Of a DNA stretch of 64,000 nt, positions 1-64,000 are shown piece by piece (position 1 is the first letter of the stretch; the number at the start of each line of letters is the position of its first letter). Location of the stretch: positions 160,704-224,703 of IMG/VR virus record IMGVR_UViG_3300036770_007495, one strand, 5' to 3'. The notes beneath the pieces were generated by a model. It was given only the letters and a program-made list of their open reading frames with translations, was not told where the DNA came from and did no database searches. The position numbers and the translations under genes are program-made.

Positions 1-737
1 CCTGATCCATATGGCACAATGCTGCCCACTGGAACCTGATTGCTGCTCAACACCATGTATTGAGTTTGATAAGTTCCAGGAGTTGCAAACACAAGATTGC
101 CAAAGCTGTCAGTTGTCAAGACAGATCCTGCAGCACCATCAAATGCGGGCATGTTGAATACTGCTGCACCACCAGCTGCACCAAACTGAATTGCTTGTGA
201 CAATTGCAAAAATGCATTGTTGCGAGGTGTAATTTGATCAAACTGTTGATTTGCAGTTGTTTGAAGCTCACGCGCACCAACAAATTCTAATCCTAATCCT
301 GCAAGTTCAGTGTCAAGTTGCGCTGCACTCACAGTCTTGACACTCATGACACCAGTTGTTGCATTCAACTGCAATGTCTCATCATCAACTCTGTTGGCAA
401 GAGGTCCAGAGAAAAGTGTCCAATTGCCAGCGGTGCTGTATGGCTTTGCTGCAAGGCGATAAATGCCACCAGCAATGCTGTCATATGCTACATCACCTGC
501 TTCTGCTTCTGCAGCCCATGTGCTTGGATGCCCTGTTCCAAAATAAAGAAACAAAGATGTTGGAAGTGCACCAGTTGTTACACCATCACCAACAAAAAGT
601 CTGCGAGTATCAACAGTGTAGCCCAGTTCTCCTTCAGAGAGTACAACATTTGTACGTTCAGTATTAGAGCCGCGACGAATAAGCAGCTTTAAAAGTGTAT
701 TTTCTGTGATTTCAATTCTACCAGCACTATTGCTCAT
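1..737 (-). CDS. Tail fibre-like protein with Mtd_N-like N-terminal domain, running off the window edge at the start of a tail-collar-like domain (partial; not in the ORF track)
   Basis: Manual translation: MSNSAGRIEITENTLLKLLIRRGSNTERTNVVLSEGELGYTVDTRRLFVGDG...VPVGSIVPYGSG. TAAATA lies 5 nt upstream of the ATG. Confidence 0.8.
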   Translation of the reverse strand, partial: MSNSAGRIEITENTLLKLLIRRGSNTERTNVVLSEGELGYTVDTRRLFVGDGVTTGALPTSLFLYFGTGHPSTWAAEAEAGDVAYDSIAGGIYRLAAKPYSTAGNWTLFSGPLANRVDDETLQLNATTGVMSVKTVSAAQLDTELAGLGLEFVGARELQTTANQQFDQITPRNNAFLQLSQAIQFGAAGGAAVFNMPAFDGAAGSVLTTDSFGNLVFATPGTYQTQYMVLSSNQVPVGSIVPYGS

Positions 738-745
738 GCTTATAT

Positions 746-1585
746 TTAGCTAAGAGCCATCAATTCGCTAGGAATATCAAACACAGGAATTGCTTTTTTA
801 CCATATGGTGCGCCCATGTCAACAACAATGAATCCTGCTGATGACAGAGTGTATGTTGCAGAACCTGTTCCAGTGGATGCAAGATACTGAGTTGTGCCTT
901 CTTTTGAACCCAACGGAAACTGGTTGTAGAACCCTCCAAATGCACCATATGAGCTCAAAGGCAAACGTGATGCATTGTAGAGTGATGACAATGCAATGGC
1001 ATTGCTCTTGATCTGAAGAGATTGTTCATCAATTGCTGCACACAAAGTCATTGAAGCTGTTGAGCCAATGCCCTGACCCAGCAAAGTTGAAACATTGATG
1101 TTTGCATTTGTGATTGTACCAACACGCAATTGATTGCTGCTAATGATGATGGTGGAATTATCCACTCTTGCACTCAATCCTTGTGTTGTTGCTGCAATTG
1201 CACCAGACAAGAATACAAGTGAAGAACTTGCAGTATTGATGGTGAGTTGATTGGATCCATTAAATTTGATGGAAGTACCATCAACTTGTGCACCAATATA
1301 CTTCCATGCTGATGTTTGCGTTGCATCAGTACCAGTCAATTGGTACAGCAAACTGTTTTCAACAACCAAGTCACCTTGATATGCTGCAAGAGATGTCTTG
1401 TTTGCAGCAATGGGTGTAAATGATTTAGACCCCACAACCAATCCGCCCATTGTTGCACCATCACCAACAAAAACTCTTTTGGAGTCAATGGTGTAACCCA
1501 ATTCACCTTGATCAAGAGTAATCAGCAGTCTTTGTGATTCAAGACCGCGGCGCAATTTGAGTTTAATGATTTTTATGTCAGGCAT
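746..1585 (-). CDS. Virion fibre/adaptor protein with Mtd_N-like domain
   Basis: KLKLRRG...LDQGELGYTIDSKRVFVGDG motif. Start moved to the ATG at 1585, 5 nt after the upstream stop. Confidence 0.75.
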   Translation of the reverse strand: MPDIKIIKLKLRRGLESQRLLITLDQGELGYTIDSKRVFVGDGATMGGLVVGSKSFTPIAANKTSLAAYQGDLVVENSLLYQLTGTDATQTSAWKYIGAQVDGTSIKFNGSNQLTINTASSSLVFLSGAIAATTQGLSARVDNSTIIISSNQLRVGTITNANINVSTLLGQGIGSTASMTLCAAIDEQSLQIKSNAIALSSLYNASRLPLSSYGAFGGFYNQFPLGSKEGTTQYLASTGTGSATYTLSSAGFIVVDMGAPYGKKAIPVFDIPSELMALS

Positions 1586-1590
1586 ATTGT

Positions 1591-3192
1591 TTAGGGAATA
1601 TAAAATTCTTTGACGTACTTCCACACACCAATGCCGCCATCACATTCACCGCTGTGTGCAGCTCTGAAGCTTGTAGAGATAGTAGCGGATTTGATGCGAA
1701 TAAAACCAGTTGCAACTGCAGGCTGCAATCCATACTTTGTCAAATAATCAGTGATGTATGAAGTTGTAGTTCCTGTGCCAGATCTATTCTTGTAACAGAA
1801 AGCAATGTTGCGCTTGTCAATGTTGGGTGCATTGTTTGCGTCTGTTGTCTTGATGTCTACAGCAGAAGAAGTTGTTACATTTGTGACACTTGCATAGAAA
1901 TTCTTGTAATACAATTGATTGTCAAGATAAATGATGAGAGTTGTTACTCTATCAATAACTTTTGGTCTGCTGCTTGTGCCTGTTGATCTTGTGAAAGAAG
2001 AATTGTAAACATTGTCGCTGATGTCTGTTACAGAATTGTTGACAGTGAATGTGTAAAAACCGTCTCTGCACTTGTCATATGCGCGTGTAACAATTTCTAC
2101 AGCAATGAGTTTATTCTGCGCCATGTATTCAGGTGTTATTGTGTAAGTTTGAACACCAGTATTAATTGAGCAGCTGCCTTTCTCACCCTTTTCAGCAAGA
2201 TAGTAGTAATCTTTGTATCTGAAATTTGTGTAGAACATTTGAGGTTCATCAATTGCATAAAAGAGCGTATTGCCAATTGTGAGAACATTCATGTTGGTGC
2301 TGTCACCATTTTGACTGTACACACTAACTGATGATACTCCTTGTGAAAGTACAATTGCCCATCCATTGTCACCTGTTGCAGGAGTTGCAGGATTTGCTGC
2401 AGGGTTCACATGAGATCCTTTGGATACCTGAGTCATGTACATGTTGTTGTTGTACTGCTCATTGAACCAAACGGTGTATCTTCCTGCACCGCTGCGAGAT
2501 ACACTTGCAACATTGTATGCAGAACGAATAGTGGTGCTAACGCCCAGTGTGCCGGGTGCTGCAGTAACATTTTGTGGCAGCGGAAATGTAAAGTTGTTTG
2601 TATCAGTTCTTGTAACTGGGTATGAACCATTAAGTGTTGCATCAGAAGCAGTGAGGCTAATGATTTGTCCTGTAGCAAGACCATGATTAGCTTTGGTGCA
2701 CTGTACAATGCCACCGCTTGAACCTGTATCAACTGTATATGAAATTCCTGTGATGGGCTTGCCATCAAAATTTACCCAGCATTGACGAATGGGGCTAAGA
2801 AAAATTTGCTCAACAAGTCCTTTGCTGTTGACGTTGATGGTATCAATTTGAGAATATGATCCTTCAGGATTTGGATCCAAGTCAGGCAATGCTTCCAAAA
2901 CAACTTGACCAAAATCTACATGTCCATTGCCATCTGTCACAAGTGGAAACCCTTCACCAGAAACAGAATCAGTGTTAGTGTATTCCAACTCACCAGCAGA
3001 AAGTTTGCCAGAAATTGTGACGCTGCCACTCACCTGAATGCCATTGCCAGATACACCCAAAGCAAGTGCAGAAGCTTGACCACTACCATCATACATGGTT
3101 TGCAATCCCTGTGTAGGAAGTGCTGCACCTTCAGCATGCAATACACCCTCGTAGGTAGATTCAACTGTTTGATCGAGTAAACTGGTAGGCAT
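1591..3192 (-). CDS. Putative virion structural/fibre protein
   Basis: 533-aa S/T/G-rich ORF with 'CWVNFDG...AYNVASVSRSGAGRYTVWF' fibre-type motif. TAAATA 7 nt upstream. Confidence 0.6.
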   Translation of the reverse strand: MPTSLLDQTVESTYEGVLHAEGAALPTQGLQTMYDGSGQASALALGVSGNGIQVSGSVTISGKLSAGELEYTNTDSVSGEGFPLVTDGNGHVDFGQVVLEALPDLDPNPEGSYSQIDTINVNSKGLVEQIFLSPIRQCWVNFDGKPITGISYTVDTGSSGGIVQCTKANHGLATGQIISLTASDATLNGSYPVTRTDTNNFTFPLPQNVTAAPGTLGVSTTIRSAYNVASVSRSGAGRYTVWFNEQYNNNMYMTQVSKGSHVNPAANPATPATGDNGWAIVLSQGVSSVSVYSQNGDSTNMNVLTIGNTLFYAIDEPQMFYTNFRYKDYYYLAEKGEKGSCSINTGVQTYTITPEYMAQNKLIAVEIVTRAYDKCRDGFYTFTVNNSVTDISDNVYNSSFTRSTGTSSRPKVIDRVTTLIIYLDNQLYYKNFYASVTNVTTSSAVDIKTTDANNAPNIDKRNIAFCYKNRSGTGTTTSYITDYLTKYGLQPAVATGFIRIKSATISTSFRAAHSGECDGGIGVWKYVKEFYIP

Positions 3193-3215
3193 TTGCTTTT
3201 ATTTATCGCAATCGG

Positions 3216-5099
3216 TTAGTTTAACAATACTGTTTTAGAGCCTGATACAGAAGGTACAAAATTATTGATGCGTGTTTTTGTAATTTGAAGCACATCATTT
3301 TGCAAATCCCATATTTGCTTCAAAACTCTGTTGAGTGTACCTGGACTTGATGCAATTTCATTGTCATGCACATAGAAGTTGTTGGCATTGTCAATGGTAA
3401 TGCTGTTGAATTCATCATTTGTCAAAGCAACAATGCCTTGATTTACAAGATTGCCGATGTAGTCATAACTTGCTGCATATCTACCAGCAAGATAATTCTT
3501 TATGTACATTGTATTGGAGATGATTTTGTGCAATTCTTTGTTGAGAACAAATGCTTGAATCATTTCTGAATCATTAACTCTCAAGTTGTTGATTGCATAA
3601 ATGGTGAAGTCAGTTGATCCGAGCACACTTGTGTAGAGTGTTGGTTCTGTGTAATGTAAAATTCTGTTGAATGACTCACTCAAATATCCTGCAAAAACAA
3701 AAATCTCATCAGCATCCAAGTTGCTAGGCAAGAGTGACATGCTGCTTACTGCAATGCCTTTTCTCACAATGGCTCTTCCATCATTCCAGCGCCATTTTGC
3801 GCGATTGTAACGAGAAAACTCATTGTTCCAAATGTGGTCATTTGTAAATCCGCTTTTGTAAAATAGCCATTTGCCAATGCTTACATCTGGTCTGTTGACA
3901 AACTTTTTGAACACGTTTACATTGGTAAACATGTACATGATGTTGCTGTCATTGTATGAAAACTGCAATCCCTTGAAATATTCACCATCAATCAATTCAT
4001 CCTGCAAAATGTATTCTTGCTCAATGTTGAGATCCACATCACAAATTTGCAGAGTATTTGTTTTGGTTGTTAAATTGCTCACAATTACATAGACCTTGTC
4101 AAAAACATCATTGTATTGAAAAGCACGTGCAACTGTTGATGTGCCAATGGTGAATGCTCTGGTTGTTATGTATGATAGATTAGAATCATACACTTTGATG
4201 CATCTGTTGCCCTTGTCATGCACATACACACGATCAATGGAATCATTTGCATAAATTAAATCAGGGCCATTGAATTTTGTCTTGGCAAGAGCATTACCCT
4301 CACCACCAATTGATGCAACTAAAAATCTCTTGTTGGTAAGAGGTACATCATTGTTGTAAAAGCCACCAACATCATATTTGTAGACATTGTTTTGCTTAAC
4401 ATCACAAACATACATGAAATTGTTAGTGATGCTGAAGCTGCTGAGTTGCAAAAATGTTAAATCGCTGTTGGTATCAACATTTGCATTGTCATGAGTCACT
4501 TGCAATGATGTTAAATCAGGATTGCTACTCAACGCAATGATGGATGTAGGCGAAATGCCCAAGAAAGCATAGCCTACTTCATCTTGAATTTTTACAGCTT
4601 GCAGCTGAATTGCATTACCAATTGCACCAAGACCAACACCAGAAAAAGGTGTAAAAGTTGTAGCATCAGTTGGATCCTGTGCAATCCATGCTGGCAATGC
4701 ACTTAAACAACCTGCTGCACGATCAAAATTGTGTGGAATATCATTGCTTGCAATGAAGCATTTGGAATACAGATACAAAGAGTTGTTGTAGAGCTTATAC
4801 AGTCGGTCATTCAAAACTCTACCATTGAATGTCTCATTTGCTGCAATTTGTACATCAACATTGAAGTCATATGGCAGAGACAATTCATCTTTCAGAATTC
4901 TATCTCTAAAAAACTTTGAAGTCACCACATCTGCTGCATACGTATTTTTATCTGCAAGTTCTGCTGCATTATCAGCAATGTCTCTAGAAGCATAGATGTT
5001 TCCATCAACTACATGGTAGTATCCAACGTAGTCATTTCCGGTCAATGCAAAGTCTTTGCCGTTGGTGTATCCAACTTTGATGGAGGAGTAATCAATCAC
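3216..5099 (-). CDS. Virion protein with NHL-repeat-like beta-propeller
   Basis: KFNGPDLIYANDSIDRVYVHDKGNRCIKVYD resembles an NHL repeat. GTG start 5 nt after TAAATA. Confidence 0.6.
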   Translation of the reverse strand: MIDYSSIKVGYTNGKDFALTGNDYVGYYHVVDGNIYASRDIADNAAELADKNTYAADVVTSKFFRDRILKDELSLPYDFNVDVQIAANETFNGRVLNDRLYKLYNNSLYLYSKCFIASNDIPHNFDRAAGCLSALPAWIAQDPTDATTFTPFSGVGLGAIGNAIQLQAVKIQDEVGYAFLGISPTSIIALSSNPDLTSLQVTHDNANVDTNSDLTFLQLSSFSITNNFMYVCDVKQNNVYKYDVGGFYNNDVPLTNKRFLVASIGGEGNALAKTKFNGPDLIYANDSIDRVYVHDKGNRCIKVYDSNLSYITTRAFTIGTSTVARAFQYNDVFDKVYVIVSNLTTKTNTLQICDVDLNIEQEYILQDELIDGEYFKGLQFSYNDSNIMYMFTNVNVFKKFVNRPDVSIGKWLFYKSGFTNDHIWNNEFSRYNRAKWRWNDGRAIVRKGIAVSSMSLLPSNLDADEIFVFAGYLSESFNRILHYTEPTLYTSVLGSTDFTIYAINNLRVNDSEMIQAFVLNKELHKIISNTMYIKNYLAGRYAASYDYIGNLVNQGIVALTNDEFNSITIDNANNFYVHDNEIASSPGTLNRVLKQIWDLQNDVLQITKTRINNFVPSVSGSKTVLLN

Positions 5100-5107
5100 A
5101 TGAATAT

Positions 5108-8100
5108 TTACTCATAGTCAACAAATTCAACACCCAAGATGTTGATTGTTGCTGGCAGAGATTGTGAAACTTGGCTCAAGACTTGTTGTTTGAGTGATGT
5201 CTTGAGTGATTCATTTGCAATGCCAGAGTTTTTGATGATGATGGATACATTGTTGCTCTTCATGCCTGGTGCTCCAAATGCAAACATGCGCTTGATGACA
5301 TCAATGTTGTTGCGCATGCCACAAGGCAAATGGAATGTTAAGTCAGATACATTGTAATCCTGCATTGTGATGAATCTTACATCATTTTCTGAAAGAGCTT
5401 TAGCATAAATTTTCGGATACAGCAGTGTTGCATTGCTTGCAAAGTATGCTTGCGGCTGTTTCAAGAATTGAGCAAGTGTTGCACCATTGACAAATTGTGT
5501 AGTTCCAAATGCAATTGCATTTGAAATCAATGGCTGCTGCACAGCATATTTTGCTGCACCAAAATTAACTACATCTGCTGTCTTGCCATCAATGAATATG
5601 GTTGCATTGCCCTGAATGCCATCAAGTCTCAAAGCAAAATGCTTGGTTCCTGGCAAGATGTTGTCAAGATCCACAGTTGTTGTGACTGTTTTGATGTCTC
5701 TATTGTTGTATTTGTTAGCAAGCTTCACCACAAAATCAAGCTTGTTGCCGCGATTCTTGTATTTTTGCTGCAAATATTGTGAATTTGTGAGATTGAGCGT
5801 TGCATTTTCAGAGTAAAGCACATCAGTTGCAACAGATGCAATGATGTTGCCTTGTGTATCCAGCTTTGCAAGATGTATTTTGTTGTTTGCATCTTTGGAT
5901 GCAACAATGGTTGTATGAACCAATGCACTGCCAATGTATTCATAGCAGTTGGTGATTGCAAAATTGATGGTGCTCAATGCATTGAGTGTACTGACATTGT
6001 ATTGCAACACACGCTCACTATTGTATTTTACAACCTTGAAGTCGCCATTGAGGATGTAAATGTTTTGATCCTTATCAACATCAAAATCTCTGATGTAGTT
6101 GATAACTTGAGCAGAGGAAAGTGACTTGAATGCTACATATTGCTCATTGGTTGCATAGTTGTAATTGACAATTTGATTGTTGTTATACAGATACAAGGCA
6201 GCATTGGTGCCATAAGGTATTGCTTTTGTGCCTAGAGTACCTACAATGCCACGATCACCATACAAAATACTCTTGGATGCAGGTGCTACTTCAAATGTTG
6301 ACAGAGTCTCTGTAGCAAAATTGAAGCGAGATACAGTCGTCTCATCAGCATGAAGAATATACACATCATCATTGTTTTGAACAACATCAATCCAGTTGAA
6401 AGTTGATGGAGCATTTGACAAAAGGCCAATGTCGTTGAGTGTTCGTACAATTAAATCAGCATAAAAGCTTGGTGTACTTGCTGCCAACACATTGTAAGAA
6501 TAGCTGATGTTGTTAAAATCAGACAATCCATTGGCGCCTGCATATGCACCATATCCATTTTGCACAGCTTCTAAAAATTGTCTAAAGCCTGTGTAAAGAT
6601 TTGGACCAGTATTGACTTGAAATACAACTGCACTATAAGCATATGGTGAAGTTGTTAGCAAATCACGCGCAGTAACAATATCATTGTTGTAAGTTGCAGT
6701 AGAAGCATTGATGTTGAATGTTGTGGAATCAGCACCATAAGGAGATGATTCATCTTGAAACACCAAATTAACAACTCTGGTTATTGTTGATGTTGTTCTT
6801 GGTGCAGAGACAACAATCATTGTGCGTTCTGTAGCACCATATTCACTAAAGAGCCTCACATTGACACGTTCATCATACAATGCTTCATCATTATTGAAGT
6901 AAGGAAGCAGTGTTTGCTTGAGAATTGTATCACGCATTTGAATCAAAGGCTCAAGAGTTGAGTTCATGGACCCTGAATCATCAAACCAAATGTTGAGCTC
7001 TGTGTTTACATCAATGAGACCTGCATCAGCAAGATTGTATTTGTCATACAGAGTGCCATCAGCATGCATTTTGTACAATGCATAGTTGGAGATGGCACCA
7101 AAGTCATCAATGGCATCAAAGCGTGGCACAAAAAGAGTTGGTTCAGGCAACAAAGTCTGTGTGATGCGATTGAAATCACTGTTGTAAATGTTGAGAGCAG
7201 ATGTGCTCTGCAACATGATGAGTGGTGTTACAACAGGATCTTTGATGAGAGCAAATCCAGTATCAGTCAAATTGCCAAGAACTTGATAAGCATTGAGATT
7301 TTTCCAATCATCACACTTGAGCCAGAAGGAAATGGTGAATGCATAATTTGCATTAATTGCATCATAGTTCTGAACTACATCATATGAATTGCCATTGAGT
7401 TCATATGCTTTGTTTGCAATGTAGGCATCTGAATACAGTTGATTGTTGCTTGTCTTCCACTGCAAACTATCAATGATGAGTGCATTGTCATGAGTTGCAA
7501 GATGTTCATTGATGCGTTTGTTGCCAATTCTGTAGTAGAAGTATTCTTGATTGGGTTCAAAAACTACATCACTCTTCTTATCAAAGAAATCATATGCAAA
7601 TGATTGCTGTTGCAAGTATGCAGATACAAAATCCTCATATGTTCCATATGTTACATTAACAGCTTTAGCTGCATCCAATGGTGACATCTTGTTGGAATTG
7701 TAGTATCTATCCACCCATTCAGCAGATGAATTATTTGGACCAGCAGATAGCCAGGTGCAAAGATATTGACCATCTTCACCTTGTGCAGCATTCTTGAGAG
7801 CAAGGATTTGATCAGCTGTGTAAGGTGAATCACCAGCATAAGCACCATCTGTTCTCAATGAAGCATCATTTACATTGAGTTGCTCATACGGATACAGAGA
7901 TGCAGATGTTTTGAATGATGAATATGCATCAGACTTAGCAACAAAGTCATTGGAAAACATTGTGAAGTTGATGGTGATGTTTTCATCACCCTTTTCTTGA
8001 CTGTTGCCTGCAAAAATGTTGGTGTAATCTCTGTTGATGGGACCAGCATTGTTGTTTCTTTGGTTGGTGTAACTTGCTTTGTCAAGAGTACCAAGTTGAG

Positions 8101-9037
8101 TTGACTGATTCTTGAGAACAATGGGTCTTGCTGGCACTTGCAGTGGAGTTGCATCTGCATATTGAGTAGCAACAAGCAAATTGCTTGGCAAATCATTGAG
8201 CAAAGTTGCATCATTGATGTTTAGCTTGTTGACATCATCAGTTGTGTATGAAGCCCATGAAGCATTCAATTTGCTACCCACTTGCAGTTCATTGGACCTC
8301 ACCAAAAAGTTAAAATTGTTGAACAGCAAGTAGTTGCTTGCATTGTATGCACTCAGCAATTGCAATTTGTTGCTATCAAAACCAGATACACCCAAAAATT
8401 TGGTGCGATTGCCTGAGAGAGGCTTTCTTAAGAACAAAGACTCACCAGATGAATCAAAAATGTATTCAAAAATTGTTTCGTCAATGTAATTGAAGTTGAG
8501 ATCATCGTAATCTGTGTATCCAGTAGCAAAAACTACATCTTCATTGCTGTTGATGGCAAGATAAAACTTCTCATGCTTGTATTTGTAGCAAATGCGTGCA
8601 TACTTCTCATCAAGCATTTCAAAATTGAAGAATGACTGATCAGGCACAGGCATGGAATCAAGTGCAAGCAATCTATGTGAAGTTGCTGCATTGAAATCAA
8701 ATGTGAATGTCTCTCTTTGACCATCAAAATACAAATACTTGGTAGCAGCATTTTGAGTAGCATCAATTGATAGACCCAGCTGTGTGGTTATGATTGAGCC
8801 CGGTTTCTTTTGCAGAGGTCTTAACTCAAAAACATCATCAAGACTCAATTCATTGGACAGCACCAGCGCGCTGTAATTGTTCATGGCAACATCTCTTGCG
8901 CTCAACATGAAATTGTGCAAGAAAATGTTGATGCCTTGCTGATTGTTGCTTGTGTTGCCTTTGAATTTAAAATCAACATCATCATGATAAGTGCAGCTTG
9001 CACTAGTCATGTGTGTCGAATAATTGAATACCTGCAT
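5108..9037 (-). CDS. Large virion protein (1309 aa): split LamG-like domain, beta-propeller-like region and VWA-like insert
   Basis: FTISFWLK ... KHFALRLDG...IFIDGK...PKIYAKALS (LamG-like); NIWFDDSGSM (MIDAS-like). TAAATA 5 nt upstream. Confidence 0.6.
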   Translation of the reverse strand: MQVFNYSTHMTSASCTYHDDVDFKFKGNTSNNQQGINIFLHNFMLSARDVAMNNYSALVLSNELSLDDVFELRPLQKKPGSIITTQLGLSIDATQNAATKYLYFDGQRETFTFDFNAATSHRLLALDSMPVPDQSFFNFEMLDEKYARICYKYKHEKFYLAINSNEDVVFATGYTDYDDLNFNYIDETIFEYIFDSSGESLFLRKPLSGNRTKFLGVSGFDSNKLQLLSAYNASNYLLFNNFNFLVRSNELQVGSKLNASWASYTTDDVNKLNINDATLLNDLPSNLLVATQYADATPLQVPARPIVLKNQSTQLGTLDKASYTNQRNNNAGPINRDYTNIFAGNSQEKGDENITINFTMFSNDFVAKSDAYSSFKTSASLYPYEQLNVNDASLRTDGAYAGDSPYTADQILALKNAAQGEDGQYLCTWLSAGPNNSSAEWVDRYYNSNKMSPLDAAKAVNVTYGTYEDFVSAYLQQQSFAYDFFDKKSDVVFEPNQEYFYYRIGNKRINEHLATHDNALIIDSLQWKTSNNQLYSDAYIANKAYELNGNSYDVVQNYDAINANYAFTISFWLKCDDWKNLNAYQVLGNLTDTGFALIKDPVVTPLIMLQSTSALNIYNSDFNRITQTLLPEPTLFVPRFDAIDDFGAISNYALYKMHADGTLYDKYNLADAGLIDVNTELNIWFDDSGSMNSTLEPLIQMRDTILKQTLLPYFNNDEALYDERVNVRLFSEYGATERTMIVVSAPRTTSTITRVVNLVFQDESSPYGADSTTFNINASTATYNNDIVTARDLLTTSPYAYSAVVFQVNTGPNLYTGFRQFLEAVQNGYGAYAGANGLSDFNNISYSYNVLAASTPSFYADLIVRTLNDIGLLSNAPSTFNWIDVVQNNDDVYILHADETTVSRFNFATETLSTFEVAPASKSILYGDRGIVGTLGTKAIPYGTNAALYLYNNNQIVNYNYATNEQYVAFKSLSSAQVINYIRDFDVDKDQNIYILNGDFKVVKYNSERVLQYNVSTLNALSTINFAITNCYEYIGSALVHTTIVASKDANNKIHLAKLDTQGNIIASVATDVLYSENATLNLTNSQYLQQKYKNRGNKLDFVVKLANKYNNRDIKTVTTTVDLDNILPGTKHFALRLDGIQGNATIFIDGKTADVVNFGAAKYAVQQPLISNAIAFGTTQFVNGATLAQFLKQPQAYFASNATLLYPKIYAKALSENDVRFITMQDYNVSDLTFHLPCGMRNNIDVIKRMFAFGAPGMKSNNVSIIIKNSGIANESLKTSLKQQVLSQVSQSLPATINILGVEFVDYE

Positions 9038-9058
9038 ATGAGTATTTAACTCATTGCA

Positions 9059-10015
9059 TTAGTATTTGATGCAAGGAAGTAATGCAATGTTGCGTGGTCT
9101 GGTTTCTATACCCTGCAACTGAACATTGCTATTTTCAACTCTTGCTAGAGTATTTGATGGCGGGCTATTTACAAAAGAATCTGTAAATGCATTTGGAGAA
9201 GACTTAACAAATCCTGCTGCAAGAGCAGACTCAGATGTAAGATATCTAGCAGAAAATTCTGAACCTACATCTACTACGCGTGTCAGGAGATTGTGCTCAC
9301 CAACTTGATGAGATTGATTGCTGCCAAAGGTTCTGCCTACATCAACATCAGCACGCTGATCACCGCCTGCTCGACTCCAGCCGCGAATAAATTCACCACG
9401 CAAATCTGGTAGTTCACCGCCACTGCCATATGTAGCACCAAGAATAGCGTAAAGATTAGAGAAATCAGCAGCAATTCCTTGTGCTATACCATTGCCATTC
9501 GGCACTTGACCACCACTGCAGATGAGATATCCAGTTGGCGCAGTTTGACCAGCAAACCAAAATACTGCGCCTGTTGGAACAGCAAATGCACCAGCACCAA
9601 CTGCTGCATCAACATATTGCTTGGTAACTGCATCCAGCAATTGAGTAGGATTTCCTGTGAGCGTCAAGTGTCCAGTCATGGTACCACCCGACAAAGCCAA
9701 AAATCCGGATTTTACATTGGCTAGAACTTGCGCGTCTTGTGTATCAACGTAGCCTTTGTTTGCTGCATCAAGAGTTTTAAATGGGCTGCCAGTAAGAGCC
9801 AAATAACCAGTCATTGCATCACCTGTTTTGCTCACTTTGTTGGTATAGATATCAGGTAGAATGATGCTGCTGATGGATTTGTAAAGTGTTGCAAAGCTTA
9901 CTTTTTTGGTGTATCCATCACCACCAATTTGATCAACAACAAAAACATCGCCATTGTAAAGCAATGAAGCTGGTGGGAGTTGAGAAATGTTGACTTGTTG
10001 TGCTTGCTGGGCCAT
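9059..10015 (-). CDS. Tail fibre protein with phage tail collar domain
   Basis: VPTGAVFWFAGQTAPTGYLICSG...LYAILGATYG...LPDLRGEFIRGW, plus DAANKGYVD/DAVTKQYVD repeats. Confidence 0.85.
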   Translation of the reverse strand: MAQQAQQVNISQLPPASLLYNGDVFVVDQIGGDGYTKKVSFATLYKSISSIILPDIYTNKVSKTGDAMTGYLALTGSPFKTLDAANKGYVDTQDAQVLANVKSGFLALSGGTMTGHLTLTGNPTQLLDAVTKQYVDAAVGAGAFAVPTGAVFWFAGQTAPTGYLICSGGQVPNGNGIAQGIAADFSNLYAILGATYGSGGELPDLRGEFIRGWSRAGGDQRADVDVGRTFGSNQSHQVGEHNLLTRVVDVGSEFSARYLTSESALAAGFVKSSPNAFTDSFVNSPPSNTLARVENSNVQLQGIETRPRNIALLPCIKY

Positions 10016-10030
10016 ATGTGTATTTATGCG

Positions 10031-10678
10031 TCAAGAGGTGAGACGTGGAACGATGGAATACTGGAAAAAGCGTGTGGTGAGAGGCAACCCACTGCGAGTA
10101 GCAAGTTCTGCACCCACAACCTTGAGATTATCATCTTCTGCAACAATGGGCAGCTCGTTTTTGCTCAAATACAAATTGAAAGCATTGCCTTGAGCATCAC
10201 TTGCAACAGCAAAAACATCATGTGATGTAACAGGCATCAACTGTGTTGACATGATGTTGATCTCTTTTACAGTGTTGTAATAAGAATCTTTTGCCAACTC
10301 AAACAACACCTTGTGAGTGCCTGTGTAGCTGGATGCATACTGCAAAACAAACAAAGCAGTTAATGTTGTGACAAATGAGGATGTCTGTTTGACATAAGTA
10401 TGATTTATGTTTTGAGTGATGCTCATTATTTTGCCTGATTCAGCAATTTCAATGGCACCTGCAGATGCAATGGTGTTGTGCAAATCCAATGCATCTTCAT
10501 ATGTTGTTCCATCACCAAAATCCGCTACAATGTGCAGCACAGGATCTGTCTCTTCTTGAATTTGATACAAGTTGAAGTTGATGGGTGCAATGCCCTTGAT
10601 GAAATAAGGTCCATACACACTCACATAATCAGCAACAGGCTGTGTAGCAGATAGGTTGATGTTTAAAGTTGCATTCAT
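10031..10678 (-). CDS. PKD/Ig-like virion protein
   Basis: HIVADFGDGTT...INHTY PKD-like motif. TAATG overlap with the upstream gene. Confidence 0.55.
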   Translation of the reverse strand: MNATLNINLSATQPVADYVSVYGPYFIKGIAPINFNLYQIQEETDPVLHIVADFGDGTTYEDALDLHNTIASAGAIEIAESGKIMSITQNINHTYVKQTSSFVTTLTALFVLQYASSYTGTHKVLFELAKDSYYNTVKEINIMSTQLMPVTSHDVFAVASDAQGNAFNLYLSKNELPIVAEDDNLKVVGAELATRSGLPLTTRFFQYSIVPRLTS

Positions 10679-13650
10679 TAGTTGAAGAAGAGAGCACCAT
10701 TTTGTGCATTGAAAGATGCATTGGCTGTTGACAACACATCAATGGTGGAGAATGTTGACAAAGCATTTACAAAGTTGTAAGTGAATGGCAAATCATCAGG
10801 AGCAAACACACCTGTCAAGTTGTCATCAAACACAATGGCATCACCAACCAAATTAAACCATGCGGCAAAAACATATGACATGTTGTTGAGGTCATAACCT
10901 GTCCATGACAATGCATATTTGTCATTCTGCTGTGCATATGAAACATTTGCATTTCCATAACGAACAATGTTGACGCTGCTCAATGGATTTGCAAACATTG
11001 AAGATAATGTTGATACATCTGCATTTGTTGGGAATTTCTTTTCAAATGCATTTGTTTTGACATTGTATCTGTAGATGGTTGGGTAAATGCATTTTGCATT
11101 GGTTGCACTCAAAGCATCTTCAAGCAATGTTGTTTTGAATGTCCAGACATCATTTGTATGTTCCACAAAGAAGCTGTTGGAGCATTGCTCATTTGCATTG
11201 ATAGTGATGGTGCTGTTGAATGTGCCAGTTTTGATGAAGTTGCCTACATCATCCATTTCAATTTTATCAAACACAACATAGTGAGGTGTTTTGATGATGA
11301 TGGTGTTGTAAATGAGATTGAAATTCTCAACACTTGTTGAGTAAATTTCATTTTTAACTGCAGCAGGATACTTGAAGAAGGTTGCAGACAATGCTGATGA
11401 GAGCGGCATCACCTGATTCTGAATGATGTTTTTCACAAGAATGCTACCAATCTTAGCTTTGATTTGCTCAAGTGTTTCATTGCTAATTTGTGCACTTGCT
11501 GCAACAATGGTAGTACATTCAGGATTTACTACTCCAATGTAATTGTCTAGTGATTCAGAATAATCATAATCAGCAATGGTGTAGCATTCATTGTTGAAGT
11601 AGTTGCTGTCAAACACCTGATAGATGTTGCTAGAGAGTGCTGGTGCTACAACAGTTGCTGTCAAAGCAGCCATGTTTCTACCAGGCACAAGCACATTGGT
11701 AGCGCTCAAACCTGCATCACACAAAATTGCATAATACACTTTGGAGTTGGCATTCCATGCAACAGAATCTGATGATACATCTGGTAAGATTGAATTGTCA
11801 GGTGCAGCAAAAAAGCCACCATCTCTGATGGAGCAAATGTAATTTGGATTGATGCTTGCGCATGCAAAGTATGGTGAGTATTCTCTAAAGTAAAGAGTGT
11901 ATTTGCTGCCTGTGAGTGTAAACATTCCTGCACTTGCAAATGTGTATCCAGTGGAGAAGGTTCCACCTCCAGGAGGCAATGCATCAATGGTCTTTGCAGT
12001 CAATCCTGTTCTGATGGATCCAAAATAATCATCATCTACAATTGCATAGTCGAAACCAAATCCTTGTTCAACATCATTGAATACATGTCCATCAATGGTG
12101 ATGCATTTGGAGTTGATGTTGTTGATGTTGTTGATGTTTTGATTGTAACGCTTGACATCTTTGAGCAAGCCAAATTCATTGCCATACACATCCTGCTTGT
12201 ATTGTGTAAAGATGCCTTCATCAAAAACGCGCTGCAAATGCACATCAAATGCAGATGCATTGTGTGTGTCAGCATTGATGTACAGAGGTTCAGAAAAGTA
12301 TGCAAAGAAGTTTTGCAAATACTCACTGCTCTTGATGTATCCATAAGCAAGACCTGCATCAAGCTTTTTGACATTGCCAGAATAGTCTATTGCAAACTGC
12401 AAAGGATATGGCAAATTGCTGAAGTAAAAATTGGTTACATTGCCATAAATGTTTGGATCAGGAAATACGTAAACATGGTTGGGCTTCAAGCTGCCCTGAT
12501 TTACATAATATGACTTGCTGGGAGCAGCAAATTGCAACACACCCATTTTGTCTGGGCGGAAAAACAATCCCAGCTGCTGGGCAGTTTTGAGTTGATCTTC
12601 TGGAACAGTTGCTGTGGTAACAAATCGTTTGTTGACAAGATTGCCACATGCATTTTCAGCCTTGAAAAGTGTGCCTGAAACAAACTGACTTTGCGAGTTG
12701 GTGGACAGGTAATAGAAGTCTGTACCAATGTATTTTTGCACCAATTTGCGCTTGAGTGCATATGTGGAAGACAATGCTTGTGTATCTGCATTGAGCAACT
12801 CAGCAATGGGATTGATTTCGCAATTGAAATCAAACAAAGTTTTCTCAATGAAGCGCTGCGGATTAATGACCAAGCCTGCACCAATTTCTTTGAGATAAAA
12901 AGGTGTTGCAAAGATGTCTGCAAGAACAGCATTGCTAAATCCAAGAAACAATTGCGCAGAAATTGTATTCACATTGCTTGTGAAGTACTTGCGACGCAAT
13001 TCATTTGTTATCTGCAAATCATCAGGTGTTGCAGATGGATCCAAATCAAAATAATTGCTGTATGTATCAAAGTAGTCAACTACATCAATTTGCAAAGTCT
13101 GCGCAATCTGCTGCAAATCAATGTTGATTGCGCCTTCATCTTCTGCTGCATACAAATAGTCAATGATGTTTTGAAATACTGTTTTCTCAATGGATGTTGT
13201 TGATCCTTTGATGCGTACTTCTTGAGATCTGGACTTTATTGCTTCACGCTTTTTAGCATAAAACAAGCAGATGTCTTTGAGCTTTTGAGCATAAAATGGA
13301 ATTGCAATGGCAAGATCTGATGCATCATCATAATCAAGATTGCTGAGAAATCGCTTCTCATCAATGGTAGTAAAATTGATGGCAATGTCTCTGAGCAGAT
13401 CCACATAACGCTGCCTGATTTCATTGGTTTGAACTGCAGGTGTTTCATTGGTCTGCAAATACCATTGCTGCAAATAATCATTGTAGCCTTGAGTAAATTG
13501 CTCTGGCGTAGCCACCTGCTTGGAATACTTGAGATATTCAAAGAAGGAGAATGGCTGAAAATTGTCCAAAGTGTCGGCGGTGCCAACGTTTGCATTGGTT
13601 ATTGAGTAGTCAACTGTTGCAGACCCAAAGTTGAAGTTGTTAGATGCCAT
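10678..13650 (-). CDS. Large putative baseplate/virion protein (~990 aa)
   Basis: Long ORF in the structural cluster with TAAATA 6 nt upstream of the ATG at 13650. No family recognised. Confidence 0.55.
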   Translation of the reverse strand: MASNNFNFGSATVDYSITNANVGTADTLDNFQPFSFFEYLKYSKQVATPEQFTQGYNDYLQQWYLQTNETPAVQTNEIRQRYVDLLRDIAINFTTIDEKRFLSNLDYDDASDLAIAIPFYAQKLKDICLFYAKKREAIKSRSQEVRIKGSTTSIEKTVFQNIIDYLYAAEDEGAINIDLQQIAQTLQIDVVDYFDTYSNYFDLDPSATPDDLQITNELRRKYFTSNVNTISAQLFLGFSNAVLADIFATPFYLKEIGAGLVINPQRFIEKTLFDFNCEINPIAELLNADTQALSSTYALKRKLVQKYIGTDFYYLSTNSQSQFVSGTLFKAENACGNLVNKRFVTTATVPEDQLKTAQQLGLFFRPDKMGVLQFAAPSKSYYVNQGSLKPNHVYVFPDPNIYGNVTNFYFSNLPYPLQFAIDYSGNVKKLDAGLAYGYIKSSEYLQNFFAYFSEPLYINADTHNASAFDVHLQRVFDEGIFTQYKQDVYGNEFGLLKDVKRYNQNINNINNINSKCITIDGHVFNDVEQGFGFDYAIVDDDYFGSIRTGLTAKTIDALPPGGGTFSTGYTFASAGMFTLTGSKYTLYFREYSPYFACASINPNYICSIRDGGFFAAPDNSILPDVSSDSVAWNANSKVYYAILCDAGLSATNVLVPGRNMAALTATVVAPALSSNIYQVFDSNYFNNECYTIADYDYSESLDNYIGVVNPECTTIVAASAQISNETLEQIKAKIGSILVKNIIQNQVMPLSSALSATFFKYPAAVKNEIYSTSVENFNLIYNTIIIKTPHYVVFDKIEMDDVGNFIKTGTFNSTITINANEQCSNSFFVEHTNDVWTFKTTLLEDALSATNAKCIYPTIYRYNVKTNAFEKKFPTNADVSTLSSMFANPLSSVNIVRYGNANVSYAQQNDKYALSWTGYDLNNMSYVFAAWFNLVGDAIVFDDNLTGVFAPDDLPFTYNFVNALSTFSTIDVLSTANASFNAQNGALFFN

Positions 13651-13693
13651 CACAGTTATTTAAACGCATGGCGCAGAAATGTAAATCATTTTA

Positions 13694-14152
13694 TCAACGG
13701 TACCAGGAATCATTACGCTCAAAAGCATCTTGAAGAGTTGATTCAGCAATTTCCATTTCTTCAAAAGTTACATCCTCAGTAACATCTACAGCATCTTTGT
13801 GTTCATCACCAACTTCAAAAATGCCTGTTACTTCCAAATCTTCAATTTCAGGCCAACGACTTCCAATGTATCCATTTGATGCATTTGGACGCTCTTCTTC
13901 TATGGTGTATGTAACTTCTCCTTCAAGCACATAATCACCTGGTCTGTTTGGAAATTTCACAGTAATGTCATCACCCTTCCATGTCTGCTGAACGAATCTA
14001 AAATCATCATCAAGATCACCATCATAGTCACGTTCTTCTTCCTGCTCCGCAGCAGAAGCAGAATGATCGTACTGCTCAACGTTTTCTTCACGCTTCTGCT
14101 TTTCTTTGGTTTCATTGTATACAACTCGATTGTAGAGTCTGTTAAAATTCAT
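13694..14152 (-). CDS. Acidic late protein, possible internal head protein
   Basis: 152 aa, very D/E-rich. TAAATA-N5-ATG; N-terminus MNFNRLYNRVVYNE. Confidence 0.55.
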   Translation of the reverse strand: MNFNRLYNRVVYNETKEKQKREENVEQYDHSASAAEQEEERDYDGDLDDDFRFVQQTWKGDDITVKFPNRPGDYVLEGEVTYTIEEERPNASNGYIGSRWPEIEDLEVTGIFEVGDEHKDAVDVTEDVTFEEMEIAESTLQDAFERNDSWYR

Positions 14153-14160
14153 AATGCTAT

Positions 14161-14625
14161 TTAATACTCGCCAATTGTTATTTTTGACATGGTTTTGTAC
14201 AGCTGCAGCACATATTTGAACTGTTTTTCATGCTTGCGGCACATTTTTTCTGCAGGTGAGCTAAAGTATTTGGACTCTGGCACAATTTGCTTTTCATGCC
14301 ACTTCATCACATTGAATTGATGCCAATGCATCATCTCATGCATGATGCTGATGAACAATTGTTTTTGTAGTTTTTTTGCATCAGTGCATTCAATTATTCT
14401 GTTGCACAAAAAAACTTCATCCTCAAATGCATAATATCCATAATTTACATCATCTCTCTTGTCTACTCTCAATGCAATGTAATGATGCTTTACTGGTGTT
14501 GAATCACAGTCAAAATGAACATTGTAGAATGCTGTATATGCAGCACCAAAAGTGACGCAATCAAAATTACACTCATCAAGAATTTTCTTGGCTATGCCTG
14601 ATGGATAAAAATGAAATACTTTCAT
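14161..14625 (-). CDS. Putative zinc metallopeptidase (HEXXH)
   Basis: LFISIMHEMMHWHQ. Start set at ATG 14625 because the longer ORF-track extension is antisense to a real gene. Confidence 0.6.
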   Translation of the reverse strand: MKVFHFYPSGIAKKILDECNFDCVTFGAAYTAFYNVHFDCDSTPVKHHYIALRVDKRDDVNYGYYAFEDEVFLCNRIIECTDAKKLQKQLFISIMHEMMHWHQFNVMKWHEKQIVPESKYFSSPAEKMCRKHEKQFKYVLQLYKTMSKITIGEY

Positions 14626-14643
14626 AGCTTTTGCAAATGGGCA

Positions 14644-14668
14644 TAAATAAACTTGTCCATTGTATTTA
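14644..14668. promoter_or_regulatory. Overlapping divergent late-type promoters (TAAATA + at 14644-14649, - at 14663-14668)
   Basis: Motifs seen directly between divergent genes starting at 14625(-) and 14671(+). Confidence 0.6.
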
Positions 14669-14670
14669 CT

Positions 14671-15081
14671 ATGAGCTTTCCAACATTCAAAACATTTTTT
14701 GAAACTACTGCAACTGATCCGACTGTTAATAAAGCTGTCAATGGATATGGTGATGGAAATGCTGCAGGCAAAATGAGAACCAGCCGCATAACTGGCACCA
14801 GCAAAAACCCAAATTTGCTTGCTCAAAGCTCCATCAACACTCAAACTGCAACTAAAAACAACAAGATTGACAAAGTTGCAAATAATCCTGCAGCACAAGA
14901 AGTTTTGAATGATCTTGATTTGCAAGAAATTCAAAACACTCACGGCATTGATTTGAATCAAATGCAAAATGATCAGCCCAAGCAAGTCAATGCAAAAATT
15001 AATGCAGCAGTTGTAAAGTCTGTTGATGCAACAGGCAAGCCAATTTACAGATTGATTCACTACAAGCCAATTCAGCAATGA
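14671..15081 (+). CDS. Hypothetical late protein, possible internal head protein
   Basis: N-terminus MSFPTFKTFFE resembles T4 IPI MKTFKEF. ATGA overlap with the next gene. Confidence 0.55.
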   Translation: MSFPTFKTFFETTATDPTVNKAVNGYGDGNAAGKMRTSRITGTSKNPNLLAQSSINTQTATKNNKIDKVANNPAAQEVLNDLDLQEIQNTHGIDLNQMQNDQPKQVNAKINAAVVKSVDATGKPIYRLIHYKPIQQ

Positions 15082-15872
15082 GTTACTACTCCGGAGCATA
15101 TCAAGCACCAACATGCGGCGTGTTTTACACTGGCGCTAACAATGGAAACTTTGATTGTCAAGTCAATGTCAACAACTTGAACAACAATGCTTCTGAACGT
15201 GAAACCATCTCCAATTCCATTCAAGAAGCCATCAATCGATTTGGATCCACTGTAGCATACTATGTGAATACATACAATGTATCTGCTGCAAACAACATTT
15301 ATGGTGAAGATCCAACCAGCACATTCTTTGGTCCAACCAATGTGGTGATGTACATCAAATTGTCTGAAAATTCAGTTACATTGCGCAGATTTGGCTTTGA
15401 TAGTGGTGATGACATTACAGCATATGTGCACATCAGTTCATATTATGCAACATTTGCACCATTGAGTGTGTATCCTGCATTGCAGCAAGCCATTGAACCC
15501 AAAGCAGGTGATGTATTCCAGATGATTCAGTATGGTGCAACCAGACCAGGTGATCGCAATGGCAAATTCTTCGAAATCACTGAAAGAGTTGATCAAGAAA
15601 TGGATGATCCAAGCATGAATCCATTGGGTGGACACTACATGTGGAAATTGCGTGCTCGCCGTCTTGACTTTAGCTTTGAGCCTGGATTGTCTGGTGAAAG
15701 AGGTGCTGCACAGGTGTTTGACAATGCTCTCAATGGCATCATGCCTGGCGGTACACAACAACCTTCACCTGACAAGACATATCCCGGCAGCGCAGATGCA
15801 GAAAGCCTCAACATTTTTGATCAAAGTGTAAACAACACAAGTGTTTATGGAGAATATGGTTACAACCCTTGA
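15078..15872 (+). CDS. gp14: Neck protein, T4 gp14-like
   Basis: QEAINRFGSTVAYY...IYGEDPTSTF...FGFDSGDDIT...EPKAGDVF parallels T4 gp14 ESIQMRGVECYY...IFGEDL...FGMQVQDEVT...EPKEGDLI. Confidence 0.8.
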   Translation: MSYYSGAYQAPTCGVFYTGANNGNFDCQVNVNNLNNNASERETISNSIQEAINRFGSTVAYYVNTYNVSAANNIYGEDPTSTFFGPTNVVMYIKLSENSVTLRRFGFDSGDDITAYVHISSYYATFAPLSVYPALQQAIEPKAGDVFQMIQYGATRPGDRNGKFFEITERVDQEMDDPSMNPLGGHYMWKLRARRLDFSFEPGLSGERGAAQVFDNALNGIMPGGTQQPSPDKTYPGSADAESLNIFDQSVNNTSVYGEYGYNP

Positions 15873-15896
15873 TTTTTCATTGCATGGTGTTATTAT
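15869..15896 (+). promoter_or_regulatory. sigma70-type promoter (TTGATT-N16-TATTAT with extended TG)
   Basis: Motif seen directly. The ATG at 15904 is 7 nt after the -10. Confidence 0.55.
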
Positions 15897-15903
15897 TTGA
15901 TAG

Positions 15904-16620
15904 ATGATCACATTTGATGAAGCAAATCACAAGTATTACAATGAGTTTGGCACTGAATACATTAGTGTAACAACTTTTTTGAATACATTAAAGAAGCCTT
16001 TTGATACTGAAAAGCACGCTGCACGTGTTGCTGAAAAGAACAATACTACACCTGATGCAATCAAAGCAACATGGAAAGCATTGACTGTTGAAGCTCAAGA
16101 AAAGGGCAAGGCTTTTCACAAAGCCATGGAAGATTACATCAAATATGGAGAGATTGATGCTCAATATTCAGATCTCATCAAAAGTCTCAACAAGGCCAGT
16201 GAAGGCTTCAAGGCCAACAAGAAGACAGCAGAAGGTTTGCTGTGGAATGATGAATCACAAATTGCAGGAACAGCGGATTTGGTGTTGGAAAATGATGATG
16301 ATTTCTTCATCTTGGACTTCAAAACCAACAAAAAGTTCACTTTTATGAATGCTTTTGGTGAAAAATTACTTGCACCTCTCGACTTCTTAGATTATTGTGA
16401 GTTTACAATTTACTCTTTGCAATTGTCCTTGTATGCTTACATGAAGCAAAAGCTCACTGGAAAGCACTGCAAGGGGTTGAAAGTGCTTTACTTGACTGTA
16501 AATACATTCAACAACACAAGATATTGGAGAGAAATTCCCATCATCTATTGCAAAGACACCATTGAAAAACTAATACAACATCGCAAAGCATCTCTATCTA
16601 CACAGCATGCAAATACATGA
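15904..16620 (+). CDS. PD-(D/E)XK exonuclease (lambda-exo/Cas4-like fold)
   Basis: YISVTT...GKAFHKAME...EGLLW...IAGTADLV...ILDFKT...YSLQLSLYAYM. Confidence 0.85.
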   Translation: MITFDEANHKYYNEFGTEYISVTTFLNTLKKPFDTEKHAARVAEKNNTTPDAIKATWKALTVEAQEKGKAFHKAMEDYIKYGEIDAQYSDLIKSLNKASEGFKANKKTAEGLLWNDESQIAGTADLVLENDDDFFILDFKTNKKFTFMNAFGEKLLAPLDFLDYCEFTIYSLQLSLYAYMKQKLTGKHCKGLKVLYLTVNTFNNTRYWREIPIIYCKDTIEKLIQHRKASLSTQHANT

Positions 16621-17020
16621 TACTGCAAATAGTCGGTTCTCCAAATCCAAAGTTGAAGAGTTTTGGAGAATGGTTGAAGGGGTAAAATGGGAAGAAGGCC
16701 GTAGTGCTGAAACCATTAAATTGGATCTGATGAAAATCATGACTCCCTCTTGTGCTGAAACCAACAAGCGCATTGCTTATTTCTATGCTCTGCATTTGGT
16801 TGATGCTTTCAAAAAGTGGCAGCATACAGCAGGTGATGAAGAGAAGTATGACATGATTGATCTTGAATTTGCTGCAAGCAATGCAGTTGGTGGTGGTAAA
16901 TTCAATTATGATCAGTTTGTTGCTGCACCGCAGTATCTTGCAGCAGAAGCTAATAATGTGTCTATTGAAGACAACTTCATGAAATGCTTGCCAACTGATG
17001 ATGATTACTACTATCAATAA
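16607..17020 (+). CDS. Hypothetical protein
   Basis: 137-aa ORF overlapping the exonuclease 3' end and ending before a terminator. Confidence 0.6.
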   Translation: MQIHDTANSRFSKSKVEEFWRMVEGVKWEEGRSAETIKLDLMKIMTPSCAETNKRIAYFYALHLVDAFKKWQHTAGDEEKYDMIDLEFAASNAVGGGKFNYDQFVAAPQYLAAEANNVSIEDNFMKCLPTDDDYYYQ

Positions 17021-17040
17021 TTAAAACAACAATCAACAAC

Positions 17041-17074
17041 AAAAAAAAAGAGCGGCATTTCTGCCGCTCTTTTT
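17041..17074. terminator. Bidirectional rho-independent terminator
   Basis: A-tract, GAGCGGCA-TTTC-TGCCGCTC hairpin (GAAA loop on - strand), T-tract; lies between convergent genes. Confidence 0.85.
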
Positions 17075-17097
17075 GTTTTCAATGTTCTCTTTTACTC

Positions 17098-17904
17098 TCA
17101 GTCAAAGATTGATTTGCCAGGAGTGAGCTTGCTGTTGACTTTCATGCTGCCTTTGCTCATGAGAGTCTTGCCCTTGTCACCAAGTGCCTTTGGTTCTGCT
17201 TCAAGATCAACGTTAACAGAGGCATCAGCCTTGCCGCCAGTCTTGCCTGTTACAGTACCGCCCACTTTCATCTTGCCCTTGCCCATGAGATCATGGCCTT
17301 TGTTGCCAATTGGCTTTGGAGAAGGCTCAACTACAACGCTTTCTGGAAATGCTCCTTCATCTTCGTCTTCATCATCCATCATCTCATCACCGAGATCAGC
17401 GCCAAGATCTTCTGCGCCCAATTCTTCATCGGTCATTTCATCTTCCATGCCGCCTTCAAGCTGGCCCATGAGTGCATCATGAAGCTTCTGTGCAAGTTCA
17501 CGTGGAAGAGAAATTGTGATTTCTGTTTCATCACCCATGTCATCAGAAACATCAACATCAAGAGCTTCAAGGTCTTGGTTTTCAGTATCCATGTCAGATG
17601 GGTTGTCCATCACTTCTTCGTAGAGAGTATCAAAAAGAGATTTTTGTGTCATACCGGTATTTAGGGCCACTGCCTGTGCTTTTTCAACTCCTAAAGAAAA
17701 TTTTTGAGGCTCAAACAAATTATTTTTCTTGCCCTTCTTGGAGTCCAGTGCTGGTACAAAGCCTGAAGCATTGGCAGGGCCACCTTTTTTGTCCATGTCC
17801 ATGATTTCAGCGCCCATGGTTGGCTTTTTAATTTTCATTGTTGGCAGTGGCTTGCCGCCTTTGCCGCCTTTGAGTTTGATTTTGACTGTAGATTTGCGTT
17901 GCAT
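17098..17904 (-). CDS. Late protein with basic ends and acidic centre (probably disordered; possible head-internal/scaffold protein)
   Basis: K/G-rich termini, D/E-rich core, duplicated C-terminal motif. TAAATA-N5-ATG at 17904. Confidence 0.6.
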   Translation of the reverse strand: MQRKSTVKIKLKGGKGGKPLPTMKIKKPTMGAEIMDMDKKGGPANASGFVPALDSKKGKKNNLFEPQKFSLGVEKAQAVALNTGMTQKSLFDTLYEEVMDNPSDMDTENQDLEALDVDVSDDMGDETEITISLPRELAQKLHDALMGQLEGGMEDEMTDEELGAEDLGADLGDEMMDDEDEDEGAFPESVVVEPSPKPIGNKGHDLMGKGKMKVGGTVTGKTGGKADASVNVDLEAEPKALGDKGKTLMSKGSMKVNSKLTPGKSIFD

Positions 17905-17909
17905 AGCAT

Positions 17910-17930
17910 TATTTAGGGCTGCAATAAATA
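17910..17930. promoter_or_regulatory. Back-to-back late promoters (TAAATA - 17910-17915; + 17925-17930)
   Basis: Drive the 17904(-) gene and the terminase (17939,+). Confidence 0.7.
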
Positions 17931-17938
17931 AAAGCACT

Positions 17939-19657
17939 ATGGCAAATAAAAAAGGTGACTATTATCTCAACAATCCTGCGCTGCCTACCAGCAGGGCAGA
18001 GTTTGAGTATACACCAGAAATGTTGAAGGACATCAAAAAATGCGAGCAGAACTTGCTATTTTTTGCTGAAAACTATTTTTACATCATTGATCCAGATGAG
18101 GGCAGAACCATCATCAAGCTCTACAAGTATCAAAAAGATGCTTTGAGAATGCTGCGAGACAACAGATACAATTTGTTGCTTGCAAGTCGACAAATTGGTA
18201 AAACCACATTGCTGACCATTTATGCACTGTGGATTGCATGTTTCAATGAAGATCAAAACATCATGATTGTGGCTAACAAAGAGAGCACAGCCATTGAAAT
18301 CTTCCGAAGAGTGCGTCTAGCATATGAGCAATTGCCCAACTGGCTCAAGCCTGGTGTTGATGAATATGGCAAGACTAGTATGACGCTCAACAATGGTTCC
18401 AGAATTGGTATTTCCACAACAACAGGCAGTGCTGCTCGTGGTACTTCCTTGAATGTATTGATTCTTGATGAGTTGGCTTTCATTGATCCACCTTCCATCA
18501 TGGAAGATTTCTGGCGTTCTGTGTGGCCTACCATTTCTCGCTCTAAAAAATCCAAAGTTCTCATTGCATCCACTCCCAAAGGCACAGACAACTTGTTTTA
18601 TCAATTGTATGATGGCTCAGTAAAAGGTGAAAATGGCTTTGCCAGCATGACCATCAAATGGGATGCTGTGCCAGGGCGTGATGAAAAGTGGAAAAAAGAA
18701 CAAATCAAGCAAATTGGCAGCGTTGAATCATTCCTCCAAGAATATGAATGTGAATTTTTGCAGAGCGGTGAATCTTCCATTGACGTAGAAACATTTGAAC
18801 GCCTCAAGCAAAATTGTTCCATTGCACCCTATTCTTTGGATGATGGCAAGTATATGATTTGGCAGCAGCCCAAAGCAGATAGATTATACATTGTGGGTGT
18901 TGACGTTGCTGAAGGTGTGGGTCAGAACTATTCTGTTGCACAAATTCTCGACATAACTGATTTGACCAACATTGAACAAGTTGCTGTGTATCGAGACAAT
19001 GTAATTGCACCTGCTCAATTCACAACAAAACTGTTTGAGATATTGCAGCAGTGGGGTAATCCATTGGTGCTCATTGAAAGAAACAATTGCGGTGCTCAAG
19101 TTGTTGACAATTTGCGCAACATTCATCAGTATGAGAACATTGTGAGCTATGGTGCTGAACTAGCAGGTCGCAAAAAAGACTTTTTGGGTGTTGTTGCTCA
19201 TACCAACACCAAGCAGCGAGGTGTTCTCAACATGAGATATTGGGTGAATGTGCTCAATTGTGTTCGTTTCAATCACATGCAGACCATCATCGAGCTCAAA
19301 GACTTTGTGCGCAAAGCCAATGGCACATGGAGTGCACGAGGCAATGGCACAGATGACTGCGTCATGAGCCTCATTTGGGCACTTGTTGTTTTGGACAATG
19401 ATCCACAGTTTGGCATTTGCAGCCAATATTTTGAAGTTGTTGACTTGGATGAAAACAGCAAACCAAGAAGCATCAAGCCCATGGATTATGGCCTCAAATA
19501 TTTTACAGCCAACAACAAAAAATTTGATATGTTTGGCAACATGCTAGAGGCATCTAAATATGAAGATGCAGCTACTTTGCCAATTCTGTTTGGTTCTGCT
19601 GGTCAACAAAATGAAGATTTAGCTGACTTAGAATTGCAAGGCTGGAAAATTTTATGA
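17939..19657 (+). CDS. gp17: Terminase large subunit, T4 gp17-like
   Basis: Walker A-like LLASRQIGKTT, Walker B LILDELAF, IASTPKG, RNase H-like GVDVAEG and DDCVMSL. True start is ATG 17939. Confidence 0.95.
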   Translation: MANKKGDYYLNNPALPTSRAEFEYTPEMLKDIKKCEQNLLFFAENYFYIIDPDEGRTIIKLYKYQKDALRMLRDNRYNLLLASRQIGKTTLLTIYALWIACFNEDQNIMIVANKESTAIEIFRRVRLAYEQLPNWLKPGVDEYGKTSMTLNNGSRIGISTTTGSAARGTSLNVLILDELAFIDPPSIMEDFWRSVWPTISRSKKSKVLIASTPKGTDNLFYQLYDGSVKGENGFASMTIKWDAVPGRDEKWKKEQIKQIGSVESFLQEYECEFLQSGESSIDVETFERLKQNCSIAPYSLDDGKYMIWQQPKADRLYIVGVDVAEGVGQNYSVAQILDITDLTNIEQVAVYRDNVIAPAQFTTKLFEILQQWGNPLVLIERNNCGAQVVDNLRNIHQYENIVSYGAELAGRKKDFLGVVAHTNTKQRGVLNMRYWVNVLNCVRFNHMQTIIELKDFVRKANGTWSARGNGTDDCVMSLIWALVVLDNDPQFGICSQYFEVVDLDENSKPRSIKPMDYGLKYFTANNKKFDMFGNMLEASKYEDAATLPILFGSAGQQNEDLADLELQGWKIL

Positions 19658-20232
19658 GCGACATTAGACAGGCACCATTCAACAAAGCACGCGTTGACAA
19701 GTTTACACTGGTTGTAAATTTGCCGCCTGCTTTGAAAGGCATCAACAGCAAATTTGAACGCAACAACAAAACAGTGAATTTGGATGCATTGCAATTTTCT
19801 GTGTATGGAACCATCATTCCTGACATTGTTGTACCAGCCATTGAAACACGTTTTGGAGGCAGCACCATTTATGTATCATCTCACAACAGACCATCATTTC
19901 CTGCTGTGAGCATCAATTTCACCATTGACAATGAGTTCAACAATTACTGGTACATCTATCAGTGGCTCAACTTGATGCGTGATGAAAAGGAAGGTGTATT
20001 TGGCATTGTAAATGGCCGCGGCCTTGCTGAATCCAATGCTGCTCTCAAGCAATATTCCACCACTTTCACCTTGTATGGGCGTGATGAATTCAACAACAAT
20101 GTCATCAAATTTGACTATTTTAATGCTTTTCCTACAAAATTAGGCAGCATCACCTGGAATTATCAAGACAGCAAGGAAATAACATGCTCCTTTGATTTTG
20201 TGTTTTCCAACATTACTTCTGCCTTGCTTTAA
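19654..20232 (+). CDS. gp3: Tail completion/tube terminator, T4 gp3-like
   Basis: FSVYGTIIPDIVVP...INFTIDNEFNNYWYIYQWL...FDYFNAFPTKLGSITWNYQD tube-fold pattern, similar to T4 gp3. Confidence 0.7.
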   Translation: MSDIRQAPFNKARVDKFTLVVNLPPALKGINSKFERNNKTVNLDALQFSVYGTIIPDIVVPAIETRFGGSTIYVSSHNRPSFPAVSINFTIDNEFNNYWYIYQWLNLMRDEKEGVFGIVNGRGLAESNAALKQYSTTFTLYGRDEFNNNVIKFDYFNAFPTKLGSITWNYQDSKEITCSFDFVFSNITSALL

Positions 20233-20262
20233 ATTTGTGCCTGGATTTTCATAAATATCTAC

Positions 20263-22905
20263 ATGGCATCAAGAATTATCAACTCTCCAGGGGTTCAAAT
20301 CAATGAAATCGATGAATCAGCAATTCAGGCAAATGTTTTTGGTACTGATGTATTGATCACTGGTTTCGCAAGCAAAGGCCCAACAGATGAAGTCATCAGT
20401 GTTTCTTCACTTTCTGAATTTGAACAGATTTTCGGCACACCAACCAATGCTGCAGAGCGTTATTTCTACTACTCTGTAAAGCCTCTGTTTGGAACAGGTG
20501 CTAATTTGCTGCTCAGCCGCTTGCCATATGGCGGCGGAAATGGTGATGGCTTTGGTTCACAATACAGCGCAGTAGTTTACCCTGTTGTTGCTGTATCTGG
20601 TAACCCAATTGATTTTAATCTTGCTGATGCTACTGCAACAGCTACAGCAGACATTAATCTTGCAACAGGTGCAGTATCATCTGTAGCAGTAGTACTGTCT
20701 GGTCAATATTATGCTGTTGCTCCAACAATCACAGTATCTGCTCCTCAGACACCTGGTACAACTGCAACATTTACAGCAAACATTACCCTTGCAGGCGCTG
20801 TATCTTCTCTTACTACTACTCAAGCAGGATCTGGATATACTTCTGCACCAACCATAACAATTGCTGCACCAAGCTACAACAACATTGGTGGTATTCTGCC
20901 AACACTTGATAGTGCAAGTGTTGATGCATATGTTCTTGGCAAGCCTCTTCACTTTACTCTTACCAAGGCTCAATATTTGTCATGCATCAATGGTGAAGCA
21001 TTTGTGTGGAACAAAACTCCAACAACAGCAGGTGTTGTACAAAACATTGCAAGCATCAGCGATTTCGGCAAAGCTGGCGTTGTAATCTTCAACAAAGCAC
21101 AAACAACCATCAATGACAAGTATGAAGGTTATTACATTGGCATGGTTGACAACACCAATGCAAATCCTGCAACTCAGTTTGATGGCATTGTTACAGCAAC
21201 AACAGTTAACGTTGCTGCTCCAAACGTTGGCAGCAAGGATACAACAACACCTGTTCCTGCAACTCGCCTCAACTTTGCATTGTCGGGTAGCAATGCATCC
21301 AATGGCACAATGTCGCAGGCATTTGAAAATGCTGCTTCATTCAACATTGGCACAAATCAATTCAACGATTACCTCACACTTGGAGTTGTGAAGCTTCGTC
21401 AGAGCATCTTCTCACCAGACACAATCAAGCTTGATTATGTTCTTGAAGAGAAGTTTGTTGCAAGCCTTGACTTCTACCGTCAGCGCACACCAGAAAATGG
21501 TGGTCCAATCACTTCTGCATACATTGGCAATGAAGTTGATAATGGCTCACGCAACATCACCATCATGGTCAACGACTTTGTGTCAAATCGCAATGGCGCA
21601 ACCTGGATTGGTCTTGATGGCTTGCCAAGCAAGAGTGTTAGAATGCTCAGCCGCGAGCTTGAAGGCTTGCTTACTGATGCAACAACATTTGCAAGTGTCT
21701 CTGGCACAATCGGCATTACACCTGGTGCATTCAATGCTGCAAAAACATCATTTGCAACTAATCTCAATGGTTATGCTGACGACTTGCTTGCACTTGGTGC
21801 ATATGTAAATCCAGCACCTGCTGATAAGACCATTGGTAGCTTGCCAAACAAGATTGATCGCATCCTTCAGTTGGTTGAAAATGATGAATTGTTTGACATT
21901 GACATCTCTGTTGAAGCTGGTCTTGGTACCATCTATGCAACAACTTGCGCAGCACGCACAAGTTACTATGATGACACCTTGATGAATTCAACATTGCAGC
22001 AAGCTCTTGGTTACTTGCAGACAACTCTCAATTACACCGCACCATCTGATGATACATTGGACTTGAGAGGCAACTACAACACCATCTTCAGCAAGTTTGC
22101 TGACTTTGCACGTGACAGACTGGATCACATCTTCATTGCTGATCCAATTCGTCACATCTTGGTGCAGGGCAACAATTCCAAGACACTCAATGACAATTCC
22201 AAGAGCTGGTCACAGCATGTGTTCTCACCATTGCGTCACCAGTTTGAGCTTGCCAACACCAGCTATGCAGCAGCATATGCAAACTGGGCACGAGTCAATG
22301 ATGGCTTCTCTCAGACAAATGTGTGGGTGCCATTCTCTGGCACAGTTGCATCAGACTTTGCTCGTTCCGACAGAGACTTTGCATACTGGGCAGCACCAGC
22401 AGGCTTCCGCCGCGGTTTGGTGAGCGAAGTGGATGACATTGCAATTGCTCCTAACCAGAAGCAGCGCGATGACTTGTACAAGTTCAACCTCAATCCAATC
22501 ACACAGTTTGTGCGCGAAGGCATTGTAATCTTTGGTCAGAAGACTCTCAACCGCATTCCAAGTGCATTTGACCGAGTCAACGTCCGCCGCTTGTTCATCT
22601 TGCTTGAGAAGCAGACCAAGGCAATTGCTCGCTACTATGTGTTTGAGCCAAACACCTTGTACACTCGCACACGTCTTGTGGATGACTTGACACCAAACTT
22701 TGAAGCTGCTAAAACAGCAACAATCAATCAGGGCATCTACGACTACATCATTGTTTGCGATGACAGAAACAACCCACCATCTGTCATTGATGCAAACGAG
22801 CTTGTGGTTGACATTTACATCAAGCCAGTTCGCACTGCAGAGTTCATCTTGGTGAACTTCCATGCAACAAGAACAAGTGCCAACTTCCAAGAAATCTTGA
22901 GATAA
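20263..22905 (+). CDS. gp18: Tail sheath protein, T4 gp18-like
   Basis: SPGVQINEID N-terminus; WAAPAGFRRG, LYKFNLNPI, FDRVNVRRLFI, DIYIKPVRTAEFILVNF. Confidence 0.95.
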   Translation: MASRIINSPGVQINEIDESAIQANVFGTDVLITGFASKGPTDEVISVSSLSEFEQIFGTPTNAAERYFYYSVKPLFGTGANLLLSRLPYGGGNGDGFGSQYSAVVYPVVAVSGNPIDFNLADATATATADINLATGAVSSVAVVLSGQYYAVAPTITVSAPQTPGTTATFTANITLAGAVSSLTTTQAGSGYTSAPTITIAAPSYNNIGGILPTLDSASVDAYVLGKPLHFTLTKAQYLSCINGEAFVWNKTPTTAGVVQNIASISDFGKAGVVIFNKAQTTINDKYEGYYIGMVDNTNANPATQFDGIVTATTVNVAAPNVGSKDTTTPVPATRLNFALSGSNASNGTMSQAFENAASFNIGTNQFNDYLTLGVVKLRQSIFSPDTIKLDYVLEEKFVASLDFYRQRTPENGGPITSAYIGNEVDNGSRNITIMVNDFVSNRNGATWIGLDGLPSKSVRMLSRELEGLLTDATTFASVSGTIGITPGAFNAAKTSFATNLNGYADDLLALGAYVNPAPADKTIGSLPNKIDRILQLVENDELFDIDISVEAGLGTIYATTCAARTSYYDDTLMNSTLQQALGYLQTTLNYTAPSDDTLDLRGNYNTIFSKFADFARDRLDHIFIADPIRHILVQGNNSKTLNDNSKSWSQHVFSPLRHQFELANTSYAAAYANWARVNDGFSQTNVWVPFSGTVASDFARSDRDFAYWAAPAGFRRGLVSEVDDIAIAPNQKQRDDLYKFNLNPITQFVREGIVIFGQKTLNRIPSAFDRVNVRRLFILLEKQTKAIARYYVFEPNTLYTRTRLVDDLTPNFEAAKTATINQGIYDYIIVCDDRNNPPSVIDANELVVDIYIKPVRTAEFILVNFHATRTSANFQEILR

Positions 22906-22922
22906 GACACAAAAACAAAGAG

Positions 22923-22951
22923 GAGTGCAGCGCAAGCTGCACTCTTTTTTT
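22923..22951 (+). terminator. Rho-independent terminator after the sheath gene
   Basis: GAGTGCAGC-GCAA-GCTGCACTC followed by T7. Confidence 0.9.
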
Positions 22952-22972
22952 GTTTAAACCATAAATACTAAC

Positions 22973-23467
22973 ATGAACGAAGACCTAAAAGAGCTGCAAA
23001 ACATCTATGAAAGTGCTGTCAATGAAGGCATTTTGAATAGAATTGGTGCCAACATTGCAGGTGCAGTTGGGACTGCAGGTGGTGCACTCAAGGGAGCATA
23101 TTATGGTGCAACAGGCAATGTGCAAGGTGCAGCTGATGCAGCATTAAAAGCAAAAAATGCTAAATTTGATTCATACAAAAAAGCTGCTGATGCAAAGTTA
23201 GAAAAAGTTTTTAACGAAGTGGTGACCGATCTTACAAAGCTCAATTTGGTAGATCAAGCAAGAATGAAGCCATACATTGATGGATTCAAACAAAACCTTG
23301 CAACTTCTTTTACTCAATTTTTGCAGGGATTGACTGCTACAGTTGCACAAGCTCCAGCAGCCCCCACTCAAACCACACAGCAAACTACTCAAACCATCCC
23401 ACCATCTCCACCAGCAAGTACTACTGCTACGCCTCCTGCTGCATCACAGCCGGTTGGTCCTATGTAA
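22973..23467 (+). CDS. Hypothetical late protein, possible internal head protein
   Basis: TAAATA-N5-ATG; N-terminus ...QNIYESAVNEGIL; G/A-rich segment and P/T-rich tail. Confidence 0.6.
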   Translation: MNEDLKELQNIYESAVNEGILNRIGANIAGAVGTAGGALKGAYYGATGNVQGAADAALKAKNAKFDSYKKAADAKLEKVFNEVVTDLTKLNLVDQARMKPYIDGFKQNLATSFTQFLQGLTATVAQAPAAPTQTTQQTTQTIPPSPPASTTATPPAASQPVGPM

Positions 23468-23483
23468 TGCATTTGCATAATTT

Positions 23484-23924
23484 ATGGCTCACAAAGAGTT
23501 TAAACAAGGCGTTTACAAGCCCATCAACAGGCAGAAATACATTGGTGATAAACTGCCTTTTTATAGATCAGGTTATGAGCTAAAATTCATGCGATGGGCT
23601 GATGCTAACCCCAATGTTTTGAAGTGGGGAAGTGAAAGCATCATTGTCCCTTACAAGAGCCCCATTGATGGTAAAATGCATCGCTATTTTGTAGATAATG
23701 TGGTCATCATCAAAGAAGGAGAAAACATCAAAAAATATCTCATTGAGATCAAACCACACAAACAAACACAGCCGCCAACTGCTCATGGCAACAAAAAACA
23801 GACCACCATTTTGTATGAGCAAGCTACATATGTCATCAATCAAGCCAAATGGGAAGCAGCAAAGAAGTGGTGCAAAGATCATGAATGGGAGTTTCTCATC
23901 TTAACAGAGAAGCATTTGCCATAA
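23484..23924 (+). CDS. gp4: Head completion nuclease, T4 gp4-like (TnsA-like fold)
   Basis: KYIG...YRSGYELKFMRWAD...WGSESIIVPY...HRYFVD...IEIKP...NQAKWEAA...FLILTE. Confidence 0.9.
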   Translation: MAHKEFKQGVYKPINRQKYIGDKLPFYRSGYELKFMRWADANPNVLKWGSESIIVPYKSPIDGKMHRYFVDNVVIIKEGENIKKYLIEIKPHKQTQPPTAHGNKKQTTILYEQATYVINQAKWEAAKKWCKDHEWEFLILTEKHLP

Positions 23925-23932
23925 ATACTATG

Positions 23933-24820
23933 ATGCAAGATTTTAAAACATTTTACAGACAGCACTTAATTGAAGAATCATTCAAACAAGATCTTGCAAT
24001 GATGGCACTTGCTGTATCACTTGCACTCACAACTGGCATTGGGCTGCATAAAATTGGTTTCATACAAGACAGGGACAGCGTTGAATATGCATTGAGAAAT
24101 GCACAAGACATGGGATACAATGTTCAGGAGATTGTACAGCAATCTAAACAGCCAGAGATTCAACAAAAAGCAAAAGAAATTCTGCAACAAAAACAAGATG
24201 ACAAGGCTGAACAGATGTACAAAAAAGCTGTTGAGCCGCCTGCTCAGCCTCTACAACCTTCTGTTTTGAAGCCTGCTAAAGAGACTGAACAAGAATTTCT
24301 CAGAGCAGCCATGGAATACATCAAAGAAAATGAGCTTGGTCAAGCAGGCATAGAATATCATAAACCATACCGAGATCACAAAGGCAAACCCACCATTGGC
24401 ATTGGTCATTTGATTACACCCAAAGAGCAAAGCAAGGGCATTTTTAAGAAAGGCATTTCTGAAGATCAGGTTTATGAGTTGTTTACCAAAGATATTCAAA
24501 CCAAGCTGCAAACAGCACGCAGAATATTTCCCAAGTATGATGAATTTCCGCTTGATTTGAAAATCAAGTTGTTGGATGGAATTTTCCGTGGTGATGTATC
24601 AGGATCACCCACCACCATCAAGCTCATCAATGCAGGCAAATGGGAAAAAGCGGCAAATGAGTTTCTTGACAACAAAGAATACAAAGAAGCAGTTAAAAAA
24701 GGATATGGTACTGGGCCACGCATGAAGAAAATTGCAGATGCAATCAAAGCAATGGGTAATAAACAGCAGCCAGAAGCAACAAAACCTAAATTGCAACCAG
24801 AAACAACGCCGTTTTATTAA
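23933..24820 (+). CDS. T4-lysozyme-like (GH24) muramidase with a long N-terminal extension
   Basis: IKENELG...YRDHKGKPTIGIGHLI keeps the E/D/T catalytic pattern of T4L (DEGL...YKDTEGYYTIGIGHLL). Confidence 0.85.
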   Translation: MQDFKTFYRQHLIEESFKQDLAMMALAVSLALTTGIGLHKIGFIQDRDSVEYALRNAQDMGYNVQEIVQQSKQPEIQQKAKEILQQKQDDKAEQMYKKAVEPPAQPLQPSVLKPAKETEQEFLRAAMEYIKENELGQAGIEYHKPYRDHKGKPTIGIGHLITPKEQSKGIFKKGISEDQVYELFTKDIQTKLQTARRIFPKYDEFPLDLKIKLLDGIFRGDVSGSPTTIKLINAGKWEKAANEFLDNKEYKEAVKKGYGTGPRMKKIADAIKAMGNKQQPEATKPKLQPETTPFY

Positions 24821-24841
24821 CGGTGAACAATAAATACTCAT

Positions 24842-25390
24842 ATGGCACAGACAAATCAAACCATTGGAAACTTTTATGACCGCGCAGTAGCTCGTGAATT
24901 CTCACGCGACTTCTTGTTTCGAGTTCTGAACATCACTTTTGCAGGCGGTGCTGTCTTCAATGAAGATGAGCTTGTTTATGCAAAAACAGCAAAACTACCT
25001 GCTCGTCAAATTACCAACGTGCAGAGCAAGTACATGGGTCTCAACTTCAACTTAGCTGGCACAGCTGTATATCCAGGCAGCGACAGCTATGCAATTTCTT
25101 TTTATTGTGATGCCAATTCTTTGCTGAGAAACAAATTTTTGCAGGAATCTCGTCGTGTGTTCGATGATGCAACCAGCACAGGTGATTACAACATTGCTGG
25201 TCGTGCAAGTTCCATCACTTTGTTGCAGCTTGACAAGGCATTGGAACCAGTTTCCACATTCCGTCTTGTGGGTGCCAACATCAAAAACGTGGGTGAAATT
25301 CAATACAACATGGCAGATGGCACTGGTCAGCCTGTTAATTTTGATGCTACCATCTCTTATCACTTCTTTGAAGAGAACGCACCAGCCTAA
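24842..25390 (+). CDS. gp19: Tail tube protein, T4 gp19-like
   Basis: RDFLFRV...YAKTAKLPARQI...FNLAGTAVYPG...FRLVGA...FDATISYHFF. TAAATA-N5-ATG. Confidence 0.8.
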   Translation: MAQTNQTIGNFYDRAVAREFSRDFLFRVLNITFAGGAVFNEDELVYAKTAKLPARQITNVQSKYMGLNFNLAGTAVYPGSDSYAISFYCDANSLLRNKFLQESRRVFDDATSTGDYNIAGRASSITLLQLDKALEPVSTFRLVGANIKNVGEIQYNMADGTGQPVNFDATISYHFFEENAPA

Positions 25391-25401
25391 TAAATAGTTA
25401 G

Positions 25402-26109
25402 GTGCCACAGTCACCACGAGAAACCTATTTAGCACTCCTAGACAGATGGGAGTATAATCTTGCACTCAATTCTCAGTGGGTGCTCATCATTCACGATTTG
25501 CCCCGCATTCAAGGCATTGTGAGAAAAGTACAGCCTCTAGAAGCATGGACACCCAACTCAGATTGGAACATCAATGAAGTCATCTACGAAAAACTCACCA
25601 ACGAGCAGGTGCAAACAACAGAAGCCATGGGATGCTTCTTTGTCAACAATGTTGTTGTGCCTGGTGAAGCATACAATCAAGAAGAAGCTACCATTTCCAA
25701 CAGTGGTGGTTACATCAATGTGGGTGTAGCAGGCAAGAGAACATCTTTTTCTGGCAAACGAGTAGCAACATCATTCAGAGAAACCAATTTAGACTTTGTT
25801 GAGACAGTGCTGCGCCCATGGGTCATTGCATGTTCACACATTGGCTTCTTTGCTTTTCAGTCAGCTGCAGACAATGTTAAGATTCCTAGAATGCAGCTCA
25901 TCAATTTTTCACGCCTCAAGCATACTCCTGTGTCACCTTATGATTCTGAAACATTCAGACCCATCAGAAAAATCTACAACTTCTACAATGTAGCACCCAT
26001 TGAGATTGATACCAAGACATACGATTACACTGAAGACCAAGGAACACCGCAAATGAGACAAGTGGGCTGGATTTTTGACAATTACAGCATACAATACTCT
26101 AGACAATGA
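25402..26109 (+). CDS. Tube-fold baseplate subunit (gp54-like tail tube initiator)
   Basis: Tube-fold pattern (FFVNNVVVPGE...SFRET...YNFYNVAPIEI...VGWIFDNY), located directly after the tube gene. Confidence 0.55.
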   Translation: MPQSPRETYLALLDRWEYNLALNSQWVLIIHDLPRIQGIVRKVQPLEAWTPNSDWNINEVIYEKLTNEQVQTTEAMGCFFVNNVVVPGEAYNQEEATISNSGGYINVGVAGKRTSFSGKRVATSFRETNLDFVETVLRPWVIACSHIGFFAFQSAADNVKIPRMQLINFSRLKHTPVSPYDSETFRPIRKIYNFYNVAPIEIDTKTYDYTEDQGTPQMRQVGWIFDNYSIQYSRQ

Positions 26110-26966
26110 TGCAACATGCATTTTATTCAGAGCTAGACTTGCCTTGTGCTAAACAAAAAATGTTGGTGAGTCAAATGAGCAGCAGCATGTTTATGCAGCT
26201 GCAAAAGTATTTGTTGGAAAACAATGATGATCTCATTGAACAATATTTCAATTACATCATTACAAATTGCAACAAACATGCAATGGATGCAAAAAAGCTC
26301 AACTGCATTGATAAGCTTGCATGCTTGATGAAGATTCGAAGCATCAGTTGTGGAGATGCAGTCATTTTCACCAATCAACAAAACGTTCAAGCAAGCATGA
26401 GCATGAACAGCATCATCAACTCATTGTTGTGCTGCAAAGAACATGTATTCAATGTTTCCAAAGATGTTCAAATAACCATTGGACTACCAAACAGCATAAA
26501 TTTGCATGAAGCATCCAGAGTAATTGAGCAATGCATCAAAAGCATCACTGCAAATGGTGCTTGCTTTGATGCAAATGACTTGACTGAACAACAGATGCAG
26601 CAATTCATGCAAAATTTGAATGCATCTGCTGTTGCACACATCAACAGATTCATTTCAATGCATGCAGATTTGAAAATCATTGCATTTCAAGGCAATCAAC
26701 ACCTGCAACTTGATGACATCATCTTGAGCCCATTCAATGACTCCATCATTGAATTTTGCAAGTTCATTTTCAAAGATGATTTGATGAATCAATACAAGAA
26801 TATTCACACTCTGTGCAGCAAATCTCATCTGACACCTGACTTTTTGCTGAGCATTGCACCCATTGAGCAGCAATTGTATATCAAACTGTTGGCTGAAGAG
26901 ATTGAAGCAACCAATGAGCAGTTGAAACAACAGGATAAATCAGTAAATATGCCAAATTATGGATAA
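26106..26966 (+). CDS. Baseplate hub assembly protein, gp26-like fused to a gp51-like C-terminus
   Basis: N-terminus gp26-like; C-terminus DDLMNQYKNIHTL...FLLSIAPIEQQLYIKLLAEE resembles gp51. Confidence 0.6.
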   Translation: MMQHAFYSELDLPCAKQKMLVSQMSSSMFMQLQKYLLENNDDLIEQYFNYIITNCNKHAMDAKKLNCIDKLACLMKIRSISCGDAVIFTNQQNVQASMSMNSIINSLLCCKEHVFNVSKDVQITIGLPNSINLHEASRVIEQCIKSITANGACFDANDLTEQQMQQFMQNLNASAVAHINRFISMHADLKIIAFQGNQHLQLDDIILSPFNDSIIEFCKFIFKDDLMNQYKNIHTLCSKSHLTPDFLLSIAPIEQQLYIKLLAEEIEATNEQLKQQDKSVNMPNYG

Positions 26967-27678
26967 CTTCTCAAATGTACTGACTCAACTCAAGAAAATC
27001 AATGAAGAGTCAATCATTGACTGCTTTGTACCTTCTGCCAACAAGCAAGTCAAGTTCAAACCCATGACTGTTGCACAACAACAGCAAATCATCAAGAATC
27101 TTGCCAATGGTGCATCTGACAACCTCAAAATCATCAACAGCATCAATGACATCATCATTGCCAACAGCATTGATTGCAATGATTTGAAAATCATTGACAG
27201 AGAAGTTGTGTTGCTGCAATACAGACTGCATGATGCAACCATTGATGAACAAGATCAAACAAAAATCAAAGATGCAATCAAGAGCATCAAAAAAGAATCC
27301 AAAAACATTGCTTTGACTCATGCAGTTGCAGGGTATGGCATCACCATCAACTGTGCAATTCCATCATTGCAGCGCGATTCTGCCATCAATGCAGCTGCTG
27401 TTGCATCTTTTGAATCAAACAATGTTACCAGAGTGCAGGACATGGCTGCAGCATTGTATGCATATCAAATCATCAAGTTTATCAACAGCATCACTGTTGC
27501 AGACAACACAGTTTCCTTTGAGAGCATTGAGGATCTCCCCAGTTTGATGCAGATCATTGATAACCTACCAGTTGATCTCAACAATGCAGTGCTAACTTAT
27601 GCAAATGGTGTTCAGAACACTTTCACCAAAGCACTCAAAGATAAAAACATTGCATTGCAGACACCAACAATGCAATGA
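26959..27678 (+). CDS. Baseplate hub subunit, gp26-like
   Basis: VPSANKQVKFKPMTVAQQQQII...LKIIDREVVLLQYR typical of gp26-like proteins. Confidence 0.65.
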   Translation: MDNFSNVLTQLKKINEESIIDCFVPSANKQVKFKPMTVAQQQQIIKNLANGASDNLKIINSINDIIIANSIDCNDLKIIDREVVLLQYRLHDATIDEQDQTKIKDAIKSIKKESKNIALTHAVAGYGITINCAIPSLQRDSAINAAAVASFESNNVTRVQDMAAALYAYQIIKFINSITVADNTVSFESIEDLPSLMQIIDNLPVDLNNAVLTYANGVQNTFTKALKDKNIALQTPTMQ

Positions 27679-27695
27679 TGTGATAAATATCTTGG

Positions 27696-29585
27696 ATGAC
27701 CGCTGAGGAACTCCAAAATGCTATTCAAGCACTCAAAAACTCCATTGAGCTATTTTCTGCTCAATTGGAAGCTGTGGCATTGGGTATTCCAAGAAATCCA
27801 GCTGCAAATGCAGCTGCAGAACCAACAATTCCTGTTGCTCAGCAAGCTGAAGCCCTTGAAACAGCAAACAAGCGCAATGGTGATGTGGGTCCAAGTGATA
27901 TAAAGTTCATTGATGCACTGCACAAAAAATTCAAGCCATTGTTTGATGAACTCAAGCCAAAAACATCAACAGGCATTGATAAAGAAGGTGCTGACATTGA
28001 AGATGTTCTCAAAGGTGAAGAAGCAGAGAAAGTTACCAAGGTTTCCATTGTTAGCATCAGTGAGGGTGCATTAGAAAGCATCAAAGATGCTCTCAAGCCA
28101 AAGAATGAAACACCTGCTGGTGGAGGCTTTCTCTCAGGCATCATGGGCTTTCTTGGAGGAGCTGGTGCAACTGCAGCTGGTGGTGGTCTCATTAGTCTTT
28201 TGACTGCATTGCCTGCTGCATTGCCTGGTATTTTGGTCGCATTGGGTGCAATCATTGGTGTTGCTGTAGCATTGAGTGCGGCAGTAACCGTTGTCGTTAA
28301 AACATTGAGCTGGCTCAAAGACGACATTGTTGGATTGTTTCCAGTCATTGATAAATTTGCAGAAATATTCACTGACTTTGCTGTTGCTGTCATCCCTGTG
28401 ATTGGCAAGGCATTGACAGAGTTTACTGCAACAGTTTTGCCTGCTTTGATAGATGCATTTACAACATTTGCATCAGTTGTAATTCCTGCAGTCATTGGAG
28501 CCATTTCAGATCTCATCAGTTCACCTGGATTCAAATTTCTAGCAGGTGCACTCATTACACTTGCATCACAAACAATTGATGTGCTGGGCAATCTTTTGAC
28601 CAACACCATTGCATTGGTAAAATCAGTTGTAACAGACATCAAAGACATGTTGGTGAGTTTGTTTGAAAATGCAAAAGCAATCATTATTCCTGTTGTGTCT
28701 GACATCAAGGAAATGTTCATTGCATTGATTGAGCCTATTGAAAGAACATTAACAAATTTGTTCAACAACATTAGAGAAGTTCTTATTCCCATCTCAAATG
28801 ATGTAAAAGAGACATTCATTGCAATTGGTGAACAGGTGCAGAAAACTGTGCTTGGATCATTGGAAAAAATTGATGCAATCTTCTCCAAAATACCAGATGT
28901 GTTTGGTGGTGTGTTTGATAAAATTGCTGAATTTTCCAACAAGGTATCCATTGGCAAAATTGGCGTAGTAGCTGCTGAAATTGGAGCATTAGCATTTAAT
29001 TTGGGTGCATTGACTGCATCAGATTTGCTAGGCAGCCTCACAAGTTTCTTTTCTGACAGCCCATTTGAAAAAATCATTGATTTTCAAAACAAACTTGATG
29101 TCAACAAATTTTCTATCCTGTCTACACTTGCTCCTGCTTTGCAAAAGCTCATGGATGTAAATGTTGATCAACTCCAAGGAGTAAGCAGTGTTCTTGATGA
29201 ATTAGTTGACAAGAGCATTGAAGTAAGCAAAACTGTTGAAAAAATTTTCTCAGGAAGTGGTTTGTTTAAGAAATCAGGCGGCATTCTTGAACTTGTTGAT
29301 AAGCTTGAAGGTGCTAAGCAGGGTGCTGAAAATACCATCACATCTGTATTGGTGAAAACATCTGATGCTCAAAGAAAAGTCTCAGAACTTCAACTCAATG
29401 AAGCAAAAATGACCAACAAGATTCTCAGCGACATCTTTAGAAAAATGGATGCAATGAGCATGAATGCTGCACCAAAAACATCTGCAGCAAGACCCGGCAC
29501 AATAACAGTTGACGAATCTTTGCCTCTACAGTTCACATCTACCAACACCAGACAGCAGATATTGCAGTCAGGCAACAGTAAGTGA
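27696..29585 (+). CDS. Tape measure / gp29-like hub protein
   Basis: 629 aa, long amphipathic helical repeats and a hydrophobic G/A/L stretch; position among baseplate hub genes. Confidence 0.65.
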   Translation: MTAEELQNAIQALKNSIELFSAQLEAVALGIPRNPAANAAAEPTIPVAQQAEALETANKRNGDVGPSDIKFIDALHKKFKPLFDELKPKTSTGIDKEGADIEDVLKGEEAEKVTKVSIVSISEGALESIKDALKPKNETPAGGGFLSGIMGFLGGAGATAAGGGLISLLTALPAALPGILVALGAIIGVAVALSAAVTVVVKTLSWLKDDIVGLFPVIDKFAEIFTDFAVAVIPVIGKALTEFTATVLPALIDAFTTFASVVIPAVIGAISDLISSPGFKFLAGALITLASQTIDVLGNLLTNTIALVKSVVTDIKDMLVSLFENAKAIIIPVVSDIKEMFIALIEPIERTLTNLFNNIREVLIPISNDVKETFIAIGEQVQKTVLGSLEKIDAIFSKIPDVFGGVFDKIAEFSNKVSIGKIGVVAAEIGALAFNLGALTASDLLGSLTSFFSDSPFEKIIDFQNKLDVNKFSILSTLAPALQKLMDVNVDQLQGVSSVLDELVDKSIEVSKTVEKIFSGSGLFKKSGGILELVDKLEGAKQGAENTITSVLVKTSDAQRKVSELQLNEAKMTNKILSDIFRKMDAMSMNAAPKTSAARPGTITVDESLPLQFTSTNTRQQILQSGNSK

Positions 29586-29617
29586 CATCAACGCACCATT
29601 GATGGATAAATACTATC

Positions 29618-30709
29618 ATGGCCCTGTTTAAGATCAAAAAAGAGCAAATGCTTCCATCTAATTTGGAGTATTATGCTGCTGTTCCGGATTCTGTAGATGC
29701 AGGCGCTATTGCAGCAACTTCACCCATCAATGGTCAAAATGTTGTTGCACGCAAAGTGCCACAACCAATCAAATCTGCAAACATCATTGATGTATATAGA
29801 ACTTTTGATTGGACAGCTTCACCACTCAACAATGCAAATTTCAACAGCATTGCCAAGACACCATTTGCAAAATTAACTGAGTACAGAATGGATGATTTAT
29901 CCATCATCAACTCAATGCTCTATTATGCACAAGCTTTTGGTGATCAAATTGGTACTGCTGCAAACACTGTTGCGCCCAATGTTGTAAATGACATTCAAAA
30001 CTTGTCAAGCACAGTCAGAGACAAAGTTTTAGGCGCTTTGGGAACAAATACTCAGCAGCAGCGCAAATCACAAGAGAGCATTTGGATGAAGCCATATGAA
30101 GGATTGTATTCCTTGCAGCCAACTCAATTTACATATTTTTTGCCTTATTTTGAAAATGATGCATTCAACAGAATTGAATCTAGCTATGAAGATATGACCT
30201 CACCGGGTCTGAAAGGCTTCAAAGCAGGTGCTGAAGGTACAATGGGATTTGGTAAGCTTATAGCACCAGGTCAGTACATTGAATCTCCAAAGATGTTTGC
30301 ACTTTCAGATGCTAATGCACCTAGAGTTGATATTAAATTTCCACTGCTTAACACACTGTCTTTTGAAGGTGCTGTCAGAAATTATCAATTGTTGTGGCTA
30401 CTTACATTTCAAAATACACCACAGCGTGTAACAAAGTCTGTGGTGGAAATGCCGCGCATGTATGATGTACACATTCCTGGTGTTACATTTATGAAATTTG
30501 CATACATTGAATCCATGAAAGTTGATTTCATTGGTGTGCGACGCCGCGTAACTATTCCTATGCCATCTTGTGAAGCGCCTGGGCAGCCTGTTGAAATAGA
30601 GGTTGTAATGCCAGATGCATATCAGGTAACATTGTCACTCAAATCCACAATCATGAACGCAAACAACATGATGCTGGAAAACTGGAAAATTTCAACACCG
30701 CAAACATGA
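29618..30709 (+). CDS. Baseplate tail-tube cap-like protein (gp48-like)
   Basis: Tube-fold C-terminus (MPRMYDVHIPG...AYIESMKVDF...YQVTLSLK); upstream of the gp53-like gene. Confidence 0.5.
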   Translation: MALFKIKKEQMLPSNLEYYAAVPDSVDAGAIAATSPINGQNVVARKVPQPIKSANIIDVYRTFDWTASPLNNANFNSIAKTPFAKLTEYRMDDLSIINSMLYYAQAFGDQIGTAANTVAPNVVNDIQNLSSTVRDKVLGALGTNTQQQRKSQESIWMKPYEGLYSLQPTQFTYFLPYFENDAFNRIESSYEDMTSPGLKGFKAGAEGTMGFGKLIAPGQYIESPKMFALSDANAPRVDIKFPLLNTLSFEGAVRNYQLLWLLTFQNTPQRVTKSVVEMPRMYDVHIPGVTFMKFAYIESMKVDFIGVRRRVTIPMPSCEAPGQPVEIEVVMPDAYQVTLSLKSTIMNANNMMLENWKISTPQT

Positions 30710-31080
30710 GCTTCATAACCAACAAACCATCTTTGCCTCAATCAGTGCCTGACATTCCACCTGTTGGAGCTGAGTATTATGAAAACATCTTCAACATGTA
30801 CAAGACGCAAGATGAAGATGCATACAACTATTTCAACATCAGCAACAAGGTGCAGATTGATACCAGCAACATTGATGAAAATTATGTAGAATATTTTTAC
30901 ATTGATGCACCATTGCCTTTGACAACATTGAGTTACAGAATTTTTGGAACCCAGCATTTGTGGTGGCTCATTGTTGCAATGAACAAGCTTAACCCAATTG
31001 ATATTCCATCTGCAGGTACTGTTATTGCAGTACCCAAGCAGCAATTCATTGCAGACGTATTAAATGCTATCAGAAGATGA
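30706..31080 (+). CDS. gp53: Baseplate wedge subunit, gp53-like (LysM-like)
   Basis: LTTLSYRIFGTQHLWWLIVAMNKLNP...AGTVIAVP. Confidence 0.8.
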   Translation: MSFITNKPSLPQSVPDIPPVGAEYYENIFNMYKTQDEDAYNYFNISNKVQIDTSNIDENYVEYFYIDAPLPLTTLSYRIFGTQHLWWLIVAMNKLNPIDIPSAGTVIAVPKQQFIADVLNAIRR

Positions 31081-32513
31081 GCAACAAAAAAATCAATGTT
31101 GAATTTTTCAACAACCAAGCATACAAGTTCAATGCTGCAATTTATGATGCAGATGGCAATTACATGTCTCTCAATGCTGCAGCATTTCAAAATTTGACAA
31201 TTGAAGATAGCATTTTCATTCCATTCAACATTGGTACTGCAACCATTGTGAATGTGAACAATGTGCTGCAGTCATCATATGTACCAGATGCACCTGCATT
31301 GAATTTTGCAGGCAACAATCACGACTTGCTTGCCATTGACATCATGCCCGCAGTATCAAAACAAGGCATCAATGTTGATACACAAGATGAATTCTTGTGC
31401 AAGACATTCAATATAAATTCGTTGTTTTGCATCAATGAGCTACAAGACTCAGATGAGAAGTCAGATCGCACCAGCAACACCATGAATTTTCGTGATGCAT
31501 ATCATCAGATTATGCTTGAGAATGCTTCGCAGATTACTTCTATTGAAGCTCTTGGTAATCTTGGAAGATTGCAGGGCAATGTTGCAGATCTCAACAATTC
31601 AGAAAGAGCCATTGAAACAGGTGAATTGCTCAAGCAGTTGCTCATTAAAACATTTGGTACAGAGGATATCATTGATGCAGACAATTTTGACAGAGGATAT
31701 GGCAAAATAATGTTTGCAAGTCAAGCAAACTCTAATGCATTTCAAGACATGATGCACATCAATAGCTTGCAGCTTGGTGAGCAAAACCATGACTCATGCA
31801 TCATTCATTTTGATCGCTACACCAAGAAGTTTAGCAACATTGCTCTCAGCAGATATTTTGAATTGCAAAATACTGATGCTAAAACTTATGTGCTTGAGAC
31901 GTTTGTTGTTTCTGATGGTCAATCTGGTGATGGCTCAAAAAAATCTCCTTCAGGCCCAGGCATAGACATTGCATGCAACATCATTGAATACAAACTTTCA
32001 CCCATCAATGGCAATGAGTTTACTCGCAAGATAACCAATGCAGTTTACAATGCAACAGCTGCAGCAGACAGAAATCACTATGTGGGAATGAAAGACAACA
32101 ATCTCAAGTCTGTTTTTGAGAAGTACAAGCAGCTGTATGTTGATCCATTCAAAACTCTTGCTCCAGGTGCAACACCCAGCATTGATTTCAACAAGTTCAT
32201 TGATCAAAAAACACTGAGACCCAGAATTGTCAACACCACATTGCCTTTCAAATATGAGCAGTTGCCACGCAATTCTATGTTTGTGGATTTGATTGTTTCA
32301 GGTGGAGACAACATTGTGTTCCGCACACTTGGCTCTACTCACAGACGCAGCGGTCGATTCATTGACATCACTTCAACATCGCAAATCTCTGACAACAAAC
32401 TTGCCAACACTTTGCTGGGCAGATGGTTCATTGTCAAAGTAACGCATGTATTTTCTGGCAATAAATACTTCAACATCATTGAAGCAATCAAAACATACAA
32501 AACAACGGAATGA
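31077..32513 (+). CDS. Baseplate hub protein, gp27-like
   Basis: C-terminus GSTHRRSGRFIDI...LLGRWFIVKVTHVF typical of hub/late-control-D proteins. Confidence 0.65.
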   Translation: MSNKKINVEFFNNQAYKFNAAIYDADGNYMSLNAAAFQNLTIEDSIFIPFNIGTATIVNVNNVLQSSYVPDAPALNFAGNNHDLLAIDIMPAVSKQGINVDTQDEFLCKTFNINSLFCINELQDSDEKSDRTSNTMNFRDAYHQIMLENASQITSIEALGNLGRLQGNVADLNNSERAIETGELLKQLLIKTFGTEDIIDADNFDRGYGKIMFASQANSNAFQDMMHINSLQLGEQNHDSCIIHFDRYTKKFSNIALSRYFELQNTDAKTYVLETFVVSDGQSGDGSKKSPSGPGIDIACNIIEYKLSPINGNEFTRKITNAVYNATAAADRNHYVGMKDNNLKSVFEKYKQLYVDPFKTLAPGATPSIDFNKFIDQKTLRPRIVNTTLPFKYEQLPRNSMFVDLIVSGGDNIVFRTLGSTHRRSGRFIDITSTSQISDNKLANTLLGRWFIVKVTHVFSGNKYFNIIEAIKTYKTTE

Positions 32514-34039
32514 TTCTTGCCAAGACCAACACACCATTTTTAATTGAGGCTACTGCATTGCATAGCCTTGAGTTTGTGCGCAACAATACAAACTTGTGTA
32601 CATTTACAAATGCATTGAGTGCAGAGTATGATTTGGCATTTACATACAAAGCCATCAATGAATCACCAGACCCAGTTGATGCATTGAGAAAATACATGCA
32701 GAAGATTGTGCTCATTGGCAACCAATTGGACCCTCAAACTTTGATTCTGCAAGTGGATAATGTGCTTGCATATCCTGAGCAAATGAGAGATCCTCTCATC
32801 AGAGAAATTGATGAAGCCATTGCTGTAGCCAAGAAAAAAAGATCATCATCTGGTTTTGATTTTCCAAGTCAACTAGCAAAGATAATCAATGACTGTTCTA
32901 GTCCTTGCAATTATTTCAAACCATTGGGAGATGTCATTGGTCTTATGAGTGCATCAACACAGATGAACACCAACAATGTTACTGTGCCATGGGACAAAGA
33001 TTCCAACATTCTGCATGCACCACTCAATGTTGCAAATGCTACCTTTAGCAAAATTTCAACAGGCGCACAGCAAATTCTTGCTGGTGCTGCTTCAGCTGCA
33101 AAGAGTGTTTACAGCAATGGTTTGCAGCCATTGTTTAGCAGTGCTCGCAGAGCAGTGGAAGGCAATTTGGTCAATCAAGGCAAGAGCATGAGCTTTGTTG
33201 CTCATGGTTCATATCTTGCAACAGATCCTTTTCCTTACTTTCAAACTCAGAACAATGCAAGCAACATTCTTGCAAGATCAAAGTCTTCATTGCGTGATTG
33301 CTCACGCATCAATGAGTTTAAATACAGATACAATCCAACTGATGCGCAGATGAATCTTGCAATTTCATCACCTGCAGCAATTTCAATGAACACAGAAGGA
33401 ACAGTTGCCAAAGTAGATGCATTTGGCAAGATCATAATTCCTGACAAGAAGCCTGCAACAATGAGCATCAAAGAATCCATGGATTACAAGCAAAGCAATT
33501 ATGAAGTAGATGATGCAGAAAACTGGAACCTGTATCCTAAAACTGGCAATGCAGCAACTGAACCTAAACCAGGTGCAGGTGCTGATGGCAGTGCCCCTCC
33601 AGCAGCAAATGCAAGGGGTAGCAAGGTTACAGATTATGGACAGCCAGATGATCCATATCTTGACTCAAACACTGCACAAGGCATTGGCATTGAAGGCATT
33701 GGTGAAGGAACTGGCCCTGCAGGCTTGCAGGGTGGCAATTATTTGCTCAAAGATTACTCCATGGCTGTTTCACCTGATGTTGAAGCACAAATGAGATCCA
33801 CTGGAATCAAGCCAGGTGATTGGGTGACTGTTTCTACTACAGATGGACGCACACTGACCAAGCGTTGGGATGATCGCACAGCAAGCAACTTGAGCGGTCG
33901 TGTAGATTTCTACTCACCAGTTGGCAGATCCCCACAATTGGATGCAGGTGTAGTGAGCATTGCAAAAACTTCTGGTCCTCCTCTAGGATATGTGCAGCCG
34001 CCACGATATGTGAGCGGTCAAGCAGTGGGTATTAAGTAA
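32510..34039 (+). CDS. Baseplate-associated protein with C-terminal 3D/RlpA-like (double-psi barrel) lytic transglycosylase-like domain
   Basis: KVTDYG...DSNTAQG...MAVSPD...IKPGDWVTV...WDDRTASNLSGRVDFY resembles the 3D-domain pattern. Confidence 0.55.
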   Translation: MILAKTNTPFLIEATALHSLEFVRNNTNLCTFTNALSAEYDLAFTYKAINESPDPVDALRKYMQKIVLIGNQLDPQTLILQVDNVLAYPEQMRDPLIREIDEAIAVAKKKRSSSGFDFPSQLAKIINDCSSPCNYFKPLGDVIGLMSASTQMNTNNVTVPWDKDSNILHAPLNVANATFSKISTGAQQILAGAASAAKSVYSNGLQPLFSSARRAVEGNLVNQGKSMSFVAHGSYLATDPFPYFQTQNNASNILARSKSSLRDCSRINEFKYRYNPTDAQMNLAISSPAAISMNTEGTVAKVDAFGKIIIPDKKPATMSIKESMDYKQSNYEVDDAENWNLYPKTGNAATEPKPGAGADGSAPPAANARGSKVTDYGQPDDPYLDSNTAQGIGIEGIGEGTGPAGLQGGNYLLKDYSMAVSPDVEAQMRSTGIKPGDWVTVSTTDGRTLTKRWDDRTASNLSGRVDFYSPVGRSPQLDAGVVSIAKTSGPPLGYVQPPRYVSGQAVGIK

Positions 34040-34511
34040 CAGGAGTTGACTCTGCTTCAATGACCTTCTCTTGCTGAGTTTCTTTGGAAGCTTCTTGCAA
34101 AAGCTTCATTACTTCGCTGCGAGTCATCATGAGACGAGTTGCATTGTCACGTTCATTGATTTTGTTGCGTGACTCCACATCCATTTCTTTGATCTTGATG
34201 GATGTTTGTGCTCTCTTGTTGGAGTTGAGCACTTTGTTGAGCGTTTCAATTGCAGATGAAGCAGCATTGATCAAATTTGCCATGGCTTCAGCAGATTCTT
34301 CAGATGGTGATGCACCCAGCACAGTTTGAAACTCATCCACCATGTTCAAGCTTTTGTTGATCAAGTCGCTTGCTTTGTCAATGACAAACTTCTCCAAATT
34401 ATCTGGCGTAACAGGATCTGTGGTTGTGATTTGCGTCTCTTTCTTTGCATCAAACCCTTTGAGTTGATTCAAAATATTGTTTACTGCATCTTGTGTATCA
34501 GTGTCATCCAT
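34032..34511 (-). CDS. Terminase small subunit, T4 gp16-like
   Basis: SEESAEAMANLINAASSAIETL...NATRLMMTRSEVMKLL parallels T4 gp16 [22 protein letters not shown]...NATVFMGSPTELM. TAAATA-N6-ATG. Confidence 0.6.
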   Translation of the reverse strand: MDDTDTQDAVNNILNQLKGFDAKKETQITTTDPVTPDNLEKFVIDKASDLINKSLNMVDEFQTVLGASPSEESAEAMANLINAASSAIETLNKVLNSNKRAQTSIKIKEMDVESRNKINERDNATRLMMTRSEVMKLLQEASKETQQEKVIEAESTPVT

Positions 34512-34533
34512 TTCTTTTATTTATTTTTGTGCC

Positions 34534-34561
34534 TTGAAAACTCAAATGCATCTGTTACATT
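34534..34561 (+). promoter_or_regulatory. sigma70-type promoter (TTGAAA-N16-TACATT with extended TG)
   Basis: Seen directly. The dUTPase ATG is 6 nt after the -10. Confidence 0.5.
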
Positions 34562-34567
34562 GACTAT

Positions 34568-35062
34568 ATGACTGAAAATTCTCTTACAATGCCAACATCT
34601 GGATGCTTGAATGTGCACAGTGAATTTGATTTGTTCACCAAGCTCAAGTTTACCAAGACGCATGAAAATGCTAAACTACCACAGAAGAATCATGCATCAG
34701 ATACTGGTTATGATGTGTTCTGTGTTGAAGACAAAGTGATTCCTGCTCGTGGTTCTGCTGTTGTTGATGTGGGTCTTAAATTTGCTCACATTCCCTTTGG
34801 CACCTGGATCAAAGTGGAAGGTCGATCTGGACTTGGATTCAAGCATGGCATCATGCCACATCCTGGCATCATTGACAATGGATACAGAGGTGATGCAGGC
34901 ATCAAGCTTTACAACATGACTGATGTTGATTATCATGTCAAGGCTGGTGATCGCATTGCACAGTTTGTGATGTATCCAATGATAGCAGCTTCTAGTGTTG
35001 AATTTGGTGAAGCACAAGAATCTGATCGTGGTGAAAAAGGTTTTGGAGCATCTGGAAAATAA
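34568..35062 (+). CDS. dut: Trimeric dUTPase
   Basis: All five motifs: DTGYDV, GRSGLG, GIIDNGYRG, DRIAQ, RGEKGFGASG. Confidence 0.95.
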   Translation: MTENSLTMPTSGCLNVHSEFDLFTKLKFTKTHENAKLPQKNHASDTGYDVFCVEDKVIPARGSAVVDVGLKFAHIPFGTWIKVEGRSGLGFKHGIMPHPGIIDNGYRGDAGIKLYNMTDVDYHVKAGDRIAQFVMYPMIAASSVEFGEAQESDRGEKGFGASGK

Positions 35063-35066
35063 TCTT

Positions 35067-35159
35067 ATGGCAAAAATACAACGAGTAAAAGAAGTGGTGC
35101 GCAAGGGCGTTCGCATTCGCAAAACTGTCACAGTTACAACCAAGCGAGTCAAAAAGTAA
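35067..35159 (+). CDS. 30-aa highly basic peptide (below the ORF-track cutoff)
   Basis: MAKIQRVKEVVRKGVRIRKTVTVTTKRVKK. Fills the gap between dut and the clamp loader; TAATG overlap with the latter. Confidence 0.7.
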   Translation: MAKIQRVKEVVRKGVRIRKTVTVTTKRVKK

Positions 35160-36091
35160 TGTCTAAACTAGATGGATTGTGGGTTGAAAAATATCGACCC
35201 AAAACATTGAATGAGATGTGCTTGAATGAAGACATCAAGCAGCTCATCATCAATTACACCAACAAGCAGGAGATTCCCAACCTGTTGCTTGTTGGCAAGC
35301 CTGGCATTGGCAAAACAAGTCTTGCGCGCATCATTGTGCAAGACTTGCTTCAATGTCAGTATCTTTACATCAATGCTTCAGATGAAAATGGCATTGATAC
35401 AGTTCGTGGCAAAATCATGAACTTCGCGCAAACCAGAAGCATTGATGGCAAAATCAAAGTCATCTTGCTTGATGAGGTGGATGGTTTCTCTGAACAAGGT
35501 CAAAATGCATTGCGCAACACCATGGAAGAGTATGCCAAGTATACTCGCTTCATCTTGACTGCAAATTATTTGCATCGCATCAAGCCTGCACTGCAGAGTC
35601 GTTGTCAAAGCATCCATGTTGAATCTTCTCTTGTGGATGTTGTGAAGCGCTGTGCAAACATCTTGAAGCAAGAGAACATCAAGATTGAAAACAGTGATAC
35701 CAAAGCATTTGGCAACATCATCAAGTCTCTGTATCCTGACATTCGCAAAATCATTGGCAATTTGCAGCGCATGTGCTCTTCAGGAGTTCTTGTGGTGTCT
35801 CAAAGCAATGATGCTGATGTTGCCAAGGATGTGTTGCAGAAAATCATTGCCAAGACTGATTGTGTTGCATTGAGACAGTTCATCATCAACAATGAAGATG
35901 AATTTGCAGCAGATTACAACAATTTGCTGAAAAATATGCTCAATGCAGTGTATTCACATGAGCATTTGCTAGATGCACAAAAACAGATGCTAATTTGCAT
36001 CATTGCAGAGCACTTGTATCGCGCTGCATTTGTCATGGATCAGGAAATCAATGCATTTCATTGTTGCCTGAACATGCTCAACATCACTTGA
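35159..36091 (+). CDS. gp44: Sliding-clamp loader subunit (gp44/RFC-small-like AAA+ ATPase)
   Basis: LWVEKYRP, GKPGIGKT, YINASDENGID, ILLDEVD, ALQSRC. Confidence 0.92.
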   Translation: MSKLDGLWVEKYRPKTLNEMCLNEDIKQLIINYTNKQEIPNLLLVGKPGIGKTSLARIIVQDLLQCQYLYINASDENGIDTVRGKIMNFAQTRSIDGKIKVILLDEVDGFSEQGQNALRNTMEEYAKYTRFILTANYLHRIKPALQSRCQSIHVESSLVDVVKRCANILKQENIKIENSDTKAFGNIIKSLYPDIRKIIGNLQRMCSSGVLVVSQSNDADVAKDVLQKIIAKTDCVALRQFIINNEDEFAADYNNLLKNMLNAVYSHEHLLDAQKQMLICIIAEHLYRAAFVMDQEINAFHCCLNMLNIT

Positions 36092-36647
36092 GATACTTTA
36101 CGTACTCTTTAGCAGAAGATGCTGGGATTTTCTCGTTTTTATCAGCGAGAGAGTCATCAGCATCTTTTAGTTTGCCACCTTGATCAGTCATGCGTGTCTG
36201 CTTGTAGGTGTCTGTGTTGGCATCCATGACAACTGGCTCAGGCTTGAGAGTTACCATGTTGTCTCTCTTGAGAGCAGCAGGAAGTGGTGCATAATTGACA
36301 CCATAATCAAGACGCTGCATCAAATCACATGGAACTGTGATGGCATTGTAATAGCGACCACCACCATAATCAATGGCAATGTCAAGCACTGCTTGGCCGT
36401 TCATATTGAACTCATTGCCAGGTGCTCTGGAAGGATATTCATTCTTAACAGCAACAACACGAAGATTCATTTCTTTGCCCATGTCTGCAATGCTGTCAAC
36501 AGCCTGCTGCATAGTGGGTGTCATTTCCTTGTAGCACTTGGTAGATTTGTAGTTGTCAGCAAATTTAACATAATCACCCATCAAATAGCCTCCGATTTGA
36601 TAGCGCTTTTGTGTATTCTCCAAGAGATCTAGATATTTGCTTTTCAT
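36084..36647 (-). CDS. Hypothetical late protein
   Basis: TAAATA-N6-ATG (36647); N-terminus MKSKYLDLLE. Confidence 0.65.
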   Translation of the reverse strand: MKSKYLDLLENTQKRYQIGGYLMGDYVKFADNYKSTKCYKEMTPTMQQAVDSIADMGKEMNLRVVAVKNEYPSRAPGNEFNMNGQAVLDIAIDYGGGRYYNAITVPCDLMQRLDYGVNYAPLPAALKRDNMVTLKPEPVVMDANTDTYKQTRMTDQGGKLKDADDSLADKNEKIPASSAKEYVKYLK

Positions 36648-36653
36648 CAACAT

Positions 36654-36678
36654 TATTTATGTTATTGGCTGCTAAATA
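36654..36678. promoter_or_regulatory. Back-to-back late promoters (TAAATA - 36654-36659; + 36673-36678)
   Basis: Each lies 6 nt upstream of a divergent ATG. Confidence 0.7.
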
Positions 36679-36684
36679 ATAGCA

Positions 36685-37161
36685 ATGGCCAATGTTAATA
36701 TTGTGTTTCCCAAAGTGGAAAAAGTGAATGAAAATTTCACGTATTCTGACTTGCATCTTGATTTGCAAGTGCAGCAGCTTGTAACCAATGAATCTGCTAA
36801 ACTCATGCAACAGCAAGACGTTGTAGCAGATTATGATTTGGGAGCAATTCGCAACAGCATCATCAACATCTTTCTCACTTCACCTGGTGACAAACTGCTG
36901 AATCCAGAATTTGGCATTGATTTGAGAGATTATTTGTTTTTGGCTGTATCTGATACAGTTGCAGCCAGCATCTATGATGACATCTACAACAACATCACTC
37001 GTTTTGAGCCTCGCATTGCTCTCAACAAGCTTCAAGTGATTCCTGATTATGATAACCAGCAGTACACGATAAATATGTCTATAAGTGTTCCATTGTTGAG
37101 GGTTGATGAGTACATTCTGAACTTGTACCTCAACAGTGAAGGATACGTTGTATTTGCATAA
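36685..37161 (+). CDS. gp25: Baseplate wedge subunit, gp25-like
   Basis: YSDLHLDL...AIRNSIINIFLTSPGDKLLNPEFG...ITRFEPRI. Confidence 0.9.
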   Translation: MANVNIVFPKVEKVNENFTYSDLHLDLQVQQLVTNESAKLMQQQDVVADYDLGAIRNSIINIFLTSPGDKLLNPEFGIDLRDYLFLAVSDTVAASIYDDIYNNITRFEPRIALNKLQVIPDYDNQQYTINMSISVPLLRVDEYILNLYLNSEGYVVFA

Positions 37162-37163
37162 TT

Positions 37164-38981
37164 ATGGCTGCTCAAAACTTCACAGAATTCAATCTTCCTA
37201 AAAATGCTTATGCGGCATTTGATGCGGTGAGTCTCAAGAGCCTCATCATTGATAGGCTCAAGGCATCCAACGTATTTACTGATCAAGCATATGAAGGAAG
37301 CAATTTGTCAGCCATCATTGACATCATTGCTTATGCATATCACGTTTCATTGTTTTATCTCAACAATCAAGCATCTGAAGCATATTTCAATCAAGCATCA
37401 TTGTATGAGAACATGAACAAATTGGTTGCATTGATTGGATACAATCCAGTTGGATCTCAAACATCCATTGCACCATTTGTAGCAACAGCACAAAGTGGTC
37501 TGCCCATTGGAACATACATCATTCCAAGATACTCATTCATTGCTACCAATGGCATTTTCTTCTCTGTAACTCAAGACATTTATTTTGACAAGACCATTGA
37601 TGGTGAAGAAATCATTGCATCCATTGGAGATCAGAACTTGCTTTACCAAGGGCAAATGAGAGAATACCCTGCTCAAACAGCCATTGGAGAAGAATTTGAA
37701 ATTGTTACATTGACTGTCAACAGTCAAGTCAATACCAATGAGCCATTTGTAGACAACAACAACATTTTTGTTTACATCAAGGATGTTGATTCAGGTGCAT
37801 GGAGTGAATGGAAACCAGTTGCATCTCTTTTCACAGAATCAGCAACAAGCAAATCATTTGAAAAGCGTCTCAATGATCAAGGTCTTTTTGAGTTGAAGTT
37901 TGGTGATGGCATCACTGGCAAGAAGCTCAATGCTGGTGACACCATTGCAATCTACTACCTGCTCAGCAATGGAGCAGCAGGAGTCATCTCTGCTAGCGCA
38001 ATTGCTGACGGTACTTTTGTAAGATTTGTTACTCCGCAGTATCGCGAAATCATCAACAACATCTATGCATCAGATGATCCTGTTGCAACACAAACTCAAC
38101 TCAACAGCTTGTTCATTGAAAATACAAACAGATCAACTGACATCAAGCCTTTGGAAAATGTTGAAGACATCAGAGCAAATGCACCAAAAATGTTTGCTGC
38201 TCAAAACAGAGCAGTAACAGAATCAGATTTCAATGCATTTGTTGCTCGCAACTTCACAAGCATCATCAGAGATTCACAAACCATCAACAACACAACTTAC
38301 ATCAATGAATACATCAAGTATTTTTATGACATTGGCTTGAAGCAGCCAAATGATGACTCAAGAGTATTGCTCAATCAAGTTGCATTTGCTGATGCATGTG
38401 ACTTCAACAATGTTTACATTTTTACTGTGCCAAGAAACTTCTTGGTTGGTGAATCACAGCCACAAACTTTGCCCATTGCTCTCAAACAGCTCATGGTGAA
38501 TGAATTGCAGGCTGTAAAAATGCAAAACGTTGAAATTGTGCCAAGTGATCCAGTGTATGTTGCAGTTGATGTGGGTGTTGCTGCAATTGGTGAAATACCG
38601 ACAGAGAGCATTCGCAACAATTCATTCTTGGTCATCAAGAAGCAAGCCAATTCAAAAATCTCAAGCAATCAAATCAAAACCAGTGTATACAATGCCATCA
38701 TCAACTACTTCTCTGTTGATGCAATGAAACTTGGTCAGCAGCTCAACTTTTTTGACTTGACAAGAGACATTCTTGCCATTGCAGGAGTAGCAAGCGTCAG
38801 TACACTGCGCAATGTTGATGGAGAAGTTGCATCAATACCAGGGTTGAGCTTTGTGTTATGGAATCCTCAATATGCACAAGAGGACATCATTGTGACATCA
38901 CAAAACATCAAGTTGCCGGTGTTCAAATATCCTTTCTTGATTGATAAGACTGCATTAATCAACAAAATTTTAGTTGAATGA
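37164..38981 (+). CDS. gp6: Baseplate wedge subunit, gp6-like
   Basis: FDAVSLKSLII...FTDQAYEGSNLSAIIDIIAY...LIGYNP...LKFGDGITGKK...QNRAVTESDF. Confidence 0.9.
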   Translation: MAAQNFTEFNLPKNAYAAFDAVSLKSLIIDRLKASNVFTDQAYEGSNLSAIIDIIAYAYHVSLFYLNNQASEAYFNQASLYENMNKLVALIGYNPVGSQTSIAPFVATAQSGLPIGTYIIPRYSFIATNGIFFSVTQDIYFDKTIDGEEIIASIGDQNLLYQGQMREYPAQTAIGEEFEIVTLTVNSQVNTNEPFVDNNNIFVYIKDVDSGAWSEWKPVASLFTESATSKSFEKRLNDQGLFELKFGDGITGKKLNAGDTIAIYYLLSNGAAGVISASAIADGTFVRFVTPQYREIINNIYASDDPVATQTQLNSLFIENTNRSTDIKPLENVEDIRANAPKMFAAQNRAVTESDFNAFVARNFTSIIRDSQTINNTTYINEYIKYFYDIGLKQPNDDSRVLLNQVAFADACDFNNVYIFTVPRNFLVGESQPQTLPIALKQLMVNELQAVKMQNVEIVPSDPVYVAVDVGVAAIGEIPTESIRNNSFLVIKKQANSKISSNQIKTSVYNAIINYFSVDAMKLGQQLNFFDLTRDILAIAGVASVSTLRNVDGEVASIPGLSFVLWNPQYAQEDIIVTSQNIKLPVFKYPFLIDKTALINKILVE

Positions 38982-41125
38982 GTGATGTTCCTTACAGCTA
39001 CGTATACTTTGATGTACTCAATTTCTCAAATGCATATTCTACCACAGGATATGCACTGAGTGTGTGTCCATTTACATTCTCACCTCGTGTGCAGAATGAT
39101 GCTACACTTTCCAACAAGAGAATTTTGTGGGACTTTGGTGATGGTACAACATCAACTGCAGTGACTGCAATGCACGCATACAACTTGCCTGGAACTTATC
39201 AGGTTACCATGTATTTGTATGATGCTCAAGGCAATGCATATTACAATGCATATGATGCTACAGTAACAGTTAGCAATTATTTGAATGATGCCATTGTTTT
39301 GTCTGCAAACAATTTCAACTTCATTACATCAGATGTAAATGACAATGCATTTGATGTCTATAGATTCAACTCTTGGCAAAACAAGCCAAAAACAGAATTC
39401 ACTATCTTGTTGCATGCCAGCGGCAACAATGCTCCTTACATTGATGAGCAGCAATACAACAAAGACAAATATGCGCATTTGAAGAAGTATAGCCAGTTTT
39501 ATCAATTGGTTTACAACAACAATTTGCAATTGTTTGAATATGTTCCAACCAACAACATTGCAACAACATCAACCAATTTGTATGCAAGATTGTCATCAGG
39601 TGCATTGGTGCCATGTGCTGCTTCTGATGCAGGATCCATCTTCATTGGCACATCTGGATATGCACAATGTGCTTATGCGGATGATGAGCCTACCACAAGT
39701 CATCCAACGCTCATTTTTGCTTCATTTGACAACGTTGCTTTCAAGGATCCCAACAATCTATACCTTGACACACCTTTTAATAAACAAACGTTGCAGACCA
39801 ATGCGCAATCGTTTTATTGCACCATCTCCTCACTTGCACCAAACAAAATCTTCATCACCAGCACAGGCATAAGTGCAATGCCAGTCAATACTGTGCAGTT
39901 CACCAATGCTCCAATTCCATTTGTGGTGCAAATTGCAACTGCAACAGATGCAGCATGCAAATATTGTTCAAATCTTAAGCGTGTGGATGCAATGGGTTCA
40001 TTGTCAGCCAACACCATTCAAATTTATGCATTTGATGCAACCACACAGCAAGTGCTCACAAGCGCCATTGTGGATGATTTTGGTGAATTTGCAAACTACA
40101 ACACAGGCATTTACAAAGGCTACTGTGCATTCTCTTCACCATTGACTGGTGTAAAAATTGCTGCAGTTGCAAGCGTATCTTCTGTTTTTGGAACTGTAAC
40201 ATTGTCTGCAACAACTGATGCATTGGAGATTGTTGACAACAACTTTGCTGTATTCAAAATCAATGAAAACTTTGACCAAGCAGCAAAGTACAAAAGCTAC
40301 CGCTTCCAAGAAACATTGCTTGACAAAGATGTGTTCTTTGATTCATTCTTGGGCACCATTGTTGGCAATGTTTCAGCAGCACCTGATGCACCAGGCAAGC
40401 GCATTCATGAAAAGCAAGCCAACTTTGTAAACAACACACAATTTGTTGATGTGTGCAACATTGATGCATTATATGCACTCAAAACCATGTTGGATGCCAA
40501 CATCTATCAGTTTGAAAAGTACAATTTTGCCACACCTGCAGAATTGTCTCGCATCATTGATCTCATCAGCATTAAACAGAGCAAACTTTGGGGTGCCATC
40601 AATGAATATGCTGAAAACTTTGATAAAAAAGGATATGTGACCAATGCATTGTATGGCATCAACTTGGGTGATGCACTTGATTCACAAACAACAATTTTGA
40701 CTGCCGGATCTGCTGCAGGTCACATTGTTGCATATGAAAAATTCAGTGGTAAGTATTTGCTCATCAACACTGATTTGTTGAGCTCAGCCAATGTGCAATT
40801 CATTGATGCAAACAAGCAAACATATGCATTGAGCGCATACAATGACTTTTGGGGGTGGGGGTTGGTGTTGCCTGATCCATTTGATGCAACAATCTTCAAT
40901 CACTACTATGATTTCTATGCATATGTTGCAACACCTGCTGGAAATGTACTCAACTCCACCATCAACTGGTCTGATGCACTCAACACCATCACCAGATCAC
41001 AAAGCTCATATGCTTCATGGACTGCAAAAAATGGCACCATGGAAAAACTTTTGCAACAAGCTCTCTTGCAAGGATTGACTGTGTTTTCCAACATAACAGG
41101 CCAGAGTGCTGCTTACATTGCATAA
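38978..41125 (+). CDS. PKD-domain baseplate/virion protein (position of gp7)
   Basis: ILWDFGDGTTSTAVTAMHAYNLPGTYQVTMYLYD PKD motif; ATGA-coupled to gp6. Confidence 0.65.
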   Translation: MSDVPYSYVYFDVLNFSNAYSTTGYALSVCPFTFSPRVQNDATLSNKRILWDFGDGTTSTAVTAMHAYNLPGTYQVTMYLYDAQGNAYYNAYDATVTVSNYLNDAIVLSANNFNFITSDVNDNAFDVYRFNSWQNKPKTEFTILLHASGNNAPYIDEQQYNKDKYAHLKKYSQFYQLVYNNNLQLFEYVPTNNIATTSTNLYARLSSGALVPCAASDAGSIFIGTSGYAQCAYADDEPTTSHPTLIFASFDNVAFKDPNNLYLDTPFNKQTLQTNAQSFYCTISSLAPNKIFITSTGISAMPVNTVQFTNAPIPFVVQIATATDAACKYCSNLKRVDAMGSLSANTIQIYAFDATTQQVLTSAIVDDFGEFANYNTGIYKGYCAFSSPLTGVKIAAVASVSSVFGTVTLSATTDALEIVDNNFAVFKINENFDQAAKYKSYRFQETLLDKDVFFDSFLGTIVGNVSAAPDAPGKRIHEKQANFVNNTQFVDVCNIDALYALKTMLDANIYQFEKYNFATPAELSRIIDLISIKQSKLWGAINEYAENFDKKGYVTNALYGINLGDALDSQTTILTAGSAAGHIVAYEKFSGKYLLINTDLLSSANVQFIDANKQTYALSAYNDFWGWGLVLPDPFDATIFNHYYDFYAYVATPAGNVLNSTINWSDALNTITRSQSSYASWTAKNGTMEKLLQQALLQGLTVFSNITGQSAAYIA

Positions 41126-41133
41126 ATATCATC

Positions 41134-41544
41134 ATGAAATACTCTCTTGAAGCCGAACTCATCTGGGAAAACTATCTTAGTCCCAAAGAAGGTGGACTGC
41201 CTTTGCAAGCTGATCCTGCACAAGGAATGCCATACAGCGCATCACCAGGTGGTTCATCAGAAGATTGTGAACAAATGGCTTCAGCAGAACCAGCAGGTGA
41301 AGAAAAAGAAATTCGCATGGCCTTGGCTGATTTGCAAGCACTCATCAAGCAATCTACACAATTGATGCAGCAACTTGAAACAAAATCAACCATTCCAGGT
41401 TGGGTGCAGGCCAAAATTACTGTTGCAAATCACAACATCACAGATGTTGCTCAATACATGGATTTTGAATCCAATGAAGATTGCGGCTGCAGCAAAATGC
41501 AACAGCCTATGCAAGTTAAAGCAATGAGAATTGTTGCCATTTGA
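41134..41544 (+). CDS. Hypothetical late protein, possible internal head protein
   Basis: TAAATA (containing the upstream stop)-N5-ATG; N-terminus MKYSLEAELIWE. Confidence 0.6.
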   Translation: MKYSLEAELIWENYLSPKEGGLPLQADPAQGMPYSASPGGSSEDCEQMASAEPAGEEKEIRMALADLQALIKQSTQLMQQLETKSTIPGWVQAKITVANHNITDVAQYMDFESNEDCGCSKMQQPMQVKAMRIVAI

Positions 41545-41546
41545 GA

Positions 41547-41930
41547 TTATAGTTGATTAACTATTTCTGCTCTTCTGATTGCTGAAATAATGTTTTGAGA
41601 TACCAAAGCATCCAAGCCGGCTACTACTCTAGGATCATCTGATACAACTATACCACGCCAACAAGCAAGCAAAAGTCTCAATGCAGCAATGGTAGAGTCT
41701 TCTGATGTACTTATACCTGCCATTTCTTGCAAAGTAAATTCAGAAATAAACTCTTCTGTATTGTTCCAGACTTTTACCAATTGAGATGCATTCCATTGCT
41801 GTAATGCAGCATCATAAGTATCATCTAATTCTTGCTGAGAAGGTGCAGGTAATCCATCTGCAAATGTTATTATACCATCAGACTCATTAGCCTGTCTTCC
41901 CATGAATGCCAAGTGAAATAAATGTGTCAT
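41547..41930 (-). CDS. Putative tail fibre assembly/chaperone protein
   Basis: 127-aa ORF directly after a fibre gene; P.PSQQEL...DDPRV..GLDAL....IISA.R..EI pattern. Confidence 0.5.
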   Translation of the reverse strand: MTHLFHLAFMGRQANESDGIITFADGLPAPSQQELDDTYDAALQQWNASQLVKVWNNTEEFISEFTLQEMAGISTSEDSTIAALRLLLACWRGIVVSDDPRVVAGLDALVSQNIISAIRRAEIVNQL

Positions 41931-41931
41931 A

Positions 41932-43470
41932 TTATGCTTTTAGTTTATACCAAACCAAGAAAGAATTTGCAAGATAAGTAACAGTACCGGTAACACCACT
42001 TTCAACTTTTGTCTGAACTGTGAGATTTCCAGCATTGGCACCATTGTAAATAAAACCATTTACTCTTGCATTTCTTGCTGTGGCACCACCGCTGTTAGCA
42101 TTGGTTGTCACAGCACCATAAGCAGTAGCAAGGCTATTGCCTTCAGCTGCTGTAGAGTTAGCAATATAACCTTGTGCTAAAACTATTGTTGGGCTTGCAG
42201 GTCCAGTTATACCGAGCTCGCTGCCGGTTGTAGTTGCATTAGCAGTGTATTGAATATAACATTCAAAGTAGTATCTAGTATTAGGTTCCATGAAGAAAGA
42301 TAAGCCATCAACATTTTGAAGGGTTGTGTTGTTTGTAGTAGCAAAATTACCTGTCAATACAGCAACATTGGTTGCAAGAGATGACAATGATACTGTATTA
42401 CCACTTGTTATAGCTAAACTTGCTGTTGATTCTGTAAATACTAATGATTGAACTGTGGCCCATGAAGCAGAGTTTGAATTAACAGTGCTATATACTGATG
42501 CATTGTTAGCACTTTGTGATGCAAAACTTGTATATGTGCTGTTCCAGTTGTTAGAATTACCGCCAGTAGCTGCAACAATGCCCTGGCTAGATAAATTATT
42601 AACAAATGTATAATCTGCAAGTGATGCTGTTATGTTAGAACCAATTATATGAGCATTGTTGAGTGAATTTGTATTGTTAGATTGACCACCAAGAATAGAA
42701 GATCTGACACCGCTCGCGACATTGGATACTCCACCACCAACAAAAGAATATGTATTAGATGATGTGTTAGAATCACCCCCACCGACTGCACTAGCTACTC
42801 CACTAGCAATATTAGATTTGCCACCACCAATGCATGCATTAGTATTAGATGTAGAATTGAGATATCCACCTGCTATGACAGATTGAATACCTGCTGCAGC
42901 ATTGCCATTTCCGCCACCAACAGTTGAACTGGTGTTGGATGCGGTATTATTTATACCACCGCTAATTACACTATTCTCACCGCTTGCAACTTCTCCAGCC
43001 GCAGCTCTTAGTTTTTGCCAATCAGTTGCATAGATGCCTCGCTTATTGCCTCCTGATTCACTACCATCAGATATTTGTGCAAGTGTAGCACCAGTTCCTT
43101 TTGCTATTAATGCTGCATCAATATTATCTACTGTAGAAATTGCTGTGAGGGCATGAACAGTTCTAACATTGTTAGGAGATGCTGTTGATGATACTTGTTT
43201 AAAAATAGTCAAACCGTCACTTGAGACACTACCGCCCCATGTTGCTGAATTAGCATTAACAGTGGTATAAGCAGAAGACCATGTTGCTGAATTAGCATTG
43301 ACAGTTGTAGTAGTATTAACACCCTGAGTAAGATTCACAACCAAACCTGCATCAGTTTTGTATCTCAATGTTTTATCAGCTGCAGCATAAATTGCCATGT
43401 TGCCACTGCTTGGAGTAGCTGGCTCACTCGTCTCTGCAAATATTGCTGGAAATTTAAAATTGGGATCCAT
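41932..43470 (-). CDS. Tail fibre/adhesin with Gly-rich S(V/T)IxGGxxN repeats
   Basis: Repeats SVISGGINNTAS/STVGGGNGNAA/SVIAGGYLN...; NSATW repeats; paralogous to 45208-47115. Confidence 0.75.
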   Translation of the reverse strand: MDPNFKFPAIFAETSEPATPSSGNMAIYAAADKTLRYKTDAGLVVNLTQGVNTTTTVNANSATWSSAYTTVNANSATWGGSVSSDGLTIFKQVSSTASPNNVRTVHALTAISTVDNIDAALIAKGTGATLAQISDGSESGGNKRGIYATDWQKLRAAAGEVASGENSVISGGINNTASNTSSTVGGGNGNAAAGIQSVIAGGYLNSTSNTNACIGGGKSNIASGVASAVGGGDSNTSSNTYSFVGGGVSNVASGVRSSILGGQSNNTNSLNNAHIIGSNITASLADYTFVNNLSSQGIVAATGGNSNNWNSTYTSFASQSANNASVYSTVNSNSASWATVQSLVFTESTASLAITSGNTVSLSSLATNVAVLTGNFATTNNTTLQNVDGLSFFMEPNTRYYFECYIQYTANATTTGSELGITGPASPTIVLAQGYIANSTAAEGNSLATAYGAVTTNANSGGATARNARVNGFIYNGANAGNLTVQTKVESGVTGTVTYLANSFLVWYKLKA

Positions 43471-43475
43471 ATGTA

Positions 43476-44057
43476 TTAATAGCCAAAAGCTTCAAAGTCC
43501 TGTTTATAGAAACTGCGAACTTTTTCTTCTAGATATTTATCATAGTAATCTGAAACTTCACCTCTAAAACTTTTTCTTTCATGCGTGAAAAAAGGAATGC
43601 GAAATTTTTGTTTGAGCATCTCAAAGCATTCATTGAGTTGTTCATACTTAAAAACATGCATATGCTTGTTGATAAAATTGATTTGGGGTTCTAGATGCCT
43701 GTCAAACAAAAACATTCTTTCCTCTTGCGGCAAATCAAGACATTCGATAAAATCAGAGAAACTCAGCCCCCTGAATTCCGCCCCTCGACCTTCTATCAAA
43801 TTTATGTGGTGATACTCAGATATAAATCTGTCAAGAGGATTTCTCACTACAGCAAACCAATAATAATCTTTTGCTTGCGGATGCTTTTGCAATATCTCAT
43901 TGGGATACAAATGCTGCGGACACACTCTCAACTCTTCATCATAACGATGATTGTACAGGCTTTCTGAATTCATCATGCCTAGAGCTCGCTCAATGGTGGT
44001 GCCAGCTGTCTTGGGCACATGAACAAAAACAACTCTTTTACTGTGGGAAATAGGCAT
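43476..44057 (-). CDS. Sulfotransferase family 2-like protein
   Basis: VFVHVPKTAGTTIE (5'-PSB loop), FAVVRNPLDRFISEY (3'-PB), HLEPQ, YKQDFEAFGY. Confidence 0.88.
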   Translation of the reverse strand: MPISHSKRVVFVHVPKTAGTTIERALGMMNSESLYNHRYDEELRVCPQHLYPNEILQKHPQAKDYYWFAVVRNPLDRFISEYHHINLIEGRGAEFRGLSFSDFIECLDLPQEERMFLFDRHLEPQINFINKHMHVFKYEQLNECFEMLKQKFRIPFFTHERKSFRGEVSDYYDKYLEEKVRSFYKQDFEAFGY

Positions 44058-45201
44058 CCTTGTATTCCTTGATGAAGTTAACTTTTGCAACAGGATTTAG
44101 AGCTGGTGCAATGAAATGAATCAATGTGCGATCTCCAATTTCTTTTTCATACAAGAGAGGTTCTGCTGTGGATATGAGTTTAACTTTGTTATCAAGTTTG
44201 CTATTTTCTGTTAAGTTGTAAGAACAGAAATAATGATTCATAAATGACTGCTCAAAAAAGTATATGCCTGGCCACACACTCATGAGCCAGTTTACATTCT
44301 CAAAATGCTTTCTCATCTTGTCTGAGTTTACAAAAAGAAACTGGCCTGCATTAAAGGCCAATTGATTGCTATCATGCATTGCTTCAACTTGCTCTCTTGT
44401 CAAACACTTCAAACCATGATATTCACTATGATGTGAGGCAAAAGTTACCTTTGCTCTATTAATTGCAACATACAGCACTTCATGCTCATGGTCTTCATCA
44501 AAAATAGAATGAATATCTTTTGCAGCTAAAATATCAGCATCTAAAAATAGAATTTTGTTATAATCGTCAATCTCTGTAAAATCAAAAATTTTGGTTTTGT
44601 TTTTAGATATTTCTACGCCATCATCTGTATCTTCTATGATGTGATATTTGAATACAGCACCTGTTGGCTTGATTGCTTCAATGTCATCAGCCCATGACTG
44701 TGGCGCAATGAATAACACATCAAAATCTATTTGTGATGCTGTTTGAAAAATGCTCTCTATGCTAAGCTTTACCAACTTAAGGTAGTCTTTGTTGCCGCCA
44801 ACGCTGTAATATATCAGATTTTTTACACCTTTTGTGCCAATGACTTCATTGGTTGCACTCATGTAGCGCTCATTCAAAGCTTTCAAAATTTTTGCTTTGT
44901 TTTGATCTGTATTTTTGTAACTAGAATCCAGATTTATTTTGAATGGTCTTAGCAATTTCAATTGACTAGCTTCTTCAAACACCCAATTGTGTTTGAGTGC
45001 TTTGGTAAAAATTTGCTCGCTTGCATTTTTGAATTTTACTTTGAGAGAAATAGACTTGGCATTCCTAAACATTTTCTCAGAAATCAGAAAATGATGCAAC
45101 CGCAGCTGTGTGCTAAGCAATGGAAGTCTTAATCCATCAACTAATAATTCAGCAGATGCTACATCTTGTATATTAAGTGAGGGTGGTCTGAGTTTAATCA
45201 T
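44038..45201 (-). CDS. GT-A glycosyltransferase, GT8-like, with an extra N-terminal domain
   Basis: YLKLVKLSIESI, ILFLDADIL (DxD), FNAGQFLF, EQSFMNHYF, LIHF. Confidence 0.8.
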   Translation of the reverse strand: MIKLRPPSLNIQDVASAELLVDGLRLPLLSTQLRLHHFLISEKMFRNAKSISLKVKFKNASEQIFTKALKHNWVFEEASQLKLLRPFKINLDSSYKNTDQNKAKILKALNERYMSATNEVIGTKGVKNLIYYSVGGNKDYLKLVKLSIESIFQTASQIDFDVLFIAPQSWADDIEAIKPTGAVFKYHIIEDTDDGVEISKNKTKIFDFTEIDDYNKILFLDADILAAKDIHSIFDEDHEHEVLYVAINRAKVTFASHHSEYHGLKCLTREQVEAMHDSNQLAFNAGQFLFVNSDKMRKHFENVNWLMSVWPGIYFFEQSFMNHYFCSYNLTENSKLDNKVKLISTAEPLLYEKEIGDRTLIHFIAPALNPVAKVNFIKEYKDAYFPQ

Positions 45202-45207
45202 AATTTA

Positions 45208-47115
45208 TTATGGATAAGCAGGTGGCTCAAACACCCAAATTCCTGATACATGTGCAATCCATCGCACTCTTTCTGCAGCATTTGATGCACCTGTAACAGT
45301 AAAGACTTGTTCTGGGACTGCAGAGGTTTCTATGCCAAATCCAATTGCGCCAGCAGTTGTTACATCTGTTCCAATGGATTCAATGTGTAAAAGTTCTTCA
45401 TTGTAAGAATTGCTAGCTACTTTGCGTATCACAACTTTTCTCATGGCTTGTGAGAAGTTTTGACTATCATCAAATCCAAGAACTTGAATGGTAAACATGG
45501 CCATCATTGCCTGATTAGGCACTAAAAGTGATGTGATGTTGCTATTGCCAGGTGGATTATTTGCATTGTCTACTGAGAGAACAACAGTACCACCATTTAT
45601 AACTGTACCATACAAAACGTATTGAACGTGTTGTGCATCACCAGCAGATCCAAAATAACTGCTTGCATATGCATATTGACCGTGTGTGGGTGCTACTGCA
45701 CCATATCCACCTGGTATTGTAGAATAACTGCCAACTGCATTGTTGGTACTACCACCTGCAACTGTTGAATAAGTTCCGTTTGCAAAGTTGCCTGCACCGC
45801 CTGCAATAGTTGAATATGCACTGTTTGCACTATTATTAATCCCGCCACCAACTGTTGCATAAGATGAGAATGCATTGTTGCTTTGACCACCTGCAATGGT
45901 TGAAGTCTGACCGCCTGCTGTATTGTCAAGACCACCACCAATTGTTGCCCAAAAAGCAGATGTATCGTTGCTTTGACCACCTGCAATGGTTGAAGCTTGT
46001 CCAGCTGCATTGTTTTCATTGCCACCTCCTACAACTGCCTGAACAGCTGATGCTGTATTAGAGAGTCCGCCACCTATTACAGAATAATTGCCGCTTGCAA
46101 CTTGCGATGTTAATGCTCTGGTTTTCTGCCAATCAGTTGCATATTGACCTCTTTTATCGCCATTCGCTGAGGTGTTGTCAGGAATTTGAGCAAGAGTAGC
46201 ACCTGTGCCTTTAGCCACCAATGCTACATCAACGTTTGCAACTGCTGAAACAACAGTAAGCGCATGAACAGTTGTTACATTGTTGGGAGATGCTGTTGAT
46301 GAAACTTCTTTAAAAATAGTCAACCCACCACCTGAACTAGTGCCTGTGCCCCATGTTGCAGAATTGGCATTGACAGTTGAATACACAGAAGCATTATTAG
46401 CACTCTGTGCATTGATGGTTGTATATGCTGAAGACCAACGCGCAGAGTTGGCATTGACTGTAGTATAAGAACTGCCCCAGAGTGTGCTGTTGCTGTTGCC
46501 GCTGTAAATGATGCTGTTGCCACTCATGGCACCATTCACAGAAAACTTGGCATTGGGTGTTGTTGTGTTGATGCCTACATTCTCTGCAGAAGAGAAATAC
46601 ATGAGCGTCACGCCTGCACCGGCACCAGAAAGAATGCCAGGATTACCTAGCATGTATTTGAAACCATTGTATACATCAGGGCCAATGGCACCATATTGAT
46701 AGGTTGCATTGCCATTGTTAAATGCAATGCCTGCCAAGTTGCCTTGCATGCCAAGACTACCAAGAGAAATCAGGCCACTTTGATAGCTGCCTGGAACTTG
46801 CATCACTTCTGCTGCAAGTGTTCCTGAACGATCTGTACCTTGAATTCGTATTTTTGCTGCACCAACTGTTGTGCTCTCAAATACTGCAACTTCGGCACCA
46901 CCATTGCCTGAAACATACAGCATTGATGAAGGGGTAAAAGTTCCAATGCCAACACGGCCACTGGTCAGTATGACCATTTTTGTGGTTCCATTGGTGTCAA
47001 GATTTAAACTGTTTCCTGCAGTTGCTCCAACACTACTGCTTACCAAAACGTTGGCAGCAGATAATGTCTGCGGAACAGAAGCATTATCATAAACCTTGAA
47101 AGGAACTAAACTCAT
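45208..47115 (-). CDS. Tail fibre/adhesin with Gly-rich repeats
   Basis: About 9 repeats of the form STIAGGxxNxA; shares a module with 41932-43470. TAAATA-N6-ATG. Confidence 0.75.
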   Translation of the reverse strand: MSLVPFKVYDNASVPQTLSAANVLVSSSVGATAGNSLNLDTNGTTKMVILTSGRVGIGTFTPSSMLYVSGNGGAEVAVFESTTVGAAKIRIQGTDRSGTLAAEVMQVPGSYQSGLISLGSLGMQGNLAGIAFNNGNATYQYGAIGPDVYNGFKYMLGNPGILSGAGAGVTLMYFSSAENVGINTTTPNAKFSVNGAMSGNSIIYSGNSNSTLWGSSYTTVNANSARWSSAYTTINAQSANNASVYSTVNANSATWGTGTSSGGGLTIFKEVSSTASPNNVTTVHALTVVSAVANVDVALVAKGTGATLAQIPDNTSANGDKRGQYATDWQKTRALTSQVASGNYSVIGGGLSNTASAVQAVVGGGNENNAAGQASTIAGGQSNDTSAFWATIGGGLDNTAGGQTSTIAGGQSNNAFSSYATVGGGINNSANSAYSTIAGGAGNFANGTYSTVAGGSTNNAVGSYSTIPGGYGAVAPTHGQYAYASSYFGSAGDAQHVQYVLYGTVINGGTVVLSVDNANNPPGNSNITSLLVPNQAMMAMFTIQVLGFDDSQNFSQAMRKVVIRKVASNSYNEELLHIESIGTDVTTAGAIGFGIETSAVPEQVFTVTGASNAAERVRWIAHVSGIWVFEPPAYP

Positions 47116-47152
47116 TTGAGTTATTTATGAACTATACAATGTAGTTCAAATA

Positions 47153-49003
47153 TTATGCATTGTAAAATGCAGTGCCTTCAATGAGTGCTGTTGTATTATC
47201 AGCAAAGGATGTGATAGTGAGAATGTAATCGCTGCCAGATACACTTACATCAACATCAACCAACTGTGTTTGTGCTTGATTATCAACAATTGCGTACACT
47301 GTTCCCTTGGTGTTGTTGCCAGCAGTTTCAATGGTTGCAATGACTTCAAATGCTGTTCTGTTGTTGCCATTGATGAGAACAACTGTGTATTTGACAGCAG
47401 CAAGATTTGCAACAGCAAAGGTGGTAACAGCTGTTCCTGTAGATGCAACAGTTGATACAAACAACTTCTTGTTGAGGTCTTTTGTACCATTTTCTACAAC
47501 AACGCCTGTTGTAGAAACAGCATTGTTGGTGGAGAGTGTTCCAGTGACAGATGTATTGGATCCAAGAGTGATGAGTGTTCCTGAATCAGTGATGTTGCTG
47601 TTGGCAAGAGTGTTGGCATCAGTTGCCTTTGGTACTGCATTGGCAGTAAGATTTACGCTGCCATTGTCAACAAGAGTAGAGCCCCAAACGCGGCTATCAA
47701 TGGTGCGTTTCTTGAGTGTTCCACTTTCTTCTGTGACAACGCTGTCGCCAGAACCTGTTGCAATGGTGCCAACTGTTGCAGTGCCACCAACTGTGATGCT
47801 GCCACTTGCAGAGATGTTGCCAACAACTGAGAGCTTTTCACCTGGTGCATCAGTACCAATGCCAACAGCACCAGTATCAGCAAATACAATGGATCCACCT
47901 TCTTTGTCAACAAATGTTGCAATGGGCTCAACGCCAGTTTGTCTTACATACAATGCTGGGCCAGTGCCTGAATTGATGACTGACAATGCACTTGTTGTTG
48001 TAACAGTTGTGTCAATGTATACAATGTCACCAAGCACAGACAAGTTGCCTGTGACGGTTGTATTGCCTGCAACTGTCAAACCAGCAAACTGTGGTGAGTC
48101 GCTGGTCTGCAAACCAGTGTCTACATCAAATGTAACCAGATTCTGTGTGAGAAGTCTGACTGTACCCTGTGAAGGAGAAGATGCAGAATTGAATAGTGCT
48201 GCTGATTGAGTATTGTAAGAAGAGTAAACACTTGCATTGGCTGCACTCTGTGCATTGATGGTAGTGTATGCAGAATCCCACTTGGGTGAATTTGCAAGCT
48301 TGTTGTCAATCTCAGTTTCTGTGTAGTACCTGCCATCCAAGTCAATGGTGCCTACGCTTGTTGCAGTGACGTGACCAAATGCATCAATTGTTGTGCCAAG
48401 GCTTTGAATTACAATGCCATTGGAATTGGTGCTTGCAATGGAAGCGCCGCCAAATGTATTGTGACCAATTTCAACTGCAGCACCTTCTCCGGTGCCACTT
48501 GAGGACAGACCTCTGTTGACAGTAACTGTTGCAACATAATCACCTGTTGTATCAGTTCCAAGTTCAACAGAGTTTGGTTGAATTGCAAGTGTTGTGGTTC
48601 CAACATTGGTTGAACCATCAAATGTTACGGAACCTGCAACATCTCCTGAAAGTGTAATTGTGATGGGTGCTGCCCATTTTGTTGCTGTACTTGCATTGCC
48701 TGCAAGTGAGCCAATGAAGCTTGATGCATTGACTGTGCCAAAAGTTGGAGTGAAGCTGACACCAACAGTGACTGGTGTACCAGAATCATAGGATGCATTT
48801 GTGGCTGTTAAGTTGGTGCTGAATGTAAGAGGTGCACCACCAGACAAAGCACCAGCAAAAATTGAGTACAAATCCTGACCAGCAGAGAGAATTTTACCTG
48901 CTGTATCAATGGAAACATCGCTAGCACCTTTTGCAAAGTAAGCACCATACTGGCCGTAGATGCGGTTTTTTACTCTGAAATCATCAATCAAGTTAGTAGC
49001 CAT
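47153..49003 (-). CDS. Tail fibre/virion structural protein
   Basis: S/T/G-rich, GNASTATKW...ITLSGDVAGSVTFDGS fibre motif and SDSPQFAGLT. TAAATA-N7-ATG. Confidence 0.7.
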   Translation of the reverse strand: MATNLIDDFRVKNRIYGQYGAYFAKGASDVSIDTAGKILSAGQDLYSIFAGALSGGAPLTFSTNLTATNASYDSGTPVTVGVSFTPTFGTVNASSFIGSLAGNASTATKWAAPITITLSGDVAGSVTFDGSTNVGTTTLAIQPNSVELGTDTTGDYVATVTVNRGLSSSGTGEGAAVEIGHNTFGGASIASTNSNGIVIQSLGTTIDAFGHVTATSVGTIDLDGRYYTETEIDNKLANSPKWDSAYTTINAQSAANASVYSSYNTQSAALFNSASSPSQGTVRLLTQNLVTFDVDTGLQTSDSPQFAGLTVAGNTTVTGNLSVLGDIVYIDTTVTTTSALSVINSGTGPALYVRQTGVEPIATFVDKEGGSIVFADTGAVGIGTDAPGEKLSVVGNISASGSITVGGTATVGTIATGSGDSVVTEESGTLKKRTIDSRVWGSTLVDNGSVNLTANAVPKATDANTLANSNITDSGTLITLGSNTSVTGTLSTNNAVSTTGVVVENGTKDLNKKLFVSTVASTGTAVTTFAVANLAAVKYTVVLINGNNRTAFEVIATIETAGNNTKGTVYAIVDNQAQTQLVDVDVSVSGSDYILTITSFADNTTALIEGTAFYNA

Positions 49004-49034
49004 TGTCGGTTATTTATGGTTGTATGCTTTTGTT

Positions 49035-51974
49035 TCAACCAGCTGCAAACAAATTTGTGCGCAGGCATTTGAATACCTTGTCTGTAGCATTGCCCTGTAG
49101 AGAATGTGCTGTGAGTGAAACTGCCAATCCATTGGTAATGGTGCCATATTCTACCAACGGACCAGTGCTAGTAAACAAAATACCATATTCAGAAGATGCT
49201 GCTTCTGCACCATCACCAATTGTATTGATCTCACTGTAGTGCACTTTGTTGAGCACTGTGTCTCTCACTTCAATGATGTACTTGCATGAGTTGAAATCAG
49301 TTAGACTGTATGAATCAATGATGCCAAAATCAGCAATGGATGTCTTCTCAAAATTTGAAATGGGCTTTGGATTGATTTCAAGATAGTGAGACGCATTGCT
49401 GCCATCACCAGTTGCAAGCATGTAAATTCTGCCATTGGCTGTAAGATTGATGGTGCCGCTCTTTTTAACAATGCCATTGTACCATTCAGTGTTGATGAAA
49501 TTGGTCAGTGAAGTCTGTGCACTATCACGATTGATGTACAAAGTATCAACCAATTGATTGGTATTGCCGCCAGAGAAATAAATTGCACTGCTGGAACTCA
49601 CTGTGCCTGCAACAGTCAAATTGCCGCTGATGGCAACACTGCCAGTCACATCAAATCCAGACAATTCATACTGCTTGATGTCAATGTATGTGATGTTGGC
49701 AGATGTTGCTTCAAGCAAAGATGTTGTAAGCGTGCCCTGCACCGTAACATTGCCTGTTACAGTGCCGCCAGACAGAGGCAGATAATTGCCAGATGCATTG
49801 TTGTTAGCATTGATCCAAATGGCTGATGCAGAATTATAAACAAGTGTCTGTCCATCTTGTACATCGGTGATGCGAACATTGTGCAGCTCATCCAATTCAT
49901 AGCCATTGTCTATTTCAACATAAATTTTTCCATTGACTGTTGAATTGAGAGAAAATCCGACCTTGACAAGGTGATTTGGTGCCTGTGGTTTGATGTTTGT
50001 TATTGCACCCGCAGCAGTTGAGGAGAGATAAAGTGTGGTGCCTTCAGGATATGCTCTTGTATCAATGCCTTCAAGCTCACCCATGGTCATGATGTAGCCT
50101 TCTTGGTTGATTGCAGTTGATCCCATGGTTATACCAATGGTATCTGCTGATCTAAGATCAGAAGTAGCAAGTGCAGGCCACATTTTGCCTCTGTTGCCTT
50201 GCACACCTGATAGATAAACTACTGTGCCTTTGGGAATTTCACTGCCTGTTTTGTTGACACCAATGATCCACAACATTTTATTGATGGGATACTTGAGTAC
50301 AGGATCTCCATCCATGAATACCAAAGTACGCTCAGCACTATCATAGTATAAGCGCCCATCAACATGAACAGGTGCAACATCTCTGAGGGTGAATGTCAGC
50401 ATCTCAGCATTGAAAGCACTCATGGTGCTTACATTGACAGTGTTGCCAAATGGTGTTATACCCAAATCGCCAGATGATGTATTAAATGTAAGAGTTTGAT
50501 ACCCTCCTCCACCGCTAGAAAAAATGTCTGCTAGATCCACACCACCAGACAGAATCTGACCTGTTGCAACATTGAGCGTGCCGTTCATTGTGCCACCATC
50601 TGCATACTGAACAGCAACAGTGCCGCCTCCTGCATATGACTGAGCATAAATGGCAAACTTCTTATACAAGTCAGTCTGCAAATTGGCAACATGAGACTTG
50701 ACCTCATTTGACATTTCTGTCTTGATGGCTCCCAATGCATCTTTGAAAACATTGGCTTGAGATGCTCGAGCTTCAGAAATGATGCCTTCATCAGGAGCAT
50801 TGTCTTTGAGAGCATGAACTTGCTCTGCAAACACTTCTTCCACACATTCGCGAACTGATTTGATTTGCTTGGTTGCTATTTTGTCAGCAGCTTCTTCAAG
50901 CGTCTGTTGAGCATGATCTTTGAGCTGTTGTTTTAAGTCATCAACAGATTCTTTGATTTGATCAATTTGCTGTTTTGAAACATCTTGCAGCCATGTGGTT
51001 TGCTTGGCAAAAAATGCAGCAATGCCATCATCAAAATTTTTGACGTTTTCAGTTACAACATTCTCATTGAATTCTTTGAGCTGCTGTTCAACATGCAACT
51101 TGAGATTTTCATCTGCATCCTTGATGACTGCTTGCAGAGACTCTGACAGTTGCGTAATTTTGCTGGTGAGCTCACCCTGCAGTGCATTCTTTGCTTCAAC
51201 ATTTGCAGCAAATATTTTTTCAGACAAATGTGTGAAAGTGCTGTGCTCTTGTTCCTGCACAACAGTCTCAAATTGGTCTTCCAGACGCTTGCATGCTTTT
51301 CTGAGCACATCAATGGTATGCTTGTTGATTTTGATTTCTGCAGTCTGTTTCCACTGCTCAAACAAATCAGCAAACTTCTCTGCACCATCATTGATCTTCT
51401 GATTGATGATGTTTTCCGCTTTGTTTTGAATGCCAAGTGCAGAAGCTGCAATGCTTTGACGAGCATCATCAATGGATTCATCAATGCGTTCCAGCAATTG
51501 CTGCTCAACTTGCTGCAAAAACTCAACAATTTTGTTTTCTTTGTTGGCTTTGGATTCTTCCTGCAATGCAGTCCAATTGTGCTGATTTTCTAAATCAACA
51601 TCTTCAACAATTTCTTCTTGTTCAATGAGATCATCAACTTCTGCTGCCTGTTCGTGAAGCAGTGCTTCAGATTCAAATTCTATGGCAATGCCATGCAGCA
51701 GTGCGTGTTCATTGATGAACACTTGAGATGGTGCATTGGATTCTACAACAACCTTGAACTCAATGTCTTTGTAAATTTTGCTGCCATATTCTACATCAAC
51801 TTTGATGATGGGGCAACCATCTACGTATCTCTCTGCTGATTTGATGAAAGCTGCATTTTCATTGAGCGTAATGTTGAATACGTTGAAAAATGCTTCATCA
51901 ACCTGGCTGCATCGAATAATGTTCTCACCTGTTTTAGTGAGATTGAAATTGAATTGTTGGTTGTCCAGGCGCAT
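49035..51974 (-). CDS. Chimeric virion protein: long acidic coiled coil plus fibre-type C-terminal domains
   Basis: E/Q/K-rich heptads over about aa 110-480, then GGGTVAVQY, GYELDELHNVRIT, YLPLSGGTVTGNV and IIDSYSLTDFNSCKYIIEV motifs. Confidence 0.65.
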   Translation of the reverse strand: MRLDNQQFNFNLTKTGENIIRCSQVDEAFFNVFNITLNENAAFIKSAERYVDGCPIIKVDVEYGSKIYKDIEFKVVVESNAPSQVFINEHALLHGIAIEFESEALLHEQAAEVDDLIEQEEIVEDVDLENQHNWTALQEESKANKENKIVEFLQQVEQQLLERIDESIDDARQSIAASALGIQNKAENIINQKINDGAEKFADLFEQWKQTAEIKINKHTIDVLRKACKRLEDQFETVVQEQEHSTFTHLSEKIFAANVEAKNALQGELTSKITQLSESLQAVIKDADENLKLHVEQQLKEFNENVVTENVKNFDDGIAAFFAKQTTWLQDVSKQQIDQIKESVDDLKQQLKDHAQQTLEEAADKIATKQIKSVRECVEEVFAEQVHALKDNAPDEGIISEARASQANVFKDALGAIKTEMSNEVKSHVANLQTDLYKKFAIYAQSYAGGGTVAVQYADGGTMNGTLNVATGQILSGGVDLADIFSSGGGGYQTLTFNTSSGDLGITPFGNTVNVSTMSAFNAEMLTFTLRDVAPVHVDGRLYYDSAERTLVFMDGDPVLKYPINKMLWIIGVNKTGSEIPKGTVVYLSGVQGNRGKMWPALATSDLRSADTIGITMGSTAINQEGYIMTMGELEGIDTRAYPEGTTLYLSSTAAGAITNIKPQAPNHLVKVGFSLNSTVNGKIYVEIDNGYELDELHNVRITDVQDGQTLVYNSASAIWINANNNASGNYLPLSGGTVTGNVTVQGTLTTSLLEATSANITYIDIKQYELSGFDVTGSVAISGNLTVAGTVSSSSAIYFSGGNTNQLVDTLYINRDSAQTSLTNFINTEWYNGIVKKSGTINLTANGRIYMLATGDGSNASHYLEINPKPISNFEKTSIADFGIIDSYSLTDFNSCKYIIEVRDTVLNKVHYSEINTIGDGAEAASSEYGILFTSTGPLVEYGTITNGLAVSLTAHSLQGNATDKVFKCLRTNLFAAG

Positions 51975-52008
51975 ATCTCGTTGCCCGGATATTTATGCAT
52001 CATTTTCA

Positions 52009-52257
52009 CTATGTACAGGGCAAGATTTCAAATGAATCATCTGGATACCACCAGATGTTGTAATTCTTTTTGAAATTTTCCAATTGCTCTGCGGTTGGCT
52101 TCTTTTTGGTGATGCGCATGATGCGATCACATTGAGCCTGAGCTGTTAAAAATTTGTATGGATGAGCAGCCATTTCACCCCACCATGCAATGTCTTCATA
52201 TGCAACTTTGTATGCATGTGTCTGTACATGCTGAGTAGCCAAGTCTTCTTTATTCAT
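52009..52257 (-). CDS. Hypothetical protein, last gene of the rml operon
   Basis: 82 aa; ATGA overlap with rmlA. Confidence 0.6.
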   Translation of the reverse strand: MNKEDLATQHVQTHAYKVAYEDIAWWGEMAAHPYKFLTAQAQCDRIMRITKKKPTAEQLENFKKNYNIWWYPDDSFEILPCT

Positions 52258-52970
52258 TTGAGTTCAAATTTGCGATTGCTGCGCTGTTCAATGGCTCTGA
52301 TCATGTTGGCACAATCAAGCAAGTCGTCATGATTGCCTGCATCAAACCAGAATCCATCCAGCTTCTGAACATACACACCATTGATTTCATTGATCTTTTT
52401 GATGAGATCAACAATTTCAAGTTCTCCTCGTGCAGAAGGCTTCAGATGTTTGGCCCAATGACATGCAGAATTGTCAAACACATACAAGCCTACAACAGCA
52501 TCATTGCTTACAAATGATGTTGGCTTTTCCACAATTTGCTCAATGTAACCATTTTTGGTTTTGACTACACCATATCGCTCTGGATGAGTGACTTCAAATG
52601 TGAAGATGCTGTTGGGAGTTGCATTGATTTTGGCATTGTTGATGATGATGTTGTCTCCCAGCACCAATGCAACATCATCTCCTGCAATCCATTTTTCTGC
52701 AATGGTGAATGCTTGTGGTAATCCTGCAGGCTCTGGCTGCACTTCAAACGTCAAATCGACATCATTGATGTGCCTCAATGCTTGCTTGAACAATGATTGT
52801 TGTTCAGGAGTTGTGATGACCATGATGTCTGTGATGCCCATGTCACGCAATGTCATGATGGGGTAGTAAATCATGGGATTTTTATACACTGGCAGCAACT
52901 GTTTGCTAACAGCATGTGTCAATGGATACAGTCGAGTGCCTTTGCCTCCTGCAAGAACAATGCCTTTCAT
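52254..52970 (-). CDS. rmlA: Glucose-1-phosphate thymidylyltransferase
   Basis: MKGIVLAGGKGTRLYPLT..VSKQLLPVY, EKP, KPSARGELEI, WFDAG. Confidence 0.95.
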   Translation of the reverse strand: MKGIVLAGGKGTRLYPLTHAVSKQLLPVYKNPMIYYPIMTLRDMGITDIMVITTPEQQSLFKQALRHINDVDLTFEVQPEPAGLPQAFTIAEKWIAGDDVALVLGDNIIINNAKINATPNSIFTFEVTHPERYGVVKTKNGYIEQIVEKPTSFVSNDAVVGLYVFDNSACHWAKHLKPSARGELEIVDLIKKINEINGVYVQKLDGFWFDAGNHDDLLDCANMIRAIEQRSNRKFELK

Positions 52971-53968
52971 TTCAGAATATAATGCTCCAGAGTCTTGGCA
53001 ATGCCACTGGAAAAGTCAAATTGTGGTTTCCAATTGAAGCGCGTTTGCATTTTGGTGCTGTCAATTGCATAACGACGATCATGACCAGGGCGATCATCAA
53101 CAAACTTGATGAAGTCAGCATATGATTGCGTTGCATTGCCACGTGGCGCCATTTCATCCAATTGTTTGCAAATGGTGTTGACCAAATCAATGTTGCGAAT
53201 CTCATTGCTTGCACCAATGCAGAAATGTTCACCTGGCTGTGTATCACCCATGAGCACTTGCATCACACCTGCAGCATGATCCTGCACATAAATCCAATCT
53301 CTCACCTGCATGCCATCACCATACACTGGAATGTCTTTGTATTCTAATGCATTTTTGATGACCTTGGGAATCAACTTCTCAACATGCTGTCCTGGTCCAT
53401 AGTTGTTGGAGCAATGAGTGATGGCTGCATTGAGCTTGTAAGTGTTGCAATATGCTTCTACCAACATGTCAGCACTTGCTTTGGTTGCTGAATAAGGATT
53501 GCGTGGATTGTAACAAGTTTGTTCATTGAATGCAGGAGCATTGGGTTCTAAGTGCCCAAATACTTCGTCAGTAGATACTTGTACAAATTTGTTTTGACTG
53601 TTGGCTCCCCAAATGCTCTTGCAACATTCTAGTAGGCACATGGTGCCATTGACATTGGTTCTCAAAAACTCTGAATTGCTTTTGATGGAGTTATCAACAT
53701 GTGTCTCAGCAGCAAAATTTACAATGGCATCAATGTTGTGCTTTTCAATGATGTATTGCATGATGCTTCTGTCAGAGATGTCTGCTTTCATGAACACACC
53801 ATATGAGCATCCCAACACTTTATGCTCATATGCAGCTGCAGGTGCATTGGTAGCAGCATATGTGAGCTTGTCTACATTGATGATGTTTTTGATTCTGGGA
53901 TTTTGCATGGCTAGTTGAATAAACTGCCAGCCAATGAAACCGTATCCGCCTGTTACAAGTAAGTTCAT
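52967..53968 (-). CDS. rmlB: dTDP-glucose 4,6-dehydratase
   Basis: LVTGGYGFIG, DKLTYA, FAAETHVDNSI, VSTDEVFG, YSATKAS, CSNNYGP, RDWIYV, DRPGHDRRYAID. Confidence 0.96.
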   Translation of the reverse strand: MNLLVTGGYGFIGWQFIQLAMQNPRIKNIINVDKLTYAATNAPAAAYEHKVLGCSYGVFMKADISDRSIMQYIIEKHNIDAIVNFAAETHVDNSIKSNSEFLRTNVNGTMCLLECCKSIWGANSQNKFVQVSTDEVFGHLEPNAPAFNEQTCYNPRNPYSATKASADMLVEAYCNTYKLNAAITHCSNNYGPGQHVEKLIPKVIKNALEYKDIPVYGDGMQVRDWIYVQDHAAGVMQVLMGDTQPGEHFCIGASNEIRNIDLVNTICKQLDEMAPRGNATQSYADFIKFVDDRPGHDRRYAIDSTKMQTRFNWKPQFDFSSGIAKTLEHYILK

Positions 53969-54855
53969 TTGTTGTTGATGTTGAAAGAAAGTTGATCAAT
54001 TGCCATCATCATTGCATCTTCAATGGGTGTCATGTGCAATTTGTGTGCAATGGCTTTGGATGCATCAAGTACACAATTGGATCTTGGTGCAGCAACTGTT
54101 TTGTTGAATTCATCAATGCTCTTGAAATACAATTTGTCTTTGATGAGATTTTTTTCTTTGAGCATTGCAACAACTTGCTGAGTATTGAGATGTCCTGGCT
54201 GTGTCAAATTGAAAGGAGACATTTTGAATTTATAAGAGTTACTTGCAATGTACACAACATTGCGAGCAAATTCAGGCAAATAGGTGAAAGAGTTGGTGGC
54301 ATTCAACAACACATCATAGTTGATGATTTTCATCAAATAGTTTCTTGGTGATGGTGCATCATCAAATGGAATTCTCAATCTGCAAACAAAAGCTTCATCT
54401 TGTAGCAACTGTTCTGCAAGTGATTTGGATCTGCTGTACCAAGAGCTTGTTGTTGATGCAAATCCAAAATTATGCTCATCTTTTTCTGTAAATTTGTGTG
54501 ACGGCAATTCACCTCTCTCACAATTTGCATCATTGTAGATGCATCCTGAAGAAACATGAACAAAAACAATGTTGTGCTTCTTGCATACATTATGAATTGC
54601 AACAGGCAAAAACACATTGCCTTCCAACACAGGCTGCTTGTTGATTTCGCGCTCACAAACATCAACATTTGGTGCACCTACATAACCACCACAGTTGATG
54701 ACTGCATCAATGTTCTTGTTGATGAGCAGGCGCGTAAACTGCTGCTCATCCAAGGGAAATCTCACTGAAGCAGTGGCAAAAGGAATATGCTGTCTGCACA
54801 GTTCTTTTGCAATTGCCTCACCAACGTATCCCGTCGCTCCAAGTAATAAGATCAT
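53965..54855 (-). CDS. NDP-4-keto-6-deoxyglucose 3,5-epimerase/4-reductase (NRS/ER-type; RmlD-like SDR)
   Basis: GATGYVG; G.PNVDVCE; SSGCIY; WYSRSK; RLRIPF...PRNYLMKIINY...NSFTYLPE; APRSNCVLD. These follow plant NRS/ER motifs (GRPNVDWCE, TGCIF, FYSKTK, PRNFITKIARY, NSMTILDE, APRSNNELD). Confidence 0.8.
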   Translation of the reverse strand: MILLLGATGYVGEAIAKELCRQHIPFATASVRFPLDEQQFTRLLINKNIDAVINCGGYVGAPNVDVCEREINKQPVLEGNVFLPVAIHNVCKKHNIVFVHVSSGCIYNDANCERGELPSHKFTEKDEHNFGFASTTSSWYSRSKSLAEQLLQDEAFVCRLRIPFDDAPSPRNYLMKIINYDVLLNATNSFTYLPEFARNVVYIASNSYKFKMSPFNLTQPGHLNTQQVVAMLKEKNLIKDKLYFKSIDEFNKTVAAPRSNCVLDASKAIAHKLHMTPIEDAMMMAIDQLSFNINNK

Positions 54856-54946
54856 ATTTGTGAATGATTTTATTTACTACAATTAACAACGAAGTCAATG
54901 AACCAATGAACAATGCAAAGTAGAATAGAGCCTTGGAAATACTCAT
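54818..54946 (-). CDS. 42-aa single-transmembrane peptide
   Basis: MSISKALFYFALFIGSLTSLLIVVNKIIHKYDLITWSDGIRW; TAAATA-N5-ATG. It overlaps the next gene by 38 nt. Confidence 0.5.
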   Translation of the reverse strand: MSISKALFYFALFIGSLTSLLIVVNKIIHKYDLITWSDGIRW

Positions 54947-54950
54947 GAGG

Positions 54951-57617
54951 TTATTTATTTGTTGATGCAACAACTCTTTCGTACAAGCCAAAGAAACCAT
55001 GCTTTGGCTTTGGTTTGTAGTGATCAAACAATGCTTGTTGCTGATGTTGTTGTAGCTCAGCAAAAGAAGATGTATTGCGAAGCGTATTTCCATCCAGATA
55101 ATACATCAATCCAGATCCATTGATGGCCACCGGAGTGCCATTCAAATCACCTTTGATCAAGGTTCTCCCACCCAATTTGAATCCTTTGTTGCGCATTTCT
55201 GCTTGTGCATTGGCAATATCACGCTCACCAAAATTTATAAACAACAATTGCGGCTTAAATCCTGCATTGATGAGCATTGCAATGTTTGGCAACATTTGCT
55301 GAAAATCAGCTGAATCGTAACCATTGCCTCTCAGAGAAATCATTTTTTGAATGTTGTCCATGGATGCAGGCACCATGAGTGATCTACCAAATGAATTTCG
55401 CAATAAATCATTGTTGCCAAATGCAAGTTCAGGACGATTGGCAATCAATTCATTGTTGGATTGTGCCTTGAGATCAGCAAAAAATCCGCGGCGCTTGTCA
55501 GCAATGACATACTTTTGACTCAGTTTGATTTTGGCAATTTTGGGATACATTCTGCCAAAATCAGATGATGGATCAATGATGGCCATGAGCTGTGCAAAGT
55601 GTGGTGCAACTTTGTTGATGAATTTTTTGTTGCGATTTACATATGCAGAAATTTCATCATTGTTCATGATGGCATTGGCAGCTCTAGTGACTACACTTGA
55701 TGGCTTGCGGGTGATGCTGTTGTCAATTGCAGTGACTATTTTTTTGATGCTTGTTTCTCGTGGCAAGTTTAATTTTGCAGCAATATCAAACAACCCTGTG
55801 ATGGTATTTGCATTTACTTCACCGCGCACATCTGCTGTGAGTCTGTTGGTGATGCTTTGTGCATACAAGTCAAATAGTTTTTGCTTGTTTTCGGGTGTTG
55901 AATTTTCAATGTATGTAGCAAAGCTGTCTAGTACTTGTGGTGAGCTAGCAATGATTCCTTTTGGATCTTTCCAGTTGAATGCACCACCCATGCTCATGTA
56001 ATAGCTGAATGAATCATTGATTGCTTCTACTGCAGCTTTGTACTCATCAAATCGTCTATCAGACTTGTTGATGGTACCCATCAAAGCTTTGACGCCAATT
56101 GCAACTCCCTGAAGCACATCAACGTTGATTGTTGCATCAAAATACAAGCGCTCTTCTTCCACAAGCTTTGCTATTTGAGAAGCAATTTTTTTGCCAAGTT
56201 CAGGTCTGTATGCATAAACCACAGGCAAAGATTCACTAATGAATTTGATGAGCTTATTGAAGCCTTGTGCATCATTATCAAGCAAATCCGTATCTTGTGG
56301 GAATGATTGCTTGAATGAATCAATCAAAGATGGAATGTATTGTGCAGCATATTTTTCATAGCTAAAATCAGTACCCACAAGACTTGATTCATGCATGCTC
56401 ACTAGTGATTTGAACAATGGCGCAAAAGATGCAATTTTTTTGCCTGGATAGTAGTTGCGCAATGACATCAAACCAATGCCAACTTGTGCCTGATAATCTG
56501 CTTCGTTGATCATTTTGTTGGTTTTGATGCCACACAACTTTGTAGCAAATGTAATGTTTGATGGAACCTGCACATCAGTTAACTTTGAAACTGATTCAAG
56601 ATCTGGCATTCTCACCAAAAATCTGACATAATCATCATACCGATAATGACCTGTTGGCCACTTAACACCATAATTATAAAATGCAGAACTGCCACTGGCA
56701 ATGCGGTCAAATGATACTTTAAACGCATTGGCAATGATGGGTTCATCATTGCTATGATTCAAAAAGAAATCCAAAATAGCTTCATAAGAAGCTGGTGACA
56801 TGGTGTATACAGAGTTGGAGTGATTGAATCTATTCTTAATTTCTGCTGCACTGTAACCATGTGAAGGTTTGGGTACAATGGCATAGTCCATGAACCCATA
56901 CACATCAACTGCAACCCAGCATGGATAGTAGTTGGGCATGAGAGGCAAGCACCAATAACCACTGCATCTTTCTGATCTACCGCTGGTAAAAAAGTCAGGA
57001 TCCTTTTTTGGATCTCTGTTGCCCATCAAAATTTTTGCTGCATCTGCTGAATCAACTCTAAAAAATTTATACATTGAGTTGGCATACACCTCATCAACAT
57101 TGTTTTCTTGAAAAGCAGCAAGAGTTTTTTGCAAATTTGGGTGAGTAGCTTGTTCAAAGTCATATCTGCGGGTGATGTATGCATCCATTGCAGCAATGAG
57201 ACCAGGCAGTGGTTCTCCTTGTCTGTCCTTGACATTTTCATCAGGATAAAAGACTTTGAAGCTCATCAAGTCTTTGCTAACTTCAGGATTGTTGCGTGCA
57301 GTCTGTACGCGATATACATTCAATGCTTCACGTGCTGCTGGCGCCTGATCTGGCGTAACATTGCCAGAATACAAATTGGCCATGATGAAATCCAAATAGC
57401 GGGAATCACCATTGAGTGCACCTGTTTGCGCATTTGTTGTTACATTGTATGTTGGATCAAATGATTTAGCAATGTTGTCAATGAAAGTTTCCTTGGGTAA
57501 TGTTGCTGCACCACCAAAAATGCCATGAGTATAATTATTATACAATTCTAAAAATTTCGGATCTTTGAGAATTTTGTTTCTTTTGGATGCGTAATCTTCT
57601 AATAACAAGTGAACCAT
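54951..57617 (-). CDS. Large late protein (888 aa), candidate internal virion protein
   Basis: TAAATA-N5-ATG; N-terminus MVHLLLE; no family recognised. Confidence 0.65.
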   Translation of the reverse strand: MVHLLLEDYASKRNKILKDPKFLELYNNYTHGIFGGAATLPKETFIDNIAKSFDPTYNVTTNAQTGALNGDSRYLDFIMANLYSGNVTPDQAPAAREALNVYRVQTARNNPEVSKDLMSFKVFYPDENVKDRQGEPLPGLIAAMDAYITRRYDFEQATHPNLQKTLAAFQENNVDEVYANSMYKFFRVDSADAAKILMGNRDPKKDPDFFTSGRSERCSGYWCLPLMPNYYPCWVAVDVYGFMDYAIVPKPSHGYSAAEIKNRFNHSNSVYTMSPASYEAILDFFLNHSNDEPIIANAFKVSFDRIASGSSAFYNYGVKWPTGHYRYDDYVRFLVRMPDLESVSKLTDVQVPSNITFATKLCGIKTNKMINEADYQAQVGIGLMSLRNYYPGKKIASFAPLFKSLVSMHESSLVGTDFSYEKYAAQYIPSLIDSFKQSFPQDTDLLDNDAQGFNKLIKFISESLPVVYAYRPELGKKIASQIAKLVEEERLYFDATINVDVLQGVAIGVKALMGTINKSDRRFDEYKAAVEAINDSFSYYMSMGGAFNWKDPKGIIASSPQVLDSFATYIENSTPENKQKLFDLYAQSITNRLTADVRGEVNANTITGLFDIAAKLNLPRETSIKKIVTAIDNSITRKPSSVVTRAANAIMNNDEISAYVNRNKKFINKVAPHFAQLMAIIDPSSDFGRMYPKIAKIKLSQKYVIADKRRGFFADLKAQSNNELIANRPELAFGNNDLLRNSFGRSLMVPASMDNIQKMISLRGNGYDSADFQQMLPNIAMLINAGFKPQLLFINFGERDIANAQAEMRNKGFKLGGRTLIKGDLNGTPVAINGSGLMYYLDGNTLRNTSSFAELQQHQQQALFDHYKPKPKHGFFGLYERVVASTNK

Positions 57618-57668
57618 GCATGTATTTATGCATGGTTCTTGAGAGATCCTGCGGATTAAGCAGCAAAA

Positions 57669-57917
57669 CTACTTGTTTTGAATCTTGATGAGGTGTTCTA
57701 CGAGATCTGCAACTCCATCCTTTTCAAGAATCACCTGATCACCATATGGAGAACCTTCAAACAGAATTCTCCAGCACCAGCGCAATCTTTGCCGCAATGT
57801 TGCTTTGTGTGTATTTTGCATTTCCCAAATGGAAAACTCTGTTTGTTCAAGTTCATCATCATAAGCAACGCGAAGAATTTCGCTGCTGCATGCGCATTTG
57901 AAGTATTGTTCTTTCAT
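57669..57917 (-). CDS. Hypothetical protein
   Basis: 82 aa; ATGA overlap with the YopX gene. Confidence 0.65.
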   Translation of the reverse strand: MKEQYFKCACSSEILRVAYDDELEQTEFSIWEMQNTHKATLRQRLRWCWRILFEGSPYGDQVILEKDGVADLVEHLIKIQNK

Positions 57918-58390
57918 TTTAGCAGTTTGGGGTTTTCAAAGATGTTGCCGATGACCTCATATCTATGAGTTGCACTAGTCATATTTTCAATATCATCATA
58001 TCTCTTGTGATCATAAGACCAGCAAAAGCTTGGAAAAAGGAAAATAATTTCACCAACAAAGTCGCCATCTTCGATGAGCTCTGAAGTAAAAACACCTTTT
58101 GAGGTTTCGATGCTTTTAGAATGGCATCTGCTATACTTGACAATGTCGCCTTCGTAAATTTCTTTTCCGTTTTTGTCTTTCAGCCCGGTGTATTGCTGGA
58201 TAACGCAAGTTGGCGCAGGCGATGCAGTGTATTTATCGCCATGATCGCCATCAATTGCACCAACATAATCAGTCAGCCTGCCTGTAAATGGGCAAATGCT
58301 CCAATTGCTGTAACAGTGCAAGGAACTACTGTTCTCAAGCCAAGTTTTGTTTTGTTTGTCCCAAATGCGAAATTTTAGTTCTCTATTCAT
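57914..58390 (-). CDS. YopX-family protein
   Basis: MNRELKFRIWDK...IQQYTGLKDKNGKEIYEGDIV...EVIGNIFENPKLL. Confidence 0.9.
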   Translation of the reverse strand: MNRELKFRIWDKQNKTWLENSSSLHCYSNWSICPFTGRLTDYVGAIDGDHGDKYTASPAPTCVIQQYTGLKDKNGKEIYEGDIVKYSRCHSKSIETSKGVFTSELIEDGDFVGEIIFLFPSFCWSYDHKRYDDIENMTSATHRYEVIGNIFENPKLLK

Positions 58391-58895
58391 GCTTGCAAAT
58401 ATATACGTCGTTGAAGCTCTTTTCAAACGTTTTGTTGATAATTTCTTCCACAATGTTCCAATCGGCACCACCCAAACCGCAGCCGATTTTGTATGGAATG
58501 TAGATGTCTTGAAGTTCGTTTCTAATATCTGGCAAACCCATAATTCCAAGGGTTTCGATTGCTATATCATTGCCTAAAAATGTTGTATTTGCGATTCTTT
58601 TAAATCCTGCAATAAGAGCAGAGTATTCTGTTTGCCTTTCTCTGGTACCAACATTGTTCTGACCAAAAAGATTAGCGACAATAACATTATGAGCTACATT
58701 TACTTCAAACACGCTGCCTAACAGCATAATGGGAAGCTTTTGACGCTTCACATGATCGCGGTATTCTTCTGCGTTTTTGGGCCATTTGCGTGCAATTGCG
58801 CCTGCCAATCCCCCAACTGCACCAAGACAGTTAACAGAGTGAACAATAACGCCTTTATCTACTGTTAAAATGTCTTTGTTAATTGTTGTTATCAT
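58383..58895 (-). CDS. Macrodomain protein (ADP-ribose-processing; Poa1/DarG-like class)
   Basis: KDIL...VIVHSVNCLG..GGLAGAIARKWP...VANLFGQ...IPYKIGCGLGGADW. Confidence 0.88.
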   Translation of the reverse strand: MITTINKDILTVDKGVIVHSVNCLGAVGGLAGAIARKWPKNAEEYRDHVKRQKLPIMLLGSVFEVNVAHNVIVANLFGQNNVGTRERQTEYSALIAGFKRIANTTFLGNDIAIETLGIMGLPDIRNELQDIYIPYKIGCGLGGADWNIVEEIINKTFEKSFNDVYICKHE

Positions 58896-58898
58896 ATT

Positions 58899-59180
58899 TT
58901 AAAAAGGTTCATTTACAATTTCTACATCAAATTCATCACAACCACAAAACTCACCATCCCATCTCTCTCCTTTTCCAAAGATTTCGATTTCATATTCGAG
59001 TTGTGTATTGCGAAGTCCGCGAACACATATTGCTTTCATACCTGGAAAATTAACACAGCTTTCCCATTCGTCAAGTGAAACTCTTTGAAGTTGTTCAGGT
59101 GCATTGCAATTGTAATCATATACTTCTGTTCCTTCTTTGAACCAAGTGTCAGGCTTTGCTGTTAGTTTGACGAATTTCAT
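58899..59180 (-). CDS. Hypothetical protein
   Basis: ORF in the accessory run; ATG at 59180 preferred over GTG at 59207. Confidence 0.6.
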   Translation of the reverse strand: MKFVKLTAKPDTWFKEGTEVYDYNCNAPEQLQRVSLDEWESCVNFPGMKAICVRGLRNTQLEYEIEIFGKGERWDGEFCGCDEFDVEIVNEPF

Positions 59181-59263
59181 AATTTTGATCTTTGTTTGTC
59201 TATCCACTCGGAAATAATTTCCGCAATTTTTAAACCAATATGTAATAAAAACAATGGCATAAT

Positions 59264-59539
59264 TTATTCTTTAATAGGCCATTCAAACATATTAAGATGA
59301 AAGAAAGCGTCACTCAATCCTTCACCTTCTAACCACACTGCACACCATGAAGAGTAAACTTCACAATAGCGAACAGTATAGATTTTTCCAACCTCTAAGT
59401 TGTCTTTGGCAAATTGAATGACATTGACAAAGTGCGGATAAAACATTCCATCAGCACCTTTGAATCTTACTTTATGACCTTTACAAGGCCATCTGCTATC
59501 TTTATTTTCAAAAAGAGCAAAAAATTGTTCGTCGTTCAT
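59264..59539 (-). CDS. Hypothetical protein
   Basis: 91 aa; overlaps the upstream stop. Confidence 0.65.
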   Translation of the reverse strand: MNDEQFFALFENKDSRWPCKGHKVRFKGADGMFYPHFVNVIQFAKDNLEVGKIYTVRYCEVYSSWCAVWLEGEGLSDAFFHLNMFEWPIKE

Positions 59540-59871
59540 CAGCAGTAGGTTTTTGTGTCAGCAACACTGCAAACAGTTGTTCCTAACTCTGGTGGTGGTG
59601 ATCCTGTGCCGTCACTGCAAATGATTTTGTGCGGATCAAATCCTGGATATGTCGGCATGGGAGCATAAGGAGGGTATTTTGGATATTCTGTATCTTTTGG
59701 CCTCCTTTTTTCCCATTCTTCTTCTTTCTTTTCTTTGCGAATAGGAGTTTTCTTCTCAAACAGCAAGGTCAAATGATCTCTGATGATTTGAGTCTGTTCT
59801 TTATTGATGGTTTCTGCATTGGAAATCTCAAGAAATCCATGCAACCATATTGCGAATTGTTCGTAGTTCAT
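59539..59871 (-). CDS. Hypothetical phage protein
   Basis: EQFAIWLHGFLEIS...QIIRDHL N-terminal motif common in small phage ORFs. Confidence 0.65.
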   Translation of the reverse strand: MNYEQFAIWLHGFLEISNAETINKEQTQIIRDHLTLLFEKKTPIRKEKKEEEWEKRRPKDTEYPKYPPYAPMPTYPGFDPHKIICSDGTGSPPPELGTTVCSVADTKTYC

Positions 59872-59874
59872 AAT

Positions 59875-60198
59875 TTATTCGTCTCTCCAGCGTTTGTTAG
59901 GAATACCTCGTTTATCTGCAACATATTGTGCTACACCATCATACCCATCTCTGCGATACATTTCAAAAAACTTTGCAATGTCACATGTTGGTAGATTTTC
60001 AGCATCAGCAGCAGGCGCAAAGTAATCGTTGATGTTGATGTAAAGATTGATGGTACCATCTCCATAATCATTGCCAACGAACAATATACTTTCATCCAGA
60101 AGAAATGCAACCATGCTTTCAACATCTGCATGAATGCCAAGATTATGCTCAGTCAAGTCAATGTAATAAGTGCGATCAATGGTAATGGTTTCAGTCAT
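59875..60198 (-). CDS. Hypothetical protein
   Basis: Start at ATG 60198 overlapping the stop of the RF-like gene. Confidence 0.6.
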   Translation of the reverse strand: MTETITIDRTYYIDLTEHNLGIHADVESMVAFLLDESILFVGNDYGDGTINLYININDYFAPAADAENLPTCDIAKFFEMYRRDGYDGVAQYVADKRGIPNKRWRDE

Positions 60199-60589
60199 GT
60201 CGTTCTGTTTCTTGGTATTCAACCCATTTGCCTTTTTCATCTTTCATCTCAATTTTGAGATTGTCAGGGTGCATGTCTCGCTCCACTGCATCTTCAACTC
60301 TCTGCTTGCGCAGTTTTGCTTCTTCAGCAGATTCAAGTCGGCGACTTGTTTCAAGCTTCAGCCACAATTGAAACTTTTCTGAATTGGCCATTCGCCTGAA
60401 TGCTTCAACTTTGTTGCGTCGTTGTTCGCGGTGGTCACGAGAGATGCCTTCTGCACCACTTGCCTTGTGGCGGCAGCGACAAGCAGATGCAGTTTTGTTT
60501 TGATGCTGACCGCCTTTGCCACCAGCACAAAAATACATCCAGTCGCAATCATCCGCAGTAACACTGAAAAGTAATTCTTTATCACTCAT
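60191..60589 (-). CDS. Class I release-factor-like peptidyl-tRNA hydrolase domain protein (ArfB/PrfH-like)
   Basis: GGKGGQHQNKTASACRCRHKASG...DHREQRRNKVEAFRR: GGQ motif with RF-1 domain context. Confidence 0.88.
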   Translation of the reverse strand: MSDKELLFSVTADDCDWMYFCAGGKGGQHQNKTASACRCRHKASGAEGISRDHREQRRNKVEAFRRMANSEKFQLWLKLETSRRLESAEEAKLRKQRVEDAVERDMHPDNLKIEMKDEKGKWVEYQETERHD

Positions 60590-61109
60590 TGTTTTTCTTA
60601 CTATAGAGTTTATCCCATTCTTTGTCAACTGCATTCAAAGCATCGTGGGCAAGCTGCGCCAAATGTTGTCTCAAAATATTACCATCATCTAAATTATAAT
60701 TAGATGCAATATCTCTCAAAGCATTATGCATAATATCCCACTGATTTTGGAAGCATTCATAATCTTTTAAATTGATTTCACCGTATTTGCATTTGACTGC
60801 TTGACAGTTGGTGGGAGAGCAGCAGCCAGTCTCACCACAACTACCGCAAGTTTCGCAGTAGTTAGAATCTTCTGGATAATTGTCAGGGTCACAAATTAGT
60901 GGTCTGACTTGATTATTGTCAGTGAACTCTGCAACGATTTCTTCTTCAAGAAAAAAACAAACTTCTTTAGAAGTGGGGATTATAAATCCGTAACAAATTT
61001 CGCCTACGATCTCTACCTCTCCCGTAAAAACTCCCTCACCCATGTAACGATTGTAATCGTATGGGCCTTGGCAGTTGATCATGTATTTTTTGTCTTTGAT
61101 TGGAATCAT
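60582..61109 (-). CDS. Hypothetical protein with a Cys cluster
   Basis: CETCGSCGETGCCSPTNCQAVKC. Confidence 0.6.
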   Translation of the reverse strand: MIPIKDKKYMINCQGPYDYNRYMGEGVFTGEVEIVGEICYGFIIPTSKEVCFFLEEEIVAEFTDNNQVRPLICDPDNYPEDSNYCETCGSCGETGCCSPTNCQAVKCKYGEINLKDYECFQNQWDIMHNALRDIASNYNLDDGNILRQHLAQLAHDALNAVDKEWDKLYSKKNNE

Positions 61110-61110
61110 A

Positions 61111-61701
61111 CTATTGTTTAACTGGTTTATATCCTTCGTAAATGCTTTCTTTCAAAAGATCAGGTGAGAGGGTTTTGTACCAACCACCTCGAACGCAAAG
61201 AACACCAGGCTTGCCAGTTACTTCGCAAGTCTTGTTGCACAAATACTCAGCCATGTGAATCATGCCACGAACTTGCTCATCACCGCCTGAGATGTAAAAA
61301 CGAAGCTCGCCATATTTTTCTTTGATTTGATCAATCTTTACAGCAGGTGGATAAACTTTGTCATATTCAACACACTTGTAAGAACGACGACGAAACTTCT
61401 CAATGAAAGCAAAAACTGGTTTATTGAACTGCCACTTGTTGAACTGCGGAAACAGTTTGATAAACTTCCTGTGCATCCAATCTAGAGATTCAGCAATGCT
61501 AATCCAAACGTAATACATCTTGTTAACTACTCTGCGCTTGTGGCGATATGTATGCTTGGTGTAGCTTGTGATTGAGCCGCACAAGTCAGCTACAATCTGC
61601 TTCCATCCATTGGGTACCCATGCACCGCATGGGCAGGGATCACCTTTTTCATAAAAGAGGTGAGGATACTTGAGCACAAGATACTCTTCAAACTGTTCCA
61701 T
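61111..61701 (-). CDS. Conserved phage hypothetical protein
   Basis: QIKEKYGELRFYISGG...TCEVTGKPG...GGWYKTL motif common in phage ORFs. Confidence 0.7.
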   Translation of the reverse strand: MEQFEEYLVLKYPHLFYEKGDPCPCGAWVPNGWKQIVADLCGSITSYTKHTYRHKRRVVNKMYYVWISIAESLDWMHRKFIKLFPQFNKWQFNKPVFAFIEKFRRRSYKCVEYDKVYPPAVKIDQIKEKYGELRFYISGGDEQVRGMIHMAEYLCNKTCEVTGKPGVLCVRGGWYKTLSPDLLKESIYEGYKPVKQ

Positions 61702-61735
61702 GCATTAATATGCATTCAAACAGACAGAAGTCAAC

Positions 61736-61770
61736 AAAAAAAGAGAGAAGTGTTGCCACTTCTCTCTCTT
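61736..61770 (-). terminator. Rho-independent terminator after the lipoprotein gene
   Basis: Minus strand: GAGAGAAGTG-GCAA-CACTTCTCTC followed by T7. Confidence 0.88.
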
Positions 61771-61772
61771 GA

Positions 61773-61802
61773 TCTTACTTGGTCTTACTTGGTCTTACTT
61801 GG
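61773..61802. repeat. 3 x 10-bp exact tandem repeat (TCTTACTTGG)
   Basis: Seen directly; spans the lipoprotein stop codon. Confidence 0.9.
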
Positions 61803-62061
61803 ACGGTTGAGGTGTTCCCACCTCTACAATTGGTCGCCGAGGAGCATACCTGATGCCTGCAGTGAATGAACCATAAGGTTCAACACCAAAGACGTTGGTA
61901 GAGGCATGCCCACTCACCTGATATCCCTTTTCAACCTTTTCAGTTGAGAAGCCAACGGATGCACCTGTGCGTGCCTGATCAAGTGCTGCATCAGTTGTGC
62001 TCTTGACAGAGGTGCAGCTGACGAGACCCATGAGCATTGTTGCTAGTAGTAGTGTTTTCAT
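61795..62061 (-). CDS. Small lipoprotein
   Basis: MKTLLLATMLMGLVSC signal peptide with lipobox. Confidence 0.75.
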   Translation of the reverse strand: MKTLLLATMLMGLVSCTSVKSTTDAALDQARTGASVGFSTEKVEKGYQVSGHASTNVFGVEPYGSFTAGIRYAPRRPIVEVGTPQPSK

Positions 62062-62090
62062 GTTGTAATTTATAATACGTTCAACAAAAA

Positions 62091-62324
62091 TCAAGCTTCT
62101 GTTCCATTGATGTAAGAACTCTCATTGGTGAAGATGTTCTTAATTTTTACCAAGACAGCAGGCTTTGCAAAATCATCATCAAGAGATTCTGCGAACCATG
62201 CATGACCTTTTGGGGAGCTTGCATCAGTCCAGTATTTGCCAGTCTGCCCATAATTGAGCGTAGGGTGGCTGCGGGTGAAGATGCACCCTATTCCGTTGAT
62301 GTAATTTGTGTTTTGTTTATGCAT
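62091..62324 (-). CDS. Hypothetical protein
   Basis: 77 aa; start overlaps the stop of the phosphoesterase gene. Confidence 0.5.
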   Translation of the reverse strand: MHKQNTNYINGIGCIFTRSHPTLNYGQTGKYWTDASSPKGHAWFAESLDDDFAKPAVLVKIKNIFTNESSYINGTEA

Positions 62325-63030
62325 AGTGGTAACCGTAGTGTTCATCGATGTTGAGGCACCTAAAGACTGTATCACCATGAGTGATCAGATTGCTCTCATG
62401 AAAGTGTCCATAAATCCAGTCTTTGGGTTTGGTTTTCTCATAAAGATAATCAACCAATTGACTTTCTTCAATGAGATCATTTTTCAGATCAGCATCTTGA
62501 TTACACCAGCTTTCAATTTTGCTGAAGCCTTTGAATGCTCCACAGACACCTGGTCGTGTATGTGTCACAACCAAGTCATATTGGCGATCTTTGTATGGGA
62601 AGTCATTTTCAAGTTTGAGATTAAATCCCTCATCACTCCACCAAGACTTGCCTTCTGTACGCCAAGTACGATCAATGCTCACTGCACCACCCACAAGCAG
62701 GATGCTCTTGCCCAGCAGCTCTAGTTCGGAGTAGTCTTGCAGCAGAGTGATGTTGGAGAAGTCAAATGGATTATTGGTCTGCTTGAAGTATTCAGGATCA
62801 TCATGATTGCCGCGAATGGCATACAGATGACAGTTTTTATTTACCAACAGTTCATTGAGTCTTGGAAAAGCTTCATTCTTGTAGTAGTTGGGCTTGTGAA
62901 ATCCTACGCCAAAATCACCCACTTGAATGATGTATGCATCTTCATAACCAAGACGATTGATGTCATAGCGCAGTTTGTTGTACTCGCCATGAATATCGCC
63001 TACCAGGATGATTTTATCTTTTTCTTTCAC
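62317..63030 (-). CDS. Calcineurin-like metallophosphoesterase
   Basis: GDIHG, VGDFG, RGNHD, VTHTRP, YGHFH motifs. Confidence 0.92.
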   Translation of the reverse strand: MKEKDKIILVGDIHGEYNKLRYDINRLGYEDAYIIQVGDFGVGFHKPNYYKNEAFPRLNELLVNKNCHLYAIRGNHDDPEYFKQTNNPFDFSNITLLQDYSELELLGKSILLVGGAVSIDRTWRTEGKSWWSDEGFNLKLENDFPYKDRQYDLVVTHTRPGVCGAFKGFSKIESWCNQDADLKNDLIEESQLVDYLYEKTKPKDWIYGHFHESNLITHGDTVFRCLNIDEHYGYHYA

Positions 63031-63036
63031 AGATGT

Positions 63037-63065
63037 ATTATAGCTTCTTATTCAAATTTTATCAA
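63037..63065 (-). promoter_or_regulatory. sigma70-type promoter (TTGATA-N17-TATAAT)
   Basis: Near-consensus. The GTG start at 63030 is 6 nt after the -10. Confidence 0.75.
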
Positions 63066-63260
63066 CTACTTTTCTAAATGAAAGTCATTCATGACATAAT
63101 CCCACAAGTAGTCATCATGTTGCTTCTTGCCATCAGAAACCTGCTTCAAAAGCATGTCCCAGTGTTCGTCAATTTCTTTTTGCAAGAACTGAATATGATT
63201 TTTGTAGACCTCTACTAACGCAATTTCTTGTTTGTTGTATGTGCGAGTTCCTAGTTTCAT
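63066..63260 (-). CDS. Hypothetical protein
   Basis: 64 aa; ATGA overlap with the PTP-like gene. Confidence 0.55.
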   Translation of the reverse strand: MKLGTRTYNKQEIALVEVYKNHIQFLQKEIDEHWDMLLKQVSDGKKQHDDYLWDYVMNDFHLEK

Positions 63261-63691
63261 TTGATCATAAGATAATTGTGCAACATTATGTCGTTAGGAC
63301 TTGGCATTAGTTTGTCGGGAATTCTTGCATCATAGAGCTCTTGTTTTGCATCATGGATAGTTTTTCCATCACGCTCGCATTTTGCGATAACAACTGCTGC
63401 AGGACTGCGACTATATCCGGCAAAACAATGAACCAGCAAACGTTCATGAGGAGCAAGGCTGTGAATAAAATCAAGCAGCTTGCGAATGTGTCCTTCATTG
63501 GGTGCATATTTTGCGTCTTTGGGATTGACTGCTAGTGATCCAAATGTTTCATCTTCAAAGTCAAGAAACATATACTTCTTGCCTTCACGAAATTTTTCAG
63601 GCATGAAATGTCCGAGAGAGATTACTGCGTCATATTCATGCGCATATTTCTCTGCATTAGCAAAATCGGTGTAGTGGTTAATCGTTGTCAT
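63257..63691 (-). CDS. Protein-tyrosine/dual-specificity phosphatase-like protein
   Basis: LLVHCFAGYSRSPA (HCxxGxxRS). Confidence 0.88.
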   Translation of the reverse strand: MTTINHYTDFANAEKYAHEYDAVISLGHFMPEKFREGKKYMFLDFEDETFGSLAVNPKDAKYAPNEGHIRKLLDFIHSLAPHERLLVHCFAGYSRSPAAVVIAKCERDGKTIHDAKQELYDARIPDKLMPSPNDIMLHNYLMIK

Positions 63692-64000
63692 GAAATGGTT
63701 CTTTGCCAATGTGGTCGTATCTTTCAGAAACTCCAGCATTAAAAATAGCTAAGATTTCTTGTTCAAATGCAATTTGATCAGAATCAGCAATCTTGTCAGT
63801 CAAAGTATCTAAAATGTTGATGAGTATGCCAGCAACACCTTTTGGAGTTGCATCAAACGATTCAACGATTCTAGTACCAACTCGACCTTTTTGTTCGTCA
63901 AGGTAGATGCTAATTACATGAGTCCAGTCTTGCATATTAATGTCCAAAAGCTTCAATGGTATACTTGAAAGGATTGCCTTCAATGTTTTTGACAAGATCA
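63678..64000 (-). CDS. Hypothetical protein (5' end likely outside the window)
   Basis: Frame is open to the window edge. Confidence 0.55.
   Translation of the reverse strand, partial: ILSKTLKAILSSIPLKLLDINMQDWTHVISIYLDEQKGRVGTRIVESFDATPKGVAGILINILDTLTDKIADSDQIAFEQEILAIFNAGVSERYDHIGKEPFHDND

What the first reader, a model, noticed from the sequence alone, without database searches (positions are those of the whole stretch)
52009..54957. Complete, late-promoter-linked three-gene L-rhamnose operon using an NRS/ER-type bifunctional epimerase-reductase instead of RmlC+RmlD
Seen: ATGA-coupled NRS/ER-like gene, rmlB, rmlA and an 82-aa ORF; no rmlC in the window; TAAATA motifs at 54952-54957 and 54871-54876 upstream; the operon adjoins the tail-fibre block. 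Known: the third enzyme's motifs (PNVDxCE, GCIY, PRNYxxKI, APRSNxxLD) match plant NRS/ER, which performs both 3,5-epimerisation and 4-reduction; Mimivirus also uses a bifunctional epimerase-reductase for rhamnose. Inference: the phage makes its own NDP-rhamnose late in infection. That timing fits decorating virions or the host envelope better than modifying replicating DNA.
Basis: partly seen in the sequence, partly recalled or inferred. Interest (0 to 1): 0.75.

Follow-up and report, generated by a model that had tools for sequence, protein, structure and literature searches.

The report
Phage rhamnose operon without RmlC
A 225-kb freshwater jumbo phage carries a compact, probably late-expressed gene cassette that should make activated L-rhamnose with three enzymes instead of four, and this likely feeds the phage's many sugar-transferring enzymes. 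The layout is real and undescribed for phages, but it is common in uncultured viruses and in Planctomycetota and Verrucomicrobiota.

Summary
On the minus strand, four ATGA-coupled genes encode:
- a 296-aa SDR (54855-53965);
- RmlB (53968-52967);
- a short 238-aa RmlA (52970-52254);
- a conserved 82-aa orphan (52257-52009).

The SDR is NRS/ER (UGER)-type, not RmlD:
- Its only significant PDB sequence hits are Arabidopsis NRS/ER and Mimivirus L780.
- A pLDDT-97.6 model matches those two best (TM 0.81-0.90). RmlDs match at 0.64-0.80.
- The Ser/Tyr/Lys and Cys/Lys positions are conserved.
- The complete 224.7-kb genome has no RmlC.

TAAATA is the phage's dominant upstream motif. It precedes tail genes, and a T4 gp55 homologue is present, so late expression is plausible. 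The distal copy actually serves a conserved 42-codon upstream ORF. The proximal copy has atypical spacing.

The "plant-like" framing needs correction. The same NRS/ER-RmlB-RmlA operon without RmlC occurs in at least 596 bacterial species, mostly Planctomycetota and Verrucomicrobiota. NRS/ER-type genes occur on at least 593 IMG/VR contigs.

Elsewhere the phage encodes about seven glycosyltransferase-like proteins, methyltransferases, a sulfotransferase-like protein and UDP-galactopyranose mutase. It has no hydroxymethylase and no priming transferase. Virion or other protein glycosylation is therefore the best guess for the target, but it is untested.

Verdict: new variant of a known kind, moderate interest.

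The parts
54952..54957 (-). TAAATA late-promoter-like motif number 1. It overlaps the stop codon of the 888-aa gene and lies at the canonical 11-nt distance from the ATG at 54946.
   Evidence: Of the genome's motif copies, 56 lie 11-16 nt before an ORF start. A T4 gp55 homologue is present in the genome.
54818..54946 (-). 42-codon ORF for a hydrophobic, membrane-like peptide. It overlaps the start of the next gene by 38 nt. It is the probable first cistron of the cassette.
   Evidence: Read from the sequence. The same small ORF, with TAAATA 14 nt upstream, is called in relatives L005 and L006, which are 53% identical at the enzyme level. It is absent in L001/L002 and L003/L004.
54871..54876 (-). 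TAAATA motif number 2, inside the 42-codon ORF and 21 nt before the ATG of the epimerase-reductase gene (atypical spacing, G at the preceding position).
   Evidence: It is conserved at the same distance in L005/L006. In L003/L004 a TAAATA lies 12 nt before the homologous gene. L001/L002 have none.
53965..54855 (-). NRS/ER (UGER)-type bifunctional NDP-4-keto-6-deoxyglucose 3,5-epimerase/4-reductase, 296 aa.
   Evidence: PDB phmmer: 4qqr E=2e-27, 7jid E=6e-17, no RmlD. TIGR01214 38 bits against a cut-off of 224. AF2 model pLDDT 97.6. Foldseek: L780 TM 0.87-0.90, NRS/ER 0.79-0.87 across its two chains, RmlDs 0.64-0.80. G104, Y140, K144 and K176 are invariant and C105 nearly invariant in 78 homologues; S103 is invariant in the 14-sequence alignment A3.
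52967..53968 (-). [quoted passage not shown]
   Evidence: TIGR01181 385.9 bits, above the cut-off of 365.1. PF16363 252 bits. 43% identical to Salmonella RffG over the full length.
52254..52970 (-). Short RmlA-type glucose-1-phosphate nucleotidylyltransferase, 238 aa. It lacks the last ~43 residues found in bacterial RmlA.
   Evidence: PF00483 176 bits. TIGR01207 225 bits, below the cut-off of 360. 48% identical to E. coli RfbA residues 5-250 of 293. The 238-aa length is conserved in the relatives read; one relative has 241 aa.
52009..52257 (-). Conserved 82-aa orphan protein, the fourth cistron of the cassette. Function unknown.
   Evidence: Present directly after RmlA in L001, L003/4, L005/6, L095, L096 and L098 at 33-68% identity, with 11 invariant residues. 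No Pfam, NCBIfam or PHROG hit. AF2 pLDDT 83.7 with no fold match. Not found by tblastn in the 80 bacterial loci.
54951..57617 (-). Upstream 888-aa protein of unknown function with a canonical CATAAATA 11 nt before its ATG. It is a context gene that may be co-transcribed with the cassette.
   Evidence: It is the conserved neighbour in L001 and L005. No family or fold lead.
49035..51974 (-). Downstream 979-aa fibre-like protein (context).
   Evidence: Only weak leads, to BppL_N, lambda Stf and T4 gp9/10-like clusters. CATAAATA lies 21 nt upstream. No convincing terminator lies between it and the cassette.

Best explanation
The cassette is a phage-borne, RmlC-less pathway for an activated 6-deoxy-L-hexose, most likely dTDP-beta-L-rhamnose.

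The proposed steps are:
1. The short RmlA activates glucose-1-phosphate with dTTP, or possibly UTP.
2. RmlB dehydrates the product to NDP-4-keto-6-deoxy-D-glucose.
3. A single NRS/ER (UGER)-type SDR performs both the 3,5-epimerisation and the NADPH-dependent 4-reduction. Canonical bacteria split this between RmlC and RmlD. By alignment, Cys105/Lys176 would serve epimerisation and Ser103/Tyr140/Lys144 reduction.

The genes are translationally coupled. They sit in a 25-gene minus-strand block of tail and fibre genes behind T4-type late-promoter motifs, so they are probably made late.

The sugar most likely feeds the phage's own glycosyltransferases, encoded in two clusters elsewhere in the genome together with methyltransferases, a sulfotransferase-like protein and UDP-galactopyranose mutase. 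These would build a glycan on a cytoplasmic acceptor, most plausibly virion proteins.

Shown here: gene content, family assignment, conserved catalytic positions, absence of RmlC, promoter-motif statistics, and conservation of the cassette. Inferred: nucleotide specificity, product stereochemistry, timing and acceptor.
For: Enzyme identity.

Not RmlD. In the tree E. coli RfbD sits on a terminal branch of 10 substitutions per site.

No RmlC in the complete genome.

Same solution elsewhere without RmlC:
- 0 of 80 bacterial loci and 0 of 80 viral loci have an RfbC-like gene nearby, while RmlA and/or RmlB flank most of them.
- Five Planctomycetota and Verrucomicrobiota genomes have no PF00908 at all.

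Selection: the four-gene cassette is kept in relatives down to ~45-50% identity and in a different neighbourhood.

Late expression:
- TAAATA enrichment and its position before sheath, tape-measure, baseplate and fibre genes.
- A gp55 homologue at E=5e-9.
- Sigma-70-like sites occur only at chance level, and no convincing terminator lies in the cassette.

Consumers of the sugar: GT2 x2, GT17-like, GT10-like, GT1/4, DUF5672, DUF3431+methyltransferase, CmcI-like methyltransferases, a sulfotransferase-like protein and Glf.

Cytoplasmic, non-DNA acceptor:
- No priming phosphoglycosyl transferase, PF02397 or PF00953.
- No thymidylate-synthase-family hydroxymethylase.
- No T4 alpha-glucosyltransferase homologue.
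Against: - No enzyme assay exists, and the protein is only 22-27% identical to the characterised NRS/ER and L780. A different 4-reduction stereochemistry (for example 6-deoxy-L-talose) or another product cannot be excluded.
- RmlA scores below the NCBIfam equivalog cut-off because it is truncated.
- The promoter motif next to the enzyme gene has atypical spacing (21 nt), and one close relative (L001/L002) has no motif in the gap.
- No rhamnosyltransferase can be named among the glycosyltransferases, and they lie 55-105 kb from the cassette.
- Glycosyltransferase cluster 1 has no TAAATA before its first gene.
- The host is unknown.
- The only RNA evidence is patchy metatranscriptome contigs from a 95-98% identical relative, which could be DNA carry-over.
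- The assignment of Cys/Lys as epimerisation residues comes from my own knowledge of the 4QQR and 7JID papers. I could not retrieve them here.
Confidence: 0.65

Rival explanations
1. The pathway is as described, but the sugar is used to remodel the host envelope (LPS, capsule or S-layer glycan). This could block superinfection, keep the envelope intact, or top up a host rhamnose pool. It would not decorate virions.
For: RmlA and RmlB alone are common phage auxiliary genes (290 GenBank phage records; PMC6969025). The cassette could simply supply precursor to host transferases. A 42-codon membrane-like peptide heads the cassette.
Against: The phage has no priming phosphoglycosyl transferase. It encodes about seven cytoplasmic-type glycosyltransferases of its own. 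The cassette sits in a late structural block in every context seen. Late synthesis leaves little time for export to matter.
Confidence: 0.2
2. The 296-aa enzyme is only a reductase or a partial epimerase that depends on a host RmlC, or it yields another 6-deoxyhexose such as 6-deoxy-L-talose. In that case the operon would not be a self-sufficient rhamnose pathway.
For: Identity to the characterised NRS/ER and L780 is only 22-27%. Product stereochemistry cannot be read from sequence. A related giant-virus enzyme, Mg535, keeps only the 3-epimerase plus reductase activities (PMC9614988).
Against: The Cys and Lys positions that distinguish NRS/ER from RmlD are conserved across the family. The structural match to L780 and NRS/ER is clearly better than to any RmlD. 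Five bacterial genomes that carry this enzyme have no RmlC at all.
Confidence: 0.12
3. The sugar nucleotide is the donor for glycosylation of the phage's DNA, as with T-even glucosylation and other phage DNA glycans.
For: The phage is a distant T4 relative. Phage glycosyltransferases are known to put diverse glycans on DNA (Pyle et al. 2024, cited in PMC12619734).
Against: The complete genome has no thymidylate-synthase-family dCMP/dUMP hydroxymethylase and no T4 alpha-glucosyltransferase homologue. The cassette sits behind late motifs in the tail and fibre block rather than with replication genes.
Confidence: 0.06

Closest known systems
[quoted passage not shown]
   Same: Best sequence match in the PDB (E=2e-27). 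TM 0.85-0.87 with rmsd 2.1-2.2 A to the AlphaFold models. Same PNVDxCE, GCI[YF], PRN[YF]xxKI and APRSN motifs. One SDR domain proposed to do both 3,5-epimerisation and 4-reduction.
   Different: Only ~26% identical. The plant enzymes work after a UDP-glucose dehydratase in a UDP pathway without RmlA. The phage enzyme is coupled to RmlB and RmlA. It is not derived from plants: its clade is viral and sits next to Planctomycetota and Verrucomicrobiota sequences.
Mimivirus L780 UDP-L-rhamnose synthase (UGER, PDB 7JID) with R141
   Same: Best structural match (TM 0.87-0.90, rmsd 2.3-2.5 A). It is a virus-encoded bifunctional epimerase-reductase that supplies rhamnose for virion (fibril) glycans. 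It accepts both UDP- and dTDP-linked substrate (PMC9614988).
   Different: 22-23% identity. It belongs to a eukaryotic giant virus, has no RmlA partner and is not in an operon. The phage version is ATGA-coupled with RmlB and RmlA in a tailed phage.
Canonical bacterial and phage RmlABCD pathway
   Same: RmlA and RmlB are ordinary members, 48% and 43% identical to enterobacterial enzymes. The expected end product is the same.
   Different: RmlC is absent and RmlD is replaced. Cyanophages that carry RmlB have a canonical RmlC beside it. The phage RmlA lacks the C-terminal ~43 residues.
NRS/ER-RmlB-RmlA operons of Planctomycetota and Verrucomicrobiota (unnamed; four Verrucomicrobia homologues noted by Yin et al. 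2011, PMC3220709)
   Same: Same three enzymes, commonly in the same order, with no RmlC in the locus or genome. 37-45% identity to the phage enzyme.
   Different: The bacterial RmlA is full length. There is no 82-aa ORF and no TAAATA motif. The bacterial sequences form an assemblage separate from the viral ones, although the deep split has SH-aLRT of only 87-94.
Virus-encoded glycosylation machineries (chloroviruses, Mimiviridae; mycobacteriophage virion glycosylation; glycosyltransferase-rich moraphages)
   Same: The genome combines sugar-nucleotide synthesis with many glycosyltransferases and sugar-modifying enzymes. It resembles moraphages in being a jumbo aquatic phage with several glycosyltransferase groups (PMC12619734).
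   Different: No glycan has been observed here. Membership of the moraphage lineage was not tested. That paper does not mention rhamnose, epimerases or dehydratases.

Membership tests
NRS/ER (UGER) bifunctional 3,5-epimerase/4-reductase | Sequence closer to characterised NRS/ER and L780 than to RmlD | tested here: met
   PDB phmmer: 4qqr 99.7 bits, 7jid 65.4 bits, no RmlD chain at E<=1.
NRS/ER (UGER) bifunctional 3,5-epimerase/4-reductase | Fold closest to the NRS/ER and L780 structures | tested here: met
   Model pLDDT 97.6. 7jid TM 0.87-0.90; 4qqr 0.79-0.87 across its two chains; RHM C-terminal domains 0.85-0.87. Best RmlD TM 0.76-0.80 at rmsd 3.4-3.7 A.
NRS/ER (UGER) bifunctional 3,5-epimerase/4-reductase | SDR reductase triad Ser/Thr-Tyr-Lys and the GxxGxxG cofactor motif | tested here: met
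   GATGYVG at residues 6-12. S103, Y140 and K144 align with T113, Y144 and K148 of 4qqr. Y140 and K144 are invariant in 78 homologues.
NRS/ER (UGER) bifunctional 3,5-epimerase/4-reductase | Cys and Lys proposed as acid/base for epimerisation (C115/K183 in Arabidopsis; assignment from my own knowledge, not retrieved here) | tested here: met
   C105 and K176 align with the GCI and PRNxxxK motifs of 4qqr and 7jid. K176 is invariant and C105 is conserved in at least 90% of 78 homologues.
NRS/ER (UGER) bifunctional 3,5-epimerase/4-reductase | Works without a separate RmlC | tested here: met
   No PF00908 in the complete phage genome, in 160 related loci, or in 5 bacterial genomes that carry the enzyme. 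This is genomic evidence only.
NRS/ER (UGER) bifunctional 3,5-epimerase/4-reductase | Catalytic conversion of NDP-4-keto-6-deoxy-D-glucose to NDP-L-rhamnose | not testable with these tools
   Needs an enzyme assay.
Canonical RmlD (TIGR01214) | Score above the curated equivalog cut-off | tested here: not met
   38.4 bits against 224.05. No true alignment to E. coli RfbD.
[quoted passage not shown] | Score above the curated equivalog cut-off, over the full length | tested here: met
   385.9 bits against 365.1, residues 3-331. 43% identical to Salmonella RffG, including the STDEV and YSATK motifs.
RmlA glucose-1-phosphate thymidylyltransferase (TIGR01207) | Score above the curated equivalog cut-off | tested here: not met
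   225.4 bits against 360.65. The match covers profile positions 1-245 of 286 because the C-terminal ~43 residues are missing.
RmlA glucose-1-phosphate thymidylyltransferase (TIGR01207) | Nucleotidyltransferase catalytic core (GGxGTRL, KQLLP, VQPxPxGLxQAF, LGDN) | tested here: met
   PF00483 176 bits. 48% identity to E. coli RfbA with these motifs aligned. Whether it prefers dTTP or UTP was not tested.
T4-type late promoter | TATAAATA-like element upstream of the gene | tested here: inconclusive
   The TAAATA core is present twice. The distal copy has the genome's canonical 11-nt spacing, but to the 42-codon ORF. The proximal copy is GTAAATA at 21 nt. One relative lacks it.
T4-type late promoter | A phage-encoded gp55-type late sigma factor, and the motif placed before structural genes | tested here: met
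   gp55 homologue at E=5.3e-9, 39% identity. The motif precedes sheath, tape-measure, baseplate-wedge, collar-fibre and fibre genes.
T4-type late promoter | Late transcription start mapped at the motif | not testable with these tools
   Only undirected metatranscriptome contigs of a relative were available.
Autonomous viral glycosylation machinery | The virus encodes both sugar-nucleotide synthesis and several glycosyltransferases | tested here: met
   The rhamnose cassette, Glf and two further SDRs, plus GT2 x2, GT17-like, GT10-like, GT1/4, DUF5672 and DUF3431.
Autonomous viral glycosylation machinery | A glycan is present on virion proteins | not testable with these tools
   Needs purified virions; the host is unknown.

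The most novel reading that the evidence does not exclude
This lineage of freshwater jumbo myophages, and perhaps the whole large viral clade of NRS/ER-type genes, runs a self-contained glycosylation system like that of giant viruses. It would make its own rhamnose by a three-enzyme route, galactofuranose and other sugars. With its seven or so transferases, methyltransferases and a sulfotransferase it would assemble a complex modified glycan on tail fibres or the capsid late in infection. The conserved 82-aa orphan would be a new accessory factor of the pathway.
Probability: 0.3. Interest if true: 0.75.

Novelty: new variant of a known kind. Interest (0 to 1): 0.5.

Why it matters
Rhamnose synthesis is usually described as a four-enzyme dTDP route in prokaryotes and their phages, and a UDP route with a bifunctional enzyme in eukaryotes and giant viruses. 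A genome survey states this explicitly (bioRxiv 10.1101/854612).

This cassette, its hundreds of viral relatives and the matching bacterial operons show a third, hybrid route: RmlA + RmlB + NRS/ER-type enzyme. It is common in nature but unannotated. Databases call the enzyme an "SDR family oxidoreductase" or mislabel it as RmlD.

There are three consequences:
- It bears on the origin of the eukaryotic enzyme. Yin et al. 2011 knew of only four bacterial homologues.
- It offers a compact three-gene module for making dTDP- or UDP-rhamnose.
- Together with the phage's large set of glycosyltransferases, it makes virion glycosylation in environmental jumbo phages a concrete, testable hypothesis.

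Tried and rejected
- **GenBank phages:** megablast of the region and tblastn of the enzyme against 50,697 records gave no match.
- **Viral-contig scans:** the single-protein pattern scan found nothing. The 78-sequence alignment was too diverse for pattern scanning. A 14-sequence alignment worked.
- **The 82-aa ORF as the detached C-terminus of the truncated RmlA:** rejected. hhalign against 50 full-length RmlAs gave probability 0.13, and no NCBIfam hit was found.
- **Function of the 82-aa ORF:** nothing from the Atlas features or structure search, Foldseek PDB (best E 0.96) or AFDB clusters (best E 0.28).
- **The 888-aa neighbour:** no family or fold lead.
- **Promoters and terminators:** sigma-70 promoter and intrinsic terminator scans were at chance level.
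- **Literature on NRS/ER and L780 catalytic residues:** PMC7586890 is not held. A term search and the survey text gave nothing usable.
- **Salmonella contig H6:** it turned out to be the ECA cluster without RmlD, so E. coli K-12 rfbD was used instead.
- **Whole-operon capture from Planctomycetota or Verrucomicrobiota:** considered but not claimed. The gene order matches, but the phage RmlA and RmlB are no closer to those bacteria (37-50% identity) than to enterobacteria (43-48%).

Full report
**What is there**

The window is the last 64 kb of a complete 224,703-bp IMG/VR virus record (CheckV 100%). On the minus strand, four ORFs overlap by ATGA:
- 54855-53965 (296 aa)
- 53968-52967 (333 aa)
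- 52970-52254 (238 aa)
- 52257-52009 (82 aa)

Family assignments:
- The 333-aa protein is a dTDP-glucose 4,6-dehydratase. It scores 386 bits on TIGR01181 against a cut-off of 365.
- The 238-aa protein is an RmlA-type nucleotidyltransferase (PF00483, 176 bits). It scores 225 bits on TIGR01207, below the cut-off of 360.
- The 296-aa protein is an extended SDR with only weak RmlD similarity (TIGR01214, 38 bits against 224).
- The 82-aa protein matches nothing.

RmlA is 48% identical to E. coli RfbA but stops at residue ~250 of 293. RmlB is 43% identical to Salmonella RffG over its whole length.

**The third enzyme**

Against all PDB sequences the only significant hits are two:
- Arabidopsis NRS/ER (4qqr, E=2e-27)
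- Mimivirus L780 UDP-L-rhamnose synthase (7jid, E=6e-17)

No RmlD structure reaches E<=1, although many are in the PDB. BLASTP against E. coli RfbD gives no true alignment.

The alignment with 4qqr and 7jid places query S103, C105, Y140, K144 and K176 on Arabidopsis T113, C115, Y144, K148 and K183. Across 78 homologues Y140, K144 and K176 are invariant and C105 nearly so. The roles of these residues (reduction triad; Cys/Lys for epimerisation) come from my own knowledge of the structural papers. I could not retrieve them.

An AlphaFold2 model built on the 78-sequence alignment is very confident (pLDDT 97.6, pTM 0.94). Foldseek ranks its matches as follows:

| Match | TM | rmsd (A) | Sequence identity |
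|---|---|---|---|
| L780 | 0.87-0.90 | 2.3-2.5 | 22-23% |
| NRS/ER (two chains) | 0.79-0.87 | 2.5-3.0 | 24-26% |
| RHM1-3 C-terminal domains | 0.85-0.87 | 2.1-2.2 | 26-27% |
| Canonical RmlDs | 0.64-0.80 | 3.4-5.5 | 12-20% |

**No RmlC**

PF00908 finds nothing in the complete genome at E<=10, while the control search detects it in 11 of 14 reference genomes.

**Relatives and origin**

Metagenomic homologues are numerous: 3,119 at E<=1e-5 and 1,400 cluster representatives at 50% identity.

Contigs carrying the closest ones keep the same four-gene cassette:
- L001 and L005 have the same neighbours as the window (YopX genes, an ~885-aa protein, large downstream proteins).
- L003/L004 have different neighbours (tail tube, sheath, a TnsA-like gene and a GH19-like gene upstream).

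The 82-aa ORF is conserved at 33-68% identity with 11 invariant residues.

The scan of one genome per prokaryotic species found at least 596 species with a relative. The best 80 are almost all Planctomycetota, Verrucomicrobiota or Kiritimatiellia, at 37-45% identity. Within those 80 loci:
- RmlB lies beside the gene in 53 loci and full-length RmlA in 56-57, often in the order NRS/ER, RmlB, RmlA.
- None has an RfbC-like gene.

Five of these genomes, among them a complete Novipirellula chromosome and Chthoniobacter flavus, have no PF00908 at all. Only one has a canonical RmlD.

IMG/VR holds at least 593 contigs with a relative. In the 80 kept, 55 have RmlA and/or RmlB within 5 kb and none has RmlC. 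Three of five sampled records encode a homologous contractile sheath, so they are tailed phages.

Trees:
- In the first tree the window's clade is monophyletic (SH-aLRT 100) on a long stem among Planctomycetota and Verrucomicrobiota sequences. E. coli RfbD is extremely distant.
- With the viral sequences added, 94 rows form a mostly viral assemblage (SH-aLRT 94), apart from a 43-row bacterial one.
- Both are quick trees without eukaryotic references, so deep branches are provisional.

Literature:
- Yin et al. 2011 knew four Verrucomicrobia homologues of plant NRS/ER and speculated that a prokaryotic donor had already merged the two activities (PMC3220709).
- A later survey reports this enzyme type only in eukaryotes and Mimivirus, and the rml pathway in bacteria, archaea and phages (bioRxiv 10.1101/854612).
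- I found no paper describing the enzyme in a bacteriophage. No GenBank phage record matches it.

**Promoter**

In a greedy ORF call of the whole genome (303 ORFs), TAAATA is the most enriched upstream hexamer: 67 ORFs against 6.6 expected. The extended consensus is (C)ATAAATA.

The genome holds only 132 copies on both strands. Fifty-six of them lie with the T 11-16 nt before an ATG, thirty at exactly 11.

Genes carrying the motif include the sheath, tape measure, baseplate wedge, collar fibre and fibre genes. The sheath is distantly T4-like, and the genome encodes a T4 gp55 homologue (E=5e-9). The motif is therefore very probably a T4-type late promoter.

At the cassette:
- The copy at 54957-54952 sits exactly 11 nt before an ATG at 54946. 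That ATG opens a 42-codon hydrophobic ORF overlapping the enzyme gene's start. The ORF and a motif 14 nt before it recur in L005/L006.
- The copy at 54876-54871 lies inside that ORF, 21 nt before the enzyme's ATG. It is also conserved in L005/L006.
- L003/L004 have the motif 12 nt before the enzyme gene.
- L001/L002 have none and would depend on read-through from the upstream gene, whose window counterpart carries a canonical motif.

Sigma-70-like sites and terminators occur at chance level.

A freshwater metatranscriptome contains contigs 95-98% identical to part of the enzyme gene and most of the 888-aa gene. This is weak evidence, because DNA carry-over cannot be excluded.

**What the sugar is for**

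Outside the window the genome has two glycan clusters.

Genome 109,202-117,504, minus strand:
- two SDR epimerase/dehydratase proteins
- a GT17-like protein
- two Methyltransf_24/CmcI-like methyltransferases
- DUF5672
- a GT10-like protein
- a GT2/GT7C protein
- a GT2 protein
- two proteins with no family match

Genome 152,116-156,072, plus strand:
- a GT1/4 protein
- a sulfotransferase-like protein
- a DUF3431+methyltransferase protein
- UDP-galactopyranose mutase (280 bits)

The genome has no priming phosphoglycosyl transferase, no thymidylate-synthase-family hydroxymethylase and no T4 alpha-glucosyltransferase homologue. This argues for a cytoplasmic, non-DNA acceptor. By analogy with giant viruses and mycobacteriophages, virion proteins are the most plausible one (PMC9614988; Freeman et al. 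2023, cited in PMC12619734). That step is inference only. The moraphage paper reports several glycosyltransferase groups as core genes of aquatic jumbo phages but no rhamnose genes. Whether this phage belongs to that lineage was not tested.

**Verdict**

The corrections are these:
- The cassette has extra conserved cistrons.
- The promoter geometry is more complicated than described.
- The enzyme's kin are viral and Planctomycetota/Verrucomicrobiota sequences rather than plant ones.
- The arrangement is widespread, not unique.

It is a new variant of known rhamnose pathways, of moderate interest. The interest rises if the phage's glycosylation toolkit is shown to decorate virions.

Noticed in passing
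Whole genome; window examples include the genes starting at 57617, 49003, 47115 (minus strand) and 20263, 27696, 29618 (plus strand): TAAATA sits at a fixed distance from start codons. The T is 11 nt before the ATG in 30 genes, 12 in 14 genes and 13 in 7. If the geometry is that of T4 late promoters (element at -13 to -6, my own knowledge), transcripts would start at or next to the A of the ATG. About 50 late genes would then be translated from leaderless mRNAs.
   Followed up: partly
Whole genome (303 called ORFs): Shine-Dalgarno-like tetramers occur upstream of 28 of 303 ORFs (9.2%), the same as the genomic background (8.5%). The phage does not rely on SD pairing. This hints at a host such as Bacteroidota, which would conflict with the Planctomycetota/Verrucomicrobiota affinity of the enzyme.
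   Followed up: partly
Outside the window: genome 109,202-117,504 (L009:1202-9504, minus) and 152,116-156,072 (L010:10116-14072, plus): Two glycan-building clusters with about seven glycosyltransferase-like proteins, three methyltransferase domains, a sulfotransferase-like protein, two further sugar SDRs and UDP-galactopyranose mutase.
   Followed up: partly
L013-L092 (bacterial loci), e.g. L092:6001-8680 in Chthoniobacter flavus: NRS/ER-type, RmlB and RmlA form an RmlC-less operon in at least 596 bacterial species. The best 80 matches are nearly all Planctomycetota or Verrucomicrobiota. Five genomes checked have no RmlC at all. These proteins are annotated as generic SDRs or as RmlD.
   Followed up: yes
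L095-L174 (IMG/VR loci): At least 593 viral contigs carry an NRS/ER-type gene, usually next to RmlA and/or RmlB and never RmlC. In the tree they form a mostly virus-only assemblage, distinct from the bacterial one.
   Followed up: partly
window 54818-54946 (minus): A conserved 42-codon ORF for a hydrophobic peptide lies between the 888-aa gene and the cassette. It overlaps the enzyme gene's start by 38 nt and is served by the canonical-spacing TAAATA.
   Followed up: partly
window 52254-52970 (minus) and homologues in L001, L003, L005, L095: The phage RmlA is 238 aa in the window and in L001, L003, L005 and L095 (L098 has 241 aa). It lacks the C-terminal ~43 residues that bacterial RmlA keeps. 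This could alter oligomerisation or feedback control. The adjacent 82-aa ORF is not the missing piece.
   Followed up: partly
Outside the window: genome 128,941-129,174 (L094): A homologue of the T4 late sigma factor gp55 (E=5e-9, 39% identity over residues 42-119) lies in a 169-aa ORF.
   Followed up: no
window 51800-57700: Near-identical or related DNA is present in freshwater, lake, lagoon, aquaculture, soil and subsurface metagenomes. One freshwater metatranscriptome holds contigs over 54128-54639 and 55262-57700.
   Followed up: partly
Genome ends: IMG/VR labels the record as having direct terminal repeats. The first and last 20 to 5,000 bases of the genome as supplied are not identical. 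The repeat has presumably been trimmed.
   Followed up: no
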